DNA of 64,000 bases from Myxococcota bacterium (lineage in GTDB: Bacteria > Myxococcota_A > UBA9160 > UBA4427), in assembly GCA_029243605.1 (NCBI GenBank), contig JAQWRT010000033.1, positions 1,147 through 65,146 on the forward strand, in the 5' to 3' direction. Shown here one piece after another: positions 1 to 64,000 of the stretch. The notes under the pieces are model-generated. The model was not told the DNA's origin. It ran no database searches and saw only the letters and a list, made by a program, of their open reading frames with translations. Position numbers and translations under genes: made by a program. Numbering within the stretch: the stretch's first letter is position 1; the number at the start of each line of letters is the position of its first letter.

Positions 1-197
1 AAGAAAGGGGACCCTGCAAAAGGGTTTTCCCCTTCGCTCTTGGTCCCCCGCCCGAGAAAATCTCGATTTTCTCGTTTGGTTCCCCTGTTCTTACGGACAC
101 ACTCCGCTCACTTTTCTTATGGTAGCCATGACAAAAGGGGTTTCTCCTCGCGACCCGAGACTGGGAGCGATCGAAAGCCACCGGAAGGAGACATGAA

Positions 198-1601
198 ATG
201 GCTTTGCTCTATGAGCGTTCCAGCCCTCTTCTTCGTGCCGCCCTCGCTACGAACCGGCTCTGCGTGACCGCCCTGTTGGCGCTTAGTCTCATGCCCGCCC
301 GGGCGCCGGCCCAGCTCTTCATGCTCGACGACACTTCGGCCGACCCGCTCGTCACCCCCCTGATCTGCCCTGTCGGTTTTCCGTTGCCCTGTCCTCCTCT
401 CGTGGCCTTCGGGCTGGGTGCGGAGGACCCGCTGGGATTTCTTGGCCCCCAACCTGCGCGGGGTCCGTCGCCCACCCTGGGCCGAATCAAAGGCCTTCTG
501 GCTGGAGACGGTGACGTCTTGGCTCCCCCCGCGCCGCCCGCCACGGGTCCGATCGTTCAGAACGCACCTCCGCGACTGGCGGCCTTCACCCCGGCTCTTT
601 CGTTCATCGCGTCGCTTTCCACGAATACCTATGATTTTGGCCTGGACTTGCGCATCGCCTTCAGCGTGGATCGCGAGACCAGGGCACGAGACTGGCCGGC
701 AAGCGCCGTTTCCGTGGAGGCGGCGGCCCACCAAGCTGCAGGGGATATCTTTACTTCCAACCTTGTCTTCACAGCGCCGCAGACGTACATCGGCACTTTG
801 TCTGGCTCTGGGTATGTGGGTGACCTCGGGGCAGGCCGGCCGGGTCCTCGCGGGATCAACCGGCTCTTCAGGGATGAATCGCTCCTCGGGCTTCGAGCCG
901 GGTCGGATGCCCTGATAGGCCCGGGCACTCCCGCCCCGCCCCATTCACCGGGAAGCCACGACAACGTCGACGCCCTGGAGGCGAACGAGTTCGCCTCCCC
1001 CCTCACGCCAGGCGTCTCGCCTTGGGTTCGCTCAGGCTATTTCACCCTTTACCCCTATATGGCCATGCGCTTCGGGCTTCCCTGGAGCAACATCTACGCG
1101 ATTCGGGCGGGCGGCGTTTTCGCATGCCTTCCTGCCTTCGCGGTGCATACCCAGATGGGGCTTTCGGACTTGGACATCATCGACGGCTTGGTGGTCTACG
1201 ACGAGACTCCCCCCGGACTCCCCGAAAGCGTTGGCTGTAGCGCTGTGAGCGCCGAGCCCGGGGTCGACGCGGTGCTCTTCAGCCTTGCACCCGGCTCGGC
1301 TAGCCTGAATCATCCGCAAATGAAGCCGGGCGACGTGTTCTTCAGTGACTTCAGCGGGGCCTTCGCCACCTACGCGAGCGTTGACGAACTGGGGCTGGAC
1401 GAAGGTTCGATCGCCGGGGGGGACAACATGGACGCACTGGAAGTCCTCTGCGCGGCGGATATCGACGGGGACGGCTTCGTGGGCTTTGACGACTACTTTA
1501 GAGTGTATACGACCTTGGCCGATATCACCGGGGACGGGCTCCACAATTTCCAGGATCTCACTTTAGCGCTCGATTCCTGGGCGTTAGGTTGCGCAGACTA
1601 G
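198..1601 (+). CDS. Secreted protein with C-terminal dockerin-like double EF-hand tail
   Basis: AAGGAG RBS; signal-peptide-like N-terminus (ALLALSLMPARAPA); C-terminal CAADIDGDGFVGFDD...ADITGDGLHNFQD...GC; internal DNVDALE/DNMDALE repeats. Confidence 0.75.
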   Translation: MALLYERSSPLLRAALATNRLCVTALLALSLMPARAPAQLFMLDDTSADPLVTPLICPVGFPLPCPPLVAFGLGAEDPLGFLGPQPARGPSPTLGRIKGLLAGDGDVLAPPAPPATGPIVQNAPPRLAAFTPALSFIASLSTNTYDFGLDLRIAFSVDRETRARDWPASAVSVEAAAHQAAGDIFTSNLVFTAPQTYIGTLSGSGYVGDLGAGRPGPRGINRLFRDESLLGLRAGSDALIGPGTPAPPHSPGSHDNVDALEANEFASPLTPGVSPWVRSGYFTLYPYMAMRFGLPWSNIYAIRAGGVFACLPAFAVHTQMGLSDLDIIDGLVVYDETPPGLPESVGCSAVSAEPGVDAVLFSLAPGSASLNHPQMKPGDVFFSDFSGAFATYASVDELGLDEGSIAGGDNMDALEVLCAADIDGDGFVGFDDYFRVYTTLADITGDGLHNFQDLTLALDSWALGCAD

Positions 1602-1676
1602 CCGCGTAGAGGACAAGGTCGGTGTGTGTCCTGGTCAGTAGAAGCTGGGTTCGGGGCAGGGACCGTATACGGCCGT

Positions 1677-1975
1677 CTACTGACGTCGAAGTTCGTAGAG
1701 CCCGTTGGCGTTCTCGATCAACGGGGAGCATCGTCGAAGTCCGAGTCGACCTGCGGATACACAGCGAAGAAATCGCCTCGTGCGGCGAGCGCGTCGACGA
1801 AACGCCGCGCCCCAGGATGTCCAGGGCGCGCTAGCCACGCCGCGACTTCGAGCTGCGAGGCCGCATAACTGAGCGCCACTTCTCCCCTGTGAAAATCTCG
1901 CACCGTGATGAGCTCCGAGACCGGTGGCAGGGGCACGCCCTCACGTATCACCCGTGTGTACACCGTCAACAGATG
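1677..1975 (-). pseudogene. 5'-truncated, frameshifted gene remnant (possibly peptidase MA-like C-terminus)
   Basis: Protein-like segment LPPVSELITVRDFHRGEVALSYAASQLEVAAWLARPG; hits TGA at 1718, but a shifted frame continues LIENANGLYELRRQ* to 1677; no credible start. Confidence 0.4.
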
Positions 1976-1997
1976 GCGGAGGTCCGTCGGCGGACTT

Positions 1998-2015
1998 GCT
2001 TTATTTTTCCTATAC
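1998..2015 (+). mobile_element. IS91/ISCR oriIS-like end motif (copy a)
   Basis: GCTTTATTTTTCCTATAC resembles recalled ISCR oriIS consensus GCGTTTGAACTTCCTATAC; lies between two pseudogenes. Confidence 0.45.
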
Positions 2016-2117
2016 GCGTCTGGGCTATCATTCGTTCTTCCATGGCCTGAGTGAGTCGCCGCCCGGCCATCCTCGCGAACCTCTACACGGGGCGCCCCCA
2101 GCCTCGAAAGGTGCCTC

Positions 2118-2868
2118 ATGCTGTTCGACAAAGCCTTCGTCGAAGCCGTCGGGGAGATTTACGACCCGCGGATGGGCACCGAGCACGTCGCGTGCGCTGC
2201 TGTACTCACTGATTCGCGGCGCGCGCCCCCGCCGAGTGCTGGAAGTCGGTATGGGCTACACGTCCTGCTTCATTCTCAAGACGCTCGCTGACAACGTGGC
2301 CGACTTCGACCGCGAGCGGGCCGCCGTGGTCGAGGCCGTCAAAGGCAACCCAGTTGGGAATCGGCCTGAAGTCGAGGGGCTGCCGTTTGTGGAGTTCGAC
2401 CACTACCGCACGCCCTACCGGCCCGCCCTGCACGCCATCGACGCTCTGGTCCATCCCCACAGCGGCGCCGCCAAGGTCATGGAGGCGGCCCGAGGACTCG
2501 GGATCGACGAGTATCTGCGTTTCCACCAGGCGGACTTTCGCGGTTGCTCTCAGCGCTTGGAAGACGAGGACCTGCCGCTGGACTTCATCTGGCTCGATGC
2601 GGGCGGCTATGCGTCCTACACGGCCTTTGCGGCCGAGTATTGAGACCTACTGAATCCCGACGGCGGCTTGTGGCTCATCCACTCGACGCTGACCAACCTC
2701 GAGGCCATCGCGTTAGTGCGCGAGCTCAAGCTTCGGCAGGCGACGAACGAGTTCCACGACTTTGAGCTGGTGAGCGTCTTGGAGCCGCACAAGGTGGCTC
2801 AGAACAGCTTCACGCTCATTCGAAAGACGAGCGGCTACGCCGAGCGCCTGTACACAATGAAACCCTGA
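2118..2868 (+). pseudogene. Class I SAM-dependent methyltransferase pseudogene (frameshift plus nonsense codon)
   Basis: ATG2118 MLFDKAFVEAVGEIYDPRMGTEHVA, frameshift near 2193 into LLYSLIRGARPRRVLEVGMGYTS...LDFIWLD; TGA at 2641 inside AEY*DLLNPDGGLWLIHST; frame continues to 2868. Confidence 0.8.
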
Positions 2869-2905
2869 CTCGATACTGGCGGTGCTTATCGTCAGCGCAA
2901 CCCAG

Positions 2906-2947
2906 GGGATAGGACATTCAAGCTGGGTTCAGGCAAAACGTCCGAGT
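2906..2947 (-). repeat. 42-bp repeat, inverted copy of 4191-4232, ending in oriIS-like motif (copy b)
   Basis: GGGATAGGACATTCAAGCTGGGTTCAGGCAAAACGTCCGAGT matches reverse complement of 4191-4232 at 39/42. Confidence 0.85.
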
Positions 2948-3010
2948 CCGCCTGCGGCACCCGCCGGGACCTGCCATAGCATCGCTACCCGGACATCACC
3001 CCAAAACCCC

Positions 3011-3027
3011 GCTTAAACTTCATATCC
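3011..3027 (+). mobile_element. IS91/ISCR oriIS-like end motif (copy c)
   Basis: GCTTAAACTTCATATCC, ~35 bp upstream of the truncated nitroreductase. Confidence 0.45.
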
Positions 3028-3061
3028 GCTGCAAAGATAAAAGATTTGGGGCACGGGTGCC

Positions 3062-3421
3062 GCCAATCTGGAGCGCGTACCGTGGTTCGTGATCCCGTGC
3101 ATCGAGAGTCCGATGGGGCGAGCAGGTGGCAAGACCGGGGTCTACGTTCATGCCAACACGTGGGCTTCGATTTACCCAGCGGTGTGGAGCTTCATGCTCG
3201 CTCTTCGAGAGCGAGGGCTCGCCACGTGTCTGACCACGAATTATCTCGCGTACGAGCGCGAGGTCGCCGACCTGCTCGGAATCCCCTTCGACACGATCAA
3301 TCAAGCCTGCTTGCTGCCCGTGGCCCATGCGCAGGGAACCGACTTCCGGCGCGCAGCGCGCAAGCCAGTGGAATCGGTCGTTCACCTGAAGAGGTGGGGA
3401 ACCCGCCTGGGGTCGGGGTGA
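3062..3421 (+). pseudogene. Nitroreductase family, 5'-truncated fragment
   Basis: ANLERVPWFVIPCI...WASIYPAVWSFMLALRERGLATCLTT...LLPVAH...FRRAARKP is a nitroreductase C-half; the N-terminal RRSVR region is absent. Confidence 0.75.
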
Positions 3422-3523
3422 ATCCGATGCGTTTTCGAGAACCCTGAGTACGAGGAGGGGGGGGTGAGCCTCCAAAGAGCGATCTCCCCAGCGCGGGCAC
3501 CCGCGGTGAGTTATCTCAGCCGC

Positions 3524-4063
3524 TCACTCACCGGACCGCTGGGGCCGGAGGAAGATGATCGTCAATAGAATGATCGCGGCCTGGATGACCGTGAACAGCA
3601 GACCCGCGAGACACACCCACTCCCTCCCGGGCAACCCGATCGCCAGGAAGTTGAATATCTGTGCGACGAAACTCGTCGCTAGGATGCCGTGCACCACGAT
3701 CGACTGCACCCGAAACAGTCGAGTGCGTCCAAGGTAGGCGGCCTTCTCGGGAGAATCCATTTGAGAGTAAAGGAGCGCCCAGATGATGATGATCTGAGTT
3801 CCCATGAAAACGTAGGCGAAGCTCCAAGTTCTCCACAGTGAGGCGCCGGTCTGCCCGAGTGATACGAGCACGTGCGGGAGAATTCCTCCCATGATCGAAG
3901 CAACTGCCAGTGACAAGAGCAGAAACAAGCGAATACGGTCTTCCGGCACCAGATCCTCGGGCCCCCGCGCCAGAGCGAAAGCGATCGCGCCGAAGCCCAG
4001 AAGAGCTCCTGCGATCTCTGCAAGGGTCTCGAACGCTGACGAGATCGGTTCCAATCGATCCAC
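3524..4063 (-). CDS. Hypothetical multi-pass membrane protein
   Basis: 179 aa, about five hydrophobic helices; ETLAEIAGALLGF N-terminal motif. Confidence 0.7.
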   Translation of the reverse strand: MDRLEPISSAFETLAEIAGALLGFGAIAFALARGPEDLVPEDRIRLFLLLSLAVASIMGGILPHVLVSLGQTGASLWRTWSFAYVFMGTQIIIIWALLYSQMDSPEKAAYLGRTRLFRVQSIVVHGILATSFVAQIFNFLAIGLPGREWVCLAGLLFTVIQAAIILLTIIFLRPQRSGE

Positions 4064-4190
4064 TCCGGTGACGGCGGCTCAGCCGCACGGACAGCACGGA
4101 GTGACCGCGCAAAGACTGTGAGCTGTTCGCCGCGACAGTGTTAGCACGGCCCGCGACAGGGCTCCTCTAGGGATTTAACAGAACGCCCAT

Positions 4191-4232
4191 ACTCGGACGT
4201 TGTGCCAGAACCCAGCTTGTATGTCCTATCCC
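4191..4232 (+). repeat. 42-bp repeat, inverted copy of 2906-2947, ending in oriIS-like motif (copy d)
   Basis: ACTCGGACGTTGTGCCAGAACCCAGCTTGTATGTCCTATCCC. Confidence 0.85.
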
Positions 4233-4279
4233 TTATGGCTTGCTAGGAGGCGCTCGCTCCGCTGAGTGTTCGGGTCGCC

Positions 4280-5083
4280 CTACTGCAGCATCCCAAGCGA
4301 CGGCGCTTCCTCCCTCACCGGGCTCCCGCATGCCCGAGACTGCCCATGACGCCGACGGCCTAGCGCCCGCCGCCGCAGGCTCGCCAGCCCGCACAGCGCC
4401 GCCCCGAGCAACACCCCCGTCCCCGGCTCGGGCACGGCGAGAAAATCCGCGCTTCCCGGTGTCGGCTCCCCGAGGACATGAAAGTCCATCGCGTTATCAC
4501 CCGTGTCCACGTCGGCAAACCAGCGCGCCACGCTCGAGCCCCCGGGCGGATCCGAAGCCGGGTTGCCCTCCCCTGCAAAAAAATGCGCCGACGTAAAGCT
4601 CCCGTAGCCCACGGCATCGACAACGCCGAACTCATCGCGGAGGACGATGGAATCCGGGCCGTTCTGAAAATCGAAATTGGCGACCAGGTCGGCCCCGGGC
4701 ACGAACACGCTGCCGCCCCCGGTGCGATCGGCGAGAACGAAGAGCCCCGATGCGGGGATCGAACCCGACAGCATGATCACGGGCCCCACCCCCCCATCAA
4801 AACCGTTGACCCCTTCGACCTGCCAGCCGTCGAGAAGCGTGCCCGGAGGCCCCGCGAGTTCGACGAAGACGTGGCCGTCATCGCTGCCCTCGGCATCGTA
4901 GAAGATTTCGGAAATCATCACCGTGGCCAAGGCGCCGGGGGCCCACCCCAGTGCCGCGGCCAGCATCACCAGGGCCGCCCACGGGCCGCGACCTCTTCGG
5001 CTCTTTCTTCGTGCGTCTATTCGTCCATCAGTCCTTGACTCCATTCGCATACTTCTCCGCACACCGCGCTCTTGGATCTTCAT
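4280..5083 (-). CDS. Lamin-tail-domain protein with PEP-CTERM sorting signal
   Basis: VMISEIFYDAEGSDD..FVEL (LTD), FQNGPDSIVL, VPEPGTGVLLGAALCGLASLRRR; ATGA overlap with upstream gene; start could be later. Confidence 0.85.
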   Translation of the reverse strand: MKIQERGVRRSMRMESRTDGRIDARRKSRRGRGPWAALVMLAAALGWAPGALATVMISEIFYDAEGSDDGHVFVELAGPPGTLLDGWQVEGVNGFDGGVGPVIMLSGSIPASGLFVLADRTGGGSVFVPGADLVANFDFQNGPDSIVLRDEFGVVDAVGYGSFTSAHFFAGEGNPASDPPGGSSVARWFADVDTGDNAMDFHVLGEPTPGSADFLAVPEPGTGVLLGAALCGLASLRRRALGRRRHGQSRACGSPVREEAPSLGMLQ

Positions 5084-6945
5084 GATCTGTCCTCATTTCC
5101 AGGGGTCGGGACCGTGTTCAGTAAGGGCGAGCAGCCCGCCGATGAATCGGCCTCGGCGCCCGATTCGGCACGGAGGGCGGCGCTAAACCAGCCCCCGGTC
5201 CAGGCGTCGAGGCCCGCGGCGAGTTCCTCGGCGCGCAGGCGCAAGAGCTCCGCTTCCGGGGTCTGCTTGTCGGGCTGAGAATCCAGGGCCAGCAAGGCCC
5301 GCCGCCGGTCGAAATAGAGTTGAGTGAGTTCATCGAGGACGTTGTCCCGCAAGCTGATGACTTGGCGCGCCTCCCGGGAGAGTTCCGGGGCGTCGGCGGG
5401 ATAGGCGAGATCGCCTAGGTCCCAGGCCAGGGTAATCGAGGCATCGAAGCCGCCGGAACGATCGTCGGATCGGTCGAGAAGGTCGTGGAGTTCGCCGTAG
5501 GTGAACGACTGGTCCCAGCCGCGCTCGCGGTCATGATCCGCGCCGCCCCCGGCGCGCAGGGCCAAGGCGGGCCACCAAGCCCGGCGGCCGAGGCCAGCGC
5601 GCAGGCTGCGAAAATAATCGGGGCCAAGCCCGGATCGGCGCAGGGCCTCGGCACGAACCCGGGCCAGACTCGGTGCGGCGGGGAGGCAGCCCCGGCTAAC
5701 CAGGCTCTCTTTGCCCAGCGGCGGAGCCATCGCTGTCCCCGGAACCGAGGGATGGCCGCGATAGAGCCCCCCCGGACCGGCGGCGAGGACAAAAGCCTGG
5801 CCGCCGACCCTGCCCGGGGCGATTCCCACGATGGGCATGCCGGCCAAGGGCGAGCCCGCTCTCCGCCACGGCCCGAGAAGCGAGCGCGCCGAAAGAAGCC
5901 CGCGGTCGGTGGCAAGCCAGGCCCGGCCGCCGACGCTCGCGGTATTGCCCGAAGCATCGCCCCCAGCGATCCGCAAGGCGCTCGCCCCGGCGGGCCAAAC
6001 CGGGTAATCAATCTCCCAGCGCAGGGGGCCAACCCGGCCGGGCAGGGTGCGTGCCAATGCCCGGGGATAAACGACCACCAACTCGCTGCCGAACAAATCG
6101 AGGAAGAGGTCGCTGGGAATGCCTTCGAGGGGGCGGCCCGGAATTCTCACCCGCCGCCCCGGCGCGGCTTCAAGGCTCTCCCCCGCCCGCGAGAGATCGA
6201 CCCGCCAGAGCTCCCGGTCGGCGAGCAACCACAGCACCCAGCCCGGGGCGTCGCCCGCAACGGACCCACCGGCGACGGGCCCCCGGGCCAGGCCCACGGC
6301 GTGAAATGAACCCAGGGGAAGGCCGTCGAGGAGGCGGCGCCAACCCCCGCCCCCGGTCGAGAGAAACGCCCCCCCCGCTCCCACCGCGACGCGAAGCTCG
6401 CCGGAAGAGATCACCCGAACGATTCGGCGGGCCGCCTCGCCCGGACCCGGCGAGCGCTCCTCGAGCCGACCCGCCGGATTCCAATGCCAGAGCCCCTGAA
6501 GCGAAGCGATCCAGAGAGCGCCGTCGCCGTCGAAATGCAGATCTCGGATGCCCCCTACCCGGGCCACCCGGCGCCAGCCCCCCGGACCCACCGAGGGATC
6601 GGTCCAAGTTCCAACCAGGGCGCCCTGGGCGTCGGCTACGGCCACCCGCGAACCCGAGGGATCCACGGTCACAGCGAGCAGGGGGCCCTCGGCGCCGGCC
6701 ACGCTGACCTTCTGCCAAAGCCAGGCCTCTTCGGTCTCACCCGAACTCTCCCCCGGGCCGCCACGGCCCAGAGCGAGTGCCCCGGACGGGCCCGGCAAGG
6801 CGAGCCCCAGCACAGCCACCAACCCCGCCAACAGCGACAGGACGGCCCGGGCTCGGCGAGCATCGAAACGGCGTGGATCCCCAGAAAAAAAAGGCGGCAT
6901 GCGCCCCTGAAAAGCAAGCACCGTGCCCGGCGCCGGGCGCCGCAT
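5080..6945 (-). CDS. Secreted protein: beta-propeller-like N-part plus single TolC/OEP-like repeat
   Basis: Signal/TM segment; repeated LWIASLQGL/WLATDRGL/AAGPGGLY blades; C-terminal WWPALALRAG...ITLAWDL...VLDELTQLYFDRRR; start uncertain. Confidence 0.6.
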   Translation of the reverse strand: MRRPAPGTVLAFQGRMPPFFSGDPRRFDARRARAVLSLLAGLVAVLGLALPGPSGALALGRGGPGESSGETEEAWLWQKVSVAGAEGPLLAVTVDPSGSRVAVADAQGALVGTWTDPSVGPGGWRRVARVGGIRDLHFDGDGALWIASLQGLWHWNPAGRLEERSPGPGEAARRIVRVISSGELRVAVGAGGAFLSTGGGGWRRLLDGLPLGSFHAVGLARGPVAGGSVAGDAPGWVLWLLADRELWRVDLSRAGESLEAAPGRRVRIPGRPLEGIPSDLFLDLFGSELVVVYPRALARTLPGRVGPLRWEIDYPVWPAGASALRIAGGDASGNTASVGGRAWLATDRGLLSARSLLGPWRRAGSPLAGMPIVGIAPGRVGGQAFVLAAGPGGLYRGHPSVPGTAMAPPLGKESLVSRGCLPAAPSLARVRAEALRRSGLGPDYFRSLRAGLGRRAWWPALALRAGGGADHDRERGWDQSFTYGELHDLLDRSDDRSGGFDASITLAWDLGDLAYPADAPELSREARQVISLRDNVLDELTQLYFDRRRALLALDSQPDKQTPEAELLRLRAEELAAGLDAWTGGWFSAALRAESGAEADSSAGCSPLLNTVPTPGNEDRS

Positions 6946-7146
6946 TCTGGGCCAGGGCCGCTCGGGAGAAGATTTCGGGCTCCGAGTTCACAGATCGGGC
7001 GGGCCCACGGGTCCACAACCCCAACCACGGGACGCTTGACTCCTTGCTCCCACTCCAGAAAACTCGCCCCCCATGCACCCGCCGCGCCATACCCAGCCCC
7101 AGCCCGGATTCCGACCCCGCTCCCGGCCCATTTCGCCGAGGTGGGC

Positions 7147-8094
7147 ATGACGGACCGGCCCATCGTCGCCCTGTCCGGGGGAGTCGGCGCCGCGCGTTTC
7201 CTGCGCGGGCTCGTCCGGGTCGCGCCGCCCGAGGATCTGGTCGCCGTGGTCAACACCGGCGACGATCGCGAGTTCTACGGGGTCCACGTCGCGCCGGATC
7301 TCGACATCGTCACCTATACCCTGGCGGGTCTCGTCAACGATGCCCTGGGCTACGGGCTCGAGGGCGATCGGTTCGACCTCGTCGAAACCCTCGACCGGCT
7401 CGGCCACGAGGTCTGGTTTCGCCTGGGCGATCGGGACTTCGCCCATTGCCTGCATCGCACCCTGCGCCTGGGCGAGGGGGCCGGGTTGGCCAAGACCTGC
7501 GACGAACTCCGCCAAGCTCTGAGCGTGGCTTCGCGTATCCTCCCCATGTCCGAAGACTCCTGCCCTACCCTGGTCGATCTTCAGGACGGAAGGACCATGC
7601 ATTTCGAGGACTACATGATTCGCGAGGGTGCCCCAGACCAAGTGAAGGCCGTGGATCTCTCCGCCGCCGGCGCGGCGACCCCCGCACCCGGGGTGCTCGA
7701 CGCCCTCGCCCGGGCCCGGGTGATCGTCGTCTGCCCGAGCAACCCGGTGGTCTCCGTCGGCCCGATCCTCGCGGTGCCCGGCGTCGTCGAAGCCATCGCC
7801 GAAAGCTCGGCTCCAGTGGTCGCGGTCTCCCCCATCGTGGGGGGCGCGCCCGTCAAGGGGCCCGCCAGCCAATTGCTTCGAGGCATCGGGGTCGAGGTCT
7901 CGGCCCTCGGTGTCGCCCAGCATTACCAGGGCTGGATCGACGGCTACGTACTCGACGACCAGGACGCCGCACTCGACGCCGACATCAAGGCGCTGGGGCT
8001 CGCGACCCGGGTCACCGACTCCATCATGGTCGACCCCGAAGCGGCAGGCCGGCTCGCCGCCGTCACCCTCGAACTCGCGGATTCTCTGGCATGA
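7147..8094 (+). CDS. cofD: 2-phospho-L-lactate transferase (F420 biosynthesis)
   Basis: LSGGVGAARFLRG, VNTGDD, PDLD, WFRLGDRD, CPSNPVVS, VKGPA. Confidence 0.95.
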   Translation: MTDRPIVALSGGVGAARFLRGLVRVAPPEDLVAVVNTGDDREFYGVHVAPDLDIVTYTLAGLVNDALGYGLEGDRFDLVETLDRLGHEVWFRLGDRDFAHCLHRTLRLGEGAGLAKTCDELRQALSVASRILPMSEDSCPTLVDLQDGRTMHFEDYMIREGAPDQVKAVDLSAAGAATPAPGVLDALARARVIVVCPSNPVVSVGPILAVPGVVEAIAESSAPVVAVSPIVGGAPVKGPASQLLRGIGVEVSALGVAQHYQGWIDGYVLDDQDAALDADIKALGLATRVTDSIMVDPEAAGRLAAVTLELADSLA

Positions 8095-8765
8095 CCGTCG
8101 CCGTCGTTCCCGTGAAATCCCTGGCTTCGAGCAAGTCTCGCCTGCTCCCCGAGCTGCCCCGGGACGCGCTCCAAGCGCTTTCCCTGGCGATGCTCGAGGA
8201 TCTGATCCGCGCGCTCCAGGCCACCCCCGCCATCGAGACCGTCGCCGTGGCTACCCCGGATGACCGGGTGGCCGAGCACACGCGCAGCCTCGGCGCCGAG
8301 GCCCTCCATGGACCCGACCCAGGGCTCAACGCCGCCATCGACGCTGCGCCGGGTAAGCTCGGGCTCGTCGATGACGCTCCACTCCTGATCGTCCTCGGCG
8401 ACGTGCCCGGAGCCCGGCCCAACGAATTGCAACAACTCTTCGAGGCGCTCGATGCTCTGGCGCCCGGACCCGCGGCGGTGCTGGCCCCCTCCCGAGACGG
8501 GGGCACCTCGGCGCTGCTGCGCCGGCCCCACCGCGCCCTGCCCTCGTGCTTCGGACCCCAGAGCGCCACCAAGCACCGGGAGGCGGCCCAGGAACTGGGC
8601 GTCCCCCTGCGCGAATTGCCCCTGGACTCCCTGGCCATCGACCTCGACCGCGCCGAGGATCTCGAGAGTTTCCTCGCCCTGGGCGAAGGCGGGGACTCCA
8701 CCCGCCAACTGCTCAAGAGATTGGACTGGCCCGGCCGGGCGCCGAACTCCCCGAAGGTCCCTTGA
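8091..8765 (+). CDS. cofC: 2-phospho-L-lactate/PEP guanylyltransferase
   Basis: VVPVKSLASSKSRL, GLNAA, GDVP, DGGTSAL, FGPQSA, DLDRAEDL; ATGA overlap with cofD. Confidence 0.93.
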   Translation: MTVAVVPVKSLASSKSRLLPELPRDALQALSLAMLEDLIRALQATPAIETVAVATPDDRVAEHTRSLGAEALHGPDPGLNAAIDAAPGKLGLVDDAPLLIVLGDVPGARPNELQQLFEALDALAPGPAAVLAPSRDGGTSALLRRPHRALPSCFGPQSATKHREAAQELGVPLRELPLDSLAIDLDRAEDLESFLALGEGGDSTRQLLKRLDWPGRAPNSPKVP

Positions 8766-8790
8766 AAAGAATCCAGATAAAGGAATGGGT

Positions 8791-9567
8791 ATGAGCGTTT
8801 CCGAAAAGACCGGGACCACCCCCGGGCCGATCCAATTGACGCCCCTGGCCGACGTCCCCGCGGTGCAACCCGGGGATGATCTCGCCGACCTGCTCCACCG
8901 GGCCGCCGAGAGCGCGGGGGTCGCGCTGGGCGAGGGCGTGCTCGTCGTCTGCCAGAAGATCGTTTCCAAAGCCGAAGGGAAAATCGTTGCCCTCGCCGAT
9001 GTCGAACCCAGGGACGAAGCGATCCGCATCGCCAAAGAGGACGACAAGGACCCGCGCCACGTGGAGATCGTGCTGCGCGAAAGCGCGCGTATCGTGCGCC
9101 GGGGACGGGGGGTCATGATCTGCGAAACCCGTCACGGCATGGTGTGCGCGAATGCCGGGGTCGACCTTTCCAACACGCCGGGCAGCGACGTCGCCGTACT
9201 CCTGCCCGACGACAGCGATGCCTCGGCTCGACGTCTGGCCGAAGGGCTCGCCGCCCTCGGCCACTCGGATCTCGCCGTGGTGATCAGCGACACCTTTGGG
9301 CGCCCGTGGCGCGAGGGTCTGGTGGACGTGGCCATCGGCTCATCGGGCATCGCCCCCATCGCCGATATCCGGGGCAGCCAGGATTGGATGGGCCGGGAGC
9401 TCCAGGTCACGACCATGGCCACAGTGGATCAACTCGCGGCGGCCGCCGGCCTGCTGATGATTAAGGACGCGGGCATCCCCGCGGTCTTCGTCGAGGGCGT
9501 CCCGCGCCAGGGCGACGGCGGGCTTTCCGACCTGCTTCGCAATCCGTCGGAAGACCTCTTCCGCTAG
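8791..9567 (+). CDS. cofE: F420-0:gamma-glutamyl ligase
   Basis: QKIVSKAEG, VCANAGVDLSN, DTFGRPWREG, DLFR C-terminus. Confidence 0.95.
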   Translation: MSVSEKTGTTPGPIQLTPLADVPAVQPGDDLADLLHRAAESAGVALGEGVLVVCQKIVSKAEGKIVALADVEPRDEAIRIAKEDDKDPRHVEIVLRESARIVRRGRGVMICETRHGMVCANAGVDLSNTPGSDVAVLLPDDSDASARRLAEGLAALGHSDLAVVISDTFGRPWREGLVDVAIGSSGIAPIADIRGSQDWMGRELQVTTMATVDQLAAAAGLLMIKDAGIPAVFVEGVPRQGDGGLSDLLRNPSEDLFR

Positions 9568-9812
9568 CCCCGCCCGCTCCGGGTCCCCAAGCGGCCCAAG
9601 ACCCCCGGGCGCCCAGAGCGCCTCCCCTCGGGCCACCTCGGGCCATTTCACCCCTCTCCCCGTGGGCGAACCGCCTGGCGGAGGCTCGTAAAAAAGGGCT
9701 TTGGAAGCGCTCCCACTGGCCGAAAAGACTTTTGTCCTTACTTATAAGGGCCCGGCGCAGCCCCAGGCTCCGCCTCAAAAAACGAGTCCAACGAACTCGA
9801 CGAGACCCCCCA

Positions 9813-10163
9813 ATGCAACCCACCTCTTCCAAACTTTTGCTCGCCCTCCTCTGCGCCGCCGCCCTGGTCGCCAGTGCGGCGGCGCCCTCTTGGGCGCTCG
9901 ACGATCCGCGCGGCAGCGACCGCTTCCCCAGCCAGGTCTTGCCCGCTCACCTGTTGCCCCAGCCCTCGGCCTTCTCGGCTCCAAGCGACGCGGTGCAGAG
10001 ATCCGCTCTCGGTTTGCCCATCGCGGCCACCGGCTTCGCCGGCCTCGGTGAGCGCCTGCTCAGCCTACCCCTGCGGCCCGTGGTGCTCGGAGAAACTCCG
10101 CGCACGCCCTCGGATGCCGAGCAGGGTCTCGGCGTCGTCCTCCGAATCCCCCTCTCGCTCTAG
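9813..10163 (+). CDS. Small secreted hypothetical protein
   Basis: Signal peptide KLLLALLCAAALVASAAAPSWA; C-terminal beta-strand-like GLGVVLRIPL. Confidence 0.55.
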   Translation: MQPTSSKLLLALLCAAALVASAAAPSWALDDPRGSDRFPSQVLPAHLLPQPSAFSAPSDAVQRSALGLPIAATGFAGLGERLLSLPLRPVVLGETPRTPSDAEQGLGVVLRIPLSL

Positions 10164-10180
10164 TCGCTCGGGGAGTGCAA

Positions 10181-10230
10181 GGAGTTCGGGGAACTCGAGG
10201 AGTTCGGGGAACTCGAGGAGTTCGGACTCC
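10181..10230. repeat. 18-bp palindromic tandem repeat (2.5 copies) between convergent genes
   Basis: GGAGTTCGGGGAACTCGA x2 plus GGAGTTCGGACTCC; each unit is a GAGTTC-GGG-GAACTC hairpin. Confidence 0.85.
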
Positions 10231-10278
10231 ACGCCCTTCGCCCAGGCAACGCCTTCACTCCCAGCGGGCGGCGTGTTT

Positions 10279-10866
10279 TTAGAGCCGATCGCGAAGGATC
10301 TTCCAGAGCTCGTGGATCCCCTGCTTGGCCTGGGAAGAAGTCAAGAGAATCGGGATCGAACGCTCACCCAACTGGGCCTTCAATTCCTTGACTCGCTTGG
10401 CCCGACGCATGGGCTTGAGCTTGTCGCCCTTGGTGAGCACCACCAGGGCTTCCACCCCGCGCTCGAGGAGCCAATCGAGCAAGAGGGTCTCGTCCTCGGA
10501 AATATCTCGGCGCAAATCCTGGAGAAGGATCGCAGTGCACAGGGCATCCCTGTCCTCGAGATAGCTCTCCACCAACCTTTGCCAGCTCTGGCGCTCCGTA
10601 CGGGAGACCCGGGCCCAGCCATAGCCGGGCAGATCGACCAGCATCAACTCCCGGGCATCCACGTCGACTTCAAAGAAGTGGATCATCCGTGTCTTGCCCG
10701 GCGTGGAACTCGTGCGGGCCAGTTGCTTGCGCTGGACCAGCGCGTTGAGCAGGCTCGATTTGCCCACGTTGGATCGTCCCAGGAAGGCAAACTCCGGGCG
10801 GCGAGTCTCGGGGAACTGGTCCGGCTTCGCGCAGGAGCGGTTGAGTTCGGCGCGTCGGATCTTCAC
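10279..10866 (-). CDS. engB: Ribosome biogenesis GTPase YihA/YsxC
   Basis: GRSNVGKSS, TSSTPGKT, DLPGYG, TKGDK; GTG start overlaps upstream stop. Confidence 0.95.
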   Translation of the reverse strand: MKIRRAELNRSCAKPDQFPETRRPEFAFLGRSNVGKSSLLNALVQRKQLARTSSTPGKTRMIHFFEVDVDARELMLVDLPGYGWARVSRTERQSWQRLVESYLEDRDALCTAILLQDLRRDISEDETLLLDWLLERGVEALVVLTKGDKLKPMRRAKRVKELKAQLGERSIPILLTSSQAKQGIHELWKILRDRL

Positions 10867-12050
10867 GGGTCCCCCTGCTGGGCGGCCCGGCGCTCGAGGC
10901 CGGGCAAGATTATTTCGAGGCGGGAAAGCGCCTCTTCCAAGGCAGACTCGCTCACCGCGTAGCAGAAGCGCAACATCCCCTCTCCCGCCACTCCAAAATC
11001 CACACCGGGGGTCGTCCCCACATGCGCCCCCTCGAGCAGCGCCGAGGCCAGGGCAACGGAGTCCCGGCCGAAGCGCCGGGCGTCGGCGAGGAGGTAGAAG
11101 GCGCCTTGAGGCGCGTGGGGGATGCCGAAGCCCAGGTCGCGCAGCCCTGCCACTAGGCGATCCCGGCGCTTCTCGCAGGCCGCCCGCATCTGCTCGGCTT
11201 CGGCGGCGCCGGCTTTCAGGGCGGCGACCCCCGCGTGTTGGACGAAGCGATTGGCCGAAATGAAAAAATTCTGGTGCAGGGTTTGGAGGGCGCGCAGGGA
11301 CCACTCCGGGGCCAACACCCAGCCGAGCCGGAAACCCGTCATGGCATAGCGCTTTGAGAACCCGTCGAGAACGAAGGCGTCGTCGGCGATCTGCGAAGTC
11401 GAGGTCGTGCCGAGGCCGTCGTACACGAGTCCGTCGTAGATCTCGTCGGAGACCAGAGTCGGACCGAGGCTGGCCAGGGCCTCGAGGGTCTCCCGGCTCT
11501 GGATCGCCCCGGTGGGGTTGGCGGGTGAGGCCACCACGATGGCCCGGGTGCGCGGCGTCAGGACCGCCGCCACCGCTTCGGGGTCCAGGGCAAAACCGTC
11601 CTCGGGACGCGTGGGAACAAAGACCGGTTCTCCCCCGCAATAACGAATGAAATTCGGGTAGCAGGGGTAGTGGGGGGTCGCGAGGACCACCTCGTCACCG
11701 GGACGAATGAGCAAGGAGAAGACCATCAACATGGCGGGCGAGGTTCCCTCGCTCACGAGAACCCGCGCGGGATCGACCTCCACCGCGAAGCGCCGGGAGT
11801 AATCCCCCGCGATGGCCTCGCGCAGGGCCAAGAGCCCGCGGCTGTCGGTGTAGTGGGTCTCGCCGTCCCGGAGGGCCTGCTCGCAGGCGGCGACCGCGGC
11901 GCTCGGGGGCGGAAAATCGGGCTCGCCGATCTCGAGGTGGATCACCGAGCTTCCCGAGGCCTCGAGCTCGAAAGCGCGCTCCATGATCTCCATCGCGAGG
12001 AAGGGCTCAAGGCGTTCGACGTGGGGCGCGGGACGGGGCGAGTCAGCCAT
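10863..12050 (-). CDS. PLP-dependent aminotransferase class I/II
   Basis: LEIGEPDF, SPANPTG, SDEIY, GFSKRYAMTGFRLG. Confidence 0.93.
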   Translation of the reverse strand: MADSPRPAPHVERLEPFLAMEIMERAFELEASGSSVIHLEIGEPDFPPPSAAVAACEQALRDGETHYTDSRGLLALREAIAGDYSRRFAVEVDPARVLVSEGTSPAMLMVFSLLIRPGDEVVLATPHYPCYPNFIRYCGGEPVFVPTRPEDGFALDPEAVAAVLTPRTRAIVVASPANPTGAIQSRETLEALASLGPTLVSDEIYDGLVYDGLGTTSTSQIADDAFVLDGFSKRYAMTGFRLGWVLAPEWSLRALQTLHQNFFISANRFVQHAGVAALKAGAAEAEQMRAACEKRRDRLVAGLRDLGFGIPHAPQGAFYLLADARRFGRDSVALASALLEGAHVGTTPGVDFGVAGEGMLRFCYAVSESALEEALSRLEIILPGLERRAAQQGDP

Positions 12051-12248
12051 GGCCGGGGGAGTAGCCAGCCCTCGCTTCAGTGTCGAGGGCACCATTCCAA
12101 CTATTTGAATAATAAGACTTTTCTTGGAAGCGGGAGTTTGACGGACCGGAGCCGTGCGGCTACCCTGAGCGGGCTGTCCAAGAGCCGCTCCGCACGGGCT
12201 CGCGCACCGTCAATCCCATTCGGGCGAAGGGTAACCGAAGGATCATTC

Positions 12249-12713
12249 ATGTCGAAGGGCGCACAAATCACCATCGGGGTCGTGATCGTGGCCCTGCTGC
12301 TGGGCTGGTACGGCTACACCAACCTTCAGGGCGAGGCCTCGTTCCAGTATTACCAGAACCTGGGCGAATTCCTTGCCAAGAGCAGCACTCTCGAGGGCGA
12401 GTCCCTGCGAGTCCATGGCTACGTCGCCAACGACTCCATCCACCGAGACCTCAAGGGCAAGAAAGTGCGCTTCGTGGTGCAGAACGATCCGCCCCACGCA
12501 GGCCTTGCCACCGAGAGCACCCTGGACGTGCTCTTCCTCGGGCTCGAAACCCCGGACATGTTCAAGGACGGCGCCGAGGTAGTGATCGAGGGTCGAGTCC
12601 AGAACCACCAGACGGGAACGGTGTTCCTCGCCGACAACCTGATGGCGAAATGTCCATCAAAATTTGAAGCCCAGGCCAATCAAGGGGAACCGGGCGGGAA
12701 TATGCCACTCTAA
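12249..12713 (+). CDS. ccmE: Cytochrome c maturation heme chaperone, Cys-type
   Basis: N-terminal TM, PDMFKDGAEVVIEG, LMAKCPSKF. Confidence 0.9.
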   Translation: MSKGAQITIGVVIVALLLGWYGYTNLQGEASFQYYQNLGEFLAKSSTLEGESLRVHGYVANDSIHRDLKGKKVRFVVQNDPPHAGLATESTLDVLFLGLETPDMFKDGAEVVIEGRVQNHQTGTVFLADNLMAKCPSKFEAQANQGEPGGNMPL

Positions 12714-12849
12714 ATCGCTCAGTGAAAATCCGTCGCTGAACGCGGTCGACCGGGCTTCAGGCGCCGCCCCAAGTGGGGGGGGGCCATGACAGGGGCAACT
12801 CTCCCCGGGCTCCGCGCTCCGAAATTCCGCAAGCCAAGGGAGCTACCCG

Positions 12850-14820
12850 ATGTCCGAACTTGGGCTCTACTCAATCCGACTGGGGCTACTCGCCGCCGTC
12901 GTCGGCATCCTCGCCGGCTTCTACGGAGGACTCACCCGCCGGGACGACTGGGGCCGAGTCGCCGAACGATCCGTCTATCTGGTCTTCGGCTTTCTGGGTG
13001 TCGCCATGTTCGCCCTCTTCTGGGCCCTGGCGAACAACGATTTCTCCCTGGCCTATGTGGCCAGGCACTCGGCCCGCAGCATGGAGCTTCATTACCGGCT
13101 GGGAGCCCTTTGGGGCGGACAAGCGGGCTCGCTGATGCTCTGGGCCTTCCTGCTGATGGCCTTCGGCTCGGCCGGGGTCTACGCCAACCGCAACCTGCAC
13201 CGCCGCTTGATCCCCTGGGTCGCGGTGATGCTGCTCCTCAACGCCGGCTTCTTCCTCGGCCTTCTCGAGTTTCTCTCCAACCCCTTCGAGCGGTTGCCCC
13301 ACGACCAAGTGCTCTCGGATGGCCAGGGTCTCAACCCCCTGCTCCAACATCCGGTGATGATGATCCACCCGATCATGCTCTACCTCGGCTTCACCGGCTT
13401 CGCGACGCCCTTCGCCTTCGCATTTGCCGCCCTGGTCACCGGCGAGCTCGGCACATCATGGTTTCGCACGACCCGACGCTGGAGCCTGATCGCCTGGCTG
13501 GCTCTGGGCTGCGGCATCGTGCTCGGAGGCCGCTGGGCCTACGAAGTCCTCGGCTGGGGAGGCTACTGGGCGTGGGACCCGGTGGAAAACGCTTCACTCA
13601 TGCCCTGGCTGGCCGCCACCGCCTATCTCCACTCGGTCATGATCCAGGAAAAGCGGAATATGCTGAAGACCTGGAACGTCGTCCTAATTGGCCTGACCTA
13701 TTGCATGTGCCTCTTCGGAACCTTTCTCACGCGAAGCGGGATCGTGCAATCCGTCCACGCCTTTACCGACGCGGGCTGGTACAAGCCCATCTTCCTCGCC
13801 TACGTCGGGGTTTCCGCGCTCCTCTTCTACTCCGCGGTTTTCTACCGCCGGCGGGAACTGGCAAGCCCCAACCGACTCGAATCCGTCGTCTCTCGCGAGT
13901 CGAGCTTTATCCTGAACAACTGGGTCTTCATGGTTCTGCTCGCGGTGGTTTTCGGCTTTACGATGCTCCCGGTTTTCTCCGAATCCCTGAGCGGTGAGCG
14001 ACTCACCCTCGGCCCGCACTTCTTCAACGTGGTCACCGCACCCCTGGCCCTGATCCTGCTCTTCCTCACCGGGGTCGGGCCGCTGATCGCGTGGCGAAAG
14101 GCCAGCCCCGCCAGCCTGAGGCGCCAATTCAAGTGGCCAACCCTCAGCGGCGTTTTCTCCACCATCATTCTCGCCGGTATTTTCTGGGGCGAGGTCGGCT
14201 ATTGGGCGCTCTGCTGCTGGGGCCTATGCGCCTTCGTGTCGGCGACGATCATCCAGGAATACGTCCTGGCCATCGCGGCCCGCAGGCGGATTCACGGCGA
14301 GTCTGTGTTCACTGCCTTCGCGACCCTGCTGCGCAAGAACCAGAGGCGCTACGGCGGCTATATCATCCATCTCGGTGTCGTCGTGATGTTATTGGGCATC
14401 TCGGGGAGCGTCTTCAACTACGAGCGTCTCGAGAATATGGTGCCTGGCGACTCCGTCGACGTTCAGGAATACCGGCTCGAGTACCTCACCGCCGAGCCCA
14501 TCACCCAACAGCATTACGGAGGCGCCACCGCCCGGATCGCCCTCTACCGCCAGGAAAATCCGCTGGCGGTGATGGAACCCCAAAAGCGGGTCTACTGGCT
14601 CGAACAGCAGCCGTCGACCATCCCCTCGATCTACTCCACCTGGTCCGAGGATATTTACGTGATCCTCAACAACATCGAGACCGACGGTTCGGCGACCCTC
14701 AAGATCTACCGAAATCCCCTGGTCAACTGGATCTGGGCCGGGGCCATTTTGTTTGCCATGGGGGGCATCGCAATTTTGTGGCCCCACCCGGGCCGACCGG
14801 GAAGCGAAGATCCCGCATGA
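12850..14820 (+). CDS. ccmF: Cytochrome c heme lyase
   Basis: WGGQAGS, GLNPLLQ, WAYEVLGWGGYWAWDPVENAS, SVHAF. Confidence 0.97.
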   Translation: MSELGLYSIRLGLLAAVVGILAGFYGGLTRRDDWGRVAERSVYLVFGFLGVAMFALFWALANNDFSLAYVARHSARSMELHYRLGALWGGQAGSLMLWAFLLMAFGSAGVYANRNLHRRLIPWVAVMLLLNAGFFLGLLEFLSNPFERLPHDQVLSDGQGLNPLLQHPVMMIHPIMLYLGFTGFATPFAFAFAALVTGELGTSWFRTTRRWSLIAWLALGCGIVLGGRWAYEVLGWGGYWAWDPVENASLMPWLAATAYLHSVMIQEKRNMLKTWNVVLIGLTYCMCLFGTFLTRSGIVQSVHAFTDAGWYKPIFLAYVGVSALLFYSAVFYRRRELASPNRLESVVSRESSFILNNWVFMVLLAVVFGFTMLPVFSESLSGERLTLGPHFFNVVTAPLALILLFLTGVGPLIAWRKASPASLRRQFKWPTLSGVFSTIILAGIFWGEVGYWALCCWGLCAFVSATIIQEYVLAIAARRRIHGESVFTAFATLLRKNQRRYGGYIIHLGVVVMLLGISGSVFNYERLENMVPGDSVDVQEYRLEYLTAEPITQQHYGGATARIALYRQENPLAVMEPQKRVYWLEQQPSTIPSIYSTWSEDIYVILNNIETDGSATLKIYRNPLVNWIWAGAILFAMGGIAILWPHPGRPGSEDPA

Positions 14821-16754
14821 ATCGCCTCGAGCGCGGTAGCCGCCGGACACAAAATGGAATCACGCCCCTCCTCCTTGCCCTGCTGACCCTGGTCGCCGGG
14901 TTGGGGGTCGCGAGCCCGGCGGCATGGGCCCAGGCTCCCAGTCAGGTCACGTCACCGAATGCCGATGTCCCCAAACCGCCGGCGGGCACCGGGGTTATCC
15001 TGGGTCAGGCCCGGGTCGGTGAGGAGACCGCGCCTATCGCCGACCTCGCCGTGGCGCTCTACGCCCTGCGCGCCGATGGTGCTCCCGGGCTAACCAGCAC
15101 ACAAACCAACGAGAGCGGGCTCTTCAGCTTCGAGGGCATCTCAACGGACCCGAGCGTCGTCTACCTGATCGGCGCGGAATACCTCGGGATCCCCTTCGCC
15201 CAGCGGGCGGTTTTCGAGCCGGGCTCGAACGAGTTGATCGTCAACCTGGCCCTGCGCAGGAGTATCGAGGACGGCACCGGCCTGACGATCCCCGAGGTCA
15301 CCTACAAATTCGATTGGCTCGGCGGGCAACTCTTTGTTCAGGTTTCCCATCGCATCGAAAACCCCCTGGATGAGGTCATCTACGTCACGCCGGAGCGCCG
15401 GGACCAAAGCCCGGCCCTCCACGCGGCGAGCCTGCCCGAAGGCATTTCGGAATACGTCGACGGTGACAAGGGGCAACGCCAAAACCTCTTGCGCGAGGGC
15501 AACCAATTATCCTTCTGGGGCCCCATCTACCCGGGCCCCCAGGAAGTGCGTTACGGCTTTCTGCTCCCAGGACCTGGGGCCTCCGACGGGCCAGGCAGCG
15601 ACGAAATCGACATCGTCGACGTGCTGCCCAGGGGGACGGATGCCCTGCGCGTGCTGCTCCCCGCCGGCGCTCCTCCTCCCCAAGGTGACGGCCTCGGCGA
15701 AGCGCTCGAAAATGTCTCCATCGACGGCGAGGAATACGCGAGCTACTCCGGCGCGGGCCTGAACCCGGGCGACTCGGTTCGGCTCCGCCTCTCGGTCCCG
15801 GAAAGCTCCGATGACCTCGGCGCCCTCTCCCTGCCTCGGGCCGATTTCTGGGTCGATCACGACGATACGGAGATCCGCGTCACCGCCGAAATCCATGTCG
15901 ATGTTTCCGCGCCGACCCGCCTATTGGCGGCTCCTGGCGAAAATTTGCTCGAACTCGAGTTGCCCACCGGTGCCGATTTTCTGGGCCTCAGCGGCTCTAC
16001 CCGCCTATTGGGGGTGACGCCGAACGGGCGCGGCGGCCTCGCGGTCAAGGGTCCTTTGGCCCCGGGGCTCTCGGTCATCGCCTACCGCTACCGGGTCCCG
16101 GTCACGAACAAAGCTCGGCTCGATCTCCAATTCGAAAAACCCGTAGACCTGCTGAATGTGTTGATCGCCGACAACGGAGTCGTCATTGAAAACGATCGGC
16201 TTCATCGCAAGCGTCCTTTCAAACAGGGGACTCGCTTCTATCTGCACCGAGAGGCCTACCAAGTCGAAGCCGGTGATGTAATCGACGTGGGTCTGACACC
16301 CTTGAAACGCGGGGCCGTCTCCACTGGAGGCGCCCGGGCAGTTGCCCTGGCCCTGGCCGGGCTCGCCGCCCTCTTCCTCGCTCTGCCCCTGCGTACGCGC
16401 CGCACCCCACCGGCTGCTGAGCTGGTTTCCGAACTCACGCTCAAGCGCGAGATTCTCTACGAATCGATCCGTGATCTCGATCATGATTTCGAAACCGGGA
16501 AGGTCGACGAGGCGGACTTCAAGCTCCTGCGCGAAGAACTCCGCGGCGATGCCATCGCGCTCATGCGTCAGGAAAAACTGGAAGAGACGGCCCCCGCCCA
16601 GCCAAGCGCGCCCGAGGCGCCCATCGCGTCGGTTCAGGCGGAGCCGGACGACTCCTTCCAGCGTTGCCCGGGATGCGGCGTTGCCGTGGTCACCGGTTGG
16701 AGTTTCTGCGCCGCTTGCGGCCACGGGCTGGGGACGGAGCACCCCCCGGAGTGA
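14817..16754 (+). CDS. Large ccm-associated membrane protein with CcmI-like helix and C-terminal zinc ribbon
   Basis: Signal peptide, beta-rich periplasmic domains, TM near residue 510, IRDLDHDFETGKVDEADF, CPGCG...FCAACG; overlaps ccmF and ccmA. Confidence 0.75.
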   Translation: MNRLERGSRRTQNGITPLLLALLTLVAGLGVASPAAWAQAPSQVTSPNADVPKPPAGTGVILGQARVGEETAPIADLAVALYALRADGAPGLTSTQTNESGLFSFEGISTDPSVVYLIGAEYLGIPFAQRAVFEPGSNELIVNLALRRSIEDGTGLTIPEVTYKFDWLGGQLFVQVSHRIENPLDEVIYVTPERRDQSPALHAASLPEGISEYVDGDKGQRQNLLREGNQLSFWGPIYPGPQEVRYGFLLPGPGASDGPGSDEIDIVDVLPRGTDALRVLLPAGAPPPQGDGLGEALENVSIDGEEYASYSGAGLNPGDSVRLRLSVPESSDDLGALSLPRADFWVDHDDTEIRVTAEIHVDVSAPTRLLAAPGENLLELELPTGADFLGLSGSTRLLGVTPNGRGGLAVKGPLAPGLSVIAYRYRVPVTNKARLDLQFEKPVDLLNVLIADNGVVIENDRLHRKRPFKQGTRFYLHREAYQVEAGDVIDVGLTPLKRGAVSTGGARAVALALAGLAALFLALPLRTRRTPPAAELVSELTLKREILYESIRDLDHDFETGKVDEADFKLLREELRGDAIALMRQEKLEETAPAQPSAPEAPIASVQAEPDDSFQRCPGCGVAVVTGWSFCAACGHGLGTEHPPE

Positions 16755-17449
16755 AGTCCCCGCTGCTGACCCTGCGTGGAATCGAGAAGCGCTATGCGTC
16801 AGTGAAAGCCCTGGGCGGCATCGATCTGGAACTCAGAGCGGGGGAAAGTCTCGCGATCCTCGGACCCAACGGGGCGGGCAAGAGCACCCTGCTGCGGATC
16901 ATGGCCGGGCTCGCCCACCCCACCTCCGGAACCCTTGAGTTCGCCGGAGGCAAACACGACCGCGGCCAGATCGGATACCTGGGCCACTCCACCCTGCTCT
17001 ACCCCGAACTCAGCGCCCGGGAAAACCTCATCTTTACCGGGCGCCTCTACCGACTCGACGACCCCGCCGCGCGCGCCGACCAACTCCTCGCCGAGGAGGG
17101 ACTCGCCGAGGTCGCCGACCGACGCGCCGGAGGGTTCTCCCGGGGAATGGCCCAGCGCCTGTCCATCGCCCGGGCCCGAGTCCACGCCCCGAGTCTGCTG
17201 CTTCTCGACGAGCCGTACACCGGGCTCGATGAGCCCGCGGCCCGGCGCCTGACATCGCGCCTTCAAAGCCTTTCCACCGAGGGCCACGCCCTGGCTCTCG
17301 TCACCCACGAAATCAGCCGGGCCGCCCTGCTCGCGGAGCGTGCCGTGATCCTCAAGGCGGGCTCGGTAGCCGACCGCGTGGAGAACGAAGCCCTCGACGA
17401 AGCCGGGCTGGCGCGCGCCTACGCCCGAGCCCTCGAGGGCGAGGCATGA
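16751..17449 (+). CDS. ccmA: Heme export ABC ATPase
   Basis: GPNGAGKST, FSRGMAQR, LLLDEP; operon context. Confidence 0.9.
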   Translation: MKSPLLTLRGIEKRYASVKALGGIDLELRAGESLAILGPNGAGKSTLLRIMAGLAHPTSGTLEFAGGKHDRGQIGYLGHSTLLYPELSARENLIFTGRLYRLDDPAARADQLLAEEGLAEVADRRAGGFSRGMAQRLSIARARVHAPSLLLLDEPYTGLDEPAARRLTSRLQSLSTEGHALALVTHEISRAALLAERAVILKAGSVADRVENEALDEAGLARAYARALEGEA

Positions 17450-18111
17450 ACGTCGCCCTGGCGATCTTGTGGAAGGATCTGGTCAGCGAATGGCGCGCGC
17501 GCGATCGCGTGGTGGCCATGCTGATCTTCTCGATCCTAATGGCCGTGGTCTTTCACTTCGCACTTCCCGGAAGCCGCCCGGAAGAATTGCAGGCGCTCAC
17601 CCCCGGGCTGCTCTGGACCGCCTATATCTTTGCGGCGCTGCTCGGGCTGAACCGATCTCTCGCCCTAGAACTCGACAACGATGCCCTGGCCGGGCTCGCC
17701 CTCGCTCCGGGCAACCGGGGCTGGATTTTCCTCGGCAAGGCCACGGCCAACTGGATTCTCATCAGCCTCGTCCAGGCAATCACCGCGCTCATCTTCGCCA
17801 TCTTCTACGGAGTCGACCTGGTGCCCGCCCTGCCGGGACTCGCCTTGGTGGTGGGGCTTGGAACCGTCGGGATCTGCGCCGCGGGCACCCTCCTGGCCAC
17901 CATGGCCGTGCGGACCGGTTTTCGCGAGGTTCTGCTTCCCGTATTGCTCCTGCCCGCCCTCTTCCCGGTTCTCGCGGGAGCCGTCGAGGGCAGCCTGGCC
18001 GCCGTCCAGGGCGGCTCAATCCCCTTCGAGTCCCTGCAATTGCTGATTGTCGTGGATGGCGTCTATCTGGTGGTCGCCTTTCTCGGCTTCGATTACGTGT
18101 TGGACGAATAG
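17446..18111 (+). CDS. ccmB: Heme exporter permease
   Basis: WKDLVSEWR, PGLLW, REVLLPVLLLP. Confidence 0.92.
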   Translation: MNVALAILWKDLVSEWRARDRVVAMLIFSILMAVVFHFALPGSRPEELQALTPGLLWTAYIFAALLGLNRSLALELDNDALAGLALAPGNRGWIFLGKATANWILISLVQAITALIFAIFYGVDLVPALPGLALVVGLGTVGICAAGTLLATMAVRTGFREVLLPVLLLPALFPVLAGAVEGSLAAVQGGSIPFESLQLLIVVDGVYLVVAFLGFDYVLDE

Positions 18112-18199
18112 TGCGCTCCAAACCAGGGCGGCATGGGGCGCAGCGAAGCTTGAGAATCCAGAGATACGAGAGAGATCAGAAAGAGGAAAGGGAGGAACG

Positions 18200-18919
18200 A
18201 TGAGCAAAAATTCGTCGCATTCCGAACTCGGCCCGCCCTCGGCCCTTGAGCGCCGGGTGAGCACGTGGAGGCGTACTTTGGGTATCGTGCTCGCGCTTTG
18301 CTCGATCGCCTACGGGTGGGCGGTGATCACGGCGCCCATCGATAGCATGCAGGGCATCATCCAGAAGATCCTCTACGTCCACCCGCCCCTGGCGTACGGC
18401 GCCTACCTCGGTTTCGTCATCACCGGCATCGCGGGCATGATCTTTCTCGGGCGTGGAAGGGAGGACATGGATCGCCTCGCCATCGCGAGCGCCGAGGTCG
18501 GAGTCATCTTCTGCACCCTAATGCTCATCACCGGGCCGATCTGGGCTCGCGGAACCTGGGGGGTTTGGTGGTCATGGGACGCCCGACTCACGGTGACTCT
18601 CCTGCTCTGGTTCGTTTATCTCGCCTATCTACTGCTCCGCAGTTTCAGCGGACCGAGCCCGCGGACCGCGCGCTTCGCGGCGATCTACGGAGTCCTGGGC
18701 CTCGTCCTGATTCCCCTCAACTACTACGTGATCGAAATCTTTGGCAGCCGGAGCATGCACCCGGAAAACCTCCAGGGAGGTAGCCTGGGCGACGGTATGG
18801 GGCTGCCCTTCCTGCTCGGCAATATCACCTTGGGCCTGGCCTTCCTCTACTTGGTCTTCCTGCGCTGGGAGGTCGAAAGCCAGCGCACCGCAGCGGGCGA
18901 AGGAAGTTCGGCTCGCTGA
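18200..18919 (+). CDS. ccmC: Heme exporter protein C
   Basis: KILYVHPP, WARGTWGVWWSWDARLT (WWD domain), MHP; GGAGG RBS. Confidence 0.95.
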   Translation: MSKNSSHSELGPPSALERRVSTWRRTLGIVLALCSIAYGWAVITAPIDSMQGIIQKILYVHPPLAYGAYLGFVITGIAGMIFLGRGREDMDRLAIASAEVGVIFCTLMLITGPIWARGTWGVWWSWDARLTVTLLLWFVYLAYLLLRSFSGPSPRTARFAAIYGVLGLVLIPLNYYVIEIFGSRSMHPENLQGGSLGDGMGLPFLLGNITLGLAFLYLVFLRWEVESQRTAAGEGSSAR

Positions 18920-19020
18920 GCCCCCCGCGGGCCGCGCCGATTGGACCCGCCTGGCCCGGGTCTTGGCACCCCGGCCCGACACCGAAAGAACACAACCAGC
19001 ACACGAAGGAGAGCCCGAGC

Positions 19021-19119
19021 ATGAGCTACCTGATCGCCGCCTACGCCGTGACCGTGGGGACCCTCGTCGCGTACGGAATTTCCCTCAGCCGGGAGCGAAG
19101 CCGGCGAGGTCGGCCCTGA
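19021..19119 (+). CDS. ccmD: Putative heme exporter protein D (32 aa, below ORF-track cutoff)
   Basis: MSYLIAAYAVTVGTLVAYGISLSRERSRRGRP*; YxxxAY, TM and basic tail; downstream of ccmC; GAAGGA RBS. Confidence 0.75.
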   Translation: MSYLIAAYAVTVGTLVAYGISLSRERSRRGRP

Positions 19120-19161
19120 AGCGCCCCCACCCGCCGGAAGGCGAGGGGGAATCGATTCTAG

Positions 19162-19191
19162 TTGACAGTCGCCCCTCGCAGGCGGTATGAC
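19162..19191 (+). promoter_or_regulatory. Putative sigma70 promoter
   Basis: TTGACA-N18-TATGAC. Confidence 0.4.
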
Positions 19192-19205
19192 TTCTTTGAG
19201 CACCT

Positions 19206-19406
19206 TCATGGTTCAAGGCTGGAAATAGTCCGCCCGAGCCGAAGCTGCTTCATCATCCAACGCTTTCGATTCCAAAATAGGCTGAATTCGCGAACGACGG
19301 CTGCGACTTCGTCGCTGAGTTGCATCCAGCGCGCGTAAGGTGCCTGGGACGTCCCCGACAAATCCTGCGGGGTCGGCCGGCTGGGAGTGGAAGGCAATTC
19401 GTTCAA
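19206..19406 (-). CDS. Possible small hypothetical protein (66 aa)
   Basis: Protein-like helix YARWMQLSDEVAAVVREFSLFWNRKRWMMKQLR; TTG start, weak RBS. Confidence 0.4.
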   Translation of the reverse strand: MNELPSTPSRPTPQDLSGTSQAPYARWMQLSDEVAAVVREFSLFWNRKRWMMKQLRLGRTISSLEP

Positions 19407-19773
19407 TCAGGCAATACGGCCCCCGAGGGCCAACCCCAGAAACCTTCAAACTTTTTCCGACTCATGCAGGGAGGCGGCACCCGGGCGAGCCAAGCGCCTG
19501 AACGGACTCGACATTTTTCCTTTCCCGAAGTTCTGGCCCACAACGCCAGAGGGATCAGAGAGGTCGGTACGCTTCTTGCTCTAGTTCTCCTGAAAGCCTC
19601 CTAGAAACCGGATGGACTCCCCAAAAGATCGGGGAAGCCGAAGTGCGAAGCCAAATCCATGTGCGGCCTCGTCAAAGCTCGGAGAGCTCGAGTATGTGTG
19701 TACTCGGGCACTTGGGCATCAGGAAGTGCCGGGAGAACGATTCCCCCGGTCAGGGAGGCGATCCGAAACCAGG

Positions 19774-20271
19774 ATGGCCAGTATGAAGCGCGGTGTAGGG
19801 TATTGCGAGAACACGGACTGCGAGGACTACGCCAAGGGCGTGTTCTTGCTCAACCACGGGGACACGTTTTACTGCCCCCGCTGCCGGCAACTCGGCAAGG
19901 TGGAGAAGGAGCGCGGGTTCTATACCGGGAACTCCGACATCTTCAAAGAAGTCCGCGTCGAATATAATTTTGATCCGATCAACGGGGTCTACCGTGAGAT
20001 CGGCATCGTTCGGGACGAGAGCCTGTGGGGACGCAACAATGTCTACACCCTCCAGTCGCCCCTGATCAAAACCGAAAAGCGTGCGCTCAAGGTCGCCGAG
20101 GCGATTCTCGCGAACCTGAACCGCTACCGAGGCCTGCTCAACGGCGATGAGATCCCGCGCACGACGGAGATCACCCTCTCCTTCGACGACCCCTTCGACG
20201 AGTTTTCGCGTAAGCTCGACCAACTCTCCAAGGAATGGGAAGCGAGCGGGCTGCGCGAACAGCGCGGCTAG
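19774..20271 (+). CDS. Hypothetical protein with N-terminal Zn-finger (CxxxxC...CxxC)
   Basis: GYCENTDC...FYCPRC; strongly GC3-biased codons; GGAGG upstream; followed by terminator. Confidence 0.85.
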   Translation: MASMKRGVGYCENTDCEDYAKGVFLLNHGDTFYCPRCRQLGKVEKERGFYTGNSDIFKEVRVEYNFDPINGVYREIGIVRDESLWGRNNVYTLQSPLIKTEKRALKVAEAILANLNRYRGLLNGDEIPRTTEITLSFDDPFDEFSRKLDQLSKEWEASGLREQRG

Positions 20272-20370
20272 TAGCGCTCGCCGCTTTCGTCCCACCCGTC
20301 TTTTCGCGACTTTTCGCGAAGTAGCGAGAGGTGGCGAGATCCCACACACACGGCCCCATCGAGGGCGTAC

Positions 20371-20413
20371 AGAAAAGCCCCCGCCCCTCTCTCGAGGCGC
20401 GGGGGCTTTCTTC
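20371..20413. terminator. Bidirectional intrinsic terminator
   Basis: AGAAAAGCCCCCGC...GCGGGGGCTTTCTT between convergent genes. Confidence 0.8.
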
Positions 20414-20422
20414 GTGGGCCCC

Positions 20423-21910
20423 TCAACTCGACATCTCGGAGCCCAGACGCGCGGCGTCGGCGTTCTCGATGAGTCGACGATAGAAACGAACCCCATCCGC
20501 GATACCCGCAACGGGGATTCGCTCGTTGCTGCCATGCGCCCGGCGCAGGCCATCGGATTCGAGTTCGATGGGAAGAAAACGGTAGACGCAATCGCATAGG
20601 TCGCGGAAATAACGCGAATCCGTCCCGCCCAGAAGCAGGTAGGGCGCGATCACACTCCCCGGAAAAACCTCGTGGACCGTCCGAGACAAGGTCCGCCAAG
20701 CCTCGGAATCCATGCTCGAACTCGGCGAAGCCTCCCTCGGCGGCTTGAGCACCGAGATGTCAATGCGGTCGTCAGAAACGATCCGACGCACCTCAGCGAG
20801 CACCGAGTCGCCACTATCTCCCGGCAGAAGACGAAAATTGACCGTCGCCTGAGCGCGAGCGGGCAGCACGTTTTCCTTAAGCCCCGCATGGAAGATCGTC
20901 GGCGCCGTCGTGGTTCGCGTCATGGCCGCCATCATGGGTGAGGTGTCCAAAAAAGCCAGAAGCAGGGGTTCAAAGAGCCAGAGATTGCCGTAGAGGATCC
21001 GCATGCTGAACGGGCTCGCCGGTCCCACGCCCTGCTCGAAGAAAGCCCGACTGGCCCCTTCGAAACGCATGGGGAAACGCTGCTCCTCGAGCTTCACGAT
21101 GGCGGCCGAAAGAATCCCGATGGCGCTCTGGTCAGGCGGGGCCGAAGAATGCCCGCCCATCCCGTCGACTTCGAGGACAAAGCTCACGAATCCTTTCTCG
21201 GCGACGCCGACGATAGCCACGGGCGCGTCCACCCCCGGCACCAGACCTCGAACCATGGCCCCGCCCTCGTCTACCACGAGGCCAACCGGCCACTCCCGCT
21301 CGTCGAAGAGCTTCGCGATCTGAACCGCTCCTTGGCCCCCACCCACCTCCTCGTCATGGCCCAGGGAGAGGTAGAGCGTGCGGCGAGGTTCGAAGCCTTC
21401 GGCCAGAAGCATCTCGGTCGCTTCGAGGATGGCGAAGAGGCCGAACTTATCGTCGAGACTGCCCCGCCCCCAGACGAAGCCGTCGGCCACATCCGCTGCG
21501 TAGGGCGGGTGGAGCCAATCGGCTTCGCTGCCCTTGTCCACGGGGACCACGTCCTGGTGGGCCAATAAAACCGTTCCCGCAAGGCTCGGGTCGCTGCCCA
21601 ACCAGCGAAAAAGAAGGCTATGGCCGGAAATCATTTCAAGATCCAGATGCTCGTGAACCCCGGGGTACTGAGCGGCCAGATAGGCCCGGAAAGTCGCAAA
21701 GGCCGCCTCGTCCATCCCCAAACCGGGTTGCCGCGAGACCGTGGGAATCCGCAATCCCCCCCTCAAACGCTCGAGGACCGCGTCCGAATCCACAGCCACG
21801 CGCTCGACGGCCGGGATCACCGCCGAGGCGGACCCCAGGTTCCAGGCCCGCAGACCCAAAACCATGCAGAGCACCAAAAGGATCGCCCCGACCCACTTCC
21901 ACATACTCAC
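20423..21910 (-). CDS. M20 family metallopeptidase/amidohydrolase (PM20D1/CPS1-like)
   Basis: AHQDVVP, GRGSLDDK, HDEEVGG, VDEGG, GGHSS, GGTDSR, AHGSNE. Confidence 0.92.
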   Translation of the reverse strand: MSMWKWVGAILLVLCMVLGLRAWNLGSASAVIPAVERVAVDSDAVLERLRGGLRIPTVSRQPGLGMDEAAFATFRAYLAAQYPGVHEHLDLEMISGHSLLFRWLGSDPSLAGTVLLAHQDVVPVDKGSEADWLHPPYAADVADGFVWGRGSLDDKFGLFAILEATEMLLAEGFEPRRTLYLSLGHDEEVGGGQGAVQIAKLFDEREWPVGLVVDEGGAMVRGLVPGVDAPVAIVGVAEKGFVSFVLEVDGMGGHSSAPPDQSAIGILSAAIVKLEEQRFPMRFEGASRAFFEQGVGPASPFSMRILYGNLWLFEPLLLAFLDTSPMMAAMTRTTTAPTIFHAGLKENVLPARAQATVNFRLLPGDSGDSVLAEVRRIVSDDRIDISVLKPPREASPSSSMDSEAWRTLSRTVHEVFPGSVIAPYLLLGGTDSRYFRDLCDCVYRFLPIELESDGLRRAHGSNERIPVAGIADGVRFYRRLIENADAARLGSEMSS

Positions 21911-22003
21911 CTCCCGATCGCCCGATGGGGGCGCATATCGCTGCTTGACTCTACACCACGGCCCAGGAAAAACGGCGAGTCCACCGACTCGAGGGCACGG
22001 GCT

Positions 22004-22570
22004 TTAGCGGCCTCGCTTCGGGTCCCAACGCATCTGGAGATCGATGGCGATGGCCCCCAGGATCGCCGACGCCCCCTGGCGCTCGGTCCGAGCAAAGGGA
22101 CGCTTTCGGTTCTGAGCGGCATCCTCCAGAGGTTGGCGATACCAGGGCAGAAGAGTCTCCGGAAGCCCTGCCAGGGGCCACCACTCCACCCAAGGCGTCT
22201 CGCGACTCGTGCGCAAATCCCCCGCGACCACTCGACACCGGTAGATCCGCGCCGTGTGGGGTCGAAAGCCGGTTCGCGTGTAGTCGCCCACATGGCCTTC
22301 GACCTCGACCTGAAAGCCGGTCTCCTCCTCGACCTCTCTGGCCAGGGCCTGCTCGGGGCTTTCGTCGAGTTCGAGGCCACCCCCCGGCAACTCCCAACCC
22401 CGGATATCCGAACGCACCGAGAGCAGGACCTCTTCCTCCCCGGGCCGGGTTACGACCCCTTGAACCACGGTCAGGGGTTCCGTCTCGGCAAGGCGCGGCG
22501 AAACGAGCCCCCACCAAGCCGTCCGAAAATAGGTTCGGGGGATTCTCGACAGGGAATCGAGGCGCTTCAC
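22004..22570 (-). CDS. NUDIX hydrolase
   Basis: Nudix box WELPGGGLELDESPEQALAREVEEETG. Confidence 0.9.
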   Translation of the reverse strand: MKRLDSLSRIPRTYFRTAWWGLVSPRLAETEPLTVVQGVVTRPGEEEVLLSVRSDIRGWELPGGGLELDESPEQALAREVEEETGFQVEVEGHVGDYTRTGFRPHTARIYRCRVVAGDLRTSRETPWVEWWPLAGLPETLLPWYRQPLEDAAQNRKRPFARTERQGASAILGAIAIDLQMRWDPKRGR

Positions 22571-22572
22571 GT

Positions 22573-23451
22573 TCAGTCGATGATCTTGTTAACCGGGGTT
22601 TCGACGATCACCCGGGCGCCGGCCTCGGAAAGTTTCGGGATCAACTCCCTGACCTTCTCTTCCTCGATGATCACGAACACATCGACCCAGTTCTCATCGG
22701 AAAGCGGAGAGAGAGTGGGGGCGGTGTCGGGAAGCAGGCCAAGGATCTTCTCCAGGGCTTCCCGGGGCACGTTCATCGAGAGTCCAACCCGAGTCGCCGC
22801 TGCGATGGCGGCGGTCAGGAGCATCAACATTCGATCCATTTTTCCGCGTTTCCACCCGTCGGCCGCAGCCTCCCGGTTGGCGACGAAGCGCGGAGTACTC
22901 TCGAGCAGGGTGTCGAGCACCTTCAGATTATTGGCCTTGAGGCTCGAACCGGTTTCGGTGACGTCGACGATCGCGTCCGCCAGCACGGGGGGCTTCACCT
23001 CGGTCGCTCCCCATGAAAATTCCAATTGGGCCTCGACGCCCTGATCCGCGAAATAGCGCTGGGTCAACCCCATCACCTCGGTCGCTATCCGTTTGCCGGC
23101 CAAGTCGCCCGGGGACACAAAAGGAGAGCCGTTCTTCACCGCCAGAATCCAGCGCACCGCCCCATAATTGGGCCAAGGCGCGCGAAGGTCGGCCAATTCC
23201 TCGACCTGGGCGCCGCTTTCGATGACCCAATCGAGACCTGTAATTCCACAATCCATGACGCCCTGCTCGATATAACGCGCCATCTCCTGGGGCCGGATCA
23301 GGATGCATTCGATCTCGGGATCATTGATCGAGGGGTAATAAGAGCGAGAAGCCACCCTAATATCGAAGCCCGCCTTGGCGAAGAGTTCGAGGGTCGTCTT
23401 CTGGAGGCTGCCCTTGGGCAGGGCAAGGCGTAATTTTCTGTCTTCGCTCAT
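22573..23451 (-). CDS. hisG: ATP phosphoribosyltransferase (long form)
   Basis: [33 protein letters not shown]. Confidence 0.96.
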
Positions 23452-23834
23452 TTTGCGTAGACCTTCTCTGGGTCGAAAACCTGGACGCCGACATCCGTCA
23501 CCGTGCCGCCTTCGATCTTTCGAAAGAAGCAGCTTCGCTTCCCCGTGTGGCAGGCTGCATCGCCCACCTGCTGCACCTTCATCAACACGACGTCTCCATC
23601 ACAGTCGATATAGAGAGACTCGACGCGCTGGACATTTCCGCTTTCTTCGCCCTTGTGCCACAGCTTCTTCCGGCTTCGGCTCCAGTAGACGGCCTCACCG
23701 CCGGTCACGGTGCGCCGAAAAGATTCCTCGTTCATGTTCGCGACCATGAGGATCTCGCCCGTCACCGTATCTTGGGCGATGGCCGTCACGAGTCCGCCCG
23801 ATTTGGAGAAATCCAGTAGGTCTGTGGGGTCCAT
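23448..23834 (-). CDS. hisI: Phosphoribosyl-AMP cyclohydrolase
   Basis: [30 protein letters not shown]. Confidence 0.96.
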
Positions 23835-23921
23835 GGAGCTCAGTTCCTCTTCGAGGCTCCCCGGAAGCGGCCATACGCGCAAATATTCGGGCGGCCGGCC
23901 CGGGAGCGTGAGGCGCAGACC

Positions 23922-26636
23922 CTACCGACCCGCCGCCAAGCGCGCCAGAAGTTCATGGAGATCCCCGAGCGAGTTCCACGCCTCCCCGGGGGCGTATTCG
24001 ACCTTGGAAGCCCCCGGCTTCTCGTCCTTGCGAACCAGTCCACCCCGAGCAATCAGGAGCTCTATGGCATTCGCGAACCCCGCCTCGTTGGCCGCCTCGG
24101 GATGTCCGGAGAGGCCCAGACGGTAGGCGTTCTCGAGCAACGAGGAGCCCCGCTCGACGACTTCGTCTCGGCTGATCTCGCCCCCGGCATCGATGACCAC
24201 CCGACAGGTCGCTTCGTAGCACTCGACGACACCCCGGGTCTGCAGGTCGAGGCACGTCAGAATACCCTCGCCTCCAGGTGTCACCCGGACTGTCTGGCCT
24301 CCCTGCTCGATCCAGCCCGAGGCTTCAAAAAAGTGCATCCAGCGGACCACCGCCGCTTCCCCGGCTTCCTCACTCGGCGTGAAATACTCGCGATAGAGGA
24401 GTTCGCGCCAGAGAAGAACGTCTTCGAATAGATCCTTGGACGTTGCTCCCGCCCGGAGGGAACGAGCGATAATGCTCGGAACCCCCAGGTAGTGGACGAT
24501 CGAATTTCGGTAGATATCCAGCGCGCGGCGTTTGCTCGGCTCGAAATAGATAATCTCGCCCTTCGAATCCGGGGCGGACTTGACCAGATCGCTTCGAATC
24601 ATGAAAGCAATCGACTCTTCAAAACTACCCTGATCCGCCCTCAGCGCCGTAGTGATTCCCGCGTGCCCAAGCTGCAGTAGATCTACGAGTTGTTGCATGC
24701 GAACGACCAACTCCGACCGCAAAAGCCCGGTGTGCGCGGTCCCCATCAGGGCCGCCGAAGCAACGGATGTCGCATTGACGGTTACCGACCAGTTGATTCG
24801 CTCGACCAAACGGTGGCCAAGGTCTTCGATGAACCCACGCTTTTCTTCCTCGATCCGCTCGACGGTCTCCTCGAGAAGCGCCGCCTCGCCGCGAGCCGAC
24901 ATCTCTGCTGGCAGCTCGCCGCGAACCAGGCTTTCGAACTCCTGGCGTTGATCGCCAAGCGCGTCGGCGAGAGAAATTGGCTCGCCGAAATTCACGTGGA
25001 CCGATCCGAATCTCTTCTTCAAGTATTTCCGGGCACGGAAGAGCGCGAGGGTGCTCTCCTTAGATTTCTTGCCCCCCTCCAATTCGTCGACCATGCCGCC
25101 CTCTTCCACCAGGCGCTCGTAGGTCAAGGCTATGGGAACGAAAAAGAGATCTCTCCGTGAACACTCGAGAAAGGCATCCAGATCCCAACTGAGCATTCCG
25201 AGCCGGGGCTTCATGGTCTTGCCTGTACGCGAGCGCCCGCCCTCGATAAAGAACTCCTGGGTAAATCCCTCGCGTACGAGGTAGGCCACATAGGCCCGGA
25301 AGACCTGCTTGTAGAGCGGGTCTTCGAAGGAACGGCGCAGGTAAAAGGCGCCTGCCATCCTGAAGATCAGCCCGAAGGGGCCAAAGGCCATATTGTCCCG
25401 AGCCGCGATATGGGGCGGCACGAGATAACTGTTGTAGAAGAGCAACGAAACGATCAGGAAATCGAAATACGACCGATGATTGGGAACCAGCACCAGGGGG
25501 TGACGTTTTGCATAGTCGGCCACCTTGTCGAGGCCCCGGGTTTCGACACTCGAGAAGAGTCGCCGGATCAGGGCGCCGACCACGAGGGACAGGGCCGCCA
25601 AAAGAGTGGAATTCATCCGGGCGGCGATTTCTCGATACGCCTTGGCCACATCCTTTTCGGCTTTCTCTACCGAACCGCGTTTTTCCGAGGCGCGCTCGCG
25701 AATCGCAGCCTGGACACCCTTGTCGGCCATGATGTCGCCAAGCACCCGCTGGGCCGAGCGAAGGGTCGGCCCTTCTACGACTTTTTCTGCGCGATAGAGA
25801 TAGATCAGGATCGAGCGACGAACCGTTCGTGCCACGCGATCCTGACCATCGTCGCGATGCTCCGCAACATAATGAGCCAGGTCGATCGGTTCACCGATCT
25901 TCACCGAAAGGCTTCGGTAGGTCAGGAGAAAGGAAGCCACCTTGGCCAGATCAGATGGCCTGGAAAGCGACCCGTAATCGAGATTCAGAAAACGGTTGCC
26001 CGTTCTCGGCCCCTTCCGCCAAAAGAGCGAGAGGGGAACGACATAGACCTCTTTCCCGCCGTTCCGGACTTCGCGAACGACCTCTTGAATCAGATCGAAC
26101 TCGTCCTGACGATGGCGAAGGTTCCAGAGACCACGCCAGAAGGTTTGAAGCCTCTGGGTTCGGAGAAAGAGAAAGAGGGAAGCGTCTCCCTGGGAGAGTT
26201 GGCGAACCTTATGCTGATCCTCTTCGTGCTCCACGGCTCGAGATCGTCCGCGTTTGCGGCTCAAGAGCGAACGAATAATTTCGAGGACTGGGCGATAAAT
26301 CGTAAAATAGATGCCGTTGGCAAAACTCGAGAGCCTCAGACCCTCGCGCAAGAAAAGAGTGTTAAAGAGGAGGTAGTCGAGGCGGCTCGAGTAACGCATG
26401 ACGTAGACGATCGAACCGCGCTTCTCGAGCTCACGTAGACGTCCCGAGGCTTCGTCGCCCAGGTCAAAATGACGCAAGTAGCGCTTGGCAAACCAGCGGA
26501 AGAAGAAGTTAAAGCGAGGCGTCATGGCCGAATAGGGATCGGCCAGCGGAGAGAGCCCTGGGGTCTGTGCCTCGGCCGAGAAAGCCCCCGACGGAGAGGC
26601 AGTCTCGGCTACCCGGTCGTGGTTTTCTTCAGTCAT
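23922..26636 (-). CDS. plsB: Glycerol-3-phosphate acyltransferase PlsB-like
   Basis: NHRSYFD, GAFYLRRSF, FFIEGGRSRTGK. Confidence 0.85.
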   Translation of the reverse strand: MTEENHDRVAETASPSGAFSAEAQTPGLSPLADPYSAMTPRFNFFFRWFAKRYLRHFDLGDEASGRLRELEKRGSIVYVMRYSSRLDYLLFNTLFLREGLRLSSFANGIYFTIYRPVLEIIRSLLSRKRGRSRAVEHEEDQHKVRQLSQGDASLFLFLRTQRLQTFWRGLWNLRHRQDEFDLIQEVVREVRNGGKEVYVVPLSLFWRKGPRTGNRFLNLDYGSLSRPSDLAKVASFLLTYRSLSVKIGEPIDLAHYVAEHRDDGQDRVARTVRRSILIYLYRAEKVVEGPTLRSAQRVLGDIMADKGVQAAIRERASEKRGSVEKAEKDVAKAYREIAARMNSTLLAALSLVVGALIRRLFSSVETRGLDKVADYAKRHPLVLVPNHRSYFDFLIVSLLFYNSYLVPPHIAARDNMAFGPFGLIFRMAGAFYLRRSFEDPLYKQVFRAYVAYLVREGFTQEFFIEGGRSRTGKTMKPRLGMLSWDLDAFLECSRRDLFFVPIALTYERLVEEGGMVDELEGGKKSKESTLALFRARKYLKKRFGSVHVNFGEPISLADALGDQRQEFESLVRGELPAEMSARGEAALLEETVERIEEEKRGFIEDLGHRLVERINWSVTVNATSVASAALMGTAHTGLLRSELVVRMQQLVDLLQLGHAGITTALRADQGSFEESIAFMIRSDLVKSAPDSKGEIIYFEPSKRRALDIYRNSIVHYLGVPSIIARSLRAGATSKDLFEDVLLWRELLYREYFTPSEEAGEAAVVRWMHFFEASGWIEQGGQTVRVTPGGEGILTCLDLQTRGVVECYEATCRVVIDAGGEISRDEVVERGSSLLENAYRLGLSGHPEAANEAGFANAIELLIARGGLVRKDEKPGASKVEYAPGEAWNSLGDLHELLARLAAGR

Positions 26637-26773
26637 GAGTACCGATGTGTACCATGCGCCCTCCCGGGCAGCAACGCGGGTGGCGAAACGCCCCGATCGG
26701 CAAAAGCCGCTTTTCGCAGCAACAATCAGGCGCGGCGGTCCCGCCGGCCCTCACGCAGAACTTGCACGTACGA

Positions 26774-27640
26774 TCAGGTTTCGGACATCAGAATTTCACC
26801 CGGCTTCATGGCCTCAGCGACTTCCTCGGGTGTCCACATTCCGCCCTCTTCCTTTTTGGTAATCCCCCGGGTGGTGACCACCTTCATTTCGGCGATCCGA
26901 CCGCCTCCGCAGAAGAACGTATTGCCAGTCATGTCCTTGGACAGGTCGCTCGCGAGGAAAGTCAGCAGGGGCGAGATCAACTCCGGTGCCATTTTCTCTT
27001 TCATGGCGTCGGCATTGAACCCAGGCAAGTCCTCAGTCAGTCGCGTCAACGCGGCGGGAGCCAGGATAAAACAGCGGATTCCATACTTTTTACCCTCGAT
27101 CGCCAAGCAACGGGTAAATCCTGCGATGCCCGCCTTGGCCGCGCCGTAATTGCACTGACCGAAATTTCCGTTCAAGCCCGAGGTCGAAGAGGTATTGATC
27201 ACCACGCCACCACTGCCGCTCTCTTTCATGTGATTGAAGATCGGGCGAGTCACGCAATAGGTGCCCTTCAGGTGAACCGCGATAACGGGATCCCAAAGTT
27301 CCTCGGTGGTGTTGGAGAACGACTTGTCACGCAAAATGCCCGCGTTATTGATCACGCAATCCACCCTGCCAAATGCATCAAGAGCCGTCTTCAGGATACC
27401 TTCGCCCCCCTCTACGCTCGCAACGTTGTCGTAGTTGGCCACGCCCTCGGCGCCGAGTGCCTTCACCTCGTCCACCACCAGGTCCGCCATGGCGCTCCCG
27501 CCACCCGTTCCATCCCGAGCACCGCCGAGATCGTTGACAACAATTGCCGCGCCTTCCTTGGCCATGGCAAGCGCATATTCCCGGCCAATCCCACCACCGG
27601 CTCCCGTAATCACCACGACTTTCCCGTCGAGCAGACCCAT
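26774..27640 (-). CDS. SDR oxidoreductase (MFE-2-type hydroxyacyl-CoA dehydrogenase-like)
   Basis: TGAGGGIG, VVNDLG, NNAGILRD, GNFGQCNYGAAK. Confidence 0.92.
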   Translation of the reverse strand: MGLLDGKVVVITGAGGGIGREYALAMAKEGAAIVVNDLGGARDGTGGGSAMADLVVDEVKALGAEGVANYDNVASVEGGEGILKTALDAFGRVDCVINNAGILRDKSFSNTTEELWDPVIAVHLKGTYCVTRPIFNHMKESGSGGVVINTSSTSGLNGNFGQCNYGAAKAGIAGFTRCLAIEGKKYGIRCFILAPAALTRLTEDLPGFNADAMKEKMAPELISPLLTFLASDLSKDMTGNTFFCGGGRIAEMKVVTTRGITKKEEGGMWTPEEVAEAMKPGEILMSET

Positions 27641-27781
27641 TGCAAATACTCCTTTGAGGCTCGATCAACCGGAAGCAGGGCTCTCTACTGCGTCGGTTCC
27701 AAGCCGAGGGAGAAGCTTAGCCAAGGCCCCACTCGGGCTTCAAGCCGGCTTCGGGCCCAGTCCGGACAGCCGGCGAAACGG

Positions 27782-28648
27782 CTAACGGAAGAGAATCGTG
27801 CGCAAGCGAGAGAGGGGCTTGAAGCCCAGGCCGCCGTAGAGGCCCAGGGCCGGTTGGTTCCCCTCGACCACAGCCAGTTGGACGTGCTCGGCTCCCGCCG
27901 CGACGGCCTCGCGCACCATTCCCTGCATCCCCGTGCGGCCGTGCCCCCGGCGGCGCTGCTCCGGCCAGGTGTAGACGCCCTGGATCAACCACCCCTCCGG
28001 GCGGCGCACATCGGCATAGCCGACAAAAACGGGCTGCCCTTCGACTTCGAGCAGCCTGGCTTGGTTCATTCGACTCTCCACCCAGCGGCGAAACCCGTGG
28101 GGGTCGCCTCGAAAGGGATCGGGACGATTCTCCTCGCGCAGACTCGAGCGCGCGGCGTAGACCAAATCCTCCAGATCCTCGGGCTTCGCTCGCCGAAGGC
28201 GGCCTCGGTCCTCGGTAGGGGGGCACGTTCGGGAAGAGTCCGAGGCCGCGAGCACGTAGGCCTCTTCGTAGCGATCGAGTACAGGGCACCGTCCCCGGGC
28301 TTGTAGCTCGTCCCAGACCGGGTCGACCACAGTCGCTTGGCTCTTGATCAACCCGCTATCCATGCTCGATAAAAATGGCATGACCGCCTTGAGCCCGGCT
28401 TCGCTGATCTCGGCCTCGAGCACCATGCAGGGGCGCAAGGAAGCGATCCCCAGAACCCCGGATTCCGAGCGAGCCACGACTGCCTCGGGAGAATCGAAAG
28501 CGCCCCCGGGCCAGGGCACACCCTCTCCGATCAGATCGAGCAGCAGGAGGTTGTGCCTAGGCTCTCGCCGAAGGCGGCGGACGACTTCCACCACCTCCCC
28601 CGGAGCCATTCGGCCCGCGCGAACCTCGGAGGAGCCCCCGAGCGTCAC
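27782..28648 (-). CDS. GNAT family acetyltransferase
   Basis: QGVYTWPEQRRRGHG, NQPALGLYGGLGF. Confidence 0.85.
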   Translation of the reverse strand: MTLGGSSEVRAGRMAPGEVVEVVRRLRREPRHNLLLLDLIGEGVPWPGGAFDSPEAVVARSESGVLGIASLRPCMVLEAEISEAGLKAVMPFLSSMDSGLIKSQATVVDPVWDELQARGRCPVLDRYEEAYVLAASDSSRTCPPTEDRGRLRRAKPEDLEDLVYAARSSLREENRPDPFRGDPHGFRRWVESRMNQARLLEVEGQPVFVGYADVRRPEGWLIQGVYTWPEQRRRGHGRTGMQGMVREAVAAGAEHVQLAVVEGNQPALGLYGGLGFKPLSRLRTILFR

Positions 28649-28863
28649 TCGCTCTCGATCAGCACCAGCACGGTGCCCTCTTCAACCGTCGCCCCCTCCT
28701 CCACTTTGATGGCGCGCACGACACCGGCGCAGGGGGCCTCCACGGGGATTTCCATTTTCATGGATTCGAGAATCAGGAGCACCTGCTCCTCTTCGACTCG
28801 ATCACCCACCGCTGCCTCGACCTTCCAGACACTGCCAGCGATCTCTGCCTCGATCTCAAGCAA
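28645..28863 (-). CDS. Stand-alone biotinyl carrier domain protein
   Basis: AGSVWKV, LESMKMEIPV; TTG start after GGAGGG. Confidence 0.9.
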   Translation of the reverse strand: MLEIEAEIAGSVWKVEAAVGDRVEEEQVLLILESMKMEIPVEAPCAGVVRAIKVEEGATVEEGTVLVLIESE

Positions 28864-28995
28864 ATCCTGCCCTCCCTCTCCAATTGGCGCGAAACCCAGA
28901 AAAGGAGGATGCATCCCCGAACCCTTCCGGGCAAGAGCCCCGGGCATCCCGGAAACCCGATAGGCTGCTAAGATCCGGCGCCACCGGGAGGAATC

Positions 28996-30537
28996 GTGCT
29001 CGAAACCGTAAGCCAGGGCTTCCAGTCAGCCACCGAACGACTTCGTGGTGTTCGAGAACTGCACGAGTCGAATATCGACGAGGCCCTCGCCAACGTCCGG
29101 GCGTCGCTTCTCGAGGCGGACGTCGATTTCACCGTGGTCAAGGGCTTCCTCGCCCGGGTCAAGGAGAGGGCGCTCGGCGAGAAGGTCGAAACCCGGGTCC
29201 GAGACGCCTCGGGCCAAATGGTCAAGATCACCCCGGGCCAGCATTTCGTGAAGGCCTGCGAGAACGAACTCATCGAACTGATGGGCCCTGTGGACACCTC
29301 TCTCGCCCGGGATGCCGGTGCCACCTCCATCATGCTCGCCGGCCTACAGGGTGTGGGCAAGACCACCGTCGCTGCCAAACTCGCGCGGCACCTGCAAAAA
29401 CAGGGACGCCGGCCCCTGCTCGTCGCCGCGGATGTCTATCGGCCGGCGGCGGTCCAACAGCTGATCACCCTGGGCGAATCCATCGACGTCCCCGTACACA
29501 GCGGTGCCGAGGGCGAACTGCCCCCCAGCATCTGCCAGGAAGCGCACAAGCGAGCCCGAGGCGAAGGCTTCGACGCCATTATCTACGACACCGCCGGACG
29601 CTTGGCCCTCGACGAAAACCTGATGACCGAGCTCGAGGAGATCAAGGCCTCGGTCGCCCCGGCCAATACCCTCCTCGTCTGCGACTCGCTGATGGGACGG
29701 GATTCCGTCAATGTCGCCCAGGCCTTTTCCGAACGCATCGACGTCGATGGCGTCGTCCTGACGAAACTCGATGGCGATGCCCGGGGAGGCGCGGCCCTCG
29801 CCATCAAGGCGGTCACGGGCGTGCCTATCAAGTTTCTGGGCACCGGTGAGACCGTCGATCGACTCGAGGAATTCCGACCCGAGGGGCTGGCCTCGCGAAT
29901 CCTCGGAATGGGAGACGTGGTCGGACTCGTCAAGGATTTCGAGGAAATCGTCGACGAGAAGCAGGCCGAGGCCGACGCCGAGCGCATCCTGAAGGGGCAA
30001 TTCACCCTGGATGATCTCCTCACCCAACTGCGAACCATCCAGAAGATGGGCCCCCTGCGCGAAGTTTTCGCCAAGATGCCCATGTTCGGCTCGATGGCGG
30101 ACAAGGTCGAGGAGGGGGATCTCTCCAAGGTCGAATCGATGATCCACTCCATGACCCGGCAGGAACGCGGCACCCCGGACATCATCAATAAGAGCCGTGC
30201 CCGGCGAATCGCTGGGGGCTGTGGTCGCAAGGCCAAGGACGTCCTCGACCTGGTCGAGCGTTTCAAGCAGATGCGCGAAATGATGGGCTCCCTCGGCAAA
30301 CCCGGCGGCCTGCTCTCGAAAATTCCCGGCATGGGCCAGATGATGGGGGGCGGCGGAGCCGGGGGAATGGACCCGAGCGCGCTTCTCGCTGGCGGTGGAA
30401 TGCCCGGCATGAACCCGATGCTCGGCGGCGCGGTGCAACCCCGCAGCCAAAAGGCAAACCAGCAGCGCAAGAACAAGCGCCAACAGGCTCGCAAGTCGCG
30501 CCAAAAAAGTCGGAGCAAGAAAAAGAAGAAGAAATAG
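28996..30537 (+). CDS. ffh: Signal recognition particle protein
   Basis: GLQGVGKTT, DTAGR, TKLDGDARGGAAL, RILGMGD, Met-rich M domain. Confidence 0.97.
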   Translation: MLETVSQGFQSATERLRGVRELHESNIDEALANVRASLLEADVDFTVVKGFLARVKERALGEKVETRVRDASGQMVKITPGQHFVKACENELIELMGPVDTSLARDAGATSIMLAGLQGVGKTTVAAKLARHLQKQGRRPLLVAADVYRPAAVQQLITLGESIDVPVHSGAEGELPPSICQEAHKRARGEGFDAIIYDTAGRLALDENLMTELEEIKASVAPANTLLVCDSLMGRDSVNVAQAFSERIDVDGVVLTKLDGDARGGAALAIKAVTGVPIKFLGTGETVDRLEEFRPEGLASRILGMGDVVGLVKDFEEIVDEKQAEADAERILKGQFTLDDLLTQLRTIQKMGPLREVFAKMPMFGSMADKVEEGDLSKVESMIHSMTRQERGTPDIINKSRARRIAGGCGRKAKDVLDLVERFKQMREMMGSLGKPGGLLSKIPGMGQMMGGGGAGGMDPSALLAGGGMPGMNPMLGGAVQPRSQKANQQRKNKRQQARKSRQKSRSKKKKKK

Positions 30538-30704
30538 ACAACCCCTCCTTCGGCACGGAACCGTAAGTCATCGGGCGGGGACCGAGGACAGGATCGGGGT
30601 GGTACTTGGCGGAATCAAGAACGAGTGATCGATTCCCCCGCCTTCCCAAAAATCCAGGTTGGCCATCAGAGATTCTTCCCCGCCGACCTCTGCATACGAG
30701 GCTC

Positions 30705-32792
30705 ATGAAAACTCTTCCCCGGCTTGCTGCGCTGATGCTCCCCCTCCTGCTCGCGGCATCCCTCGGCCATGGCGTCGAGCGTGAGACGGCGCTTTTCGTC
30801 GAACCCCCGGGCCTCGAGCCCGACATCCAGTTCTGGATGCAGATCTACACCGAGGTGGACAGCGAAAGCGGCCTGCTTCACGACTACCGGAACATTGACG
30901 TGGTCTACGGAGAGATCGACCTCCCCAGGGGTTTGAGCACGAAGGCCGAGGACCGCTACCTCGAAAAAGAAAAGGACCATTACCGCAAAATCCTAAAAAC
31001 CCTGGCAACGGGTAAACGGACAAAGCTCAGCCCCGAAGAGAAGCGAGTGCTGGCTCTCTTCCCCCCAGGCGTGTCCAACAAGGAACTCAAAGCCCACGTC
31101 AAAAGGATTCGCTTCCAGCAGGGACAGGCCGACCGTTTTCGCGCGGGTCTGGTCCGCTCGGGCGCCTATGCCGATCATATTCAGGAAATTCTCGGGGAAA
31201 TGGGCCTTCCTCCCCAACTCGCTGCTCTTCCCCATGTGGAATCGTCCTATAGCCCCGAAGCCTATTCGAGGATTGGCGCGTCAGGACTCTGGCAGTTCAC
31301 CCGGGCGACCGGGCGCCGCTTCATGCGCGTCGACCAGATCGTGGATGAGCGTCGGGACCCCTACAAATCCACCGCTGCGGCTGCCCGTCTGCTGGCCCAG
31401 AACCTCCGGGCGACAGGATCCTGGCCCCTAGCGATCACCGCCTACAACCACGGGGCGTCGGGCATGCGGCGGGCCAGTCGCAAGCTGGGGCACAAGAATA
31501 TCGAGAAAATCATTCGGGAATATAAAAGCCGGCGCTTCGGCTTCGCCTCGCGAAACTTCTACGTCGAGTTCATCGCGGCTTCCCGAATCGCCGAAGACCC
31601 CGAAGCCTTTTTCGGCCCAATTTCAATGGCCTCGCCCACGCAATACGAAACCATCGCCCTGCCCTTCTACATCTCGGCAGAAGCCATGTCCCAGGCCCTC
31701 GACTTGGATCTTCAGAGCATGAAGGCGGCGAACCCATCGCTCTTGAGCCCGATCTGGAACGGCCAAAAGCGGATCCCCCGAGGCTTCGAATTCAAGGTTC
31801 CCGTGGCCCTGTTGAAGCGACCGCTATCCGCGTCCATCGCGACCCTTCCCCGGCGCGAACTCTTCACCGCCCAGACCCGCGACAGCTTCCATATCGTCCG
31901 GAGAGGCGAGACCCTCTCTGCCATCGCCCAGAAGTACAGGGTGCCCGTTCGGGAATTGGCGAGCTTGAATGATTTGCGAGACCGCAACCGTATTCGGGTG
32001 GGTCAGAAGCTGCGACTGCCCATCGAGCAAGCCTCGACGGGCTCCACCCCAGGCGAACTCGTGATCTCGGTTCCCGAAGACGGGCTCTACACGGTACGCC
32101 GGGGCGACAACCTCACCCTGATCGCCCTGCGCTTTGGTGTCGATGACGAGGAACTCTTGCGGGTCAATGACATACGGGATCGTCACCGCATCAACGCCGG
32201 CCAGGTGCTGCGACTTCCGGGCTTTGCCCCCACCCAACCGAGTCCCACCGATCCCGGAACTCGGGCCTCGACGAAGCAATCCCTCCCACCGGGCACAACG
32301 CCACCAAAAACCACGGCCCCGAGTTCTCCCCCACCGAACCTTCGAGCCGATCCGAGCGACTACCTCGTCGCAGGGAACGAGACCATCGAGGTTCAATTCG
32401 GCGAGACTCTCGGGCATTACGCGGAATGGCTCGACATTCGCGCCCAGGAATTACGAACCCTCAACGGCCTCAGCTTTGGGGAGGCCCTGCCGATCCACAG
32501 CCGCCTGAGACTCAACTTCAAGCGGGTCTCGCCCTCTATCTTCGAAAGGCAGAGAATCGACTACCACCTCGATATCCAGGAGCAGTTTTTCTCCGCACGA
32601 GAAATCGTTGGAACCCGAACACATAAGCTCCAACGCGGCGACTCGATCTGGGTGCTGGCCCATCAGAAATTCAAGGTCCCCCTCTGGCTGCTCCAGCAGT
32701 ACAACCCCGACGTCGATTTCGAGACGGCGCCAGCAGGGACTGCCATCGTCACCCCAGTGCTCGAGAAACACGCCCCTCCGGATAATCCCTGA
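30705..32792 (+). CDS. Lytic murein transglycosylase with LysM domains (MltD-like)
   Basis: PHVESSY, ASGLWQF, AYNHG; LysM repeats HIVRRGETLSAIA and YTVRRGDNL. Confidence 0.9.
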   Translation: MKTLPRLAALMLPLLLAASLGHGVERETALFVEPPGLEPDIQFWMQIYTEVDSESGLLHDYRNIDVVYGEIDLPRGLSTKAEDRYLEKEKDHYRKILKTLATGKRTKLSPEEKRVLALFPPGVSNKELKAHVKRIRFQQGQADRFRAGLVRSGAYADHIQEILGEMGLPPQLAALPHVESSYSPEAYSRIGASGLWQFTRATGRRFMRVDQIVDERRDPYKSTAAAARLLAQNLRATGSWPLAITAYNHGASGMRRASRKLGHKNIEKIIREYKSRRFGFASRNFYVEFIAASRIAEDPEAFFGPISMASPTQYETIALPFYISAEAMSQALDLDLQSMKAANPSLLSPIWNGQKRIPRGFEFKVPVALLKRPLSASIATLPRRELFTAQTRDSFHIVRRGETLSAIAQKYRVPVRELASLNDLRDRNRIRVGQKLRLPIEQASTGSTPGELVISVPEDGLYTVRRGDNLTLIALRFGVDDEELLRVNDIRDRHRINAGQVLRLPGFAPTQPSPTDPGTRASTKQSLPPGTTPPKTTAPSSPPPNLRADPSDYLVAGNETIEVQFGETLGHYAEWLDIRAQELRTLNGLSFGEALPIHSRLRLNFKRVSPSIFERQRIDYHLDIQEQFFSAREIVGTRTHKLQRGDSIWVLAHQKFKVPLWLLQQYNPDVDFETAPAGTAIVTPVLEKHAPPDNP

Positions 32793-32801
32793 GGCCCTGC
32801 T

Positions 32802-33896
32802 TCAATCCCGTGATTGGGCCGCCGGCGCCGAGCCCCGGGTCTGCCCCCGAGCCGCCAGCTGACCGCAGGCCGCATCGATATCACGACCCCGGTTGCGCCG
32901 CAGGGTAACCCGCAAGCCCGACGCATGAACCTCCGCCGCGAAAGCGTCGCAGACCTCTTGAGAAGGAGGCTGGTAGGAGGCATCCGGGTGGGGATTCATG
33001 GGAATCAGGTTGACCTTGCCCGGTATGCCTTCGAGCAGCCGGGGCAGGCGGCGGGCGTCCTCAAGACTGTCATTGGTGCCCGCCATCAGGGTGTACTCGA
33101 AGAACACGGGCCGCTTGCGGGAAATCAGTTCTTCATCTCGCAGCGCTCCCAATAAGGTATCCAGGGGGAAACGCTTATTCAGTGGCACCAACTCGTCACG
33201 AACCTCGTCGGTAGTTGCATGCAGAGAAACGGCCAAGTTGATGGGCCCGATCTCGAGCAGAGGACGTATCTGGGGAACGACTCCCGATGTTGAAACCGTA
33301 ATTCGGCGAGGTGCCATAGCCAAGCAGCGCGGGTCGGTGAAGATGCGGATGGACTCCTTGACCGCAGCCAGGTTGAGCAACGGCTCCCCCATCCCCATAA
33401 AGACGATATTGCTGATCAAATCGCCCTCGGGAAGAACCTCCCGGGCACGCATCAACTGGTCGACGATTTCGGCGACGGTCAAGTTGCGGATCATTCCCAT
33501 TTTTCCCGTAGCGCAAAAGGAACAGGCCAGGGGGCAGCCCACCTGAGTCGAGACGCAGAGCGTATTGCGGCGCTCCTCAGGAATCAGAACCGACTCGAGG
33601 ACCTCGCCATCTCGCGTTCGCAGGACAATTTTCCGCGTCCCATCCTGGGAGACCTGGACATCGCCGATCTCGAGCGCACGGGAATCCCAGGTGCTCGCCA
33701 GGCTATCCCTGAGCTGCGCGGGCAGGTCGGTCATGGCCTCGATGTCGTCGACGCCACGACCGTAGAGCCAGGAAAGGACCTGGTCCGCCCGATAAGCCGG
33801 AAGCCCATCCCGGGAGAAATGCTCGCGCAACGCCTCCCGACCATGATCCTTGAGGTTCGGGCGCGGAGCCGACGCGTTTTCCGGGTCTCTGGCCAC
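32802..33896 (-). CDS. rlmN: 23S rRNA/tRNA m2A methyltransferase
   Basis: STQVGCPLACSFCATG, FMGMGEP, IDAACGQL. Confidence 0.97.
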   Translation of the reverse strand: MARDPENASAPRPNLKDHGREALREHFSRDGLPAYRADQVLSWLYGRGVDDIEAMTDLPAQLRDSLASTWDSRALEIGDVQVSQDGTRKIVLRTRDGEVLESVLIPEERRNTLCVSTQVGCPLACSFCATGKMGMIRNLTVAEIVDQLMRAREVLPEGDLISNIVFMGMGEPLLNLAAVKESIRIFTDPRCLAMAPRRITVSTSGVVPQIRPLLEIGPINLAVSLHATTDEVRDELVPLNKRFPLDTLLGALRDEELISRKRPVFFEYTLMAGTNDSLEDARRLPRLLEGIPGKVNLIPMNPHPDASYQPPSQEVCDAFAAEVHASGLRVTLRRNRGRDIDAACGQLAARGQTRGSAPAAQSRD

Positions 33897-33899
33897 CCT

Positions 33900-34559
33900 T
33901 CAGCCCCCCTCGGCCTGGGCCGCGACCCGGCAACCCGCGAAAAAGTGCAGGGGTCGCCCTGCCGCCCGCCACTCGATCTCATAGCCGGTCTGAATGCGCC
34001 CAGGGACGTTCCCGAGCCAACGCTCAGGGGCGAAGGCGTTTTCAAGCAGAATCTCCCCCTCCATGACCTCAGCGATCTGGTGTGCGTAGGGAACGTCGTC
34101 CGTGGCCACGTGGAGGGTGCCCCCCGGAACGAGACAGCGGGCGGCGTCGCGAACGAAAGCCGGCTGGATAACTCTTCTCCGTGCATGTCGATCCTTGGGC
34201 CAGGGATCCGAAAAATTCACCCAGATCTCGTCGAGCAAACCGTTCGGGAGCAGATCGTGCAGGACAACCTCCCCCTTGGCCTCCATCAGACGAACGTTGC
34301 ACAATTCTGCGCGCCCGACCTTCCTGGCCATCTTGAGAACGCGTTTAAAAGAGATCTCGACTCCCAAAAAGGCGGTCTCGGGTTGCTTCGCCGCCAGCTC
34401 CAGCAAGAATTCACCGCGCCCGAAGCCGATCTCAAGGACCCGCCGGGAAGCGTCCTCCAGAGCGGCCGCAAAGAGGCCGTCGAAGCCGCGCTCGGCGAGT
34501 TCGAGAGAATCGCAGCGCCTGTCGACTCCGGGAATCTCGTACTTGAGGGATCGACCCAT
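33900..34559 (-). CDS. trmB: tRNA (guanine-N7)-methyltransferase
   Basis: LEIGFGRG, FSDPWPKDRHARRR, ATD, TGYE. Confidence 0.93.
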   Translation of the reverse strand: MGRSLKYEIPGVDRRCDSLELAERGFDGLFAAALEDASRRVLEIGFGRGEFLLELAAKQPETAFLGVEISFKRVLKMARKVGRAELCNVRLMEAKGEVVLHDLLPNGLLDEIWVNFSDPWPKDRHARRRVIQPAFVRDAARCLVPGGTLHVATDDVPYAHQIAEVMEGEILLENAFAPERWLGNVPGRIQTGYEIEWRAAGRPLHFFAGCRVAAQAEGG

Positions 34560-34659
34560 TCGAGGAACCAGCTCTCTTTCAATCGTCGGGCGAAACCCCG
34601 GCGAGGTACATCCCTGGTGGGCGACCGGGGCCAACCCCGTGCGCTCGCGCGCCTCCAGG

Positions 34660-35859
34660 CTAGAGAAAATCGGTGAAATCGACTCCGCCGTTGACCCGGA
34701 GAGACTCCACCACGTGGCGAACCACCAGCAAAGCCGATCCATCAACCGTCATGTTGTCGACGATCGGGACGTTATTCCGATCGGCCTGCTCGAGGAGATA
34801 GCGCTGGATCTTCAGGATCTCCTCAAGCCTCTCAACATAGCGAGCCGCGTCCCGGGCTCGTTGCCGGCGTGCCCGAGCTTCGAACTGACTCTCGAAGGCC
34901 TGCTCATCCAGACGGCCCACCATCAGGAAGAAAACGTGGGCGCGGTCCGCGTATTCCTCTAAATCGATCAAGCCGGGCACCAGCGCGACCCCATCGAGCA
35001 CGATGCTCGTATTTTCTTCGATAGCCCGGTCCAGCATCGCGCGAACTCCCACCGACACCGTCGATGCCTGGGAGAGGAATCCGTCGATAACCGGGTCTTC
35101 TTCGCGTCCCAGAGCCGGTAGCTCCCGGTAGGCATCGAAGGAGGAGACGTGGATCGCAGGCATCAGGTCCGGCGAAAGCATGATGCGCATGATATGTCGA
35201 ATAGAATCGGTCGAGAGCATGCGGCTGACACCGAGTCGCTGGGCAACCGCCAAGGCAAGAGAAGTCTTCCCCACCCCCGCAGTCCCGCCCAGGAGAATGA
35301 TGACCGGCTTCTCGGGTTCCTCGAATTTCCGCCAGACGAGATAGCGCTGGGCGACGCGGTTGCCGAAGCGTTCGAGAAGAGCGTCGTAGGCAAACCGACG
35401 AAGCTCGACCTGAGTCACCTCCTCGGTCCCTCGCTGAATCAAGTTGGCCTCGATCACGCGGGCCACCTCAAAAGCATCATCGGGGGCCAGGGATGCGGCC
35501 AACAAGCTCTGGGATAGAGTTCCCTTCGAAAAATGAGTACTGCCGCGGTTCCCCACCACCTGGAGGGTCGCCGGCAACTGAATCGGCTGCTCGCTCTCGG
35601 CCCCCTCGCCGACGATCTCGTGCACAATTTTGGCCAACTCGGCACGTTCCACCCGGCCGCGTCCCTGGATCATGCCCGACACCTGGCCAGCGGTGGAATA
35701 GGCTTCGTCGAAACCGATGCCCCGAGCCATCAGGGAATGAACCATGATGCCGCGCATATAGGGGCGCTCGGCACCGGATTCCTCGACCACCAGAACACGC
35801 GTTCCCGCCCGAGCGGAGTCTTGGCTTCCCGGATCGTTTTTGTTCTTTTTAGCCGACAA
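34660..35859 (-). CDS. 2-phosphoglycerate kinase-like protein with two ATP-cone-like domains
   Basis: PYMRGIMVHSL and FSKGTLSQSL cones; ILLGGTAGVGKT, STDSIR, HVSSF; start uncertain. Confidence 0.8.
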   Translation of the reverse strand: MSAKKNKNDPGSQDSARAGTRVLVVEESGAERPYMRGIMVHSLMARGIGFDEAYSTAGQVSGMIQGRGRVERAELAKIVHEIVGEGAESEQPIQLPATLQVVGNRGSTHFSKGTLSQSLLAASLAPDDAFEVARVIEANLIQRGTEEVTQVELRRFAYDALLERFGNRVAQRYLVWRKFEEPEKPVIILLGGTAGVGKTSLALAVAQRLGVSRMLSTDSIRHIMRIMLSPDLMPAIHVSSFDAYRELPALGREEDPVIDGFLSQASTVSVGVRAMLDRAIEENTSIVLDGVALVPGLIDLEEYADRAHVFFLMVGRLDEQAFESQFEARARRQRARDAARYVERLEEILKIQRYLLEQADRNNVPIVDNMTVDGSALLVVRHVVESLRVNGGVDFTDFL

Positions 35860-36038
35860 AAGACAACACCTCTGAGACACAATGTACGACCCGCGCGGCG
35901 TCAGCGCCGGAGGCCGGGGCGGGCGATCTAAAACGGACGCGACGGCGTGCGGGAAGATCCCGCAGAGTCAATTCAACACGCCAGCTGTCCGGGCGGGCCA
36001 AAAATGGCCGCAAATCCTTCAGAAAGCCTGACAAAGCA

Positions 36039-36097
36039 CTAATTGGCACAAATTAGCTCTTTTTTGGGTTGACTTCTAGGGCAGTAAACCGTTACTT
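36039..36097. promoter_or_regulatory. Promoter region with two dyads in divergent intergenic spacer
   Basis: CTAATT-N6-AATTAG (36039-36056); TTGACT at 36069; AGTAA-ACCG-TTACT (36083-36096). Confidence 0.5.
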
Positions 36098-36239
36098 CGT
36101 TGCCAGAGATCGAAGATCTCCTTGCCGCCAGACCCCCAGCGAGCGAGCCGGAGAACGGAGTGTCGCGATTTTTCTCCCGCACCAGTCCTGGGCATGGGCG
36201 GTTTCCCTTGCCCGGATCTCGGGTTCAGGGGCCAGGCGA

Positions 36240-36800
36240 ATGAGTTCGCCCAGCGCCCATCCACCCCTGGCCGCGCCTTCCGAGGTGCGTCCCCCGACTC
36301 GGCGACCCACTCCGCGGAGCGAGGCCAGCCGATCCGATAGCTCGGAACTCTTCCCTACCCGGGACGTTCTCGAGATCGTCGGAGTCTCCCGCAGGCAACT
36401 CCAGTACTGGTCCCAAACCAATCTGGTGCGTCCATCGCTCCGAACCGTGGGCGGACATCATCGATACAGTTTCGAGGATCTCGTCACCCTCAAGGCGGTT
36501 CGTCGTCTCATCGACGCCGGCATCTCGGTCCAACGCATTCGCAATGGAATCCGGATGCTGCGTGAAGCCTTGAGAAGCGGGTCCCGGCCCCTAGGCGAAC
36601 TCACCCTGATCGCGACCGGCGATCTTGTTCTCGTCCTGCCCGAACAGAGCGACTTCGAAGTCCTCCATGGGCATGAATGGATTTTTCCGATCAGCGAATT
36701 TCGTCGAGAAATCGATGCCCGAGCTGAAGACCATCGCCGCAAATCGAAGGACAAACACACAAGAGGAGGGGCCCCGAATTTTGAACCGAACCCCGTCTAG
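36240..36800 (+). CDS. MerR-family HTH regulator
   Basis: VLEIVGVSRRQLQYW, GGHHRYSFEDL, LIDAGISVQRIR. Confidence 0.9.
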   Translation: MSSPSAHPPLAAPSEVRPPTRRPTPRSEASRSDSSELFPTRDVLEIVGVSRRQLQYWSQTNLVRPSLRTVGGHHRYSFEDLVTLKAVRRLIDAGISVQRIRNGIRMLREALRSGSRPLGELTLIATGDLVLVLPEQSDFEVLHGHEWIFPISEFRREIDARAEDHRRKSKDKHTRGGAPNFEPNPV

Positions 36801-36904
36801 GCACGGAGCCCCACCCATGTCCACAAAGGGAAGCGCGACCAGAAGAAGCTCGCTGGAAAACGTCTCGAATTGCTCGGAAATATTTGGCAACCGGGGGATG
36901 AGCT

Positions 36905-37981
36905 ATGCGGACCATTAGCATCGTCAATCAGAAGGGTGGCTGCGGGAAGACCACGACTACGGTCAGCCTGGCGGGAGCCCTCGCCGGGGACGGTTTTGCC
37001 GTTCTCGTCATCGATATGGATCCCCAGGCCCATGCCAGCATGGCCCTGGGAGTCGATCCAGAAGAGATCGAGGAGAATCTCTACGAGGTCCTGGTCGAAC
37101 CCGATGCCAGCGGTCGCCTGGATGGAGTGGTCGTGAACGCATCCCGGGGAATCGACCTCGCACCCGGGGGCATCGTTCTCTCCGCCCTGGAACAACGACT
37201 CGCCGCCGAAAACCAGGAAGCGCGAACCGAGCGTCTGGCCGCCGCCTTGGGCTCCCTGAGGAGCCAGTACGATTTTGCCCTGATCGATTGCCCCCCGGCG
37301 GTGGGATTGCTCACCTTCAACGCCCTGAGGGCTTCGCAAGAGGTGATCGTCCCGCTGGAAACCAGTTCCTTCGCGATCGACGGGGTTCAGAAACTCCTGG
37401 AAACCCTCGCCCTTCTGATGGAGCGAGTGGGTCACACTCTCTCCGTTCGGGTGTTGCCAAGCCTCTATGACGGGCGGACGCGCTATGCGCGCGAGACCCT
37501 CGGCGAGATACGCGAACTCTTCAAGGAACTCTGCTTCGACTCGGTCGTGCGGCTCAATGTGAAGCTGCGGGAAGCCGCTCGGGAGGGCATGCCGATTTCG
37601 CTCTGGGCCCCCGATTCCAACGGGGCCGCCGACTACGCTTCGGTGGCCATGGAAGTCGCCATGGGACCACCCGCCGAGATCGAGGCCGGGAGCGATACCG
37701 AGACTGAAGCGGCCCGGGAGGTGGTAATCGAATACCGCGATTCCCAAGCCAACGACGTCCGCATTGCGGGTGATTTCAACGGCTGGGTCCCCGACCGGAA
37801 CGTTCTCTCGCGGGTGGAGGCCAGCGGGCGCACCCGAGTCTGGGTCAAGGTCCTCAAACTGCCCCCGGGCGTCTACCAATACCGCTATTTCGTCGATGGC
37901 CAATGGAGAGTGGACCCAGAAAACGAGGAAAGTTCTCCCGGACCCATGGGCCAGACCAACTCCGTTCTCTACGTCCGCTGA
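36905..37981 (+). CDS. ParA/Soj ATPase fused to C-terminal CBM48 (AMPK-beta-type glycogen-binding) domain
   Basis: NQKGGCGKTT, DMDPQ, IDCPP, NVKLREA; then IAGDFNGW...LPPGVYQYRYFVDGQWRVDP...G.TNS. Confidence 0.9.
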   Translation: MRTISIVNQKGGCGKTTTTVSLAGALAGDGFAVLVIDMDPQAHASMALGVDPEEIEENLYEVLVEPDASGRLDGVVVNASRGIDLAPGGIVLSALEQRLAAENQEARTERLAAALGSLRSQYDFALIDCPPAVGLLTFNALRASQEVIVPLETSSFAIDGVQKLLETLALLMERVGHTLSVRVLPSLYDGRTRYARETLGEIRELFKELCFDSVVRLNVKLREAAREGMPISLWAPDSNGAADYASVAMEVAMGPPAEIEAGSDTETEAAREVVIEYRDSQANDVRIAGDFNGWVPDRNVLSRVEASGRTRVWVKVLKLPPGVYQYRYFVDGQWRVDPENEESSPGPMGQTNSVLYVR

Positions 37982-37990
37982 CTCGAAAAT

Positions 37991-38779
37991 ATGGCGCGAA
38001 ACCTCTCAGACGTGCTCCACTATTTTGGTCCCGAGTTGGCCGAAGCCGAGGCCCAGGTGCGGCCGGCCGAGGACGCGCCCCGGGCCGAGGCTCCGGCCTG
38101 CCGGATCATCGGTGTCCCCATTGGCAGCCGGGACGTCGTCCGGGCGGCGTTCGCCTGGAATATCGCGGTGGAGGTGGTCCGGCTCGGAGGTCGAGCAACG
38201 ATCCTCTGCCCGGACGAGACGAGCCCTTCACCGCTCTGGCCCCAGGCCAGCACCGGCCCACTGGGGGTGGCACTGCGCCCGAGCCTGGCCCAAAACCTCG
38301 ACGAACTCCTCGCCAGTGCCCAGGATTGGGCCGCCAACACCGCCCACAAAAGCGAGAGCGACCTTCTCCTCGTCCGAATTCCCCCCGAGTGGATCAGCGC
38401 AGCCGTTGCCCCCTCCCCACTCCTCGATTGGGTCCTCCTCTTCACATCCTCCGAAGAAGCCAACCTCCAGGAAGCCCTCGCGCTCACCCGCAATGTCGTC
38501 GACCGTCACCCCGGGGCAAGGGTCGGCATCACGATTCACGGAGCCCAAAGCCGAGAGGAAGCCGAGACCGCCTTCGGCAACCTGGCCCGGGCCTCGCGCG
38601 AGAAAACAGGGCGTGATGTCCGCAGCTACGGCCTGCTGGTCGACGATCTCGATGTCTACCGAGCGATCGTCGCCCAACGCCCCATCGGCCTAGCCCATCC
38701 ACAGTCTCCAGCCGCGCGTGCCCTCCGCGATGTCGCCGAACTTCTACTCGGGGACATCGAGGAAGACGCCCGTGGTTGA
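37991..38779 (+). CDS. Degenerate MinD/FlhG-like protein lacking Walker A
   Basis: AWNIAVEVVRLGGRATIL; C-terminal YGLLVDDLDVYRAIVAQRP..HPQSPAARAL; no GKT/S. Confidence 0.65.
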   Translation: MARNLSDVLHYFGPELAEAEAQVRPAEDAPRAEAPACRIIGVPIGSRDVVRAAFAWNIAVEVVRLGGRATILCPDETSPSPLWPQASTGPLGVALRPSLAQNLDELLASAQDWAANTAHKSESDLLLVRIPPEWISAAVAPSPLLDWVLLFTSSEEANLQEALALTRNVVDRHPGARVGITIHGAQSREEAETAFGNLARASREKTGRDVRSYGLLVDDLDVYRAIVAQRPIGLAHPQSPAARALRDVAELLLGDIEEDARG

Positions 38780-39383
38780 ATTCGCAAGAATCCCGCCGGG
38801 TTCGGCCAAGGCCATCCGGGCCGAGGCTCGCGAGCAATTGGGACAGCTGGGCCAAGGGCTCCGGGTCATCGCCGAGGACGTGATGGGCCTCACCTCCTCC
38901 ATCGATCTGCTCGCCGTAGACCCAGACGGGGGCCTGGTGGCCATACTCATCGCCAGTGAGCCCGACCAGGAGCCCGCCCTGCTCGGCCGGGGGATCGCGC
39001 ACAGGGCATGGGCCGACCAGCGGGCCAAGGATTGGTGCACCCTCGCCCCGGAACTCGCCATCGCATGGGATCGGCCCGCGCGCTGCATCCTCCTGGCCCC
39101 AGATTTTGGAGAGGAGACCCGGCTGGCGGCCCGCACCCTGGGCTCGGACACCGTCCTCCTGGTCCGCTATCTCGCCCTGCGCGCCGGAAAGGAGACCGGG
39201 CTGCTCCTCGAACCCCTGGCACACTTGCCCGAGCCCGGGAGGGCGGCCCCATCGGAGCCGACGATCAAGCCCCTCCCCCGGTCCCCGACCCAGGAAATGG
39301 ACCCACTGCCCGAGTTTCGCAGCAAGCTCGCCGATCGCGACCTACGCACCCAGAGGGCCCCTACGCCTCTCCCTGCGGGGTAA
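38772..39383 (+). CDS. NucS/PD-(D/E)xK-fold-like protein, apparently inactive
   Basis: IDLLAVDPDGGLVAIL lacks ExK; RCILLAPDF; overlaps upstream gene. Confidence 0.55.
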   Translation: MVEFARIPPGSAKAIRAEAREQLGQLGQGLRVIAEDVMGLTSSIDLLAVDPDGGLVAILIASEPDQEPALLGRGIAHRAWADQRAKDWCTLAPELAIAWDRPARCILLAPDFGEETRLAARTLGSDTVLLVRYLALRAGKETGLLLEPLAHLPEPGRAAPSEPTIKPLPRSPTQEMDPLPEFRSKLADRDLRTQRAPTPLPAG

Positions 39384-39553
39384 TTAACCCAGCTCACGCG
39401 ACCCGGGGATCTTGAGAGATTTTTCGGGGTTTTCCACATATTTTTGACACCTCCGAGACTATCCCGGCCACATCACTAGGAGAGGAACTGCGCCGCTCAG
39501 GCAATGCAGGGAATCCACTGGGAACTGAATCTGGGAATTCAGGGGGATATGGC

Positions 39554-40210
39554 ATGCGAAATCCGGAAAATGAAGGAATAGGAACCGGGAGAGCGACTGG
39601 GACGGCAAAAACTCTCGCCGGTCACCCGCACCGCGGCGCTCCCGCAACGCATTCGAGGGCCGACTCGCCCGACGAAATCAGTGATCGCGAGATCATCGAC
39701 CGCGTGAGCAAGGGCGATCGCGAAGCGTTTGAGCTTCTCTACGAGCGCTATTTCACCCGTATCTACCGCTTTATCGCGCGTCGCATGGGCGTCCGCGCAG
39801 ACGTCGAGGAGACCACCCAAGAGGTCTTCATCGCGGTCTTTTCGAGTCTCGATTCTTTTCGCGGCGAGGCTCCGTTTTCCGCCTGGATCTACGGCGTAAC
39901 CCGACGAGTCATCGCGAGTCGCTTCAAGCGCAAGCGCCACCCCATGGTGCCGCTGCTCGAAGAAGACTCCGAAAGCAACACCGCACACGCCAGCACGCGA
40001 CCAACCCCCCTCGAAGAGTACGAATGCCAGGAGCGCATCGAAGAACTGACGGCGGCGGCTGAAAAATTGAGCGATGAACAAAAGGAACTCTTCCGCCTGC
40101 ATCACATCGACGACCACTCCATCAGCGAGATCGCGATCCGCATGAGCAAGAGCGAGGACGCGGTCAAGTCGAACCTCTACCGCGCACGAAAGGTTCTGCT
40201 CCCGCGCTGA
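39554..40210 (+). CDS. ECF sigma-70 factor
   Basis: GDREAFELLYERY, QEVF, FSAWIY, SISEIA...VKSNLYRAR. Confidence 0.93.
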   Translation: MRNPENEGIGTGRATGTAKTLAGHPHRGAPATHSRADSPDEISDREIIDRVSKGDREAFELLYERYFTRIYRFIARRMGVRADVEETTQEVFIAVFSSLDSFRGEAPFSAWIYGVTRRVIASRFKRKRHPMVPLLEEDSESNTAHASTRPTPLEEYECQERIEELTAAAEKLSDEQKELFRLHHIDDHSISEIAIRMSKSEDAVKSNLYRARKVLLPR

Positions 40211-40315
40211 ATCGGCGTTCTCGGCGGATTTCCACCGGGTTCTGCGGCGAAACCCAGACTCTCACCGACCCTGGGTCCCTGAGACTCCGGGGAGTCGCTG
40301 CTATCCTGCGCGCCC

Positions 40316-40921
40316 ATGTCTTCTCCCAAGCCTCCCACGCCCCCAAGTCGAGCGCCGCTCTCCACCGCCTTGATCGCCCTGGTAGGCTCCGAAGCCCAGG
40401 GCAGTAGCCAGCGCCTGGAATTCACGGCCCGGGGTGAGCGGGTGCCCGCGCGCTGGCTCCGCCCTATCGCTCAGGCCGGTAGCCCCCTGCCCCTGGCGAT
40501 CGTCGTTCACGACGAGAGCGAGACGACTCACCAACCCACCCTGGCGGGCTACCACGCCGAGGCCGTGGCCACCCTGGACATGAACTGGCCGCTGACCGGA
40601 TCGCGACGCAGTCCAAAGATGAGCCTCCGCCTACTGGAGGCCCTCGCGTCGCCGGGGGAGAGTCCGGTGCACAAACTCCTGCTCGAACAATTCCGCGCCC
40701 AGGCTCTGGAGGAGTTCGCCTGCCTTCTCGAATCCGCTCAGAGCCTGGCGGTTTCAGAGATCAGACACGTTGATTTCATCCTGGCCCCCGCGCGAGAGCG
40801 AAACCCGGACGCGGCCCAGCCCCTCTTCGCCCGCCTCTCGGAGCCCAGGCATTCCCAGGGGATTTCTGCCGCAGCAGCGCCCGAGAGGCTCCGGGATTTC
40901 CTCGACGATTTGCTCCCCTGA
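40316..40921 (+). CDS. Hypothetical protein (partial alpha/beta-hydrolase-like)
   Basis: RLEFTARGERVPA, PLAIVVH, WPLTGSRRSPK. Confidence 0.55.
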   Translation: MSSPKPPTPPSRAPLSTALIALVGSEAQGSSQRLEFTARGERVPARWLRPIAQAGSPLPLAIVVHDESETTHQPTLAGYHAEAVATLDMNWPLTGSRRSPKMSLRLLEALASPGESPVHKLLLEQFRAQALEEFACLLESAQSLAVSEIRHVDFILAPARERNPDAAQPLFARLSEPRHSQGISAAAAPERLRDFLDDLLP

Positions 40922-40986
40922 ACGAGCTATCCGTTCCCTGAGAGCGCGGCTACCATTCGCCCAAACCGGTTAGGAAGGAAACCATC

Positions 40987-42045
40987 ATGCAGGCGCCTCT
41001 GAAACACAACATCGAGTCCAGAAAATTCACCCTGGGGTTCGCCCTGCTACTCGGCTTGATCGCCGCCCTGGCCTGCGCGAACCCGGGAGAAGGAGGCAGC
41101 GACAACACGCCTTCCGTGGCGCAGCTCGACGGTGAACCCATCACCCTCGGCGCCGTGGACGACCGGATCAAGGGTGAACTCTTCGCCGAAAAATTTCCTG
41201 CCGGCCGGGGAGATTCCGCGCTCTATTCCGCCAGGCGTGATGCGATTATTGCCATCGTCGACGAAAGGCTACTGACCCAAAACGCCGAGGCCGCCAACCT
41301 CAGCCCCGAGGACTGGATGAGTGCACAACTCGCGGAACTCCCGCCGGTCACCGACGCCGACGTCCAAGCTTTCTTCGCCGAGAACCAGGAACGCTTCCCA
41401 CCCGAAGCCACCCTCGGAGCTCTCTCCGGCCCGATCCGCGAATATCTCGCGCAAAAAAACCAGGAGGGGGTTCGCACCAAGCTGCGCGAGGAAGCCTCGC
41501 TCGAAATTTCGCTTCCCCGGGACAGGGCACCCGTAGCGGCGGTTGGGCCCGCTCTGGGTCCGGAGACCGCGGCCGTCACCATCATCGAGTTCAGCGATTT
41601 CCAATGCCCCTACTGCGCCCGAGTCGCCCCCACCGTCCGTGAAATCGCCGACCGCTACCCCGAGGATGTACGGGTCGTCTTCCGTCACCTCCCCCTGAGC
41701 TTCCATGACCAGGCTCGGGGCGCGGCCTACGCGTCGATCTGTGCTGGAGAACAAAATAAGTTCTGGGAATACCACGACCTGCTTTTTGCCAATCAGCGAG
41801 CGCTCCAGGAGGAGCAACTGATGGGTTATGCCGAGACCCTGGAGCTGGACATGACAAGCTTCAAGACCTGCATGGTGGCCCCCGAAACCGAAGCTCTCGT
41901 GGCCGCCGACGTCGAAGCCGCCGGCAAGGTGGGCGCGACCGGGACCCCTGCGTTCTTCGTCAACGGCGTCTTCATCAGCGGAGCCCAGCCCATCGAAGTT
42001 TTCGAGGGCATGATCCAGGAAGAACTCACGGGCGCCGGGGGCTGA
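40987..42045 (+). CDS. DsbA-family thioredoxin lipoprotein
   Basis: Lipobox LAC; EFSDFQCPYC, FRHLPL, GTPAFFVNG. Confidence 0.92.
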   Translation: MQAPLKHNIESRKFTLGFALLLGLIAALACANPGEGGSDNTPSVAQLDGEPITLGAVDDRIKGELFAEKFPAGRGDSALYSARRDAIIAIVDERLLTQNAEAANLSPEDWMSAQLAELPPVTDADVQAFFAENQERFPPEATLGALSGPIREYLAQKNQEGVRTKLREEASLEISLPRDRAPVAAVGPALGPETAAVTIIEFSDFQCPYCARVAPTVREIADRYPEDVRVVFRHLPLSFHDQARGAAYASICAGEQNKFWEYHDLLFANQRALQEEQLMGYAETLELDMTSFKTCMVAPETEALVAADVEAAGKVGATGTPAFFVNGVFISGAQPIEVFEGMIQEELTGAGG

Positions 42046-42053
42046 CCCGGCGC

Positions 42054-43397
42054 TCAGGCGCCGATTTTCTCGACCTGGTCGAGGATGCGATCCCGCTCCT
42101 CGACCATCTTGGCCTCGCTCTCTGCTTCCAGGTTCAACCGGAGCACCGGCTCGGTATTCGAGGGGCGAAGGTTGAACCACCAATCGGAATAGCCGACGAG
42201 AAGGCCATCGAGCTTGGATACCGTCGGTGCGCCGGCATGCTCCGCTTCCATGGCTCCCAGAACCGCCGCGGTATCCCTCACTCGGCGGTTGATTTCCCCG
42301 CTGGCATGGTAGCGCCGCAGGGGGGCGACAATCTCGGAGAGCGGGCGTCCCTCCACCGCCAGAACATCGAGCAGCGCCACGAAGGTCGCAATGGCATCGT
42401 CGGCGATCAGGTCGTTGTCGAACCGAAAATACGTGTGTCCCGAGAGTTCGCCGGCGAAAATTGCCCCGGACTCCCGCATATGCGCTTTGACGAACGAATG
42501 GCCGACCCGGCACATCTCGGCCCGACCGCCGGCTTGCTCGATTTCCTCGGCGACCGCCCGGCTCGAACGAAGATCGTATAGGACCAAGCCACCGGGGTTG
42601 CGAGCGAGTTGATAGCGAGCGAGGAGCCCGGTCATCAGGTCCGACGCCACCGGACGCCCCTGTTCATCGACAAAGACCGCGCGGTCCGCATCCCCGTCGA
42701 AAGCAACCCCAAAGTCCGCGCCCACCCGACGAACCGCCTCGGAGACGTCCGAAAGATTCTCGACCTTCAGGGGGTCCGCTTCATGGTTGGGAAAGGTTCC
42801 GTCCGGTTCAAAATAGAGACGCTCAACCTCGATCTTCAAGGCCTCGAGCACGGGCTCGAGGCCCACGCTCGCCATACCGTTACCGCAGTCGATGGCGGCC
42901 CGAACCGCCGGGCGACCGGTGCCCACCGAAAGAGCCTGCTCGGCATAGCCCCCGCGGACGTCCCGCTCCACAACGCTTCCTCGAGGCGAGACCGGGGGGG
43001 CGTCAGCGCACGCCTGGACCAGTGCTTCGATCTCTTTGAGGCCACTCGCCTCACCGATGGGGATCGCCTTCTCACGGCAAATCTTGAAGCCGTTGTACTC
43101 ACCCGGGTTGTGGGAGGCGGTCACCATCACCCCGCCACCGGCGCCGGTTTCGGCCACGGCGAAATACATCATGGGGGTGGCAGCGAGCCCCAGATCGATC
43201 ACCGAAACGCCCTCGTCCGTGATGCCTCGTACTAGCGCCTGGCACAATTCGGGTGAGTGCGAGCGGGCATCTCGGCCCACCACGAGGCTCTCCGCTCCCA
43301 CAAAACGAGCCGTCGCCCGCCCGATTCCATAGGCGATTTCGGCGTTCAACTCGTCGGGGACAACCCCCCGGATATCATAGGCTTTGAAGATTGCCAC
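42054..43397 (-). CDS. Phosphomannomutase/phosphoglucomutase
   Basis: FKAYDIRG, TASHNP, FDGDADR, GELSGH, RPSNTEP. Confidence 0.95.
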   Translation of the reverse strand: MAIFKAYDIRGVVPDELNAEIAYGIGRATARFVGAESLVVGRDARSHSPELCQALVRGITDEGVSVIDLGLAATPMMYFAVAETGAGGGVMVTASHNPGEYNGFKICREKAIPIGEASGLKEIEALVQACADAPPVSPRGSVVERDVRGGYAEQALSVGTGRPAVRAAIDCGNGMASVGLEPVLEALKIEVERLYFEPDGTFPNHEADPLKVENLSDVSEAVRRVGADFGVAFDGDADRAVFVDEQGRPVASDLMTGLLARYQLARNPGGLVLYDLRSSRAVAEEIEQAGGRAEMCRVGHSFVKAHMRESGAIFAGELSGHTYFRFDNDLIADDAIATFVALLDVLAVEGRPLSEIVAPLRRYHASGEINRRVRDTAAVLGAMEAEHAGAPTVSKLDGLLVGYSDWWFNLRPSNTEPVLRLNLEAESEAKMVEERDRILDQVEKIGA

Positions 43398-43544
43398 TCC
43401 GGACTCCTCCCTGGGCTCCTCCCTCGGAGCAGCCGGCTTCAAAAATGGGAACCGAACCATCCTACGGCTTGACCCGGCGCCAAGCTAGGGGCACTTTCCC
43501 GCCTGAAGCGGTCGGAGCCTGGAGGCCGTCACGGAGTAATCAGG

Positions 43545-43748
43545 ATGTTTGGACTCGGCGCCACAGAACTCGGGATCATTCTCGTCATCGTCGTCATTCT
43601 CTTCGGCGCGCGAAGGCTCCCCGAAATCGGCTCGGGGGTGGGCAAAGCCATCAAGAATTTCAAGGCAGGCGTTTCCGGGGACGACCAAATCGACGTCACC
43701 CCAGGAAAAGACGACAGCGCCGACGAGACCAACGACAAGCGCAGCTAG
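43545..43748 (+). CDS. tatA: Twin-arginine translocase subunit TatA/E
   Basis: [22 protein letters not shown]. Confidence 0.95.
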
Positions 43749-43769
43749 ACCGGGACACCGCCCCGAAGA

Positions 43770-44702
43770 TCACTCGGTTTCGAGGACTTCGGCGGAGGAG
43801 TCCAGGCTCAACGCGAAGCGAGCCGCCTCGGCGGAGGGTCGCGAGAAAATCGCCTGAATCGCGATCGCTTCGCCCGCGCCAATTTCGAGAACACCGAGCG
43901 CCTGGGAGGCACGCTCTTGGGCCGCTTCGAGGGCCTTCGGCGGCAACTCCCGGACTTCGCTCTCTCGAATACGCAGGCCCATGAGCGCCGCTGGAGAGGC
44001 CAAGCGACGGCCTTCGGAATCCTCGAGGGAGACTCGAATCCGGGCGCCCAAGCTCTCGGACTGGGCCGAGGGGTTGCGAAGTTCACCGGTGACCGCGAGC
44101 AGGGTTCTTCCCGACATCGTGTCCACCCATTCGGCGTGGAGTCCTTCCGCTCGCAACCCACCGAGCGCGAATGTTGGCTGCGCCGCTCCCACAGAATCCG
44201 CGGTTTCTCGCACGAAGCTGAAAGCGATGAGGGCGATCATTCCGAGGGTGGCTGCCCAACCCAGGGTCCGCCCCAGGGTGCCCAGCCAGGCGCGAACCCG
44301 AACCGATTCCGAAGTGGGTGCCGAGCGGGCACGATGGGCGCCCGCCGGCACAGATTCCAGGGCAATGGCGCCGATGGCCACCTTGGCATCCGAATCCGTG
44401 GCCGAACCGGCGACCGGCCGCCTCTGGGAACTCGAGGGGCCGTGGCCCTGGGCTGGGGGGGGGTCGGCCTCCACCTCATCCGCGCCCCCCAGAAATTCGG
44501 CTCCTAGATCCGAGAAATCATCCTCGCCGGCGGAGGGGATCTCGACCCGCTCCTGCTCGGGGGCTGAGGGCGCCGACGCCGAAGGCGCATCGACCTGAAA
44601 AACGTGCTCGCATGCGGAGCAACGCACGCGAACCCCGTCTTCGGGCACACGAGAATCGTCGAGTTGAAAGCGCGTCTCGCAATTCTGGCAGGTGACGATC
44701 AA
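43770..44702 (-). CDS. MJ0042-type zinc-ribbon membrane protein (DUF3426-like)
   Basis: IVTCQNCETRF...VRCSACEHVF, linker, TM, VTGELRN domain. Confidence 0.85.
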   Translation of the reverse strand: MIVTCQNCETRFQLDDSRVPEDGVRVRCSACEHVFQVDAPSASAPSAPEQERVEIPSAGEDDFSDLGAEFLGGADEVEADPPPAQGHGPSSSQRRPVAGSATDSDAKVAIGAIALESVPAGAHRARSAPTSESVRVRAWLGTLGRTLGWAATLGMIALIAFSFVRETADSVGAAQPTFALGGLRAEGLHAEWVDTMSGRTLLAVTGELRNPSAQSESLGARIRVSLEDSEGRRLASPAALMGLRIRESEVRELPPKALEAAQERASQALGVLEIGAGEAIAIQAIFSRPSAEAARFALSLDSSAEVLETE

Positions 44703-44836
44703 AGAGCCATCCCCAACACCTCGCGGCAGGCGAGCGTCATCATGCTAGCCCGGCCCGGCCACCCACCGCGAATCGGGAGGAGGAGATTGAGCCGGCCAGC
44801 CTGCGCCGAGGCCTGCGAGGGAGTACCTTGCAGGTC

Positions 44837-45328
44837 ATGGATCGGAACCGAAAAGTCCCCCAGCGCACGCCCCCGGATACCCTGGAAGAGGCTCTAGGGC
44901 AGAGCCTCGAGCACGCACGCGCTTCCGCCTCGGAAGCCCTCATGGCCGCCCGACTCTTGCTCGACGCGCTCTCGATCCTCCTCGCCAATGAGCCCGTGGT
45001 CCGGCACGCCGAGCACAACTCGCCCATCGGCTACCTCGCCAGTTCCATCGAGCGCTGGGCGAGTTCGCTCCGGCCTCCAGAAAACCGACCCAACTCTCCT
45101 GACTTTCCCGCGGTTCTCGGCGCCGTCGAGCAGGAGATCGAGCGCTGGGCCGGCCGAGCCCAAGATGATGCCGATGCGCGTACCGTGCTTCACGCCTTCC
45201 TGGGGATGCGAGAGATCTTGTGGGAATTGGACGCGGCCCCGGCAAAGCGGACCGTCCGTAACCCTGCCCGAAGCGCCCGCGCATCCAGGGTCTCCCGGAA
45301 GACCGCCGCGGGTGGCTTCAATCCGTGA
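44837..45328 (+). CDS. Hypothetical helical protein
   Basis: Fills gap between genes; EIERWAGRAQDDADARTVLHAFLGMREILWE. Confidence 0.65.
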   Translation: MDRNRKVPQRTPPDTLEEALGQSLEHARASASEALMAARLLLDALSILLANEPVVRHAEHNSPIGYLASSIERWASSLRPPENRPNSPDFPAVLGAVEQEIERWAGRAQDDADARTVLHAFLGMREILWELDAAPAKRTVRNPARSARASRVSRKTAAGGFNP

Positions 45329-45498
45329 GACCGGCGAAGACCCCGGTCTCAGGCCCGCAGCCGAATCGCCCTGAAACTCGCGTGTCGAACCCGTAGAGGC
45401 GCCTGGCGCCGCGCTCCCTGAGCCTCCCGTGTGCTAGGGTGCCGCTCGCCCCGCAGACTCCTCCCGGGCCATTCCCCTCAACCATGAGCGAGCCGACG

Positions 45499-46137
45499 AT
45501 GGCGATCCTGATCAAGCGCTATGCGAACCGGAAGCTCTACAACACCCAGAGCAGCCGCTACATCACGCTGAAGGGAATCGCCGAACTTCTCGATGCCGGC
45601 GAGGAAGTCCGGGTCATCGACAAGCAGACCGGGGAAGACATCACCTCGGTGGCGCTCTCCCAGATCCTAGTCGATAGCAAGCGCTCGAATACCCAACCCC
45701 CGGACACCCTCCTGACCCAGATCCTGGGGCGCGGGGGCGACGCCCTCTACGACGCCCTGCGCAAGGGCGTCGACGATGCCAGCGAGGGCATCGGCGATCT
45801 GCAAGAACGCATGCGGCGCATGGTAGGCACCAGCGATGAGGCCCAGGCTTCGCCGGACGAGGACGATGAGTTCGAAGCGGACGAGGCCGCAGAACCCCAG
45901 GCCTCGACGAAAAAACAGGGCTTCTTCCAGGCGCCCCCGGAATTGGATGATCTCGTCCAGAACGCGGTGGAGCGCGTCTTCCGGCTCCTCGACCTTCCTC
46001 GCCGATCGGATGTCGAATCCCTCAACCAGAACCTCGAACGGGTGGCCGGCGCCGTCGAAGCCCTCGAAGAGGCCTTCGCCGAACGGACCGGCGGCGAAAG
46101 CGATGACGAGACCGAGGACTCCGAAGAATCTCCCTAA
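45499..46137 (+). CDS. PhaR-like polyhydroxyalkanoate regulator with phasin-like C-terminus
   Basis: IKRYANRKLYNTQSSRYITL...TGEDIT; C-terminal LDLPRRSDVESLNQNLERV. Confidence 0.85.
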   Translation: MAILIKRYANRKLYNTQSSRYITLKGIAELLDAGEEVRVIDKQTGEDITSVALSQILVDSKRSNTQPPDTLLTQILGRGGDALYDALRKGVDDASEGIGDLQERMRRMVGTSDEAQASPDEDDEFEADEAAEPQASTKKQGFFQAPPELDDLVQNAVERVFRLLDLPRRSDVESLNQNLERVAGAVEALEEAFAERTGGESDDETEDSEESP

Positions 46138-46239
46138 CGGCCCGACGGCTCAATTCCCGTTGAGTTCTCGCGCCCACCCAGGGGCATCCCTTGCTCGCGG
46201 CGTCCGCTTAAGCGCGCGCTGCCCAACAGAGGAAAAAAC

Positions 46240-47037
46240 ATGTCTGCCGTACTCATCGAAAGAGACGCTCACACCCTGATCGTCACCCTCAACCGCCCGG
46301 AGAAGAAGAACGCGGTCAACTGCGAGGTGATGTGTCGCCTCTATGACGCCTGGCGCGAACTCGACCGGGACGACGACCTGCGGGTGGGGATCCTCACGGG
46401 CAATGGCGACACTTTCTGCGCCGGCATGGACCTCTCGGAAATCCCCAAGCTTCGAACCGGGAAGCCCGAGAATGAATTCATGGAACGCGTCATGAGCGAG
46501 CCGGCGGTGATCTACGGCTGCTGGCTGAAGACCGACCGCCCCTCCAAGCCCGTGATCCTCGCCGCCGAGGGATTCGCCCGAGCCGGCGGCACCGAAATCC
46601 TCCAGGGAACCGATATCCGAGTGGCCGGCAAGAGCGCGCTCTTCGGGGTGACCGAGGTTCAGCGCGGTCTCTTCCCCATGGCGGGTTCGGCGGTCAGGCT
46701 GCGACGCCAGATCGGCTATGCGGTGGCCGCGGAGATGCTTCTTGCCGGGGAGGACCTACCCGCCACCCGGGCTTTCGAACTCGGATTGATCAACCACGTG
46801 GTCGAGGACGGACAGGCCCTCACCAAGGCTCGTGAGATCGCGCAGCGCATCTCGGCCAACGGCCCCCTCGCCGTGCGCGGCATCCTGGCCACCCTTCGAG
46901 AGACCGAGACCCTGAGCGAAGAGGACGCTTTCCCCATCGAGCAGCAACACGGACTCAAGGTAATGGCGTCCAAGGATGCCATTGAGGGCCCGCGCGCCTT
47001 CCTCGAAAAGCGACCGCCCAATTTTACGGGGGAATAA
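46240..47037 (+). CDS. Enoyl-CoA hydratase/isomerase
   Basis: LNRPEKKNA, FCAGMDL, AGGTE, AFLEKRPPNF. Confidence 0.93.
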   Translation: MSAVLIERDAHTLIVTLNRPEKKNAVNCEVMCRLYDAWRELDRDDDLRVGILTGNGDTFCAGMDLSEIPKLRTGKPENEFMERVMSEPAVIYGCWLKTDRPSKPVILAAEGFARAGGTEILQGTDIRVAGKSALFGVTEVQRGLFPMAGSAVRLRRQIGYAVAAEMLLAGEDLPATRAFELGLINHVVEDGQALTKAREIAQRISANGPLAVRGILATLRETETLSEEDAFPIEQQHGLKVMASKDAIEGPRAFLEKRPPNFTGE

Positions 47038-47078
47038 CCCGGCTCTGGGCCTGAGGCGGTCTCGCCTCGAAAACCCGG

Positions 47079-47693
47079 CTAGCCCGAGCGTTCGTCCATC
47101 ACGCGTTCCACCGTGTTCACGATGGCCACTGTGCGTGAATCCAACTCGACGTTGACCCGATCCCCCGGCCTCTTGGCCCCCAGGCGTGTCAGGCGCAGAG
47201 TCTCGGGGATCAGGTGCACGGCAAAGGAGCCGTCGCGATCCGCGTCACAAACCGTCAAGCTCGAACCGTTCACCGCAATGAAGCCCTTATCGAGCACATA
47301 TTTCATCCAGTTCTCGGAAATGCCAATGCGGAGCACGAAGACGTTCTCCTGGTCCTGAACTTCCAGAACCTCGCCCATCCCGATCACATGGCCCGCAACA
47401 TCGTGCCCACCGATCTCGTCCCCCACCCTCGCACTCCGTTCGACGGCGACCTGATCGCCCAACTCGAGAGTTCCCAGGGTCGTGCGATCGAGGGTCTCTC
47501 GAATCGCATCGAATGCAACCCGGTTGTCCTCCACGGAAACCACGGTTTGGCAGACCCCATCGATGGAAACGCTCGCTCCGATCTCGAGCCCTGCCACCCG
47601 CTCGGGATCCAGCAAGACTTCGTAGCTCAGCAGGTTCGCCTGACGGCGAACTCCAATGACCTCGTAGGTCCCCTGCATGATCCCGGTATACAT
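47079..47693 (-). CDS. ribE: Riboflavin synthase (alpha chain)
   Basis: MYTGI, DGVCQTV, GGHDVAGHV, KGFIAVNGSSLT, LIPETL. Confidence 0.93.
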   Translation of the reverse strand: MYTGIMQGTYEVIGVRRQANLLSYEVLLDPERVAGLEIGASVSIDGVCQTVVSVEDNRVAFDAIRETLDRTTLGTLELGDQVAVERSARVGDEIGGHDVAGHVIGMGEVLEVQDQENVFVLRIGISENWMKYVLDKGFIAVNGSSLTVCDADRDGSFAVHLIPETLRLTRLGAKRPGDRVNVELDSRTVAIVNTVERVMDERSG

Positions 47694-47818
47694 CTTTTCT
47701 CCGGAGAGCTCCGTGAGTGGCTTGCCGGCGGCGCCCGCGCGGCTCGACACCAGCCTTCGGAATGTCGCCTTCCGCCTTGGTTTGCGCAAGCGCTGCCGCA
47801 TTCCGCTAGCTTGCCCGG

Positions 47819-48859
47819 GTGCCCTCGCCCCGCGAAGACTCTACTGGCGCGCTGCTGGAGCCGTTTCCTCGGGAAACGATCGGCCACCTCCCGACGCCAC
47901 TGCACCCCCTGCCCCGGCTGAGTGCGGCACTGGGAGGGCCGCCCCTCTGGGTCAAACGCGACGACTGCACCGGACTCGCCACCGGCGGAAACAAGACGCG
48001 CAAACTCGAGTATCTCATGGGCGCCGCCCGGGCCGAAGGTGCCGACGGCATCGTGAGCTTTGGCGCGCTCCAGTCGAACCATGCGCGCCAGACCGCCGCC
48101 GCCGCCGCCGCACTCGGTTTCCCGTGTGACCTGATCCTCGTCACCAACGTGAACTACCACGAGCCCGCCTGGGAGGTCTCGGGGAACCGGCTTCTCGACG
48201 AGTTGCTGGGCGCCAAGCTGCATATCGTCCCCGACGAGGTCGCTGCGGCTCAATGCCTCCAGGCCCTCCTCGGCCGGGCCAACGAAGCGGGGAAACAGCT
48301 CTACGTGATCCCCACCGGCGGCTCCAACGCTGTGGGAGCCTTGGGCTACGTGAATTGCGCAAGCGAGCTCCTCGCCCAATGCCAGGCGCTCGAACTCCGC
48401 CCCGGCACACTGGTCAGCGCCACATCGAGCCTGGGGACCCAGAGCGGCCTGCTCGTGGGGCTTCACGCCGCCCGGAGTCCGATTCGGGTACGGGGGGTCA
48501 ACACGTATTCCCCCGACCCCGAGAGCCAGGCCCAAGCCCTCAGGCGGCTATGCGACGAAACCGCCGCGCTCATCGGTAGCGAGCCCCCACCGAGCGATTC
48601 TCTTTGCATCGAAAACGGCTTCCTCGGTGGAGGATACGGAGTTCCCAGCGAGGCGATGCAACGAGCCGTGGAAGAGGTGGCTCGCCTCGAGGGCATCCTG
48701 CTCGACCCCGTCTACAGCGGCAAGGCCATGGCCTGGCTTCTGGCCGCCGTTCGCGCGGGTCGACTCAACCCCGAGGAGCCCGTCGTCTTCCTCCACACCG
48801 GCGGCAGCCCCGGGCTCTTCGCCTACCAGGAATGCCTCTCGGGCGATTCAACCGCCTGA
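47819..48859 (+). CDS. D-cysteine desulfhydrase / ACC deaminase family
   Basis: KRDDCTG..GGNKTRKLE, QSNHAR, LDPVYSGK, FLHTGG. Confidence 0.92.
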   Translation: MPSPREDSTGALLEPFPRETIGHLPTPLHPLPRLSAALGGPPLWVKRDDCTGLATGGNKTRKLEYLMGAARAEGADGIVSFGALQSNHARQTAAAAAALGFPCDLILVTNVNYHEPAWEVSGNRLLDELLGAKLHIVPDEVAAAQCLQALLGRANEAGKQLYVIPTGGSNAVGALGYVNCASELLAQCQALELRPGTLVSATSSLGTQSGLLVGLHAARSPIRVRGVNTYSPDPESQAQALRRLCDETAALIGSEPPPSDSLCIENGFLGGGYGVPSEAMQRAVEEVARLEGILLDPVYSGKAMAWLLAAVRAGRLNPEEPVVFLHTGGSPGLFAYQECLSGDSTA

Positions 48860-48950
48860 CTCAAGTCCACGCCCAGGGCCGGTGCGCTCCACCCGACTCG
48901 TCGGCGAAGCGGCCTCGCCGGCACGAGAGCGTTCCGATAACTTTGCTCCC

Positions 48951-50003
48951 ATGCCGTCCCCTGATCGCCCGATCCACGTCGTGGAAGATATTCGGTTCCG
49001 TGCCCACCGGTCTCCCCCTCGCCATCCGGAAAACCCCGAACGGCTGGCCGCGGTCTCCCGGGCCCTGGCTCGCCACGCAGAACACCTGACCCCCCTGGAG
49101 CCTCGGGCCGCCCAGCGCGATGAGATCATCCGAATCCATAGCCCCGGCCACTACACCGAGATTCTCAACGCCGTGCAAAGAGCGCCCGCCCAACTCGACG
49201 CGGACACCTTCGTCTCCGAGCAGAGTCTCGAAATCGCGAAATTGGCGGCGGGGGGCACCATCGACCTGGCTCTCAGCGTGGCGCGGGGCGAGGCGGCTTG
49301 CGGTATCGCCGCGGTTCGGCCCCCGGGCCATCACGCGGAAGCGGACCGCCCCATGGGCTTCTGCCTCTTCAACAACGTCGCCATCGCGGCCCGGGCGCTG
49401 CAGCACGAACTGGGGCTCGAGAAGATCGCGATTCTCGACTGGGATGTGCACCACGGAAACGGCACCCAGCATTCCTTCGAAAACGACCCCAGCATCCTCT
49501 ACGTCTCGCTCCACCAATTCCCCCACTACCCGGGAACCGGCAACTTTCACGAGGCTGGAGAGGGGGCGGGCCTGGGCTCGACCCTGAATCTCGCGCTTCC
49601 ACCCGGCTGCGGCGACCTCGAGTACTGCGGACTGGTCCACCGGGCGGTGGCCCCGATGATCCGACGCTTTGCCCCCCAGATGATCCTGGTCTCCTGCGGC
49701 TTCGATGCTCACCGGGACGATCCGCTCTCGGCCATGAACGTGAGCGCCGAGGGCTACCGCGAAATGACCCACGCGGTGGTCGAACTCGCCCGAGATCTCT
49801 GCGGCGGGCGCCTCGCCTTCGTCCTCGAGGGGGGATATGCCGCTTCGGGGCTCGAGGAGGGCACCGATGCGGTGCTCGGGGCGCTGCTCGACCCCGACGA
49901 GGCCCGCCCGGCCCCCGGAACCACCAGCCATGGCCTGGCCAGCCTGCTCGAAGCCGCGAGAAGCGTCCACGCCGGCCGATGCCCCGACCTTGGGGCGCTC
50001 TAG
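48951..50003 (+). CDS. Histone deacetylase family amidohydrolase
   Basis: HPENPER, RPPGHHA, GFCLFNN, DWDVHHGNGTQ, GFDAH, LEGGY. Confidence 0.95.
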   Translation: MPSPDRPIHVVEDIRFRAHRSPPRHPENPERLAAVSRALARHAEHLTPLEPRAAQRDEIIRIHSPGHYTEILNAVQRAPAQLDADTFVSEQSLEIAKLAAGGTIDLALSVARGEAACGIAAVRPPGHHAEADRPMGFCLFNNVAIAARALQHELGLEKIAILDWDVHHGNGTQHSFENDPSILYVSLHQFPHYPGTGNFHEAGEGAGLGSTLNLALPPGCGDLEYCGLVHRAVAPMIRRFAPQMILVSCGFDAHRDDPLSAMNVSAEGYREMTHAVVELARDLCGGRLAFVLEGGYAASGLEEGTDAVLGALLDPDEARPAPGTTSHGLASLLEAARSVHAGRCPDLGAL

Positions 50004-50119
50004 GCTCCGGGAATGGATCCTAGATACTTGATTTAAAAAGGCTTTTTTCTTAGCGAGAGCGCTGAAATCCCGACGAACCGCCCTCGCCGGCACCGCGAAT
50101 CCCCGTGGCCCGGGTTCAC

Positions 50120-50154
50120 CCCACCCGGGCACCACTTCCCCCACTCGGCCCCAC
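50120..50154 (-). promoter_or_regulatory. Inverted MraZ-box-like array
   Basis: CCAC at 50121, 50132, 50141, 50151 (GTGG on minus strand, ~10-bp period). Confidence 0.55.
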
Positions 50155-50344
50155 TCGGGCTCTCCGGAGACTCACAGCGGGCCCTAGGCTGCGAACCCAC
50201 TCGCTTTTCCCGATTCTGGCGTCCTGGGCGAGCCAAAGGAGAAAGTAAGGGGAAAGTGCGTCCGGAAATGGCGCCGTTTTGCGTAAAACCCCGGTAATTC
50301 GAGGGTAGAGCGCAAATAAATACACGCCCTATCCGTGAATTTGC

Positions 50345-50407
50345 TTCACAAGCCAGGAGCGGTGGGGTATAACAAAGGCGTTGTGGGATGAAGTGGGACC
50401 AAGTGGG
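50345..50407 (+). promoter_or_regulatory. dcw promoter with MraZ boxes
   Basis: TTCACA-N17-TATAAC; GTGGG at 50362, 50383, 50393, 50403. Confidence 0.75.
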
Positions 50408-50557
50408 TCAAGCAACCAGCCAAAAAGACCGCGCCGCGGTAGCAAAGGCAAAATGGGTGGCAGACGCATTCTCCGGCTCAGAAAGATCCCGAAAGGCAAC
50501 GAACAAGTCAACTGAAGTGCTTTCCAAACCGGCCAGTCAACACGGAGCTCCCAGGCA

Positions 50558-51010
50558 ATGTTTCGAGGCCGGTTCACACACACAATGGATACTAAGGGAC
50601 GCGTGAGCATCCCGTCAGGTTTTAGAGTGGAAATCCAGCGCCGTAGCCAAAACGACCCGATTCTCGCGAGCCAAGGTTCACACCTGGCGCTCTTCCCCGC
50701 CGACGAGTGGGAGAAGAAAGAAGAGGTCCTCCTGGGACTGTCAGAATTCGACAGCGACGCCCTGGACCTCCAGCGAATCATGGTCGGAGAGGCCAGCGAC
50801 AGCGCCCTGGATGCCCAGGGAAGAATTCTCGTTCCGACCTTGATGCGCAATGAGGCAGAGCTCGGCAACAAAGTTTTACTCGTCGGCGTTCTCAACCGCA
50901 TCGAACTCTGGAATCCGGAGCGATACGAAGAGAAGAAGCGGATGACCGCCCTACGCTTCGAAGAGATCCAGAAGAACGTGGATCCCAATCGTCAGCAGCC
51001 GGGCGACTGA
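50558..51010 (+). CDS. mraZ: Division/cell-wall cluster repressor
   Basis: MFRGRFTHTMDTKGRVSIP, LDAQGRILVP, RIELW. Confidence 0.96.
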   Translation: MFRGRFTHTMDTKGRVSIPSGFRVEIQRRSQNDPILASQGSHLALFPADEWEKKEEVLLGLSEFDSDALDLQRIMVGEASDSALDAQGRILVPTLMRNEAELGNKVLLVGVLNRIELWNPERYEEKKRMTALRFEEIQKNVDPNRQQPGD

Positions 51011-51018
51011 TTTTTTTT

Positions 51019-51200
51019 GGGGGGGAGTTGGGGCGTGGGCCCCAGCAGAGAGGTTGGGGTGTCCTCGGAACACTAATTACGACGGCAGCGTGCTTACTGG
51101 GGGGTACACGTTGCAGTCAAGGCGTTCCGAGGCACCCCATTCTCTTCTCCGCTTCCCCGAGAAGCCCCGTAACCGGGCGATTTCGGGGGACACCCCACCC
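51019..51200 (+). ncRNA. Structured cis-element resembling mraW RNA motif
   Basis: Hairpin CTTCTC-(CGCTTCCCC)-GAGAAG within long stem TGGGGTGTCC/GGACACCCCA, directly upstream of rsmH. Confidence 0.55.
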
Positions 51201-51201
51201 A

Positions 51202-52161
51202 GTGACCGCTGAATTTCACCACGTACCCGTCCTGCTCAACGAATGTGTAGAACACCTTCACCTTGAGCCGGGTGCGATCATCCTTGACGGAACCCTGGGC
51301 GGGGGCGGACACGCGGAAACGATCCTCGAGCGAACCGCACCCGACGGCGTCTTGATCGGCCTCGATCTCGACCAGGATGCTCTGGATGCCAGCGCTGCTC
51401 GGCTCTCCCGCTTCGGCGATCGAGTACGCCTCGTCCGATCTTCATTTCGCCACCTCGACGAGGCCCTCGATGAACTCGGCATCGAACGCGTCGACGGCGT
51501 CTTGCTCGATCTCGGCGTCTCCTCGTACCAACTCGATGCCGCCAAGCGCGGCTTTCGCTTCGCCGACGCAGAGACCGAAGAAACCCCGCTGGACATGCGA
51601 ATGGACGCCTCTCAAGGCTCCAGCGCCGCCGAGCTCCTCGCACGAGCTTCGGCCGAGGAGCTCCAGGGATGGTTTCAACGCTACGGCGAGTTGCCGGGCT
51701 CCAAGCGACTCGCCGCAGCGATCACGAGCAGCCGCAGAGAGCGGCCGCTGGAGACTACTGCCGACCTCCTACGCGTCATCCACGAAGCCGGGGTGGGACG
51801 CGGGCGCCGCCACAACCCGGCCACCCTGGTCTTCCAGGCTCTGCGGATCGCGGTGAACGACGAGCTCGGCGCCCTTGAAGACGGCCTCGATGCCGCCGCC
51901 GCCCGCCTACGACCCGACGGACGGCTCGTGGTCATCAGCTACCACTCCCTCGAAGATCGAATCGTCAAGCAGCGCTTCCGAGCCGCGGCCCGGGGGTGCA
52001 TCTGCCCTCCGCGACAGCCGATCTGCAATTGCGGCGTGGAGCCGTCCCTGGAGATTCTCACCCGTCGCCCGCTGAGGCCCGAGGAAGACGAAACCGGCCA
52101 CAACCCCCGCGCCCGCTCGGCGCGCCTGCGCGTGGCCCGCCGGCTTCAGGAGGTCGCGTGA
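51202..52161 (+). CDS. rsmH: 16S rRNA m4C1402 methyltransferase
   Basis: HVPVLL, DGTLGGGGH, DLGVSSYQLD, FQALRIAVNDEL, SYHSLEDR. Confidence 0.97.
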   Translation: MTAEFHHVPVLLNECVEHLHLEPGAIILDGTLGGGGHAETILERTAPDGVLIGLDLDQDALDASAARLSRFGDRVRLVRSSFRHLDEALDELGIERVDGVLLDLGVSSYQLDAAKRGFRFADAETEETPLDMRMDASQGSSAAELLARASAEELQGWFQRYGELPGSKRLAAAITSSRRERPLETTADLLRVIHEAGVGRGRRHNPATLVFQALRIAVNDELGALEDGLDAAAARLRPDGRLVVISYHSLEDRIVKQRFRAAARGCICPPRQPICNCGVEPSLEILTRRPLRPEEDETGHNPRARSARLRVARRLQEVA

Positions 52162-52670
52162 TGGCAAAGCGACCCTCCGCGAAGCCCCGCAACCGATCCG
52201 GCGCGCGCTCGGGTCGCTCGGCCACCCTGGGGCGCCTGGGTTTTCGGACACGGAACGTCAAGCGCTCGGCGAGTCGGAAAAAAAGAAGTCGGCGCGGCGG
52301 CCAAGCCACCGCACGTCTCGGCGCCCTGGCACCGTGGAACTGGCGCATCAGTTTTCCTTCCCAGCGCATGATTCCCGCCCTGCTCGCGGCGGTGCTCGTC
52401 GCCCTGGGCATGGCCGCTCTCCGAATCGACCTGATCCGTGCGCGCTACGAAACCGGCCAGGGATACAGCGAGGAGCGGAGACTGAACCAAGAGATCGCCG
52501 GTCTCACCGCCCGCATGCGTGAACTCCGCGATCCCGTCGACCTCGGCCAGGTCGCCCGGGAAAGGGGTTTCGTTCCGCCCGAGCTGCTCATCGATCTGAC
52601 GACGCCCGAGGAGAGGGATCCCCAGGTGGAATTTGTCAGCTACGCCCAGGGCGAGGGCGTCGTTCAATGA
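52161..52670 (+). CDS. ftsL: Cell division protein FtsL-like
   Basis: Between rsmH and ftsI; basic N-terminus, single TM, coiled coil. Confidence 0.75.
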   Translation: MAKRPSAKPRNRSGARSGRSATLGRLGFRTRNVKRSASRKKRSRRGGQATARLGALAPWNWRISFPSQRMIPALLAAVLVALGMAALRIDLIRARYETGQGYSEERRLNQEIAGLTARMRELRDPVDLGQVARERGFVPPELLIDLTTPEERDPQVEFVSYAQGEGVVQ

Positions 52671-54769
52671 GATCCCAAGCCCTGCGATCGAGCGTGATCC
52701 GGGTGCGGACCCTCCAGATCCTTCTCGTTCTCGGTTTCCTGGCCCTGGCCATTCGGGCGGGGCAGTTGACCGTGGGCGAGACCCGGGGCGGCGCTCAGGG
52801 AGAGCGCCAGGTCCAGCGCCAACTCGAGCTGCCCGGCGCTCGCGGGCTGATTCTCGATCGCGACCACCGGGAACTCGCCATCAGCGTGGAGGCGCCGTCG
52901 ATTTACGTCTCGCCCCAGAATTTCGTCGACTCCAAAGCCACCATCGCGGCCCTCGCCCGGATTCTCGAGCGACCCGAGTCCTCCCTGGTCGAACGCATCG
53001 GCGAACGAAAGAAATTCGTCTACCTCGCTCGCTGGGTCAGCCCAGACCAAGCGGAGGCCATCGCCAAGCTCGACCTGCCCGGCGTGGGAATCGAAAAAGA
53101 ACCCAGGCGCACCTACCCCGCCGGCCCCATGGCGGCCTCCCTGCTCGGGTTCGTCGACATCGATGGCACCGGCAGGCGGGGCGTCGAACAGATGATGGAC
53201 TCGTGGCTCAAGGGCAAATCCCGCCGGATCGACGTGAAGCGAGACGCCCGGGGACGAGTTCTGGCCAACCCGAGCTTCGACTCGCGGGAAATCGCCGGCG
53301 GCGACATCGTGCTCGCTCTGGACGCAGCACTTCAAGCCCAGGCGGAAGCTGCCCTGGCCGAGAGCATGGAGTCGAGCGGCGCCCGCCGCGGTCTGGTGAT
53401 CGTCGTGGAACCCTCGACCGGAGATATTCTCACCTTAGCCGAAGCCCCCGGCTTCGACCCCAACGCCTTCAGAAAACTCAACTATGCGGACACGCGTAGC
53501 CGTGCCTTCACCGACGCCGTCGAACCGGGCTCGACCTTCAAATCCTTCTTGGTCGCCGCGGCCCTGGATGAGGGCATTCTGGACGGGGACACCATCGTCG
53601 ATACCGGGGACGGAAAACTCCAATTGCCCGGCAAGATCATCGAGGATAAGCGCAAGCTCGGAGCGACGGATGCGGCGGGGGTCCTGAGACAGTCGAGCAA
53701 TGTGGGCGCGGCGCTGATCGCCCAGGAACTCGGCAGCGAACTCTACCGGGAAGCGCTCGAGCGTTTCGGGTTTGGGACAACGACCAAAAGTGGCTTCCCC
53801 TCGGAGTCAGCGGGGCTGATGCGAAATTGGCGTAAGTGGCAACCCATCGATCAGGCCAACATCGCCTTCGGCCAGGGTGTCAACGTCACCGCCATTCAAC
53901 TCGTGATGGCTGCAGCCGCCCTGGCCAACCAGGGCGAGCGGATGCGGCCGCGCATTATTCTGGCCCGAAGAGCTGGACTCGGCAATTGGGAAAGCATCGC
54001 GCCCATGAGCGCCGGGCGGACCGTCGAGCCCTCCACCGCCACCGACGTGCTCAAAATGATGGAAAGCGTCGTGAGCGCGACCGGGACGGGACGACTCGCG
54101 GCTCTGGCCGGAGTTCAGGTCGCCGGCAAGACCGGAACCGCCCAATTGCTCGTCGACGGCGCCTACTCTCGCCGCCGCCATACGGCCTGGTTTCTCGGCC
54201 TCGCCCCGGCTGAGAAGCCCAAGGTCGCCATCGTGGTCGCCCTGGAGGAGCCCGGACGCATGGGCGGAGGCACCGTCGCAGCCCCCCTCTTCGCCAAGGT
54301 CGCCACGGCCCAGCTCGCGCATTATGGAATTTTGACCGAGCCGGAACCGATCGCCGCCGCGCCGCGACCAAAACAACCCATGGAGACCGTCCCCGTGCAC
54401 CTCGCCTCACCCATCCCCTCCGAAACGAAGCGGCAGATCCGATCCATCGCTGCCCTTGATGCGGCATCACCGGCCCGCTCCGTGCCGGTGGTGGCCAGGG
54501 GGCCGAAGCCCCGGGCGATCCCCGCCCAGGCCGAACTCCTGCGTGCCGAGGCCCAACCCGACACCGGACGCGCGGTGTTGATTCCCAATTTTCAGGGGGA
54601 GGGCCTGGCTCAGGCCCTTGATCTGGCCTCGGAGGAGTCCCTGCGGCTCCAGTACAGCGGCCCGGCCGGCGGGCGAATCGTCAGCCAGAACCCTCCCCCG
54701 GGAACCATCGTCGCCGGCAAACGCAGAACCGTAGTCGTGCGCTTCTCCGCGCTCCAAGGGGAGGGCTAG
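52667..54769 (+). CDS. ftsI: Division transpeptidase PBP3 with PASTA domain
   Basis: RGLILDR, EPGSTFK, SSN, KTGT; C-terminal PASTA. Confidence 0.95.
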   Translation: MRSQALRSSVIRVRTLQILLVLGFLALAIRAGQLTVGETRGGAQGERQVQRQLELPGARGLILDRDHRELAISVEAPSIYVSPQNFVDSKATIAALARILERPESSLVERIGERKKFVYLARWVSPDQAEAIAKLDLPGVGIEKEPRRTYPAGPMAASLLGFVDIDGTGRRGVEQMMDSWLKGKSRRIDVKRDARGRVLANPSFDSREIAGGDIVLALDAALQAQAEAALAESMESSGARRGLVIVVEPSTGDILTLAEAPGFDPNAFRKLNYADTRSRAFTDAVEPGSTFKSFLVAAALDEGILDGDTIVDTGDGKLQLPGKIIEDKRKLGATDAAGVLRQSSNVGAALIAQELGSELYREALERFGFGTTTKSGFPSESAGLMRNWRKWQPIDQANIAFGQGVNVTAIQLVMAAAALANQGERMRPRIILARRAGLGNWESIAPMSAGRTVEPSTATDVLKMMESVVSATGTGRLAALAGVQVAGKTGTAQLLVDGAYSRRRHTAWFLGLAPAEKPKVAIVVALEEPGRMGGGTVAAPLFAKVATAQLAHYGILTEPEPIAAAPRPKQPMETVPVHLASPIPSETKRQIRSIAALDAASPARSVPVVARGPKPRAIPAQAELLRAEAQPDTGRAVLIPNFQGEGLAQALDLASEESLRLQYSGPAGGRIVSQNPPPGTIVAGKRRTVVVRFSALQGEG

Positions 54770-56317
54770 ATGCGCCTTTCCGCCCTCATAGCCGCCCTCC
54801 CCGACGAGCTCGCGGCCACGGCCTGGCTGGGGGAAGAGAGTTCTCGAGACCCCCTGATTCGCGGCATCGCCTACGACTCGCGCCAGGTCTCGCCGGGAGA
54901 TCTCTTCGTTGCCCTGGCGGGGTCGGTGAGCGATGGACACGCCTATATCCGCCGGGCCATGGAGCTCGGGGCGGCGGCGATTCTAATCGAGAGCATCCCC
55001 GAGCCTGGACTCGATGCGAACTGGCCCACCGTTGTGGTGCCCGATAGCCGAAGGGCACTCGCCCCCATCGCCGTCCGCTTCTTTGGTCAGCCCGCGGAAG
55101 AATTGCGACTGATCGGAATCACGGGAACCAACGGCAAGACGAGCACCGGCTACCTGGTTGAAGCCATCCTGCAACGAGCCGGGATCTTGCCCGGGCTCAT
55201 CGGCACCGTGGAGATTCGCTACGCGAACGAACGGATTCCCGCGGTCAACACCACCCCCGAAAGCCTCGACCTCCAACGCATCTTGCGGTCCATGTGCACC
55301 CGGAACATCGAGGCCGCGGTCATGGAGGTCTCCTCCCACGGGCTCGAATTGGGTCGGGTCCGGGGTTGCCAATTCGAAGTCGCCGCATTCACGAACCTCA
55401 CCCAGGATCACCTGGACTTTCACCCCAACATGGCCGCGTACCTCGACTCCAAAGCCCGACTCTTCCGAGAGCATCTGGCCGAGGGCGGCCACGCCGTGAT
55501 CAATGCCGACGACCCGGCTTCGGCCACGCTTCTCGAGGCGGCCCAGCGCGTGGGGGCCCGGGCCCTCCGCTGCAGTCGAGACCCCTCTTCGAAGGCCGAA
55601 ATCAAACTCCTCGACTCGGAAATTCGTCTCTCGGGCACCCGCGCCCGTCTTGAGATCGAAGGGGAGCCCCTGGATATCGACCTCCCCCTACTCGGAGATT
55701 TCAATCTCGAGAACCTGCTCGTGGCGTGCGGCATTGGCCATGCCCTGGCCATCGAACCCGCGCATATCGCCGCCGGCGTCGCCGCGTGTCCCCAGGTTCC
55801 CGGACGTATGGAGGTCGTCTCCAGCACAGATCCCGCCAGCCCCGTCGCCATCGTCGACTACGCCCACACACCCGACGCCATCGAAAAACTGCTCCAGGCC
55901 GTGCGCCCTCTCTGCGACGGGCGCCTGATCACGGTTTTCGGATGCGGCGGGGACCGGGATCGAAGCAAGCGACCGCGTATGGCCGAAGCCGTGGCCCGGG
56001 GCAGCGATCTCGCGATCGCCACCAGCGACAACCCGCGCACCGAGGACCCCGGGCAGATCCTGCACGATGTCGAGCAGGGGCTGGGCTCCCTGGAAACCAG
56101 GCGCCCAGAGGATCTCGGCGACACTGGGCGAGGCTACGCAATTCTCGAGGACCGGCGTTCGGCGATCCAGCGAGCAATCGGAATCGCCGAGCCCCAGGAC
56201 ACAGTGGTCATCGCGGGTAAGGGCCACGAGGACTATCAGATTCTCGGACGCGAGAAATTCCCCTTCGACGACCGCGATGAGGCCCGCAAGGCGCTCGAGC
56301 AACGGGGCCCATCATGA
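54770..56317 (+). CDS. murE: UDP-MurNAc-tripeptide synthetase (meso-DAP type)
   Basis: GTNGKTS, MEVSSH, DYAHTP, DNPR, AGKGHE. Confidence 0.97.
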   Translation: MRLSALIAALPDELAATAWLGEESSRDPLIRGIAYDSRQVSPGDLFVALAGSVSDGHAYIRRAMELGAAAILIESIPEPGLDANWPTVVVPDSRRALAPIAVRFFGQPAEELRLIGITGTNGKTSTGYLVEAILQRAGILPGLIGTVEIRYANERIPAVNTTPESLDLQRILRSMCTRNIEAAVMEVSSHGLELGRVRGCQFEVAAFTNLTQDHLDFHPNMAAYLDSKARLFREHLAEGGHAVINADDPASATLLEAAQRVGARALRCSRDPSSKAEIKLLDSEIRLSGTRARLEIEGEPLDIDLPLLGDFNLENLLVACGIGHALAIEPAHIAAGVAACPQVPGRMEVVSSTDPASPVAIVDYAHTPDAIEKLLQAVRPLCDGRLITVFGCGGDRDRSKRPRMAEAVARGSDLAIATSDNPRTEDPGQILHDVEQGLGSLETRRPEDLGDTGRGYAILEDRRSAIQRAIGIAEPQDTVVIAGKGHEDYQILGREKFPFDDRDEARKALEQRGPS

Positions 56318-57717
56318 GCGTCCCCTTTCATACCTCGGACGCCGTCACCTGGAGCCGGGGCCGACTGGCCGGTGGAACGGGCCTGACCGAGTTCCGGGGA
56401 GCCGGGATCGACACCCGAACCATCGCCCCAGACGAACTCTTCGTCGCCATCCGAGGGGAGAACCACGACGCCCATGGCTTCCTCGATCAAGCCATCGAAC
56501 GCGGTGCGAGCGGGGTCGTGGTGGAAGATGCCTGGCTCGCCGAGAATTCTCCTCCCCAGGGCGTCTGCACCGTCGCCGTAGCCGACACCACCCCGGCTCT
56601 GGCCGGTCTGGCCCACGGCCATCGCTCCCTTTTCGCCGGTCCCGTCGTCGCGGTGACGGGAAGCAACGGAAAGACCACCACTAAGGAACTCATCCACTCC
56701 ATTCTTTCGGTCAAGGGCCCCTGCCTCAAAAACCAGGGCAACCTGAACAACGAATTCGGCCTTCCCCTGACCCTGCTCGGCCGAGAGTCCCAACACGAGA
56801 GAGTCGTAGTGGAGTTGGGCATGAACCACCGGGGCGAGATTGCTCGGCTCACGGCCATTGCCAACCCAGATATCGGCCTGGTCACCAATATTGGCTCGGC
56901 GCATATCGAGTTCCTGGGAAGCCGGGAGCAGATCGCCGAGGAAAAGGGAGATCTCATCGCAGGACTCGGACCGGGCACCACGGCGATCCTGAATCACGAC
57001 GATGCCCTCGCCATGACCCAGGCAAAGAGAGCCCCCGGAACCCTGCAGACTTTCGGCCTTGGGGCAGGCGCGGATTTCAGCGCCGAAGATGTCTGCTCGA
57101 GTGTCACAGGGCATTACAGCTTTCAGCTGATCACGCCCGAGGGCCGAATCAAAATTCGAATCCAGGGCCTGGCGGAAACCACAGTGATCAACGCGTTGGC
57201 CGCGTCGGCGGCCTGCCTGGCAGCGGGTGCCAAACTCGAAGAGATCGCCCAGGGCCTCGACGAGTTCCAAGGTGTGCCGGGACGGATGGCCACCCGTCCC
57301 ATGGCCGGGGGAGGACACGTGATCGACGACACCTACAACGCCAACCCCCAGTCCATGCAAAGCGCCCTGGAGACCCTGACCGGGCTCGACGGCAGCGGGC
57401 GCAAGATCGCGGTGGTCGGGGACATGGGCGAGCTCGGGGACGCCAGCGAAGAGGCGCATCGGCGGGTCGGACAACTCGCCGGGAAGCTGGGCGTCGACGA
57501 GCTCTTCGCCGTCGGTCAGAACGCCCACCTTGTCGCCGAGGAGGCCCTCGCCGCGGGAATCGAATCCGACCGCGTACATATCGCGGAAACCAGCGAGGAG
57601 ATCGGCGAATCGGTCCGCGAACGCGTCCGATCCGGCGACTGGGTACTCGTCAAAGGCTCCAGATCAATGCGAATGGAGCGACTCGTAGCGCGGCTTGCCG
57701 CCGAGGAGACGAACTAA
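56314..57717 (+). CDS. murF: UDP-MurNAc-pentapeptide synthetase
   Basis: TGSNGKTTTK, GNLNNEFG, ELGMNH, DTYNANP, VKGSR. Confidence 0.97.
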   Translation: MSVPFHTSDAVTWSRGRLAGGTGLTEFRGAGIDTRTIAPDELFVAIRGENHDAHGFLDQAIERGASGVVVEDAWLAENSPPQGVCTVAVADTTPALAGLAHGHRSLFAGPVVAVTGSNGKTTTKELIHSILSVKGPCLKNQGNLNNEFGLPLTLLGRESQHERVVVELGMNHRGEIARLTAIANPDIGLVTNIGSAHIEFLGSREQIAEEKGDLIAGLGPGTTAILNHDDALAMTQAKRAPGTLQTFGLGAGADFSAEDVCSSVTGHYSFQLITPEGRIKIRIQGLAETTVINALAASAACLAAGAKLEEIAQGLDEFQGVPGRMATRPMAGGGHVIDDTYNANPQSMQSALETLTGLDGSGRKIAVVGDMGELGDASEEAHRRVGQLAGKLGVDELFAVGQNAHLVAEEALAAGIESDRVHIAETSEEIGESVRERVRSGDWVLVKGSRSMRMERLVARLAAEETN

Positions 57718-58790
57718 TGCTTTACCACCTGCTCTACCCCCTCGAAAGCGCCTTCGGCGGCTTTAACGTCGTCCGCTACATCACCTTTCGCACGGCGGCG
57801 GCCACCCTGACCGCGCTCTTCATCGCCTTCGTGGTCGGTCCCTGGTTGATTCGCAAGTTGGCGGCCCTGCGCGTGGGCCAGCCCATCCGAGAAATTGGTC
57901 CGGACCATCAAGCCAAGGCGGGTACGCCCACCATGGGCGGGCTCTTGATCCTCCTTTCCCTCTCGGTCTCCACCCTGCTCTGGGCGGACCTGAGCAACCA
58001 TTTCGTTTGGATCGTGCTCGGCTTGACCACGGGCTACGGCATTCTGGGATTCATCGACGATTATCGAAAAGTCAGGCAGGGAAATAGCGACGGCGTCTCC
58101 GCTCGCACCAAACTCTTCTGGCAGACCCTTCTGGCACTCGGAGTCGCTTTCGCGATCTACACCAGTCCGGCCTTCGATCAGGAATTGGCCGTTCCCTTCT
58201 TCAAAAACTTCACGCCCAATCTCGGCTGGTTCTACATTCCTCTGGCGACCTTCGTCATCGTCGCCTTCAGCAACGGAGTGAACCTCACCGACGGTCTAGA
58301 CGGCCTGGCCATCGGACCGGTCATGATCGCGGCCGGCACCTTCGCCGGGCTCGCCTATGCGGCCGGCCATGCCAACATCGCGGATTACCTCGCCATCAAG
58401 CACGTCCCCGGTGCGGGCCAACTCGCCATCTTCTGCGGCGCATTGGTGGGCGGAAGCCTGGGCTTCCTCTGGTTCAATGCCTCCCCCGCCGATCTCTTCA
58501 TGGGCGACGTAGGCGCCTTGGCGATCGGCGGCGCTCTGGGGACGGTTTCCGTGTTGATCCGGCAAGAGGTTCTCCTCGCCGTAGTCGGCGGAATCTTCGT
58601 GGTCGAGGCGGCCTCGGTGGTCATTCAGGTCGGCTGGTACAAGATGACCGGCCGTCGAGTCTTTTTGATGGCCCCGATCCACCACCATTTTGAAAAACTC
58701 GGCTGGGCCGAGCAGAAGATCGTCGTCCGCTTTTGGATCGTCTCGATCATTCTCGGCTTGATCGCGTTCTCATCGCTGAAATTGCGCTAA
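57717..58790 (+). CDS. mraY: Phospho-MurNAc-pentapeptide transferase
   Basis: KAGTPTMGG, NLTDGLDGL, FMGDVG, APIHHHFE. Confidence 0.98.
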   Translation: MLYHLLYPLESAFGGFNVVRYITFRTAAATLTALFIAFVVGPWLIRKLAALRVGQPIREIGPDHQAKAGTPTMGGLLILLSLSVSTLLWADLSNHFVWIVLGLTTGYGILGFIDDYRKVRQGNSDGVSARTKLFWQTLLALGVAFAIYTSPAFDQELAVPFFKNFTPNLGWFYIPLATFVIVAFSNGVNLTDGLDGLAIGPVMIAAGTFAGLAYAAGHANIADYLAIKHVPGAGQLAIFCGALVGGSLGFLWFNASPADLFMGDVGALAIGGALGTVSVLIRQEVLLAVVGGIFVVEAASVVIQVGWYKMTGRRVFLMAPIHHHFEKLGWAEQKIVVRFWIVSIILGLIAFSSLKLR

Positions 58791-58808
58791 TGCGTTGAAG
58801 GAAAAAGG

Positions 58809-60191
58809 TTGACTGAAACAGGTTCCCTGAACCTCGAGGGCATGGAGATTCTCGTGCTCGGCCTCGGCATGTCCGGCCGTAGCGCGGCGCAGTTTTGCGC
58901 CGAGCGAGGCGCCCGGGTCCTGGCGGCCGACGAGCGGAGCGCCGACGCCCTCTTCGAGGCTCCCGAATCCGAGATCGCCCGGAAACTCGGCCCCCAGGTC
59001 GAACTTGTCTGCGGCCAACCCTTTCCCGATCCCTCGCGCTTCGACCTCGTGGTTCCCAGCCCCGGCATCCCGCCCTCCCGCTACGCGGAAGCCGCCTCTC
59101 GGGTTTGGGGCGATATCGAACTGGCCGGGCGAGCTCTCGCGATTCCCGTGATCGCCGTGACGGGCACCAACGGGAAATCCACCACGGTTCGCCTGATCGA
59201 AGCCATGCTCAACACCGCTGGACGCCGGGCGGAAGCCGCGGGCAACGTGGGCACCCCAGCGCTCTCGCTTCCCGGCAAACCCCTGGACGTCGCCGTCCTC
59301 GAGGTCTCCTCCTTCCAGTTGGAAGCGATCGAGAGTTTCGCGCCCCAGGTTGCGGTGATCCTCAACATCACTCCCGACCATCTGGATCGCCATGGCGATC
59401 TCGCCGGCTATAGCGCGGCCAAACGCCGAATCCTCGAGAACCAGGGTCCGGGCGACGTCGCCGTGCTCGACTTCGACAACCCGCTGGTCCGCGGCTTCGC
59501 GGAGCATGCCCGGGGCGAGGTCATTCCCTTCAGCCGGCAAACACCGCCCTCGTTGCCCAACCACCCTCGAGCGGCCTGGATCGATGCGGGGGTTGCCACC
59601 TTCGCCGATGGCCACACCCTCGAACGAGTCCCCCTGACCTCGGGAAGCGGTCTCTCCCCCCATGACCGCGACAATGTGCTCGCCGCGCTGACCGCTGCCT
59701 GGGCGGCGGGGGTCGCCCCCACAAGCGCGAGCCAAGCCCTCTCGGATTTTCAGGCCCTTCCCCATCGCTGCGAAGTCGTTCCCGCCCCGGGCCCGGTGCG
59801 CTGGATCAATGATTCCAAGGCGACGAACCCCGGTGCCGCCCAGCGCGCCATCGAGGGAAGCGAAGCGCCGGTGATCTGGATCGCCGGGGGCAGGGGCAAG
59901 GGGCTTTCGTTCGAGAGCCTCGCCGAAGTCGCCCAGGGGCGCGTCAAAATCGCCCTCTTGATCGGCGAGTCGTCCGACGCCCTCTCTGAAGTCCTCGAGG
60001 GCCGAGTCCCTTGGGAGCCCTGCGGCGACCTCGACACCGCCGTGGACCGAGCGGCCTCCCTCGCCGATGCCGGAGACATCGTCCTTCTCGCCCCGGCTTG
60101 CGCGAGCTTCGATCAATTCAAAAGTTTCGAGCACCGGGGCGAGTGTTTTCGAGCCGCCGTCGGACGCCTCGACGAAGAAAGCCCGGTATGA
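58809..60191 (+). CDS. murD: UDP-MurNAc-L-Ala:D-Glu ligase
   Basis: GLGMSG, TGTNGKSTT, EVSSFQL, DHLDRH, NDSKATN, PACASFDQF. Confidence 0.97.
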   Translation: MTETGSLNLEGMEILVLGLGMSGRSAAQFCAERGARVLAADERSADALFEAPESEIARKLGPQVELVCGQPFPDPSRFDLVVPSPGIPPSRYAEAASRVWGDIELAGRALAIPVIAVTGTNGKSTTVRLIEAMLNTAGRRAEAAGNVGTPALSLPGKPLDVAVLEVSSFQLEAIESFAPQVAVILNITPDHLDRHGDLAGYSAAKRRILENQGPGDVAVLDFDNPLVRGFAEHARGEVIPFSRQTPPSLPNHPRAAWIDAGVATFADGHTLERVPLTSGSGLSPHDRDNVLAALTAAWAAGVAPTSASQALSDFQALPHRCEVVPAPGPVRWINDSKATNPGAAQRAIEGSEAPVIWIAGGRGKGLSFESLAEVAQGRVKIALLIGESSDALSEVLEGRVPWEPCGDLDTAVDRAASLADAGDIVLLAPACASFDQFKSFEHRGECFRAAVGRLDEESPV

Positions 60192-61366
60192 CGAAGAAAA
60201 CCACCCGCAGCCCGCGCCCCTCCACGCGCAAGACAAGCGCCCAGCAGCAAACTCTCGGCCAGGGAGCGGATACCGGCGTGCTCGTCTCGATTCTGCTCCT
60301 CGCTTCCATGGGGATGGTGATGAGCTACAGCACGACGGCCACCCTCGCCCTGGACCAAACCCTGCCCCCGCTCTTTCTTCGCCACGTCGGCGCCCTGGGT
60401 GTCGGCTTGGCGACGGCAGCGGCCATCATGTGGACGCCGATCGACAAGTGGCGACGACTCGCCCTCCCCCTCTGGATCCTCTCCCTGGGCCTTCTCCTCG
60501 CCGTCGAGTTTTTTGGCGTCAAGGTCAACGGCGCCCAGCGCTGGCTCGAAGTTCCGGGACTCGGCTTCCGCTTCCAACCCGTGGAATTGTGCAAGCTCAC
60601 CACGCTCCTGCTCGTGGCCGCCCTGGTCGCTCGTCGGGACGGGCGCGACGAACTCTCGGGCACACGCACCCTGATCGCGGCCAGCCTGGCCTTGCCCCCC
60701 ATGGCGCTGCTCCTGCTCCAGCCCGATCTTGGCAACGCGGTCCTGCTCGCCTGCCTCGTGGGGCTTCTGTTGATTGTCGCGGGAACGCGCCTTTCCCGAC
60801 TGATCGCCCCGGGCCTGATCGGCATCGCGGGGATCGTCGTCTACATCAGCTACAACCCCTACGCCTGGCGGCGCATCACCGGTTTCATGCACCCCTGGGC
60901 GACATCTCAGGGCGAGGGTTACCAACTCACCCAATCCTTCGTGGCCTTCGGACGCGGCGGTCTCTTCGGCGTCGGTCTGGGCAATGGCGAGCAAAAACTC
61001 GCCTACCTCCCCGAGGCCCACACCGACTTCATCCTCTCCCTGGTCGCCGAGGAGCTCGGATTGGTCGGCGTTCTGGTCGTGCTCGGCGGATTTGTCTGCT
61101 TGCTCCTCGCGGGCTCGCGCATCGCGGCCCGCGCCCGGGATCGCTTCGCCCTGCTCGTGGCCTTCGGAATGACAAGCCTGCTCACCGTGCCCGCGATCAT
61201 CAACTCTGCCGTGGTGATGGGCATGATGCCCACCAAGGGACTCACCCTGCCCTTCCTTTCCTACGGACGCACCTCCCTGGTCATGTGCTGCGTGGCCCTG
61301 GGCCTCCTCCTCAGCGCGGCGCGCGAGCCCGCAGGCTCGCGATCCCGAGCTCGGAGGAAGCGATGA
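60188..61366 (+). CDS. ftsW: SEDS peptidoglycan polymerase
   Basis: NGAQRW, FQPVE, QPDLG, LPEAHTDF, PTKGLTLPFLSYG. Confidence 0.96.
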   Translation: MTKKTTRSPRPSTRKTSAQQQTLGQGADTGVLVSILLLASMGMVMSYSTTATLALDQTLPPLFLRHVGALGVGLATAAAIMWTPIDKWRRLALPLWILSLGLLLAVEFFGVKVNGAQRWLEVPGLGFRFQPVELCKLTTLLLVAALVARRDGRDELSGTRTLIAASLALPPMALLLLQPDLGNAVLLACLVGLLLIVAGTRLSRLIAPGLIGIAGIVVYISYNPYAWRRITGFMHPWATSQGEGYQLTQSFVAFGRGGLFGVGLGNGEQKLAYLPEAHTDFILSLVAEELGLVGVLVVLGGFVCLLLAGSRIAARARDRFALLVAFGMTSLLTVPAIINSAVVMGMMPTKGLTLPFLSYGRTSLVMCCVALGLLLSAAREPAGSRSRARRKR

Positions 61367-62457
61367 CAATCAACTGGGTCATTGCCGGCGGCGGAACCGG
61401 GGGACACGTCACCCCCGCCCTGGCCCTTGCCGAAATCATCGTCCAGCGCGGCGACCGCGTGCTCTTCATCGGATCCGAGCGCGGGCTCGAGGCGCGGCTG
61501 GTCCCCGAGGCGGGTTTCGAACTCCTCGCCCTGCCGAGCGAACAAGTCATGGGCCGGGGTCTCGCCGGCCGCATCTCCGGCCTCTGGCGGACCCTTGCCC
61601 AGGTTGGCCGCGCTCGGGTTGCCCTGGGTGCCCACCGGGCCGACGTGGTGGTCTCGGTCGGGGGCTTCGCCGCGATTCCGGCAGCCCTGGCTGCCCTGCT
61701 CACCCGCCGCCCCCTGGCCCTGCTCGAACCCAACGCAATCCCCGGCCGGGCCAACCGCCTGACCGCCCATTTTGCCCGCCTCGTCTTTGTGGGATTCGCC
61801 TCCACCGCCCAGGCCCTGAAGACCCGGAGCCCCATCCACCATTTCGGCATTCCCCTCCGCGAGGGTCTCGTCCAGGCCTTTGCCCGGGCCGGCGCCCGGC
61901 GGCCCCCCCGAAACCCCGTGCGTCTACTCGTCTTCGGCGGGAGCCAGGGCGCGCGGCAGATCAACGAAACCATGATGAGCTTGGCCCCCCGACTCGCCGG
62001 CACGGCGTTGAAGATTTTTCACCAATCCGGCGCCGCCGATCGAGAACGCGTCCAGGCGGCCTACGAAGAGGCCGGCATCGACGCCGAAGTCGTCGATTTC
62101 GAACCGGGCATGCCCGACCGCTATCGCTGGGCGGACCTGGCTGTCTGCCGAGCGGGCGCCATGACCGTCGCCGAACTCGCCCTGGCCGGCTTGCCCGCCC
62201 TGCTCGTCCCCTACCCCTTCGCCGCAGACGACCATCAGGCCGCAAACGCCAAGGCCTTCGCCGAGGCGGGGGCCGGCGTCCGCCTGGCCTCCCGCCCCCT
62301 GGACCCCGAAGCCCTTTGGGCCCTGCTCGAGGGCTTCCTCGAAAGCCCGGGAAGCCTGGTTCCCATGAGCCGAGCCGCCGCCTCCCTGGCGGAACCCAAC
62401 GCCGCCGAACGGATCATCGAGGCCTGCATCCCGCTTGCCCAGGGAGACTCGCGATGA
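61363..62457 (+). CDS. murG: Lipid II GlcNAc transferase
   Basis: AGGGTGGH, EPNAIPGRAN, FGGSQGA, RAGAMT, DDHQ. Confidence 0.97.
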   Translation: MTINWVIAGGGTGGHVTPALALAEIIVQRGDRVLFIGSERGLEARLVPEAGFELLALPSEQVMGRGLAGRISGLWRTLAQVGRARVALGAHRADVVVSVGGFAAIPAALAALLTRRPLALLEPNAIPGRANRLTAHFARLVFVGFASTAQALKTRSPIHHFGIPLREGLVQAFARAGARRPPRNPVRLLVFGGSQGARQINETMMSLAPRLAGTALKIFHQSGAADRERVQAAYEEAGIDAEVVDFEPGMPDRYRWADLAVCRAGAMTVAELALAGLPALLVPYPFAADDHQAANAKAFAEAGAGVRLASRPLDPEALWALLEGFLESPGSLVPMSRAAASLAEPNAAERIIEACIPLAQGDSR

Positions 62458-63854
62458 ATCCCTCGGCTGACCGCATTCACTTCGTGGGCATCGGGGGCGT
62501 GGGCATGTCCGGGCTCGCCGAGTATCTCCACGCCCAAGGCGAAAACGTGTCGGGCTCGGACCTCAATGAAAGTGCGACCACCCGGCGACTTGCGGGACTC
62601 GGCATGGAAATCCATCGGGGCCACGGGGCGGCAAATCTAGGCGGCGCCCAACGCGTGGTCGCGTCCACGGCCATCGCCGCAGACAACCCCGAACTCGCCG
62701 AGGCCCATCGCCGAGCGATTCCCGTGATTCGTCGAGGCCAATTGCTCGCCGAAATCATGGAACCCAAACGCGGCATCGCCGTGGGGGGAAGCCATGGCAA
62801 GACGACCACCACCTCCCTGACCGGGCACCTGCTGGTCGAGGCGGGGCTCGATCCCACCTCCATCGTCGGTGGGCGGGTGATGGGTAGCGGCGCCAACCCC
62901 AGCGGCACCCGAATGGGCCAGAGCCCATTCCTCGTCGCCGAAGCCGACGAAAGCGATGGATCGTTCCTTCTCCTGGCACCCGCCATAGCGATCATTACCA
63001 ACATCGATCCCGAACATCTCGACCACTACGGAAATTTTGAAGCGCTCGAAGATGCCTTCGTCGAATTCGCCAACGCTGTTCCCGAGGACGGCCTCGCCGT
63101 GATCTGCATCGACCATCCCGGGGTTCGGGCCATCCTGCCCCGGCTGAAAGGGCGTCGGCTCACCTATGGGTTCGACCCCGACGCGAACCTGAGGGCGAGT
63201 GAGCCCGTCGCCCTGGGCATCGGCTCGCGCTTCACGGTCAGTCTGGACGGCCGCCGCCTGGGCGAAGTCGCATTACCCCTCCCCGGCCGGCACAACATTC
63301 TCAACGCCCTGGCCGCCCTGGCGGTCGGTCTCGAACTGGGCGTCGCCCCCGAGGACGGGGCCCGGGGTCTCGCAAATTTCCCAGGCGTCGAGCGTCGTTA
63401 CCAGACCCTGGGCAACTGCCGGGAAATCCAGGTCGTGGATGACTACGCCCATCATCCCGCCGAGTTGCGAGCCACTCTCGAGGCGGCCCGCAGCGTCCAC
63501 CCCGGCCGCATTGTCAGCGTCTTCCAACCCCATCGCTATACCCGAACCCGGGACTGTATGGCTGAATTCGCCTCGGCATTCGGGGCCAGCGACGTCGTGA
63601 TCATCAGCGAGATCTATGCCGCCGGCGACTCGCCGATCCCCGGCGTCAGCGGCCGGGTTCTGGCCGAAAAAATCGTCGGTCAGGGACACGACGATGTGCG
63701 CTTCGTCGCCGACCTCGAGCAAATCCGCACCGAACTCCCGGGCAACCTCGAGCCGGGCGACCTCGTCCTCACCCTGGGCGCCGGGGACATCGCGAAACTC
63801 GGCGGACAAATTCTCGAGCGGCTCGCCGACGAGTCCGGGGAGGCCGACGCATGA
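62454..63854 (+). CDS. murC: UDP-MurNAc:L-Ala ligase
   Basis: HFVGIGGVGMS, HGKTTT, EADESD, DDYAHHP, FQPHRYTR. Confidence 0.97.
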   Translation: MNPSADRIHFVGIGGVGMSGLAEYLHAQGENVSGSDLNESATTRRLAGLGMEIHRGHGAANLGGAQRVVASTAIAADNPELAEAHRRAIPVIRRGQLLAEIMEPKRGIAVGGSHGKTTTTSLTGHLLVEAGLDPTSIVGGRVMGSGANPSGTRMGQSPFLVAEADESDGSFLLLAPAIAIITNIDPEHLDHYGNFEALEDAFVEFANAVPEDGLAVICIDHPGVRAILPRLKGRRLTYGFDPDANLRASEPVALGIGSRFTVSLDGRRLGEVALPLPGRHNILNALAALAVGLELGVAPEDGARGLANFPGVERRYQTLGNCREIQVVDDYAHHPAELRATLEAARSVHPGRIVSVFQPHRYTRTRDCMAEFASAFGASDVVIISEIYAAGDSPIPGVSGRVLAEKIVGQGHDDVRFVADLEQIRTELPGNLEPGDLVLTLGAGDIAKLGGQILERLADESGEADA

Positions 63855-64000
63855 TGCCCGAGCCCGCCCGCAGCGCCCTGCTCGATGCCCTCGGCGAGCG
63901 CGTGGCCTTCGATGCCCCCATGACACGCCAAACCTCCCTGCGAATCGGTGGGCCCGCCGATGCCCTGGCGACCCCGACCAACCGTCGTGAGTTGGCCGCG
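63851..64000 (+). CDS. murB: UDP-GlcNAc enolpyruvate reductase (5' part, cut by window edge)
   Basis: APMTRQTSLRIGGPAD after murC with ATGA overlap. Confidence 0.85.
   Translation, partial: MMPEPARSALLDALGERVAFDAPMTRQTSLRIGGPADALATPTNRRELAA

Follow-up and report, generated by a model that had tools for sequence, protein, structure and literature searches.

The window analysed here, 64,000 nucleotides from a Myxococcota bacterium (GCA_029243605.1, JAQWRT010000033.1:1147-65146), contains a set of four co-oriented genes at 36240-39383, all of them on the plus strand in the ORF listing, as the initial annotation had stated. The first gene (36240..36800) encodes a protein of 186 aa with a MerR-type HTH and is called from an ATG, with a longer TTG frame from 36069. 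It is followed by genes for a ParA-type ATPase carrying a CBM (ParA-CBM; 36905-37981, 358 aa), for an FlhG/MinD-fold pseudo-ATPase without a Walker A motif (P3; 37991..38779, 262 aa), and for a protein of 203 aa with a GTG start inside the 38718 frame (P4; 38772..39383). The ORF coordinates bear out the tight packing claimed for the last three genes, with a 9-bp gap (37982-37990) between ParA-CBM and P3 and then an 8-bp overlap (38772-38779) of P3 and P4, provided that P4 starts at the GTG. This junction was compared in 32 orthologous loci, with P4 taken to begin at the earliest start codon no more than 40 nt from the P3 stop. Fifteen of these loci have an 8-bp overlap, six a 4-bp overlap, nine a longer one (as called) and two a gap.

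Upstream and divergent on the minus strand lies a gene for a 2-phosphoglycerate-kinase-like P-loop kinase with an ATP-cone (34660..35880; NCBIfam PRK04220, 1.3e-91; Pfam ATP-cone), which we treat as context, its membership in the module being putative only. The region between this gene and the MerR gene contains a conserved block (36033..36100, plus strand), which includes an inverted repeat (36033-36062; 12-nt arms, 83% complementary) and a TTGACT hexamer. The block (...ATAGC.C.TTTTTGGGTT..CTTC.A...) is invariant across five genomes of the genus and its flanks are unconserved, making it a candidate promoter/operator; a scan with consensus promoters called no sites. Downstream, a terminator-like hairpin with a T-rich tail (39405..39444, plus strand) starts 22 nt past the P4 stop. 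Three such sites were observed in the 3.9 kb scanned and 3.3 were expected, and it is by its position alone that this hairpin is the likely end of the operon. Four marine RNA libraries (two studies) contain near-identical contigs that cover the MerR, P3 and P4 genes. The contigs also run across two gene boundaries, from ParA into P3 (37900-38072) and from P3 into P4 (38682-38832), and count as weak evidence for expression, with DNA carry-over possible.

The ATPase domain of ParA-CBM (residues 1-255; 36905..37669, plus strand; AAA_31, 4.6e-47) has catalytic motifs that are invariant in 37 homologues, namely the Walker A sequence KGGCGKT, the DxD motif and the Walker B Asp, with K10, K15, D37, D39 and D128 unchanged in all 37 sequences. 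The C-terminal part of the protein is an AMPK-beta-type CBM-like domain (residues 273-358; 37721..37981, plus strand) that matches AMPK1_CBM at 4.7e-13 (residues 273-357); its Pfam CBM_48 score of 21.6 bits is below the cut-off of that family. Mean pairwise identity is 69.9% in the ATPase domain, 68.2% in the CBM and 23.4% in the linker between them (256-272). The CBM matches the glycogen-binding domains of AMPK beta-2 (2f15, E 8.5e-10) and beta-1, with E-values for the two ranging from 8.5e-10 to 1.8e-7, and it also matches a glucan phosphatase, SEX4. The motifs F-N-x-W and Y-[KR]-x-F-V-D-G-Q-W and an Asn line up with 2f15, and in the family alignment W294, R327, W334 and S353 are invariant, N352 is nearly so, and the CBM has 28 invariant columns in all. 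The two Trp, the Arg at a Lys position and the Asn fall on what we take to be the sugar-contacting positions of AMPK-beta, and this alignment argues for a glycan ligand. Two loci (L035 and L027) retain P3 and P4 with a ParA that lacks the CBM, and thus the CBM is not essential to the core of the module.

No Pfam family was found for P3 or P4. The AF2 model of P3 has a pLDDT of 83.4, falling below 50 for residues 1-32, and ends with a long helix (240-261). Its best Foldseek matches are FlhG (4rz2, E 1.1e-13, TM 0.65), FleN, including FleN in complex with FleQ, and MinD (1hyq, 8.2e-12), and a profile search matches residues 155-256 to FlhG (E 9.6e-12). The P-loop position reads P-I-G-D-R-D-V-V-R-A, in which G45, D48 and R51 are invariant; Asp, Arg and Ala replace the two Lys and the Ser of FlhG in an alignment that is individually insignificant. 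A search of the protein collection returns 449 P3 homologues at E<=0.001, and P3 is matched in 39 of 41 relatives, 37 of these matches being strong and full-length. The protein begins with a short peptide (residues 1-15, M-A-R-N-L-S-D-V-L-H-Y-F-G-P-E; 37991..38035, plus strand) and continues with a variable disordered linker. The peptide consists of a basic residue and then L-x-D-V-L-x-x-F, and L5, V8, F12 and P14 do not vary among 45 sequences, while R3 hardly does. It is retained in every lineage examined (the sister family, g36, g30 and the shortened form in g37), surviving even where the remainder of P3 is barely recognisable or cut to 183 aa. We propose that this peptide contacts ParA.

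P4 is modelled with a pLDDT of 86.7 as a single domain (residues ~1-150) followed by a disordered linker and tail. The domain aligns to the nuclease domain of NucS/EndoMS (2vld_A, Z 13.5, rmsd 2.0 over 108 residues; 5gke_A, Z 13.4; Foldseek E 2.5e-5), and the next fold has a Z of 10.2. Of the catalytic triad only D45 is kept, nearly invariant, and neither the family alignment nor the model shows a conserved (D/E)xK on the third strand (55-60). The P4 profile reaches 940 cluster representatives at E<=0.001, with lengths of 123-291 aa among the matches listed. The tail contains a second short motif (residues 182-191, F-R-S-K-L-A-D-R-D-L, with the consensus F-R-S-G-L-x-D-x-D-L; 39315..39344, plus strand), and 39 sequences with an average identity of 37% elsewhere all keep L186 and nearly all keep F182 and R183. 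The initial annotation had described P3 as a dead MinD/FlhG protein and P4 as a dead NucS-like protein. Both descriptions are supported, the former by an FlhG fold in which Walker A has been replaced and the latter by a NucS nuclease fold from which (D/E)xK is absent.

The MerR protein is assigned by Pfam MerR_1 (4.7e-14; 52.7 bits, cut-off 21.6), with a MerR-type winged HTH at its N terminus, and the Atlas groups it with MerR_1 clusters. An alignment of 31 orthologues has an unconserved stretch of ~37 N-terminal residues, the HTH at 38-102 and a second conserved region, C-terminal to it, at ~116-160. Since the gene occurs in only 30 of the 51 loci examined, MerR is an accessory part of the module; a profile search finds it in none of the nine sister-family loci. 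All four genes are present in 29 of the 51 loci, ParA and P3 in 11, ParA, P3 and P4 in five, ParA alone in five (by profile), and MerR, ParA and P3 in one, and ParA-CBM and P3 are the core pair.

Conservation of the gene neighbourhood in relatives, which had been put forward as a check on the module, was found. ParA-CBM adjoins P3 in 35 of 35 relatives' loci, so that their association is more than chance, and the gene order is kept (2PGK, MerR-ParA-P3-P4, ECF sigma-P7). The 2-phosphoglycerate-kinase-like gene lies beside the module in 31 of 35 loci from the order, and also in L048-L051 and L053-L055 (sister-family and other loci), and the ECF sigma gene lies downstream of the module in 32 of the 35 loci from the order. 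The earlier overall reading, a dedicated spatial-organisation or signalling complex made of an active ATPase and two pseudoenzymes under a MerR-type regulator, stands in part. What holds is a conserved and tightly coupled module, by the constant adjacency and the overlaps, with one active ATPase by its motifs and two pseudoenzymes by fold and lost motifs; how the module works we can only infer. A ParA-CBM match at E<=1e-99 is present in 54 of the 58 class genomes and takes in the CBM in 51 of these, and the best score among 243 other Myxococcota is 4.7e-53, for the ATPase part only. Against the nearest genome, dN/dS is 0.13 for ParA, 0.19 for P3, 0.26 for P4 and 0.21 for MerR, and 0.06-0.27 for neighbouring genes. 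Nearby genes are housekeeping ones (HisG, RlmN, TrmB, DsbA-like, PGM/PMM, PhaR), and no tRNA genes, Rfam elements or integrase are found around the module. In this class of Myxococcota, the operon thus behaves as a vertically inherited, chromosomal, single-copy housekeeping unit under purifying selection. A low rearrangement rate, rather than function, may be partly behind the class-wide synteny.

A ParA-CBM system, named ConB5, has been described computationally in a preprint (bioRxiv 10.64898/2026.10.19.760177, October 2026), which reports a second variant with two further proteins, a ParA and a REase, both inactive. As described there, the system shares with the present locus a ParA with a C-terminal AMPK1_CBM and an adjoining second ParA-superfamily gene and REase-fold gene, both without catalytic residues. 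The architecture is therefore already in print and is not new as such. The available text of the preprint makes no mention of MerR or of terminal peptides, and the N-terminal peptide of P3 and the C-terminal peptide of P4, each on a flexible linker, are new here.

The preprint predicts an immune or conflict function from a CBM that it describes as rapidly diverging and from a sporadic distribution. In that scheme the CBM acts as a lectin that senses an infection-linked carbohydrate or its depletion, ParA multimerisation then limits the invader, and the dead REase senses DNA. The wider survey in the same source (bioRxiv 10.64898/2026.10.19.760177) has a ParA tree that places the ConB5 clade among immunity branches. 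Some of our own observations agree with such a role. ParA evolves more slowly than P3 and, above all, than P4, the operon's fastest-changing gene, which has a mean identity of 37% and only eight matches among 5.8 billion proteins in a word-seeded search. Such divergence would fit a conflict role, as would the fold neighbours that follow NucS, which include Shedu, Can2/Card1 and restriction enzymes. However, the system is near-universal, single-copy and syntenic in this class rather than patchy. Unlike the rapidly diverging domain of the preprint, the CBM is here as conserved as the ATPase domain (68.2% versus 69.9%), and the cassette is present in 54 of 58 class genomes. The dN/dS values of all module genes (0.13-0.26) and the housekeeping surroundings, with neither integrase nor tRNA, also speak against immunity, and PADLOC gives no system-level match, only weak domain-level ones (HTH, P-loop, methyltransferase). 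A search of 50,697 phage records with the CBM region finds nothing, and among 72,556 plasmid records there is one match, which lies outside any ORF of at least 120 aa and has no adjoining ParA. An immune function is therefore unlikely in this class.

The resemblance of the CBM to the AMPK beta-2/beta-1 glycogen-binding domains and to SEX4, and the invariance or near-invariance of residues at the putative sugar-contacting positions, would also suit a ParA that positions or tethers a granule of glycogen or another alpha-glucan by binding this cargo directly. We regard this as improbable, because none of the glycogen-pathway families tested was found in the genus, whose genomes are MAGs of 80-94% completeness. 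GH13 alpha-amylases and glycogen phosphorylase are each absent from seven of seven own-genus genomes, the GT5 glycogen/starch synthase domain and GH77 from five of five, GlgC has nothing above cut-off in five, and the GlgA and GlgB models have nothing above cut-off in the genome itself. The glycogen-family searches are positive in 8-14 of 14 control genomes. Of the 41 relatives, 23 have GH13 and 13 have phosphorylase, whereas 39 have a P3 match, and in two lineages that possess GH13 genes the ParA lacks the CBM. An unconventional glucan pathway in the genus is possible. ParA-CBM is the only CBM48/AMPK1_CBM protein in the genome. The sole GH57 match was rejected as a glycogen enzyme, being a polysaccharide deacetylase. 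A genus with no recognisable glycogen pathway that nevertheless keeps invariant sugar-site residues in its CBM is, in our view, the most useful new fact, and the cargo cannot be named from the domain name.

Another conceivable role is transcriptional rather than positional, in which P3 and ParA-CBM, according to a ligand sensed by the CBM, would modulate either MerR or the ECF sigma factor encoded downstream. The nearest solved relatives of P3 are FlhG and the antiactivator FleN, with the FleN-FleQ complex among the best matches, and the module is framed by the MerR gene upstream (30 of 51 loci), the ECF sigma gene on its 3' side (32 of 35) and the inverted-repeat block conserved between the kinase and MerR genes. 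However, a sister-family locus with ParA-CBM and P3 has neither MerR nor ECF sigma, in keeping with the absence of MerR from all nine such loci by profile; there is no enhancer-binding protein near the module, the terminator-like hairpin stands between P4 and the sigma gene, and the fold common to P3 and FleN shows no function. We consider such a switch quite unlikely. FlhG and FleN, MinD-like proteins of flagellar number control, are the best structural and profile matches of P3, but P3 differs from them in lacking Walker A, and no flagellar genes are nearby.

The earlier view that the module is not a chromosome partition system is upheld, because a canonical parA-parB pair is located elsewhere in the genome, on another contig (C71), and includes the only parB_part match in the genome. 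ParA-CBM is 36% identical to that ParA, and a family-model search finds no ParB match on P3 or P4. The design is nevertheless similar to that of ParABS (Soj/ParA, Spo0J/ParB) in having a deviant Walker A ATPase of the KGGxGK[ST] type (invariantly KGGCGKT here) and a downstream partner gene whose product has a short basic N-terminal peptide and a flexible linker. The N terminus of ParB from the same genome, K-R-R-A-L-G-R-G-L-G-A-L-I, bears a loose likeness to the P3 peptide. In contrast to ParABS, the partner here has a MinD/FlhG fold without the HTH or CTPase domain of ParB, the ATPase bears a CBM, and no site corresponding to parS is assigned.

We therefore favour, with a probability of roughly 45%, the reading that the operon is a variant of the ParA-CBM system with an inactive ParA-like protein, an inactive REase-fold protein and a MerR gene in front, serving as a housekeeping switch with peptide-bearing adaptors. 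In the mechanism that we infer, ParA-CBM would be the sole enzyme, a switch that dimerises with ATP and probably has nucleoid-binding activity as well, and P3 and P4 would be its dedicated non-catalytic partners, each bearing a short docking peptide on a flexible linker, at the N terminus of P3 and near the C terminus of P4. The basic-then-amphipathic peptide of P3 may bind the ParA dimer and set its ATPase cycle, a role like that of the N-terminal peptides of ParB, MinE and McdB, and the translationally coupled P3 and P4 may form the adaptor or cargo side. The CBM would link the ATPase to a ligand, which in this genus is probably not classical glycogen and could be another glycan or a protein surface, and MerR may be an accessory transcription factor or a DNA anchor.

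Orphan ParA/MinD ATPases position many bacterial cargos, and the cargo is known for few of them. In McdAB of carboxysomes, PomXYZ and MinDE, a ParA/MinD-type ATPase is encoded alongside small, fast-evolving and partly disordered partners, and this arrangement is shared by the present module. It differs in that its partners are pseudoenzymes of known folds and that the ATPase itself bears the putative cargo or ligand domain, whereas the usual activator sits on the cargo. The more far-reaching form of the favoured reading, a class-wide housekeeping ParA machine of new design with its own CBM for a non-glycogen ligand and two pseudoenzyme adaptors with ParB-like docking peptides on flexible tethers, is a tentative and on balance doubtful proposal. 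The housekeeping switch, the immune function of the preprint and glycogen positioning make different predictions. ParA-CBM is fixed throughout one class of abundant, uncultured marine Myxococcota, and an active ATPase accompanied by two pseudoenzymes offers a clean case for dead enzymes turned regulators of the ParA cycle. If the more far-reaching form is true, immunity is not the role, or not the only role, of ParA-CBM systems, and a link of the system to DNA or the replisome may run through the dead-nuclease partner. The flexible tail of NucS, in which a short conserved motif lies, binds the sliding clamp. P4 aligns to the C-terminal nuclease domain of NucS (chain residues 126-233 of 2vld) without the N-terminal DNA-binding/dimerisation domain and without (D/E)xK, D45 alone being kept, but like NucS it has a flexible C-terminal tail that contains a short conserved motif.

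The module comprises four co-oriented forward-strand genes, as initially described: a MerR-type gene running from an ATG at 36240 to 36800 (Pfam MerR_1, 4.7e-14), ParA-CBM at 36905-37981 (358 aa; Pfam AAA_31, 4.6e-47, and AMPK1_CBM, 4.7e-13, residues 273-357), P3 at 37991-38779 (262 aa) and P4 at 38772-39383 (203 aa, inferred GTG start). The ORF listing bears out the spacing of the last three, a gap of 9 bp followed by an overlap of 8 bp. Pfam contains no family matching P3 or P4. At 32 orthologous loci, taking as the P4 start the earliest start codon no more than 40 nt from the end of P3 yields an 8-bp overlap with P3 in 15 cases and a 4-bp overlap in 6; a longer overlap is called in 9 and a gap in 2. 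Within P3 lies an antisense ORF (157 aa, 38020-38493, reverse strand) with a GC3 of 0.80, above that of many real genes nearby, illustrating that ORF length and GC3 are misleading in this 62-65% GC genome; P3 itself is backed on the forward strand by 449 homologues and a confident predicted fold.

A terminator-like hairpin with a T-rich tail follows P4 (39405-39434). The consensus promoter scan returned no sites. Upstream, the region between MerR and the divergent 2-phosphoglycerate-kinase-like gene (2PGK) carries an inverted repeat (36033-36062) and a block at about 36040-36100, including TTGACT, that is invariant across five aligned genomes of the genus. Contigs from four marine RNA libraries in two studies, differing from the window at 0-1 positions, extend over parts of MerR, P3 and P4 and span both the ParA/P3 and the P3/P4 junction; their cover amounts to small shares of the stretch and is uninformative for most of ParA. 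Since these matches are contigs and may include DNA carry-over, they only weakly favor expression and co-transcription of the genes.

The ATPase of the module is predicted to be intact, as first proposed. ParA-CBM and 36 aligned homologues share, without exception, the deviant Walker A motif K-G-G-C-G-K-T, a D-x-D motif and the Walker B Asp. A canonical parA-parB pair is present on another contig (C71) of the same genome, and ParA-CBM is therefore an additional, orphan ParA. Matches to the CBM include the glycogen-binding domain of AMPK beta-2 (2f15, E 8.5e-10) and the glucan phosphatase SEX4. Little or no variation is seen at the residues aligned with AMPK F-N-N-W, Y-K-F-F-V-D-G-Q-W and a later Asn (W294, R327, W334, N352 and S353); these are presumably the sugar-contacting positions of the AMPK domain. 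Mean pairwise identity is 68.2% in the CBM, 69.9% in the ATPase domain and 23.4% in the linker between them, so that the CBM is conserved to the same degree as the ATPase. At two loci (L035 3871-4983 in genome G038 and L027 5775-6812 in G025) a short low-complexity tail replaces the CBM, which may reflect an assembly or frameshift error. Both keep P3 and P4, L035 also keeps MerR, and each of these genomes has several GH13 genes.

The AF2 model of P3 (pLDDT 83.4, pTM 0.80) finds its best Foldseek matches in FlhG (4rz2, E 1.1e-13, TM 0.65), FleN and MinD. A P3 profile of 45 sequences matches FlhG at 9.6e-12 over residues 155-256, and the only NCBIfam match is that of archaeal MinD to the C terminus of P3 (0.007). 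Where FlhG has S-G-K-G-G-V-G-K-S, P3 has P-I-G-D-R-D-V-V-R-A, although this N-terminal part of the alignment is not significant alone. G45, D48 and R51 are invariant at this position, indicating from the alignment that the P-loop has been lost yet its site is constrained. The AF2 model of P4 has a pLDDT of 86.7, with values above 90 through residue 150, and its closest fold is the C-terminal nuclease domain of NucS/EndoMS (Z 13.5, rmsd 2.0 over 108 residues; next fold 10.2; Foldseek E 2.5e-5). D45 is the sole conserved PD-(D/E)xK residue, and the third strand has no acidic-x-Lys in the family alignment. Thus, with the Walker A position of P3 replaced and the (D/E)xK of P4 gone, the initial annotation was correct in calling them a dead MinD/FlhG and a dead NucS-like protein. 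Derivation of P3 as a recent copy of the neighboring ParA-CBM was rejected, since hhalign gave this pairing a probability of 0.4%.

Both proteins carry conserved terminal peptides, and this anatomy is what is new here. P3 begins with the consensus M-P-R-D-L-x-D-V-L-H-Y-F-x-P-E, in which L5, V8, F12 and P14 are invariant, followed by a linker that varies in length and composition (pLDDT below 50). In the gene that follows ParA-CBM, no other feature persists as well as this peptide: it is retained in genus g36, reads M-A-K-K-L-D-D-V-F-D-L-F in genus g30, and appears in the sister family as R-R-S-L-G-D-V-L-H-H-F or M-P-R-N-D-L-S-D-V-F-H-L-F. In genus g37, where MerR and P4 are absent, a 183-aa remnant undetected by the P3 profile (L137 5100-5651 in genome G197; also L136, L138 and L139) retains M-V-R-G-I-A-D-V-L-D-A-Y. 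P4 ends in a disordered linker and the short motif F-R-S-G-L-x-D-x-D-L, in which L186 never varies and F182 and R183 rarely do, in a family with 37% identity otherwise. The P4 profile matches 940 cluster representatives at E<=0.001, with lengths of 123-291 aa among the matches listed. ParB, MinE and McdB act on their own ATPases through a tethered peptide that combines a basic residue with a short amphipathic stretch, an architecture that the P3 peptide on its tether would resemble. The N terminus of this genome's own ParB (M-S-D-K-R-R-A-L-G-R-G-L-G-A-L-I) bears a loose likeness to the P3 peptide and offers a lead only.

The gene neighborhood is conserved among relatives, in keeping with the module first proposed. 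Of 41 relatives, 39 have a P3 match, which is strong and full-length in 37; the two lacking one are genomes of 78% and 99% completeness. At 35 loci in the order (excluding G004, on a 2.9-kb contig, and G026 and G035, with weak partial P3 matches; G035 was later examined as L055), ParA-CBM adjoins P3 in 35/35, P4 follows in 32/35 and MerR lies upstream in 30/35. The divergent 2PGK-like gene is found upstream in 31/35, and downstream are an ECF sigma gene (32/35), P7 (29/35) and a DsbA-like gene (23/35). In a sample of 301 Myxococcota, ParA-CBM is present at E<=1e-99 in 54/58 genomes of the class (own family 19/19, rest of the order 25/29, sister family 10/10), and the match spans the CBM in 51 of those 54. 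The best match in the other 243 is 4.7e-53, confined to the ATPase part among the matches listed. Strong P3 matches do not extend beyond the order; those in the sister family are full-length but weak. A pattern scan of species-representative genomes with the P3 alignment identified 93 relatives, of which 80 were kept; all are uncultured MAGs, labeled Myxococcota, Deltaproteobacteria and others. Profile searches at 51 loci recovered all four genes in 29, ParA and P3 in 11, ParA, P3 and P4 in 5, ParA alone in 5, and MerR, ParA and P3 in 1; these counts show detection only, since the profiles were built partly from the scored loci. Because of these patterns and the two loci where ParA lacks the CBM and has P3 and P4, the core is ParA plus P3, with MerR, P4 and even the CBM as additions.

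The 2PGK-like gene (34660-35880, reverse strand; NCBIfam PRK04220, 1.3e-91) encodes a P-loop kinase with an ATP-cone and is a divergent neighbor of ParA-CBM throughout the class, also where MerR is absent; this adjacency may reflect functional coupling or merely stable gene order. In most of the order, the ECF sigma gene (39554-40210, forward) and P7 (40316-40921, forward; 201 aa, without a family) follow the module as a pair. P7 evolves at a rate like that of P4 (median identity 33%, dN/dS 0.27), and at the sister-family locus L048 a P7-like gene directly follows P3 and the sigma gene is missing.

The architecture is already known in silico: this operon belongs to the system described in a recent preprint (bioRxiv 10.64898/2026.10.19.760177), a ParA fused to AMPK1_CBM that is said there to be sporadic in several phyla and to have a fast-evolving CBM, with one variant that also encodes a second ParA and a REase, both inactive. 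"MerR" and "Myxococcota" each have no occurrence in the main text of the preprint. Immunity is predicted there, with carbohydrate sensing leading to ParA multimerization, a function that we regard as unlikely for the operon here. In favor of immunity, P4 is the fastest-evolving gene of the operon, with a dN/dS against the nearest genome of 0.26, compared with 0.13 for ParA-CBM, 0.19 for P3, 0.21 for MerR and 0.06-0.27 for neighboring genes. However, the CBM is not fast-evolving in this clade, and across the class the cassette is nearly universal, occurs as a single copy and keeps its synteny. PADLOC gave only weak domain-level matches, and a window scan found neither tRNA genes nor Rfam elements. 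The CBM region had no match in a phage collection and, among plasmids, a single 31% match to a 2-Mb Vibrio replicon, outside ORFs of at least 120 aa and with no adjoining ParA. The surroundings are housekeeping in character (NUDIX, HisG, a LysM lytic transglycosylase, RlmN, TrmB, DsbA-like, PGM/PMM, PhaR, enoyl-CoA hydratase and riboflavin synthase). These observations remove the usual immune signatures in this clade; a fixed immune function is compatible with them. The transglycosylase, an SLT protein of 728 aa with several LysM repeats, is encoded at 30606-32792 on the forward strand, 4 kb before the module.

Positioning of glycogen by ParA-CBM is improbable. Within the genus, GH13 and glycogen phosphorylase were found in 0/7 genomes each, a GT5 synthase domain and GH77 in 0/5 each, and GlgC above the cut-off in none of 5; GlgA and GlgB were not found above the cut-off in the organism's own genome. 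The one marginal GH57 match is a polysaccharide deacetylase (PF01522, 5.8e-22), and apart from ParA-CBM the genome has no AMPK1_CBM/CBM_48 match. The same glycogen-family searches were positive in 8-14 of 14 control genomes. As these MAGs are 80-94% complete, each absence means "not found", and it is hard to ascribe the joint absence of all tested families in five to seven genomes to gaps. This joint absence makes classical glycogen unlikely as the CBM ligand in this genus. Among the 41 relatives, GH13 occurs in 23 and phosphorylase in 13, compared with 39 for P3. Literature searches on glycogen granules together with ParA-like proteins found no paper, those on ParA, CBM48 and glycogen had none relevant among the matches listed, and those on orphan ParA/MinD positioning in Myxococcota found nothing specific. 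A PhaR-type regulator of PHB/PHA accumulation (PHB_acc_N, 1.2e-24; 45439-46137, forward) lies beside an enoyl-CoA hydratase gene (46240-47037, forward), and the storage compound of the organism may be polyhydroxyalkanoate rather than glycogen.

We infer throughout a mechanism in which ParA-CBM would be an ATP-driven ParA switch, regulated by peptides that its two dedicated pseudoenzyme partners, P3 and P4, carry on tethers, with a housekeeping role and a non-glycogen CBM ligand; we assign this reading, the likeliest of those considered, a probability of about 45%. That the operon acts instead as a regulatory switch is doubtful. A complex prediction of ParA-CBM, P3 and P4 (each with an alignment, P3 as partner) scored 0.51, and 0.58 when an unrelated protein replaced ParA. 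Beyond its HTH, the MerR protein shows a further conserved stretch at residues 116-160 (R-P-L-x-E-L-V-L-V-A-T-G-D-V-V-L-V ... G-Q-E-W), seemingly unlike the usual MerR coiled coil; among the structural neighbors of the protein in the Atlas, some have a HicB-like antitoxin domain.

Follow-up and report, generated by a model that had tools for sequence, protein, structure and literature searches.

We identified, in a 64,000-nt stretch of a Myxococcota contig (the window, to which all positions refer), a single open reading frame that joins a ParA ATPase through a variable acidic linker to an AMPK-beta-type CBM48 domain. This architecture is confirmed and lies far beyond chance. The gene (36905-37981, plus strand) is open from its ATG to a TGA, encodes a 358-aa product, here called ParA-CBM, and heads a tightly packed group of three genes, the other two of which encode a pseudo-ATPase and a NucS-like protein. 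Its relatives belong to an uncultured, mostly marine class of Myxococcota. We rate the chances as about even that the operon is a vertically inherited, single-copy and slow-evolving core set, not a mobile defence island, and that the ligand of its CBM is not glycogen made by a recognised pathway.

The ParA/Soj-type ATPase domain comprises residues 1-255 (36905..37669, plus strand) and contains a deviant Walker A motif (KGGCGKT, with KGGCGKTT at residues 10-17), a DxDPQ motif (DPQ at residues 39-41) and a DCPP Walker B motif (residues 128-131). Pfam AAA_31 matched residues 1-180 far above its cut-off (E 4.6e-47, 160.7 bits, cut-off 27), and CbiA matched the ATPase as well (E 4.8e-21, 75.5 bits, cut-off 25.4), which bears out the intact Soj-like ATPase described in the sequence-only reading. 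Eight positions (K10, G11, G12, K15, T16, D37, D39, and D128) were invariant in 21/21 family members. The closest solved chains were a ParA family protein (8ray, E 1.5e-41) and H. pylori Soj (6iub, E 2.3e-36), and McdA (6noo) was matched with E 2.1e-14. These comparisons support the assignment of the domain as an orphan ParA-type ATPase with intact catalytic motifs. Going by its alignment to Soj-type ParAs, the ATPase may bind the nucleoid; the basic residue at its NV(K/R)L position is one that we take to be important for such binding. A C-terminal amphipathic helix is absent from the fusion, in which the CBM forms the end of the protein. In its accessible text, PMC11407121 gives ATP-bound sandwich dimers, N-terminal peptides on partner proteins and C-terminal binding to the matrix as rules of ParA/MinD ATPases.

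Some database names, assigned by JGI, describe the gene as a "chromosome partitioning protein", and its closest solved relatives are Soj/ParA proteins. However, a function as the partition ParA of a chromosome or plasmid is extremely improbable. As the sequence-only reading had noted, no parB adjoins the gene, its neighbours being the MerR-type gene, the pseudo-ParA and the NucS-like gene. A canonical soj-parB pair is found on another contig (C71) of the source genome (ParB, 160.6 bits), the NCBIfam partition models all scored far below their cut-offs on the ATPase, and the contig context is made up of chromosomal housekeeping genes.

The ATPase is followed by the acidic linker (residues 256-271; 37670..37717, plus strand), which is variable in length and fell in gapped, unconserved columns of the family alignment; used alone as a tblastn query, it was matched in 1/80 loci. 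Residues 272-358 and the stop codon (37718..37981, plus strand) make up the AMPK-beta-type CBM48 domain, with the motifs AGDFNGW (288-294), PPGVYQYRYFVDGQW (320-334), DP (337-338), and GQTN (349-352). AMPK1_CBM (PF16561) matched residues 273-357 above its Pfam cut-off (E 4.7e-13, 49.6 bits, cut-off 26.8), and CBM_48 (PF02922) reached 21.6 bits on the fusion, just below its cut-off of 22.4. An HMM scan for AAA_31 together with AMPK1_CBM, which had been suggested from the letters alone, found both above cut-off, and the placement of a CBM48/AMPK-beta domain after an acidic linker held, with the sugar-contact residues kept.

The AF2 model of residues 262-358 (pLDDT 90.6) had the AMPK beta1 glycogen-binding domain as its best Foldseek match (1z0m, chain 1z0m_B; E 3.3e-7, TM 0.79 by target) and also matched 4yee_A (TM 0.80 by target). 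A phmmer comparison with the AMPK beta2 CBM (2f15, E 8.5e-10) aligned the contact residues, with FNGW, YRYFVDGQW, and GQTNS of the fusion corresponding to FNNW, YKFFVDGQW, and GTINN. Four residues of the CBM (W294, R327, W334, and N352) were invariant in 21/21 members of the family alignment, and the alignments support the view that they are equivalents of the AMPK beta1 glycogen-contact residues W100, K126, W133, and N150. Of these, N150 is, together with L146, presumably a sugar-contact position additional to the other three. W100, K126, and W133 are given as sugar-contact residues of AMPK beta1 in the accessible text of PMC6274970, where W100G and K126Q abolished glycogen binding. The conserved face of the CBM coincides exactly with the one that AMPK uses for alpha-1,4-glucan, and hence points to a glucan-like ligand. 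That the ATPase carries a built-in ligand or cargo head is a fair reading. To this extent, the built-in cargo adaptor proposed in the sequence-only reading stands, although glycogen as the named cargo is unsupported.

With the CBM alone as query, word-indexed searching for homologues gave 147 matches among 172 candidates, all from the same Myxococcota family, and an exhaustive search of a representative set returned mostly proteins with tandem CBM repeats. Ten of the 150 listed CBM matches were scanned for a ParA domain and none contained one; AMPK1_CBM occurred in them alone or with unrelated domains. Five out-of-class AMPK1_CBM loci, picked from the phylum sample for their open frames of 334-383 aa, likewise showed no ParA fusion by tblastn (0/5); the open reading frames of locus L108 were also read.

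Upstream of the fusion is a gene for a MerR-type HTH protein (36069..36800, plus strand; Pfam MerR_1, E 7.4e-14). Its longest open reading frame encodes 243 aa from an uncertain start, with the HTH at residues 98-159. It had only sub-threshold HTH matches in NCBIfam (TnrA, HspR, FtsR, RacA, and BldC types), and no family match was found for its C-terminal region of ~80 aa. Downstream, orf262 (37991..38779, plus strand, 262 aa) starts 9 nt after the stop of the fusion and encodes a degenerate FlhG/MinD/ParA-fold protein from which the P-loop is absent. A profile built from 32 orthologues matched FlhG (4rz2, E 9.5e-12) and also FleN and archaeal MinD, and the one NCBIfam match (E 0.007) gave no family. 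The N-terminal peptide of orf262, MPRDLxDVLHYFLPE, is conserved. Nucleotide binding by orf262 seems unlikely because the Walker A motif is replaced by GERDVVRAA at its position.

The third gene, orf221 (38772..39383, plus strand), encodes a NucS-like protein with a PD-(D/E)XK fold, as judged by AF2 modelling and Foldseek fold comparison. We place its start at a GTG (38772) that lies within the end of orf262, so that the two genes share 8 nt across the orf262 stop; the longest open reading frame begins at 38718. The AF2 model (pLDDT 86.4) best matched NucS (2vld, E 1.8e-5) and EndoMS (5gke), and an Atlas search gave a hint of NucS_C. The orf221 profile matched nothing significantly among PDB sequences (best E 0.22), and NCBIfam held no family for it. 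The C-terminal motif FRSGLxDxDLGLTxEE is conserved. However, the nuclease fold is probably inactive, because the 32-sequence alignment contained no conserved E-x-K.

A terminator-like hairpin (39405..39434, plus strand) is located 3' of the third gene as a consensus match only; the region contains five terminator-like sites, where chance alone would give 4.6, and no promoter-like sites. Short contigs from four marine RNA-library runs (two studies) matched parts of 36322-39500 with 0-1 mismatches, and among them one (37900-38072) bridges ParA-CBM and orf262 and another (38682-38832) bridges orf262 and orf221. These are Logan contigs of depth 2-5 in which DNA carry-over is possible, and they leave the ATPase gene mostly without cover; the bridging ones are a weak hint of co-transcription of the operon. 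Complex prediction from the ParA-CBM and orf262 alignments scored 0.00, where the mark was 0.32, and gave no answer on binding in either direction.

Across 80 related loci, orf262 was present in 77, orf221 in 71, and the MerR-type gene upstream in 69. The locus is fixed, lying between rlmN/trmB, a 2-phosphoglycerate-kinase-like gene and pgm, and a phosphoglucomutase/phosphomannomutase gene was found near the fusion in 54/80 loci. Exactly one AMPK1_CBM match was found in 51/61 genomes of the order. In the sister order, 5/5 genomes had one AMPK1_CBM match and full-length fusions were present at 4/4 loci fetched. Neither the MerR-type gene (by tblastn) nor orf221 was detected at these four sister-order loci, so that fewer than four genes may make up the conserved core.

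Over the loci, ParA-CBM had a median of 64.9% identity to the query, close to the median for RlmN (64.7%) and between those for TrmB (54.1%) and PGM (69.8%); the medians for orf262 and orf221 were 45.2% and 37.5%. Within the fusion, the ATPase part had a median identity of 69.7%, compared with 63.2% for the CBM part. In Mantel tests of pairwise distance, ParA-CBM correlated with RlmN (r 0.92, 22 loci) and with PGM (r 0.67, 37 loci), and 0/999 permutations reached the value in either comparison. Single copy, housekeeping synteny and an evolutionary rate like that of rlmN and pgm are more in keeping with a role in the cell that is passed on vertically than with one in defence.

Defence has nevertheless been proposed for this architecture. 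The sequence-only reading knew of no characterised system of this kind, and the literature searched (mostly without subscription journals) yielded neither a ParA-CBM nor a ParA for glycogen positioning that had been characterised by experiment. The architecture itself, however, had already appeared in a preprint of October 2026 (bioRxiv 10.64898/2026.10.19.760177), the accessible text of which describes it as clade ConB5, includes a three-gene variant and proposes an immune role on computational grounds only. Variant 2 of that "ParA-CBM" system also combines a ParA bearing a C-terminal AMPK1_CBM with a second, faster-evolving ParA and an REase-fold protein, both predicted to be inactive. The Myxococcota operon has the composition of variant 2, with the inactivity judged from the missing Walker A motif (orf262) and the missing E-x-K (orf221).

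According to this proposal, the module would act against phages or mobile elements: the CBM would be a lectin that senses an infection-linked carbohydrate, ParA would be the effector, acting by multimerisation, and further sensing would come from the inactive ParA and the REase. We regard such a function as unlikely in this clade, albeit with some evidence in its favour. Besides the shared architecture, both accessory genes, for the second ParA and for the REase-like protein, are fast-evolving here too (mean pairwise distances of 0.54 for orf262 and 0.59 for orf221, against 0.31 for ParA-CBM), and the preprint's accessible text reads rapid evolution of accessory genes as a trait of immune systems. 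A carbohydrate ligand other than glycogen would also suit the lack of glycogen genes described below. However, that text, whose authors looked across phyla, argues for immunity from a sporadic distribution and a rapidly diverging CBM, and neither was found in the Myxococcota order. In contrast to the system described there, the gene is here near-universal (51/61 genomes) and single-copy, it occupies one fixed housekeeping locus, and its divergence tracks RlmN and PGM. Its CBM is slow-evolving, with 63% median identity and invariant contact residues. A MerR-type gene is usually upstream here, whereas the term "MerR" is absent from the main text of the preprint. PADLOC-DB 2.0, a library that dates from 2023 and predates the preprint, gave only weak matches over the P-loop (PDC-M28B, 21.9 bits) and the HTH (mad1, 27.4 bits) and none for orf262 or orf221, and no phage or defence genes were noticed in the neighbourhood scanned.

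The sequence-only reading had proposed that the ATPase tethers or spaces alpha-glucan granules on the nucleoid. In this scheme, the CBM would attach glycogen granules to the nucleoid-bound ATPase, which would space or segregate them as McdAB does carboxysomes. The CBM48 fold with its equivalents of W100, K126 (Arg here), W133, and N150, the orphan state of a ParA without parB, and the phosphoglucomutase/phosphomannomutase gene near most loci all agree with it, as does the presence of GlgA in about a third of the order's carriers (17/51). Co-occurrence with glycogen genes had been suggested as a check, but the fusion is common in genomes without glycogen synthesis. In the source genome (92.9% complete), GH13, GT35 and GH77 were all missing, and nothing scored above cut-off for GlgA, GlgC or GH57. 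Among the 51 carriers in the 61 genomes of the order, 12 lacked GH13, GT35, and GlgA together, 25 lacked GT35 and 34 lacked GlgA, absence being defined by HMM searches of MAGs that were 91-97% complete; one glycogen-gene-free carrier is a two-contig genome with 95% completeness. Nor was carriage enriched with glycogen genes, since non-carriers had them as often or more often (GH13 in 9/10 non-carriers and 38/51 carriers; GT35 in 5/10 and 26/51). Several carriers without GlgA or GT35 have a single full-length GH13 gene, with open frames of ~520-670 aa, which may encode TreS, an alpha-glucosidase or another enzyme.

The binding residues of the CBM were compared between 12 carriers without and nine carriers with glycogen genes. 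W294, R327, and W334 were kept in 21/21 of these genomes and N352 in 20/21, with no decay in the glycogen-gene-free carriers relative to the glycogen-positive ones. Conversely, two glycogen-positive relatives have lost the CBM and kept the ATPase and the pseudo-ATPase. An unrecognised glucan pathway is conceivable in carriers without known glycogen genes. As it stands, the positioning of glycogen granules by this ATPase is not supported; it appears largely countered by the co-occurrence data, and we consider it very doubtful.

The retention of the CBM in genomes without glycogen genes could also be explained if the domain no longer bound sugar and instead docked a protein partner encoded in the operon. 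The NucS-like protein could, for example, offer its C-terminal FRSGLxDxDLGL motif for docking, or the pseudo-ATPase its N-terminal peptide; both downstream proteins have short conserved terminal motifs, and the tight coupling of the genes would agree with such an interaction. However, it is precisely the sugar-stacking residues that are invariant, and the two lineages that lost the CBM still keep the pseudo-ATPase, which thus does not depend on the CBM. Protein docking is, in our view, an improbable explanation.

More tentatively, we propose that the operon is a core, vertically inherited cell-organisation module, in which the CBM pocket reads or holds a cytoplasmic carbohydrate other than storage glycogen, so that an ATP switch on the nucleoid, regulated by the pseudo-ATPase, responds to carbon or envelope-precursor status. 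We consider this possible, though well short of probable. Under the broader reading of the operon as a vertically inherited core set, for which the chances are about even, ATP-bound ParA-CBM would dimerise and sit on the nucleoid as Soj/ParA proteins do, and the presumably co-transcribed pseudo-ATPase would control its cycle, plausibly through its invariant Arg-bearing N-terminal peptide. The flexible linker would allow the CBM head to hold or sense its ligand through the face that seems to be under strong purifying selection. In this organism, the ligand would not be storage glycogen from any recognised pathway; the face could instead bind a different glucan-like carbohydrate or glycoconjugate, or serve a partner that is not a sugar.

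If the cell-organisation proposal is correct, a carbohydrate-sensing ParA-CBM would be a bacterial counterpart of AMPK glycan sensing built on a ParA chassis, and the module would serve neither granule partition nor defence. Glycogen-granule positioning and immune sensing both make predictions that disagree with the comparative data for this clade, in which the gene persists in genomes lacking glycogen genes and evolves in the manner of housekeeping genes. As a rule, a separate adaptor links a ParA/MinD ATPase to its cargo, and a fused head would open the cargo question for orphan ParAs to direct testing with a single purified domain. In this widespread group of marine Myxococcota, the identity of the ligand would reveal a cytoplasmic glycan that is new or, failing that, a new role for the CBM48 fold.

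Among known systems, the AMPK beta CBM48 domains (1z0m, 2f15, and 4yee) share the fold of the ParA-CBM head (TM 0.74-0.80 by target, 32-33% identity) and its aligned Trp, basic, Trp, and Asn contact residues, with Lys126 of AMPK replaced by Arg. However, the AMPK domain is carried on a kinase scaffold, whereas that of ParA-CBM is carried on a P-loop ATPase, in genomes that include those without glycogen enzymes. The ATPase aligns end to end with the chromosomal Soj/ParA proteins of T. thermophilus (1wcv/2bek) and H. pylori (6iub) (E 1e-32 to 1e-36), an alignment that spans the DxDPQ and NV(K/R)L regions; unlike these proteins, ParA-CBM has no ParB partner and has an added C-terminal domain. 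The C-terminal half of orf262 aligns with residues 162-267 of FlhG, and the protein resembles FlhG, FleN, and MinD (4rz2, 5j1j, and 1hyq), but its Walker A motif is replaced and it has a conserved N-terminal peptide of its own. As in McdA-McdB, PomXYZ, ParC-ParP, and FlhG, as described in the accessible text of PMC11407121, ParA-CBM is an orphan deviant-Walker-A ATPase apart from the chromosomal parAB, and its likely partner bears a conserved N-terminal peptide. In the systems described there, the cargo is linked by a separate adaptor protein, whereas in ParA-CBM the putative ligand-binding domain is fused onto the ATPase and the likely partner is a degenerate ParA-fold protein.

The gene at window positions 36905-37981 on the forward strand is one uninterrupted frame of 358 codons, whose translation contains all the motifs named in the sequence-only reading. 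The ATPase-CBM fusion described there was confirmed by an HMM scan, in which AAA_31 (residues 1-180, E 4.6e-47) and the C-terminal AMPK1_CBM (residues 273-357, E 4.7e-13; 49.6 bits, cut-off 26.8) both exceeded their Pfam cut-offs. CbiA also matched (E 4.8e-21), indicating a ParA-type P-loop domain, and CBM_48 scored 21.6 bits, slightly below its cut-off of 22.4. Over its full length, the ATPase part aligned to known structures of the ParA/Soj type: 8ray (E 1.5e-41) and the Soj proteins of H. pylori (6iub, E 2.3e-36) and T. thermophilus. The AMPK beta2 CBM (2f15) aligned to the final 97 residues (E 8.5e-10), for which a prediction from 38 sequences gave a confident beta-sandwich (pLDDT 90.6). 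The structures closest to this model (1z0m_B, E 3.3e-7, TM by target 0.79; 4yee_A, TM 0.80) were glycogen-binding domains of AMPK beta1 and beta2, some of which were solved with cyclodextrin. The 16-residue acidic linker between the two parts varies in length and sequence across the family.

Segments FNGW, YRYFVDGQW, and GQTNS of ParA-CBM aligned to FNNW, YKFFVDGQW, and GTINN of AMPK beta2, and the aligned AMPK segments contain W100, K126, and W133 in beta1 numbering. We take N150 and L146 to be further beta1 positions at the sugar face. Since W294, R327, W334, and N352, together with catalytic K10, K15, D37, D39, and D128, were invariant in an alignment of 21 diverse family members, both halves of the protein look functional. 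According to one account of AMPK, W100G and K126Q abolished glycogen binding and W133L weakened it (PMC6274970).

The second gene (orf262, 37991-38779, forward strand) begins 9 nt past the ParA-CBM stop. Its profile, built from 32 orthologues, matched FlhG (4rz2, E 9.5e-12), FleN, and archaeal MinD across the C-terminal half, and the Walker A position reads GERDVVRAA in place of GKGGVGKS. The product is a predicted ParA/MinD-fold protein without a P-loop, and its 15 N-terminal residues (MPRDLxDVLHYFLPE) are almost invariant in the orthologue alignment. The most probable start of the third gene (orf221, 38772-39383, forward strand) is GTG 38772, which gives an 8-nt overlap with the end of orf262. 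Short, low-depth contigs from four marine RNA-library runs include one across the ParA-CBM/orf262 junction and one across the orf262/orf221 junction, a thin hint of co-transcription given possible DNA carry-over. The structures closest to its model (pLDDT 86.4) were NucS/EndoMS nuclease domains (2vld, E 1.8e-5; 5gke, E 1.2e-4), with TM scores of only 0.33-0.40; an Atlas search pointed the same way. In the orf221 alignment, an Asp is invariant and a C-terminal motif, FRSGLxDxDLGLTxEE, is conserved after a variable linker, and a conserved E-x-K was absent. Upstream, in the same direction as ParA-CBM, lies a MerR-type HTH gene (36069-36800, forward strand), whose product gave only sub-threshold matches in NCBIfam.

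Synteny was scored by tblastn in 80 related loci, all taken from named MAGs of the Myxococcota. The pseudo-ATPase gene was found in 77 of them, the NucS-like gene in 71, and the MerR-type gene in 69, with a 2-phosphoglycerate-kinase-like gene in 70, an ECF sigma factor gene in 68, and pgm in 54. In the sister order, the kinase-like gene and pgm were kept in four loci (54-57% identity), whereas tblastn found the pseudo-ATPase in one and the MerR-type and NucS-like genes in none, so that the association of the kinase-like gene reaches further across loci than that of the latter two. This gene (34660-35880, reverse strand) encodes an ATP-cone and P-loop protein (NF003259, 307 bits, below the cut-off of 343); divergent from the MerR/ParA-CBM genes, it holds the adjoining position in all four sister-order loci, which may reflect a functional link or conserved gene order alone. 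The ECF sigma factor (39554-40210, forward strand; Sigma70_r2, Sigma70_r4_2) follows the operon, and after it, in 39/80 loci, comes a 201-aa protein without a family match (40316-40921, forward strand); the two could be a sigma/anti-sigma pair. Further along is an MJ0042-type zinc ribbon protein (43770-44702, reverse strand; N-terminal ribbon E 9.1e-12) that weakly matches the N-terminal end of the gliding-motility protein GltJ. The homologue of this protein in sister-order loci is adjoined by another ParA-like gene, a distant one (27-30% identity). A separate soj-parB pair lies elsewhere in the window's genome, and it is exceedingly improbable that ParA-CBM is a plain DNA partition ParA.

The sequence-only reading had proposed that ParA-CBM positions glycogen granules. 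The window's genome (4.44 Mb, 97 contigs, 92.9% complete) gave no HMM match to the GH13 alpha-amylase family, GT35 phosphorylase, or GH77. GlgA was not found there (highest score 47.5 bits, cut-off 328, limited to the generic GT-B C-terminal half), nor was GlgC (22 against 425), and GH57 stayed below cut-off (19.4 against 21.2); among 14 reference genomes, each search detected its positive controls in 8 to 14. The ParA-CBM gene is the sole AMPK1_CBM match in this genome. A PhaR-like protein at 45439-46137 on the forward strand (TIGR01848, 72.4 bits, below the cut-off of 109; weak phasin-like C-terminal match) hints that the storage polymer here may be polyhydroxyalkanoate instead of glycogen.

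Across the order, 61 evenly drawn genomes, the same set for all four gene tables, were compared, and 51 of them had exactly one AMPK1_CBM match. Among these carriers, 13 lacked GH13, 25 lacked GT35 (E <= 1e-10), 34 lacked GlgA (E <= 1e-30), and 12 lacked all three, as cross-tabulated by hand from related, non-independent genomes. All genomes compared were MAGs, with absences called by HMM searches of 91-97% complete assemblies; the 12 all-negative carriers span that same range and include a 2-contig assembly. In the window's own family, 9/9 sampled genomes were missing both GT35 and GlgA. One carrier, G025, has a GlgA match of 498.7 bits yet none to GH13 or GT35, an odd partial set. Carriage is not enriched with glycogen genes, because the ten non-carriers have GH13 in nine, GT35 in five, and GlgA in two. 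In 21 genes (the window's, 11 from the other all-negative carriers, and nine from carriers with GlgA and GT35), W294, R327, and W334 were retained in all and N352 in 20, the exception being Ile in the 2-contig genome; no ligand-face decay was seen in the carriers without glycogen genes. That the CBM is instead a protein-docking module seems quite unlikely to us.

Two non-carriers, G015 and G030, with numerous GH13 and GT35 genes in rich glycogen gene sets, encode an orthologue of the ATPase (65-68% identical across residues 1-262 and 1-256) that stops soon after the ATPase domain, without a CBM, and the pseudo-ATPase gene still follows (locus L135, G015:C15, 1231-2340; locus L136, G030:C43, 1420-2862, reverse strand). 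Three other non-carriers have a Soj-like protein alone (36-37% identity). Since the fusion is kept without glycogen genes and the CBM is lost in glycogen-rich G015 and G030, glycogen granules are very unlikely as conserved cargo, and we give little credence to the CBM tethering them; an unrecognised glucan pathway may exist.

In a phylum sample, 143/201 genomes had some AMPK1_CBM match. Fusion-sized matches occurred in the window's class, in its own order and in 5/5 genomes of a sister family, from which the four loci fetched all encoded full-length fusions; none of five out-of-class loci inspected had the ParA fusion. An exhaustive CBM search also returned many proteins of ~470-700 aa that consist almost entirely of 4-6 AMPK1_CBM repeats in tandem (e.g., P0235, P0223, P0225).

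A 'ParA-CBM' system, ParA fused to AMPK1_CBM, was defined in a preprint posted on bioRxiv on 22 October 2026 (10.64898/2026.10.19.760177), whose main text contains no mention of 'MerR' and which proposes an immune role. That role does not fit well in the window's order, and we consider a defence system unlikely here. The accessory genes are fast-evolving (mean distances 0.54 and 0.59), which speaks for the preprint's view, but the ParA-CBM gene is near-universal in the order, single-copy, and at one locus amid housekeeping genes, and its mean pairwise distance (0.31-0.32) is the same as PGM's (0.31). In related loci, the median identity to the query was 64.9% for ParA-CBM (CBM part alone 63.2%, ATPase part 69.7%), against 64.7% for RlmN, 69.8% for PGM, 54.1% for TrmB, and 54.4% for the ECF sigma factor. 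With loci below 85% coverage of the second gene excluded, Mantel tests on pairwise distances gave r 0.92 for ParA-CBM against RlmN (22 loci) and r 0.67 for ParA-CBM against PGM (37 loci), and 0/999 permutations were as high in either test. PADLOC matches were weak and confined to P-loop and HTH.

The operon is tightly packed and independent of glycogen genes, and ParA-CBM is intact in its catalytic and ligand-face residues. By its likeness to Soj, ParA-CBM would dimerise and bind the nucleoid in an ATP-dependent manner; the N-terminal peptide of the pseudo-ATPase may control it, and the CBM may act as its tethered ligand head. On the preprint's definition, the operon is a member of the computationally described ParA-CBM system, and we give about an even chance to its being, in the window's lineage, a vertically inherited core operon.
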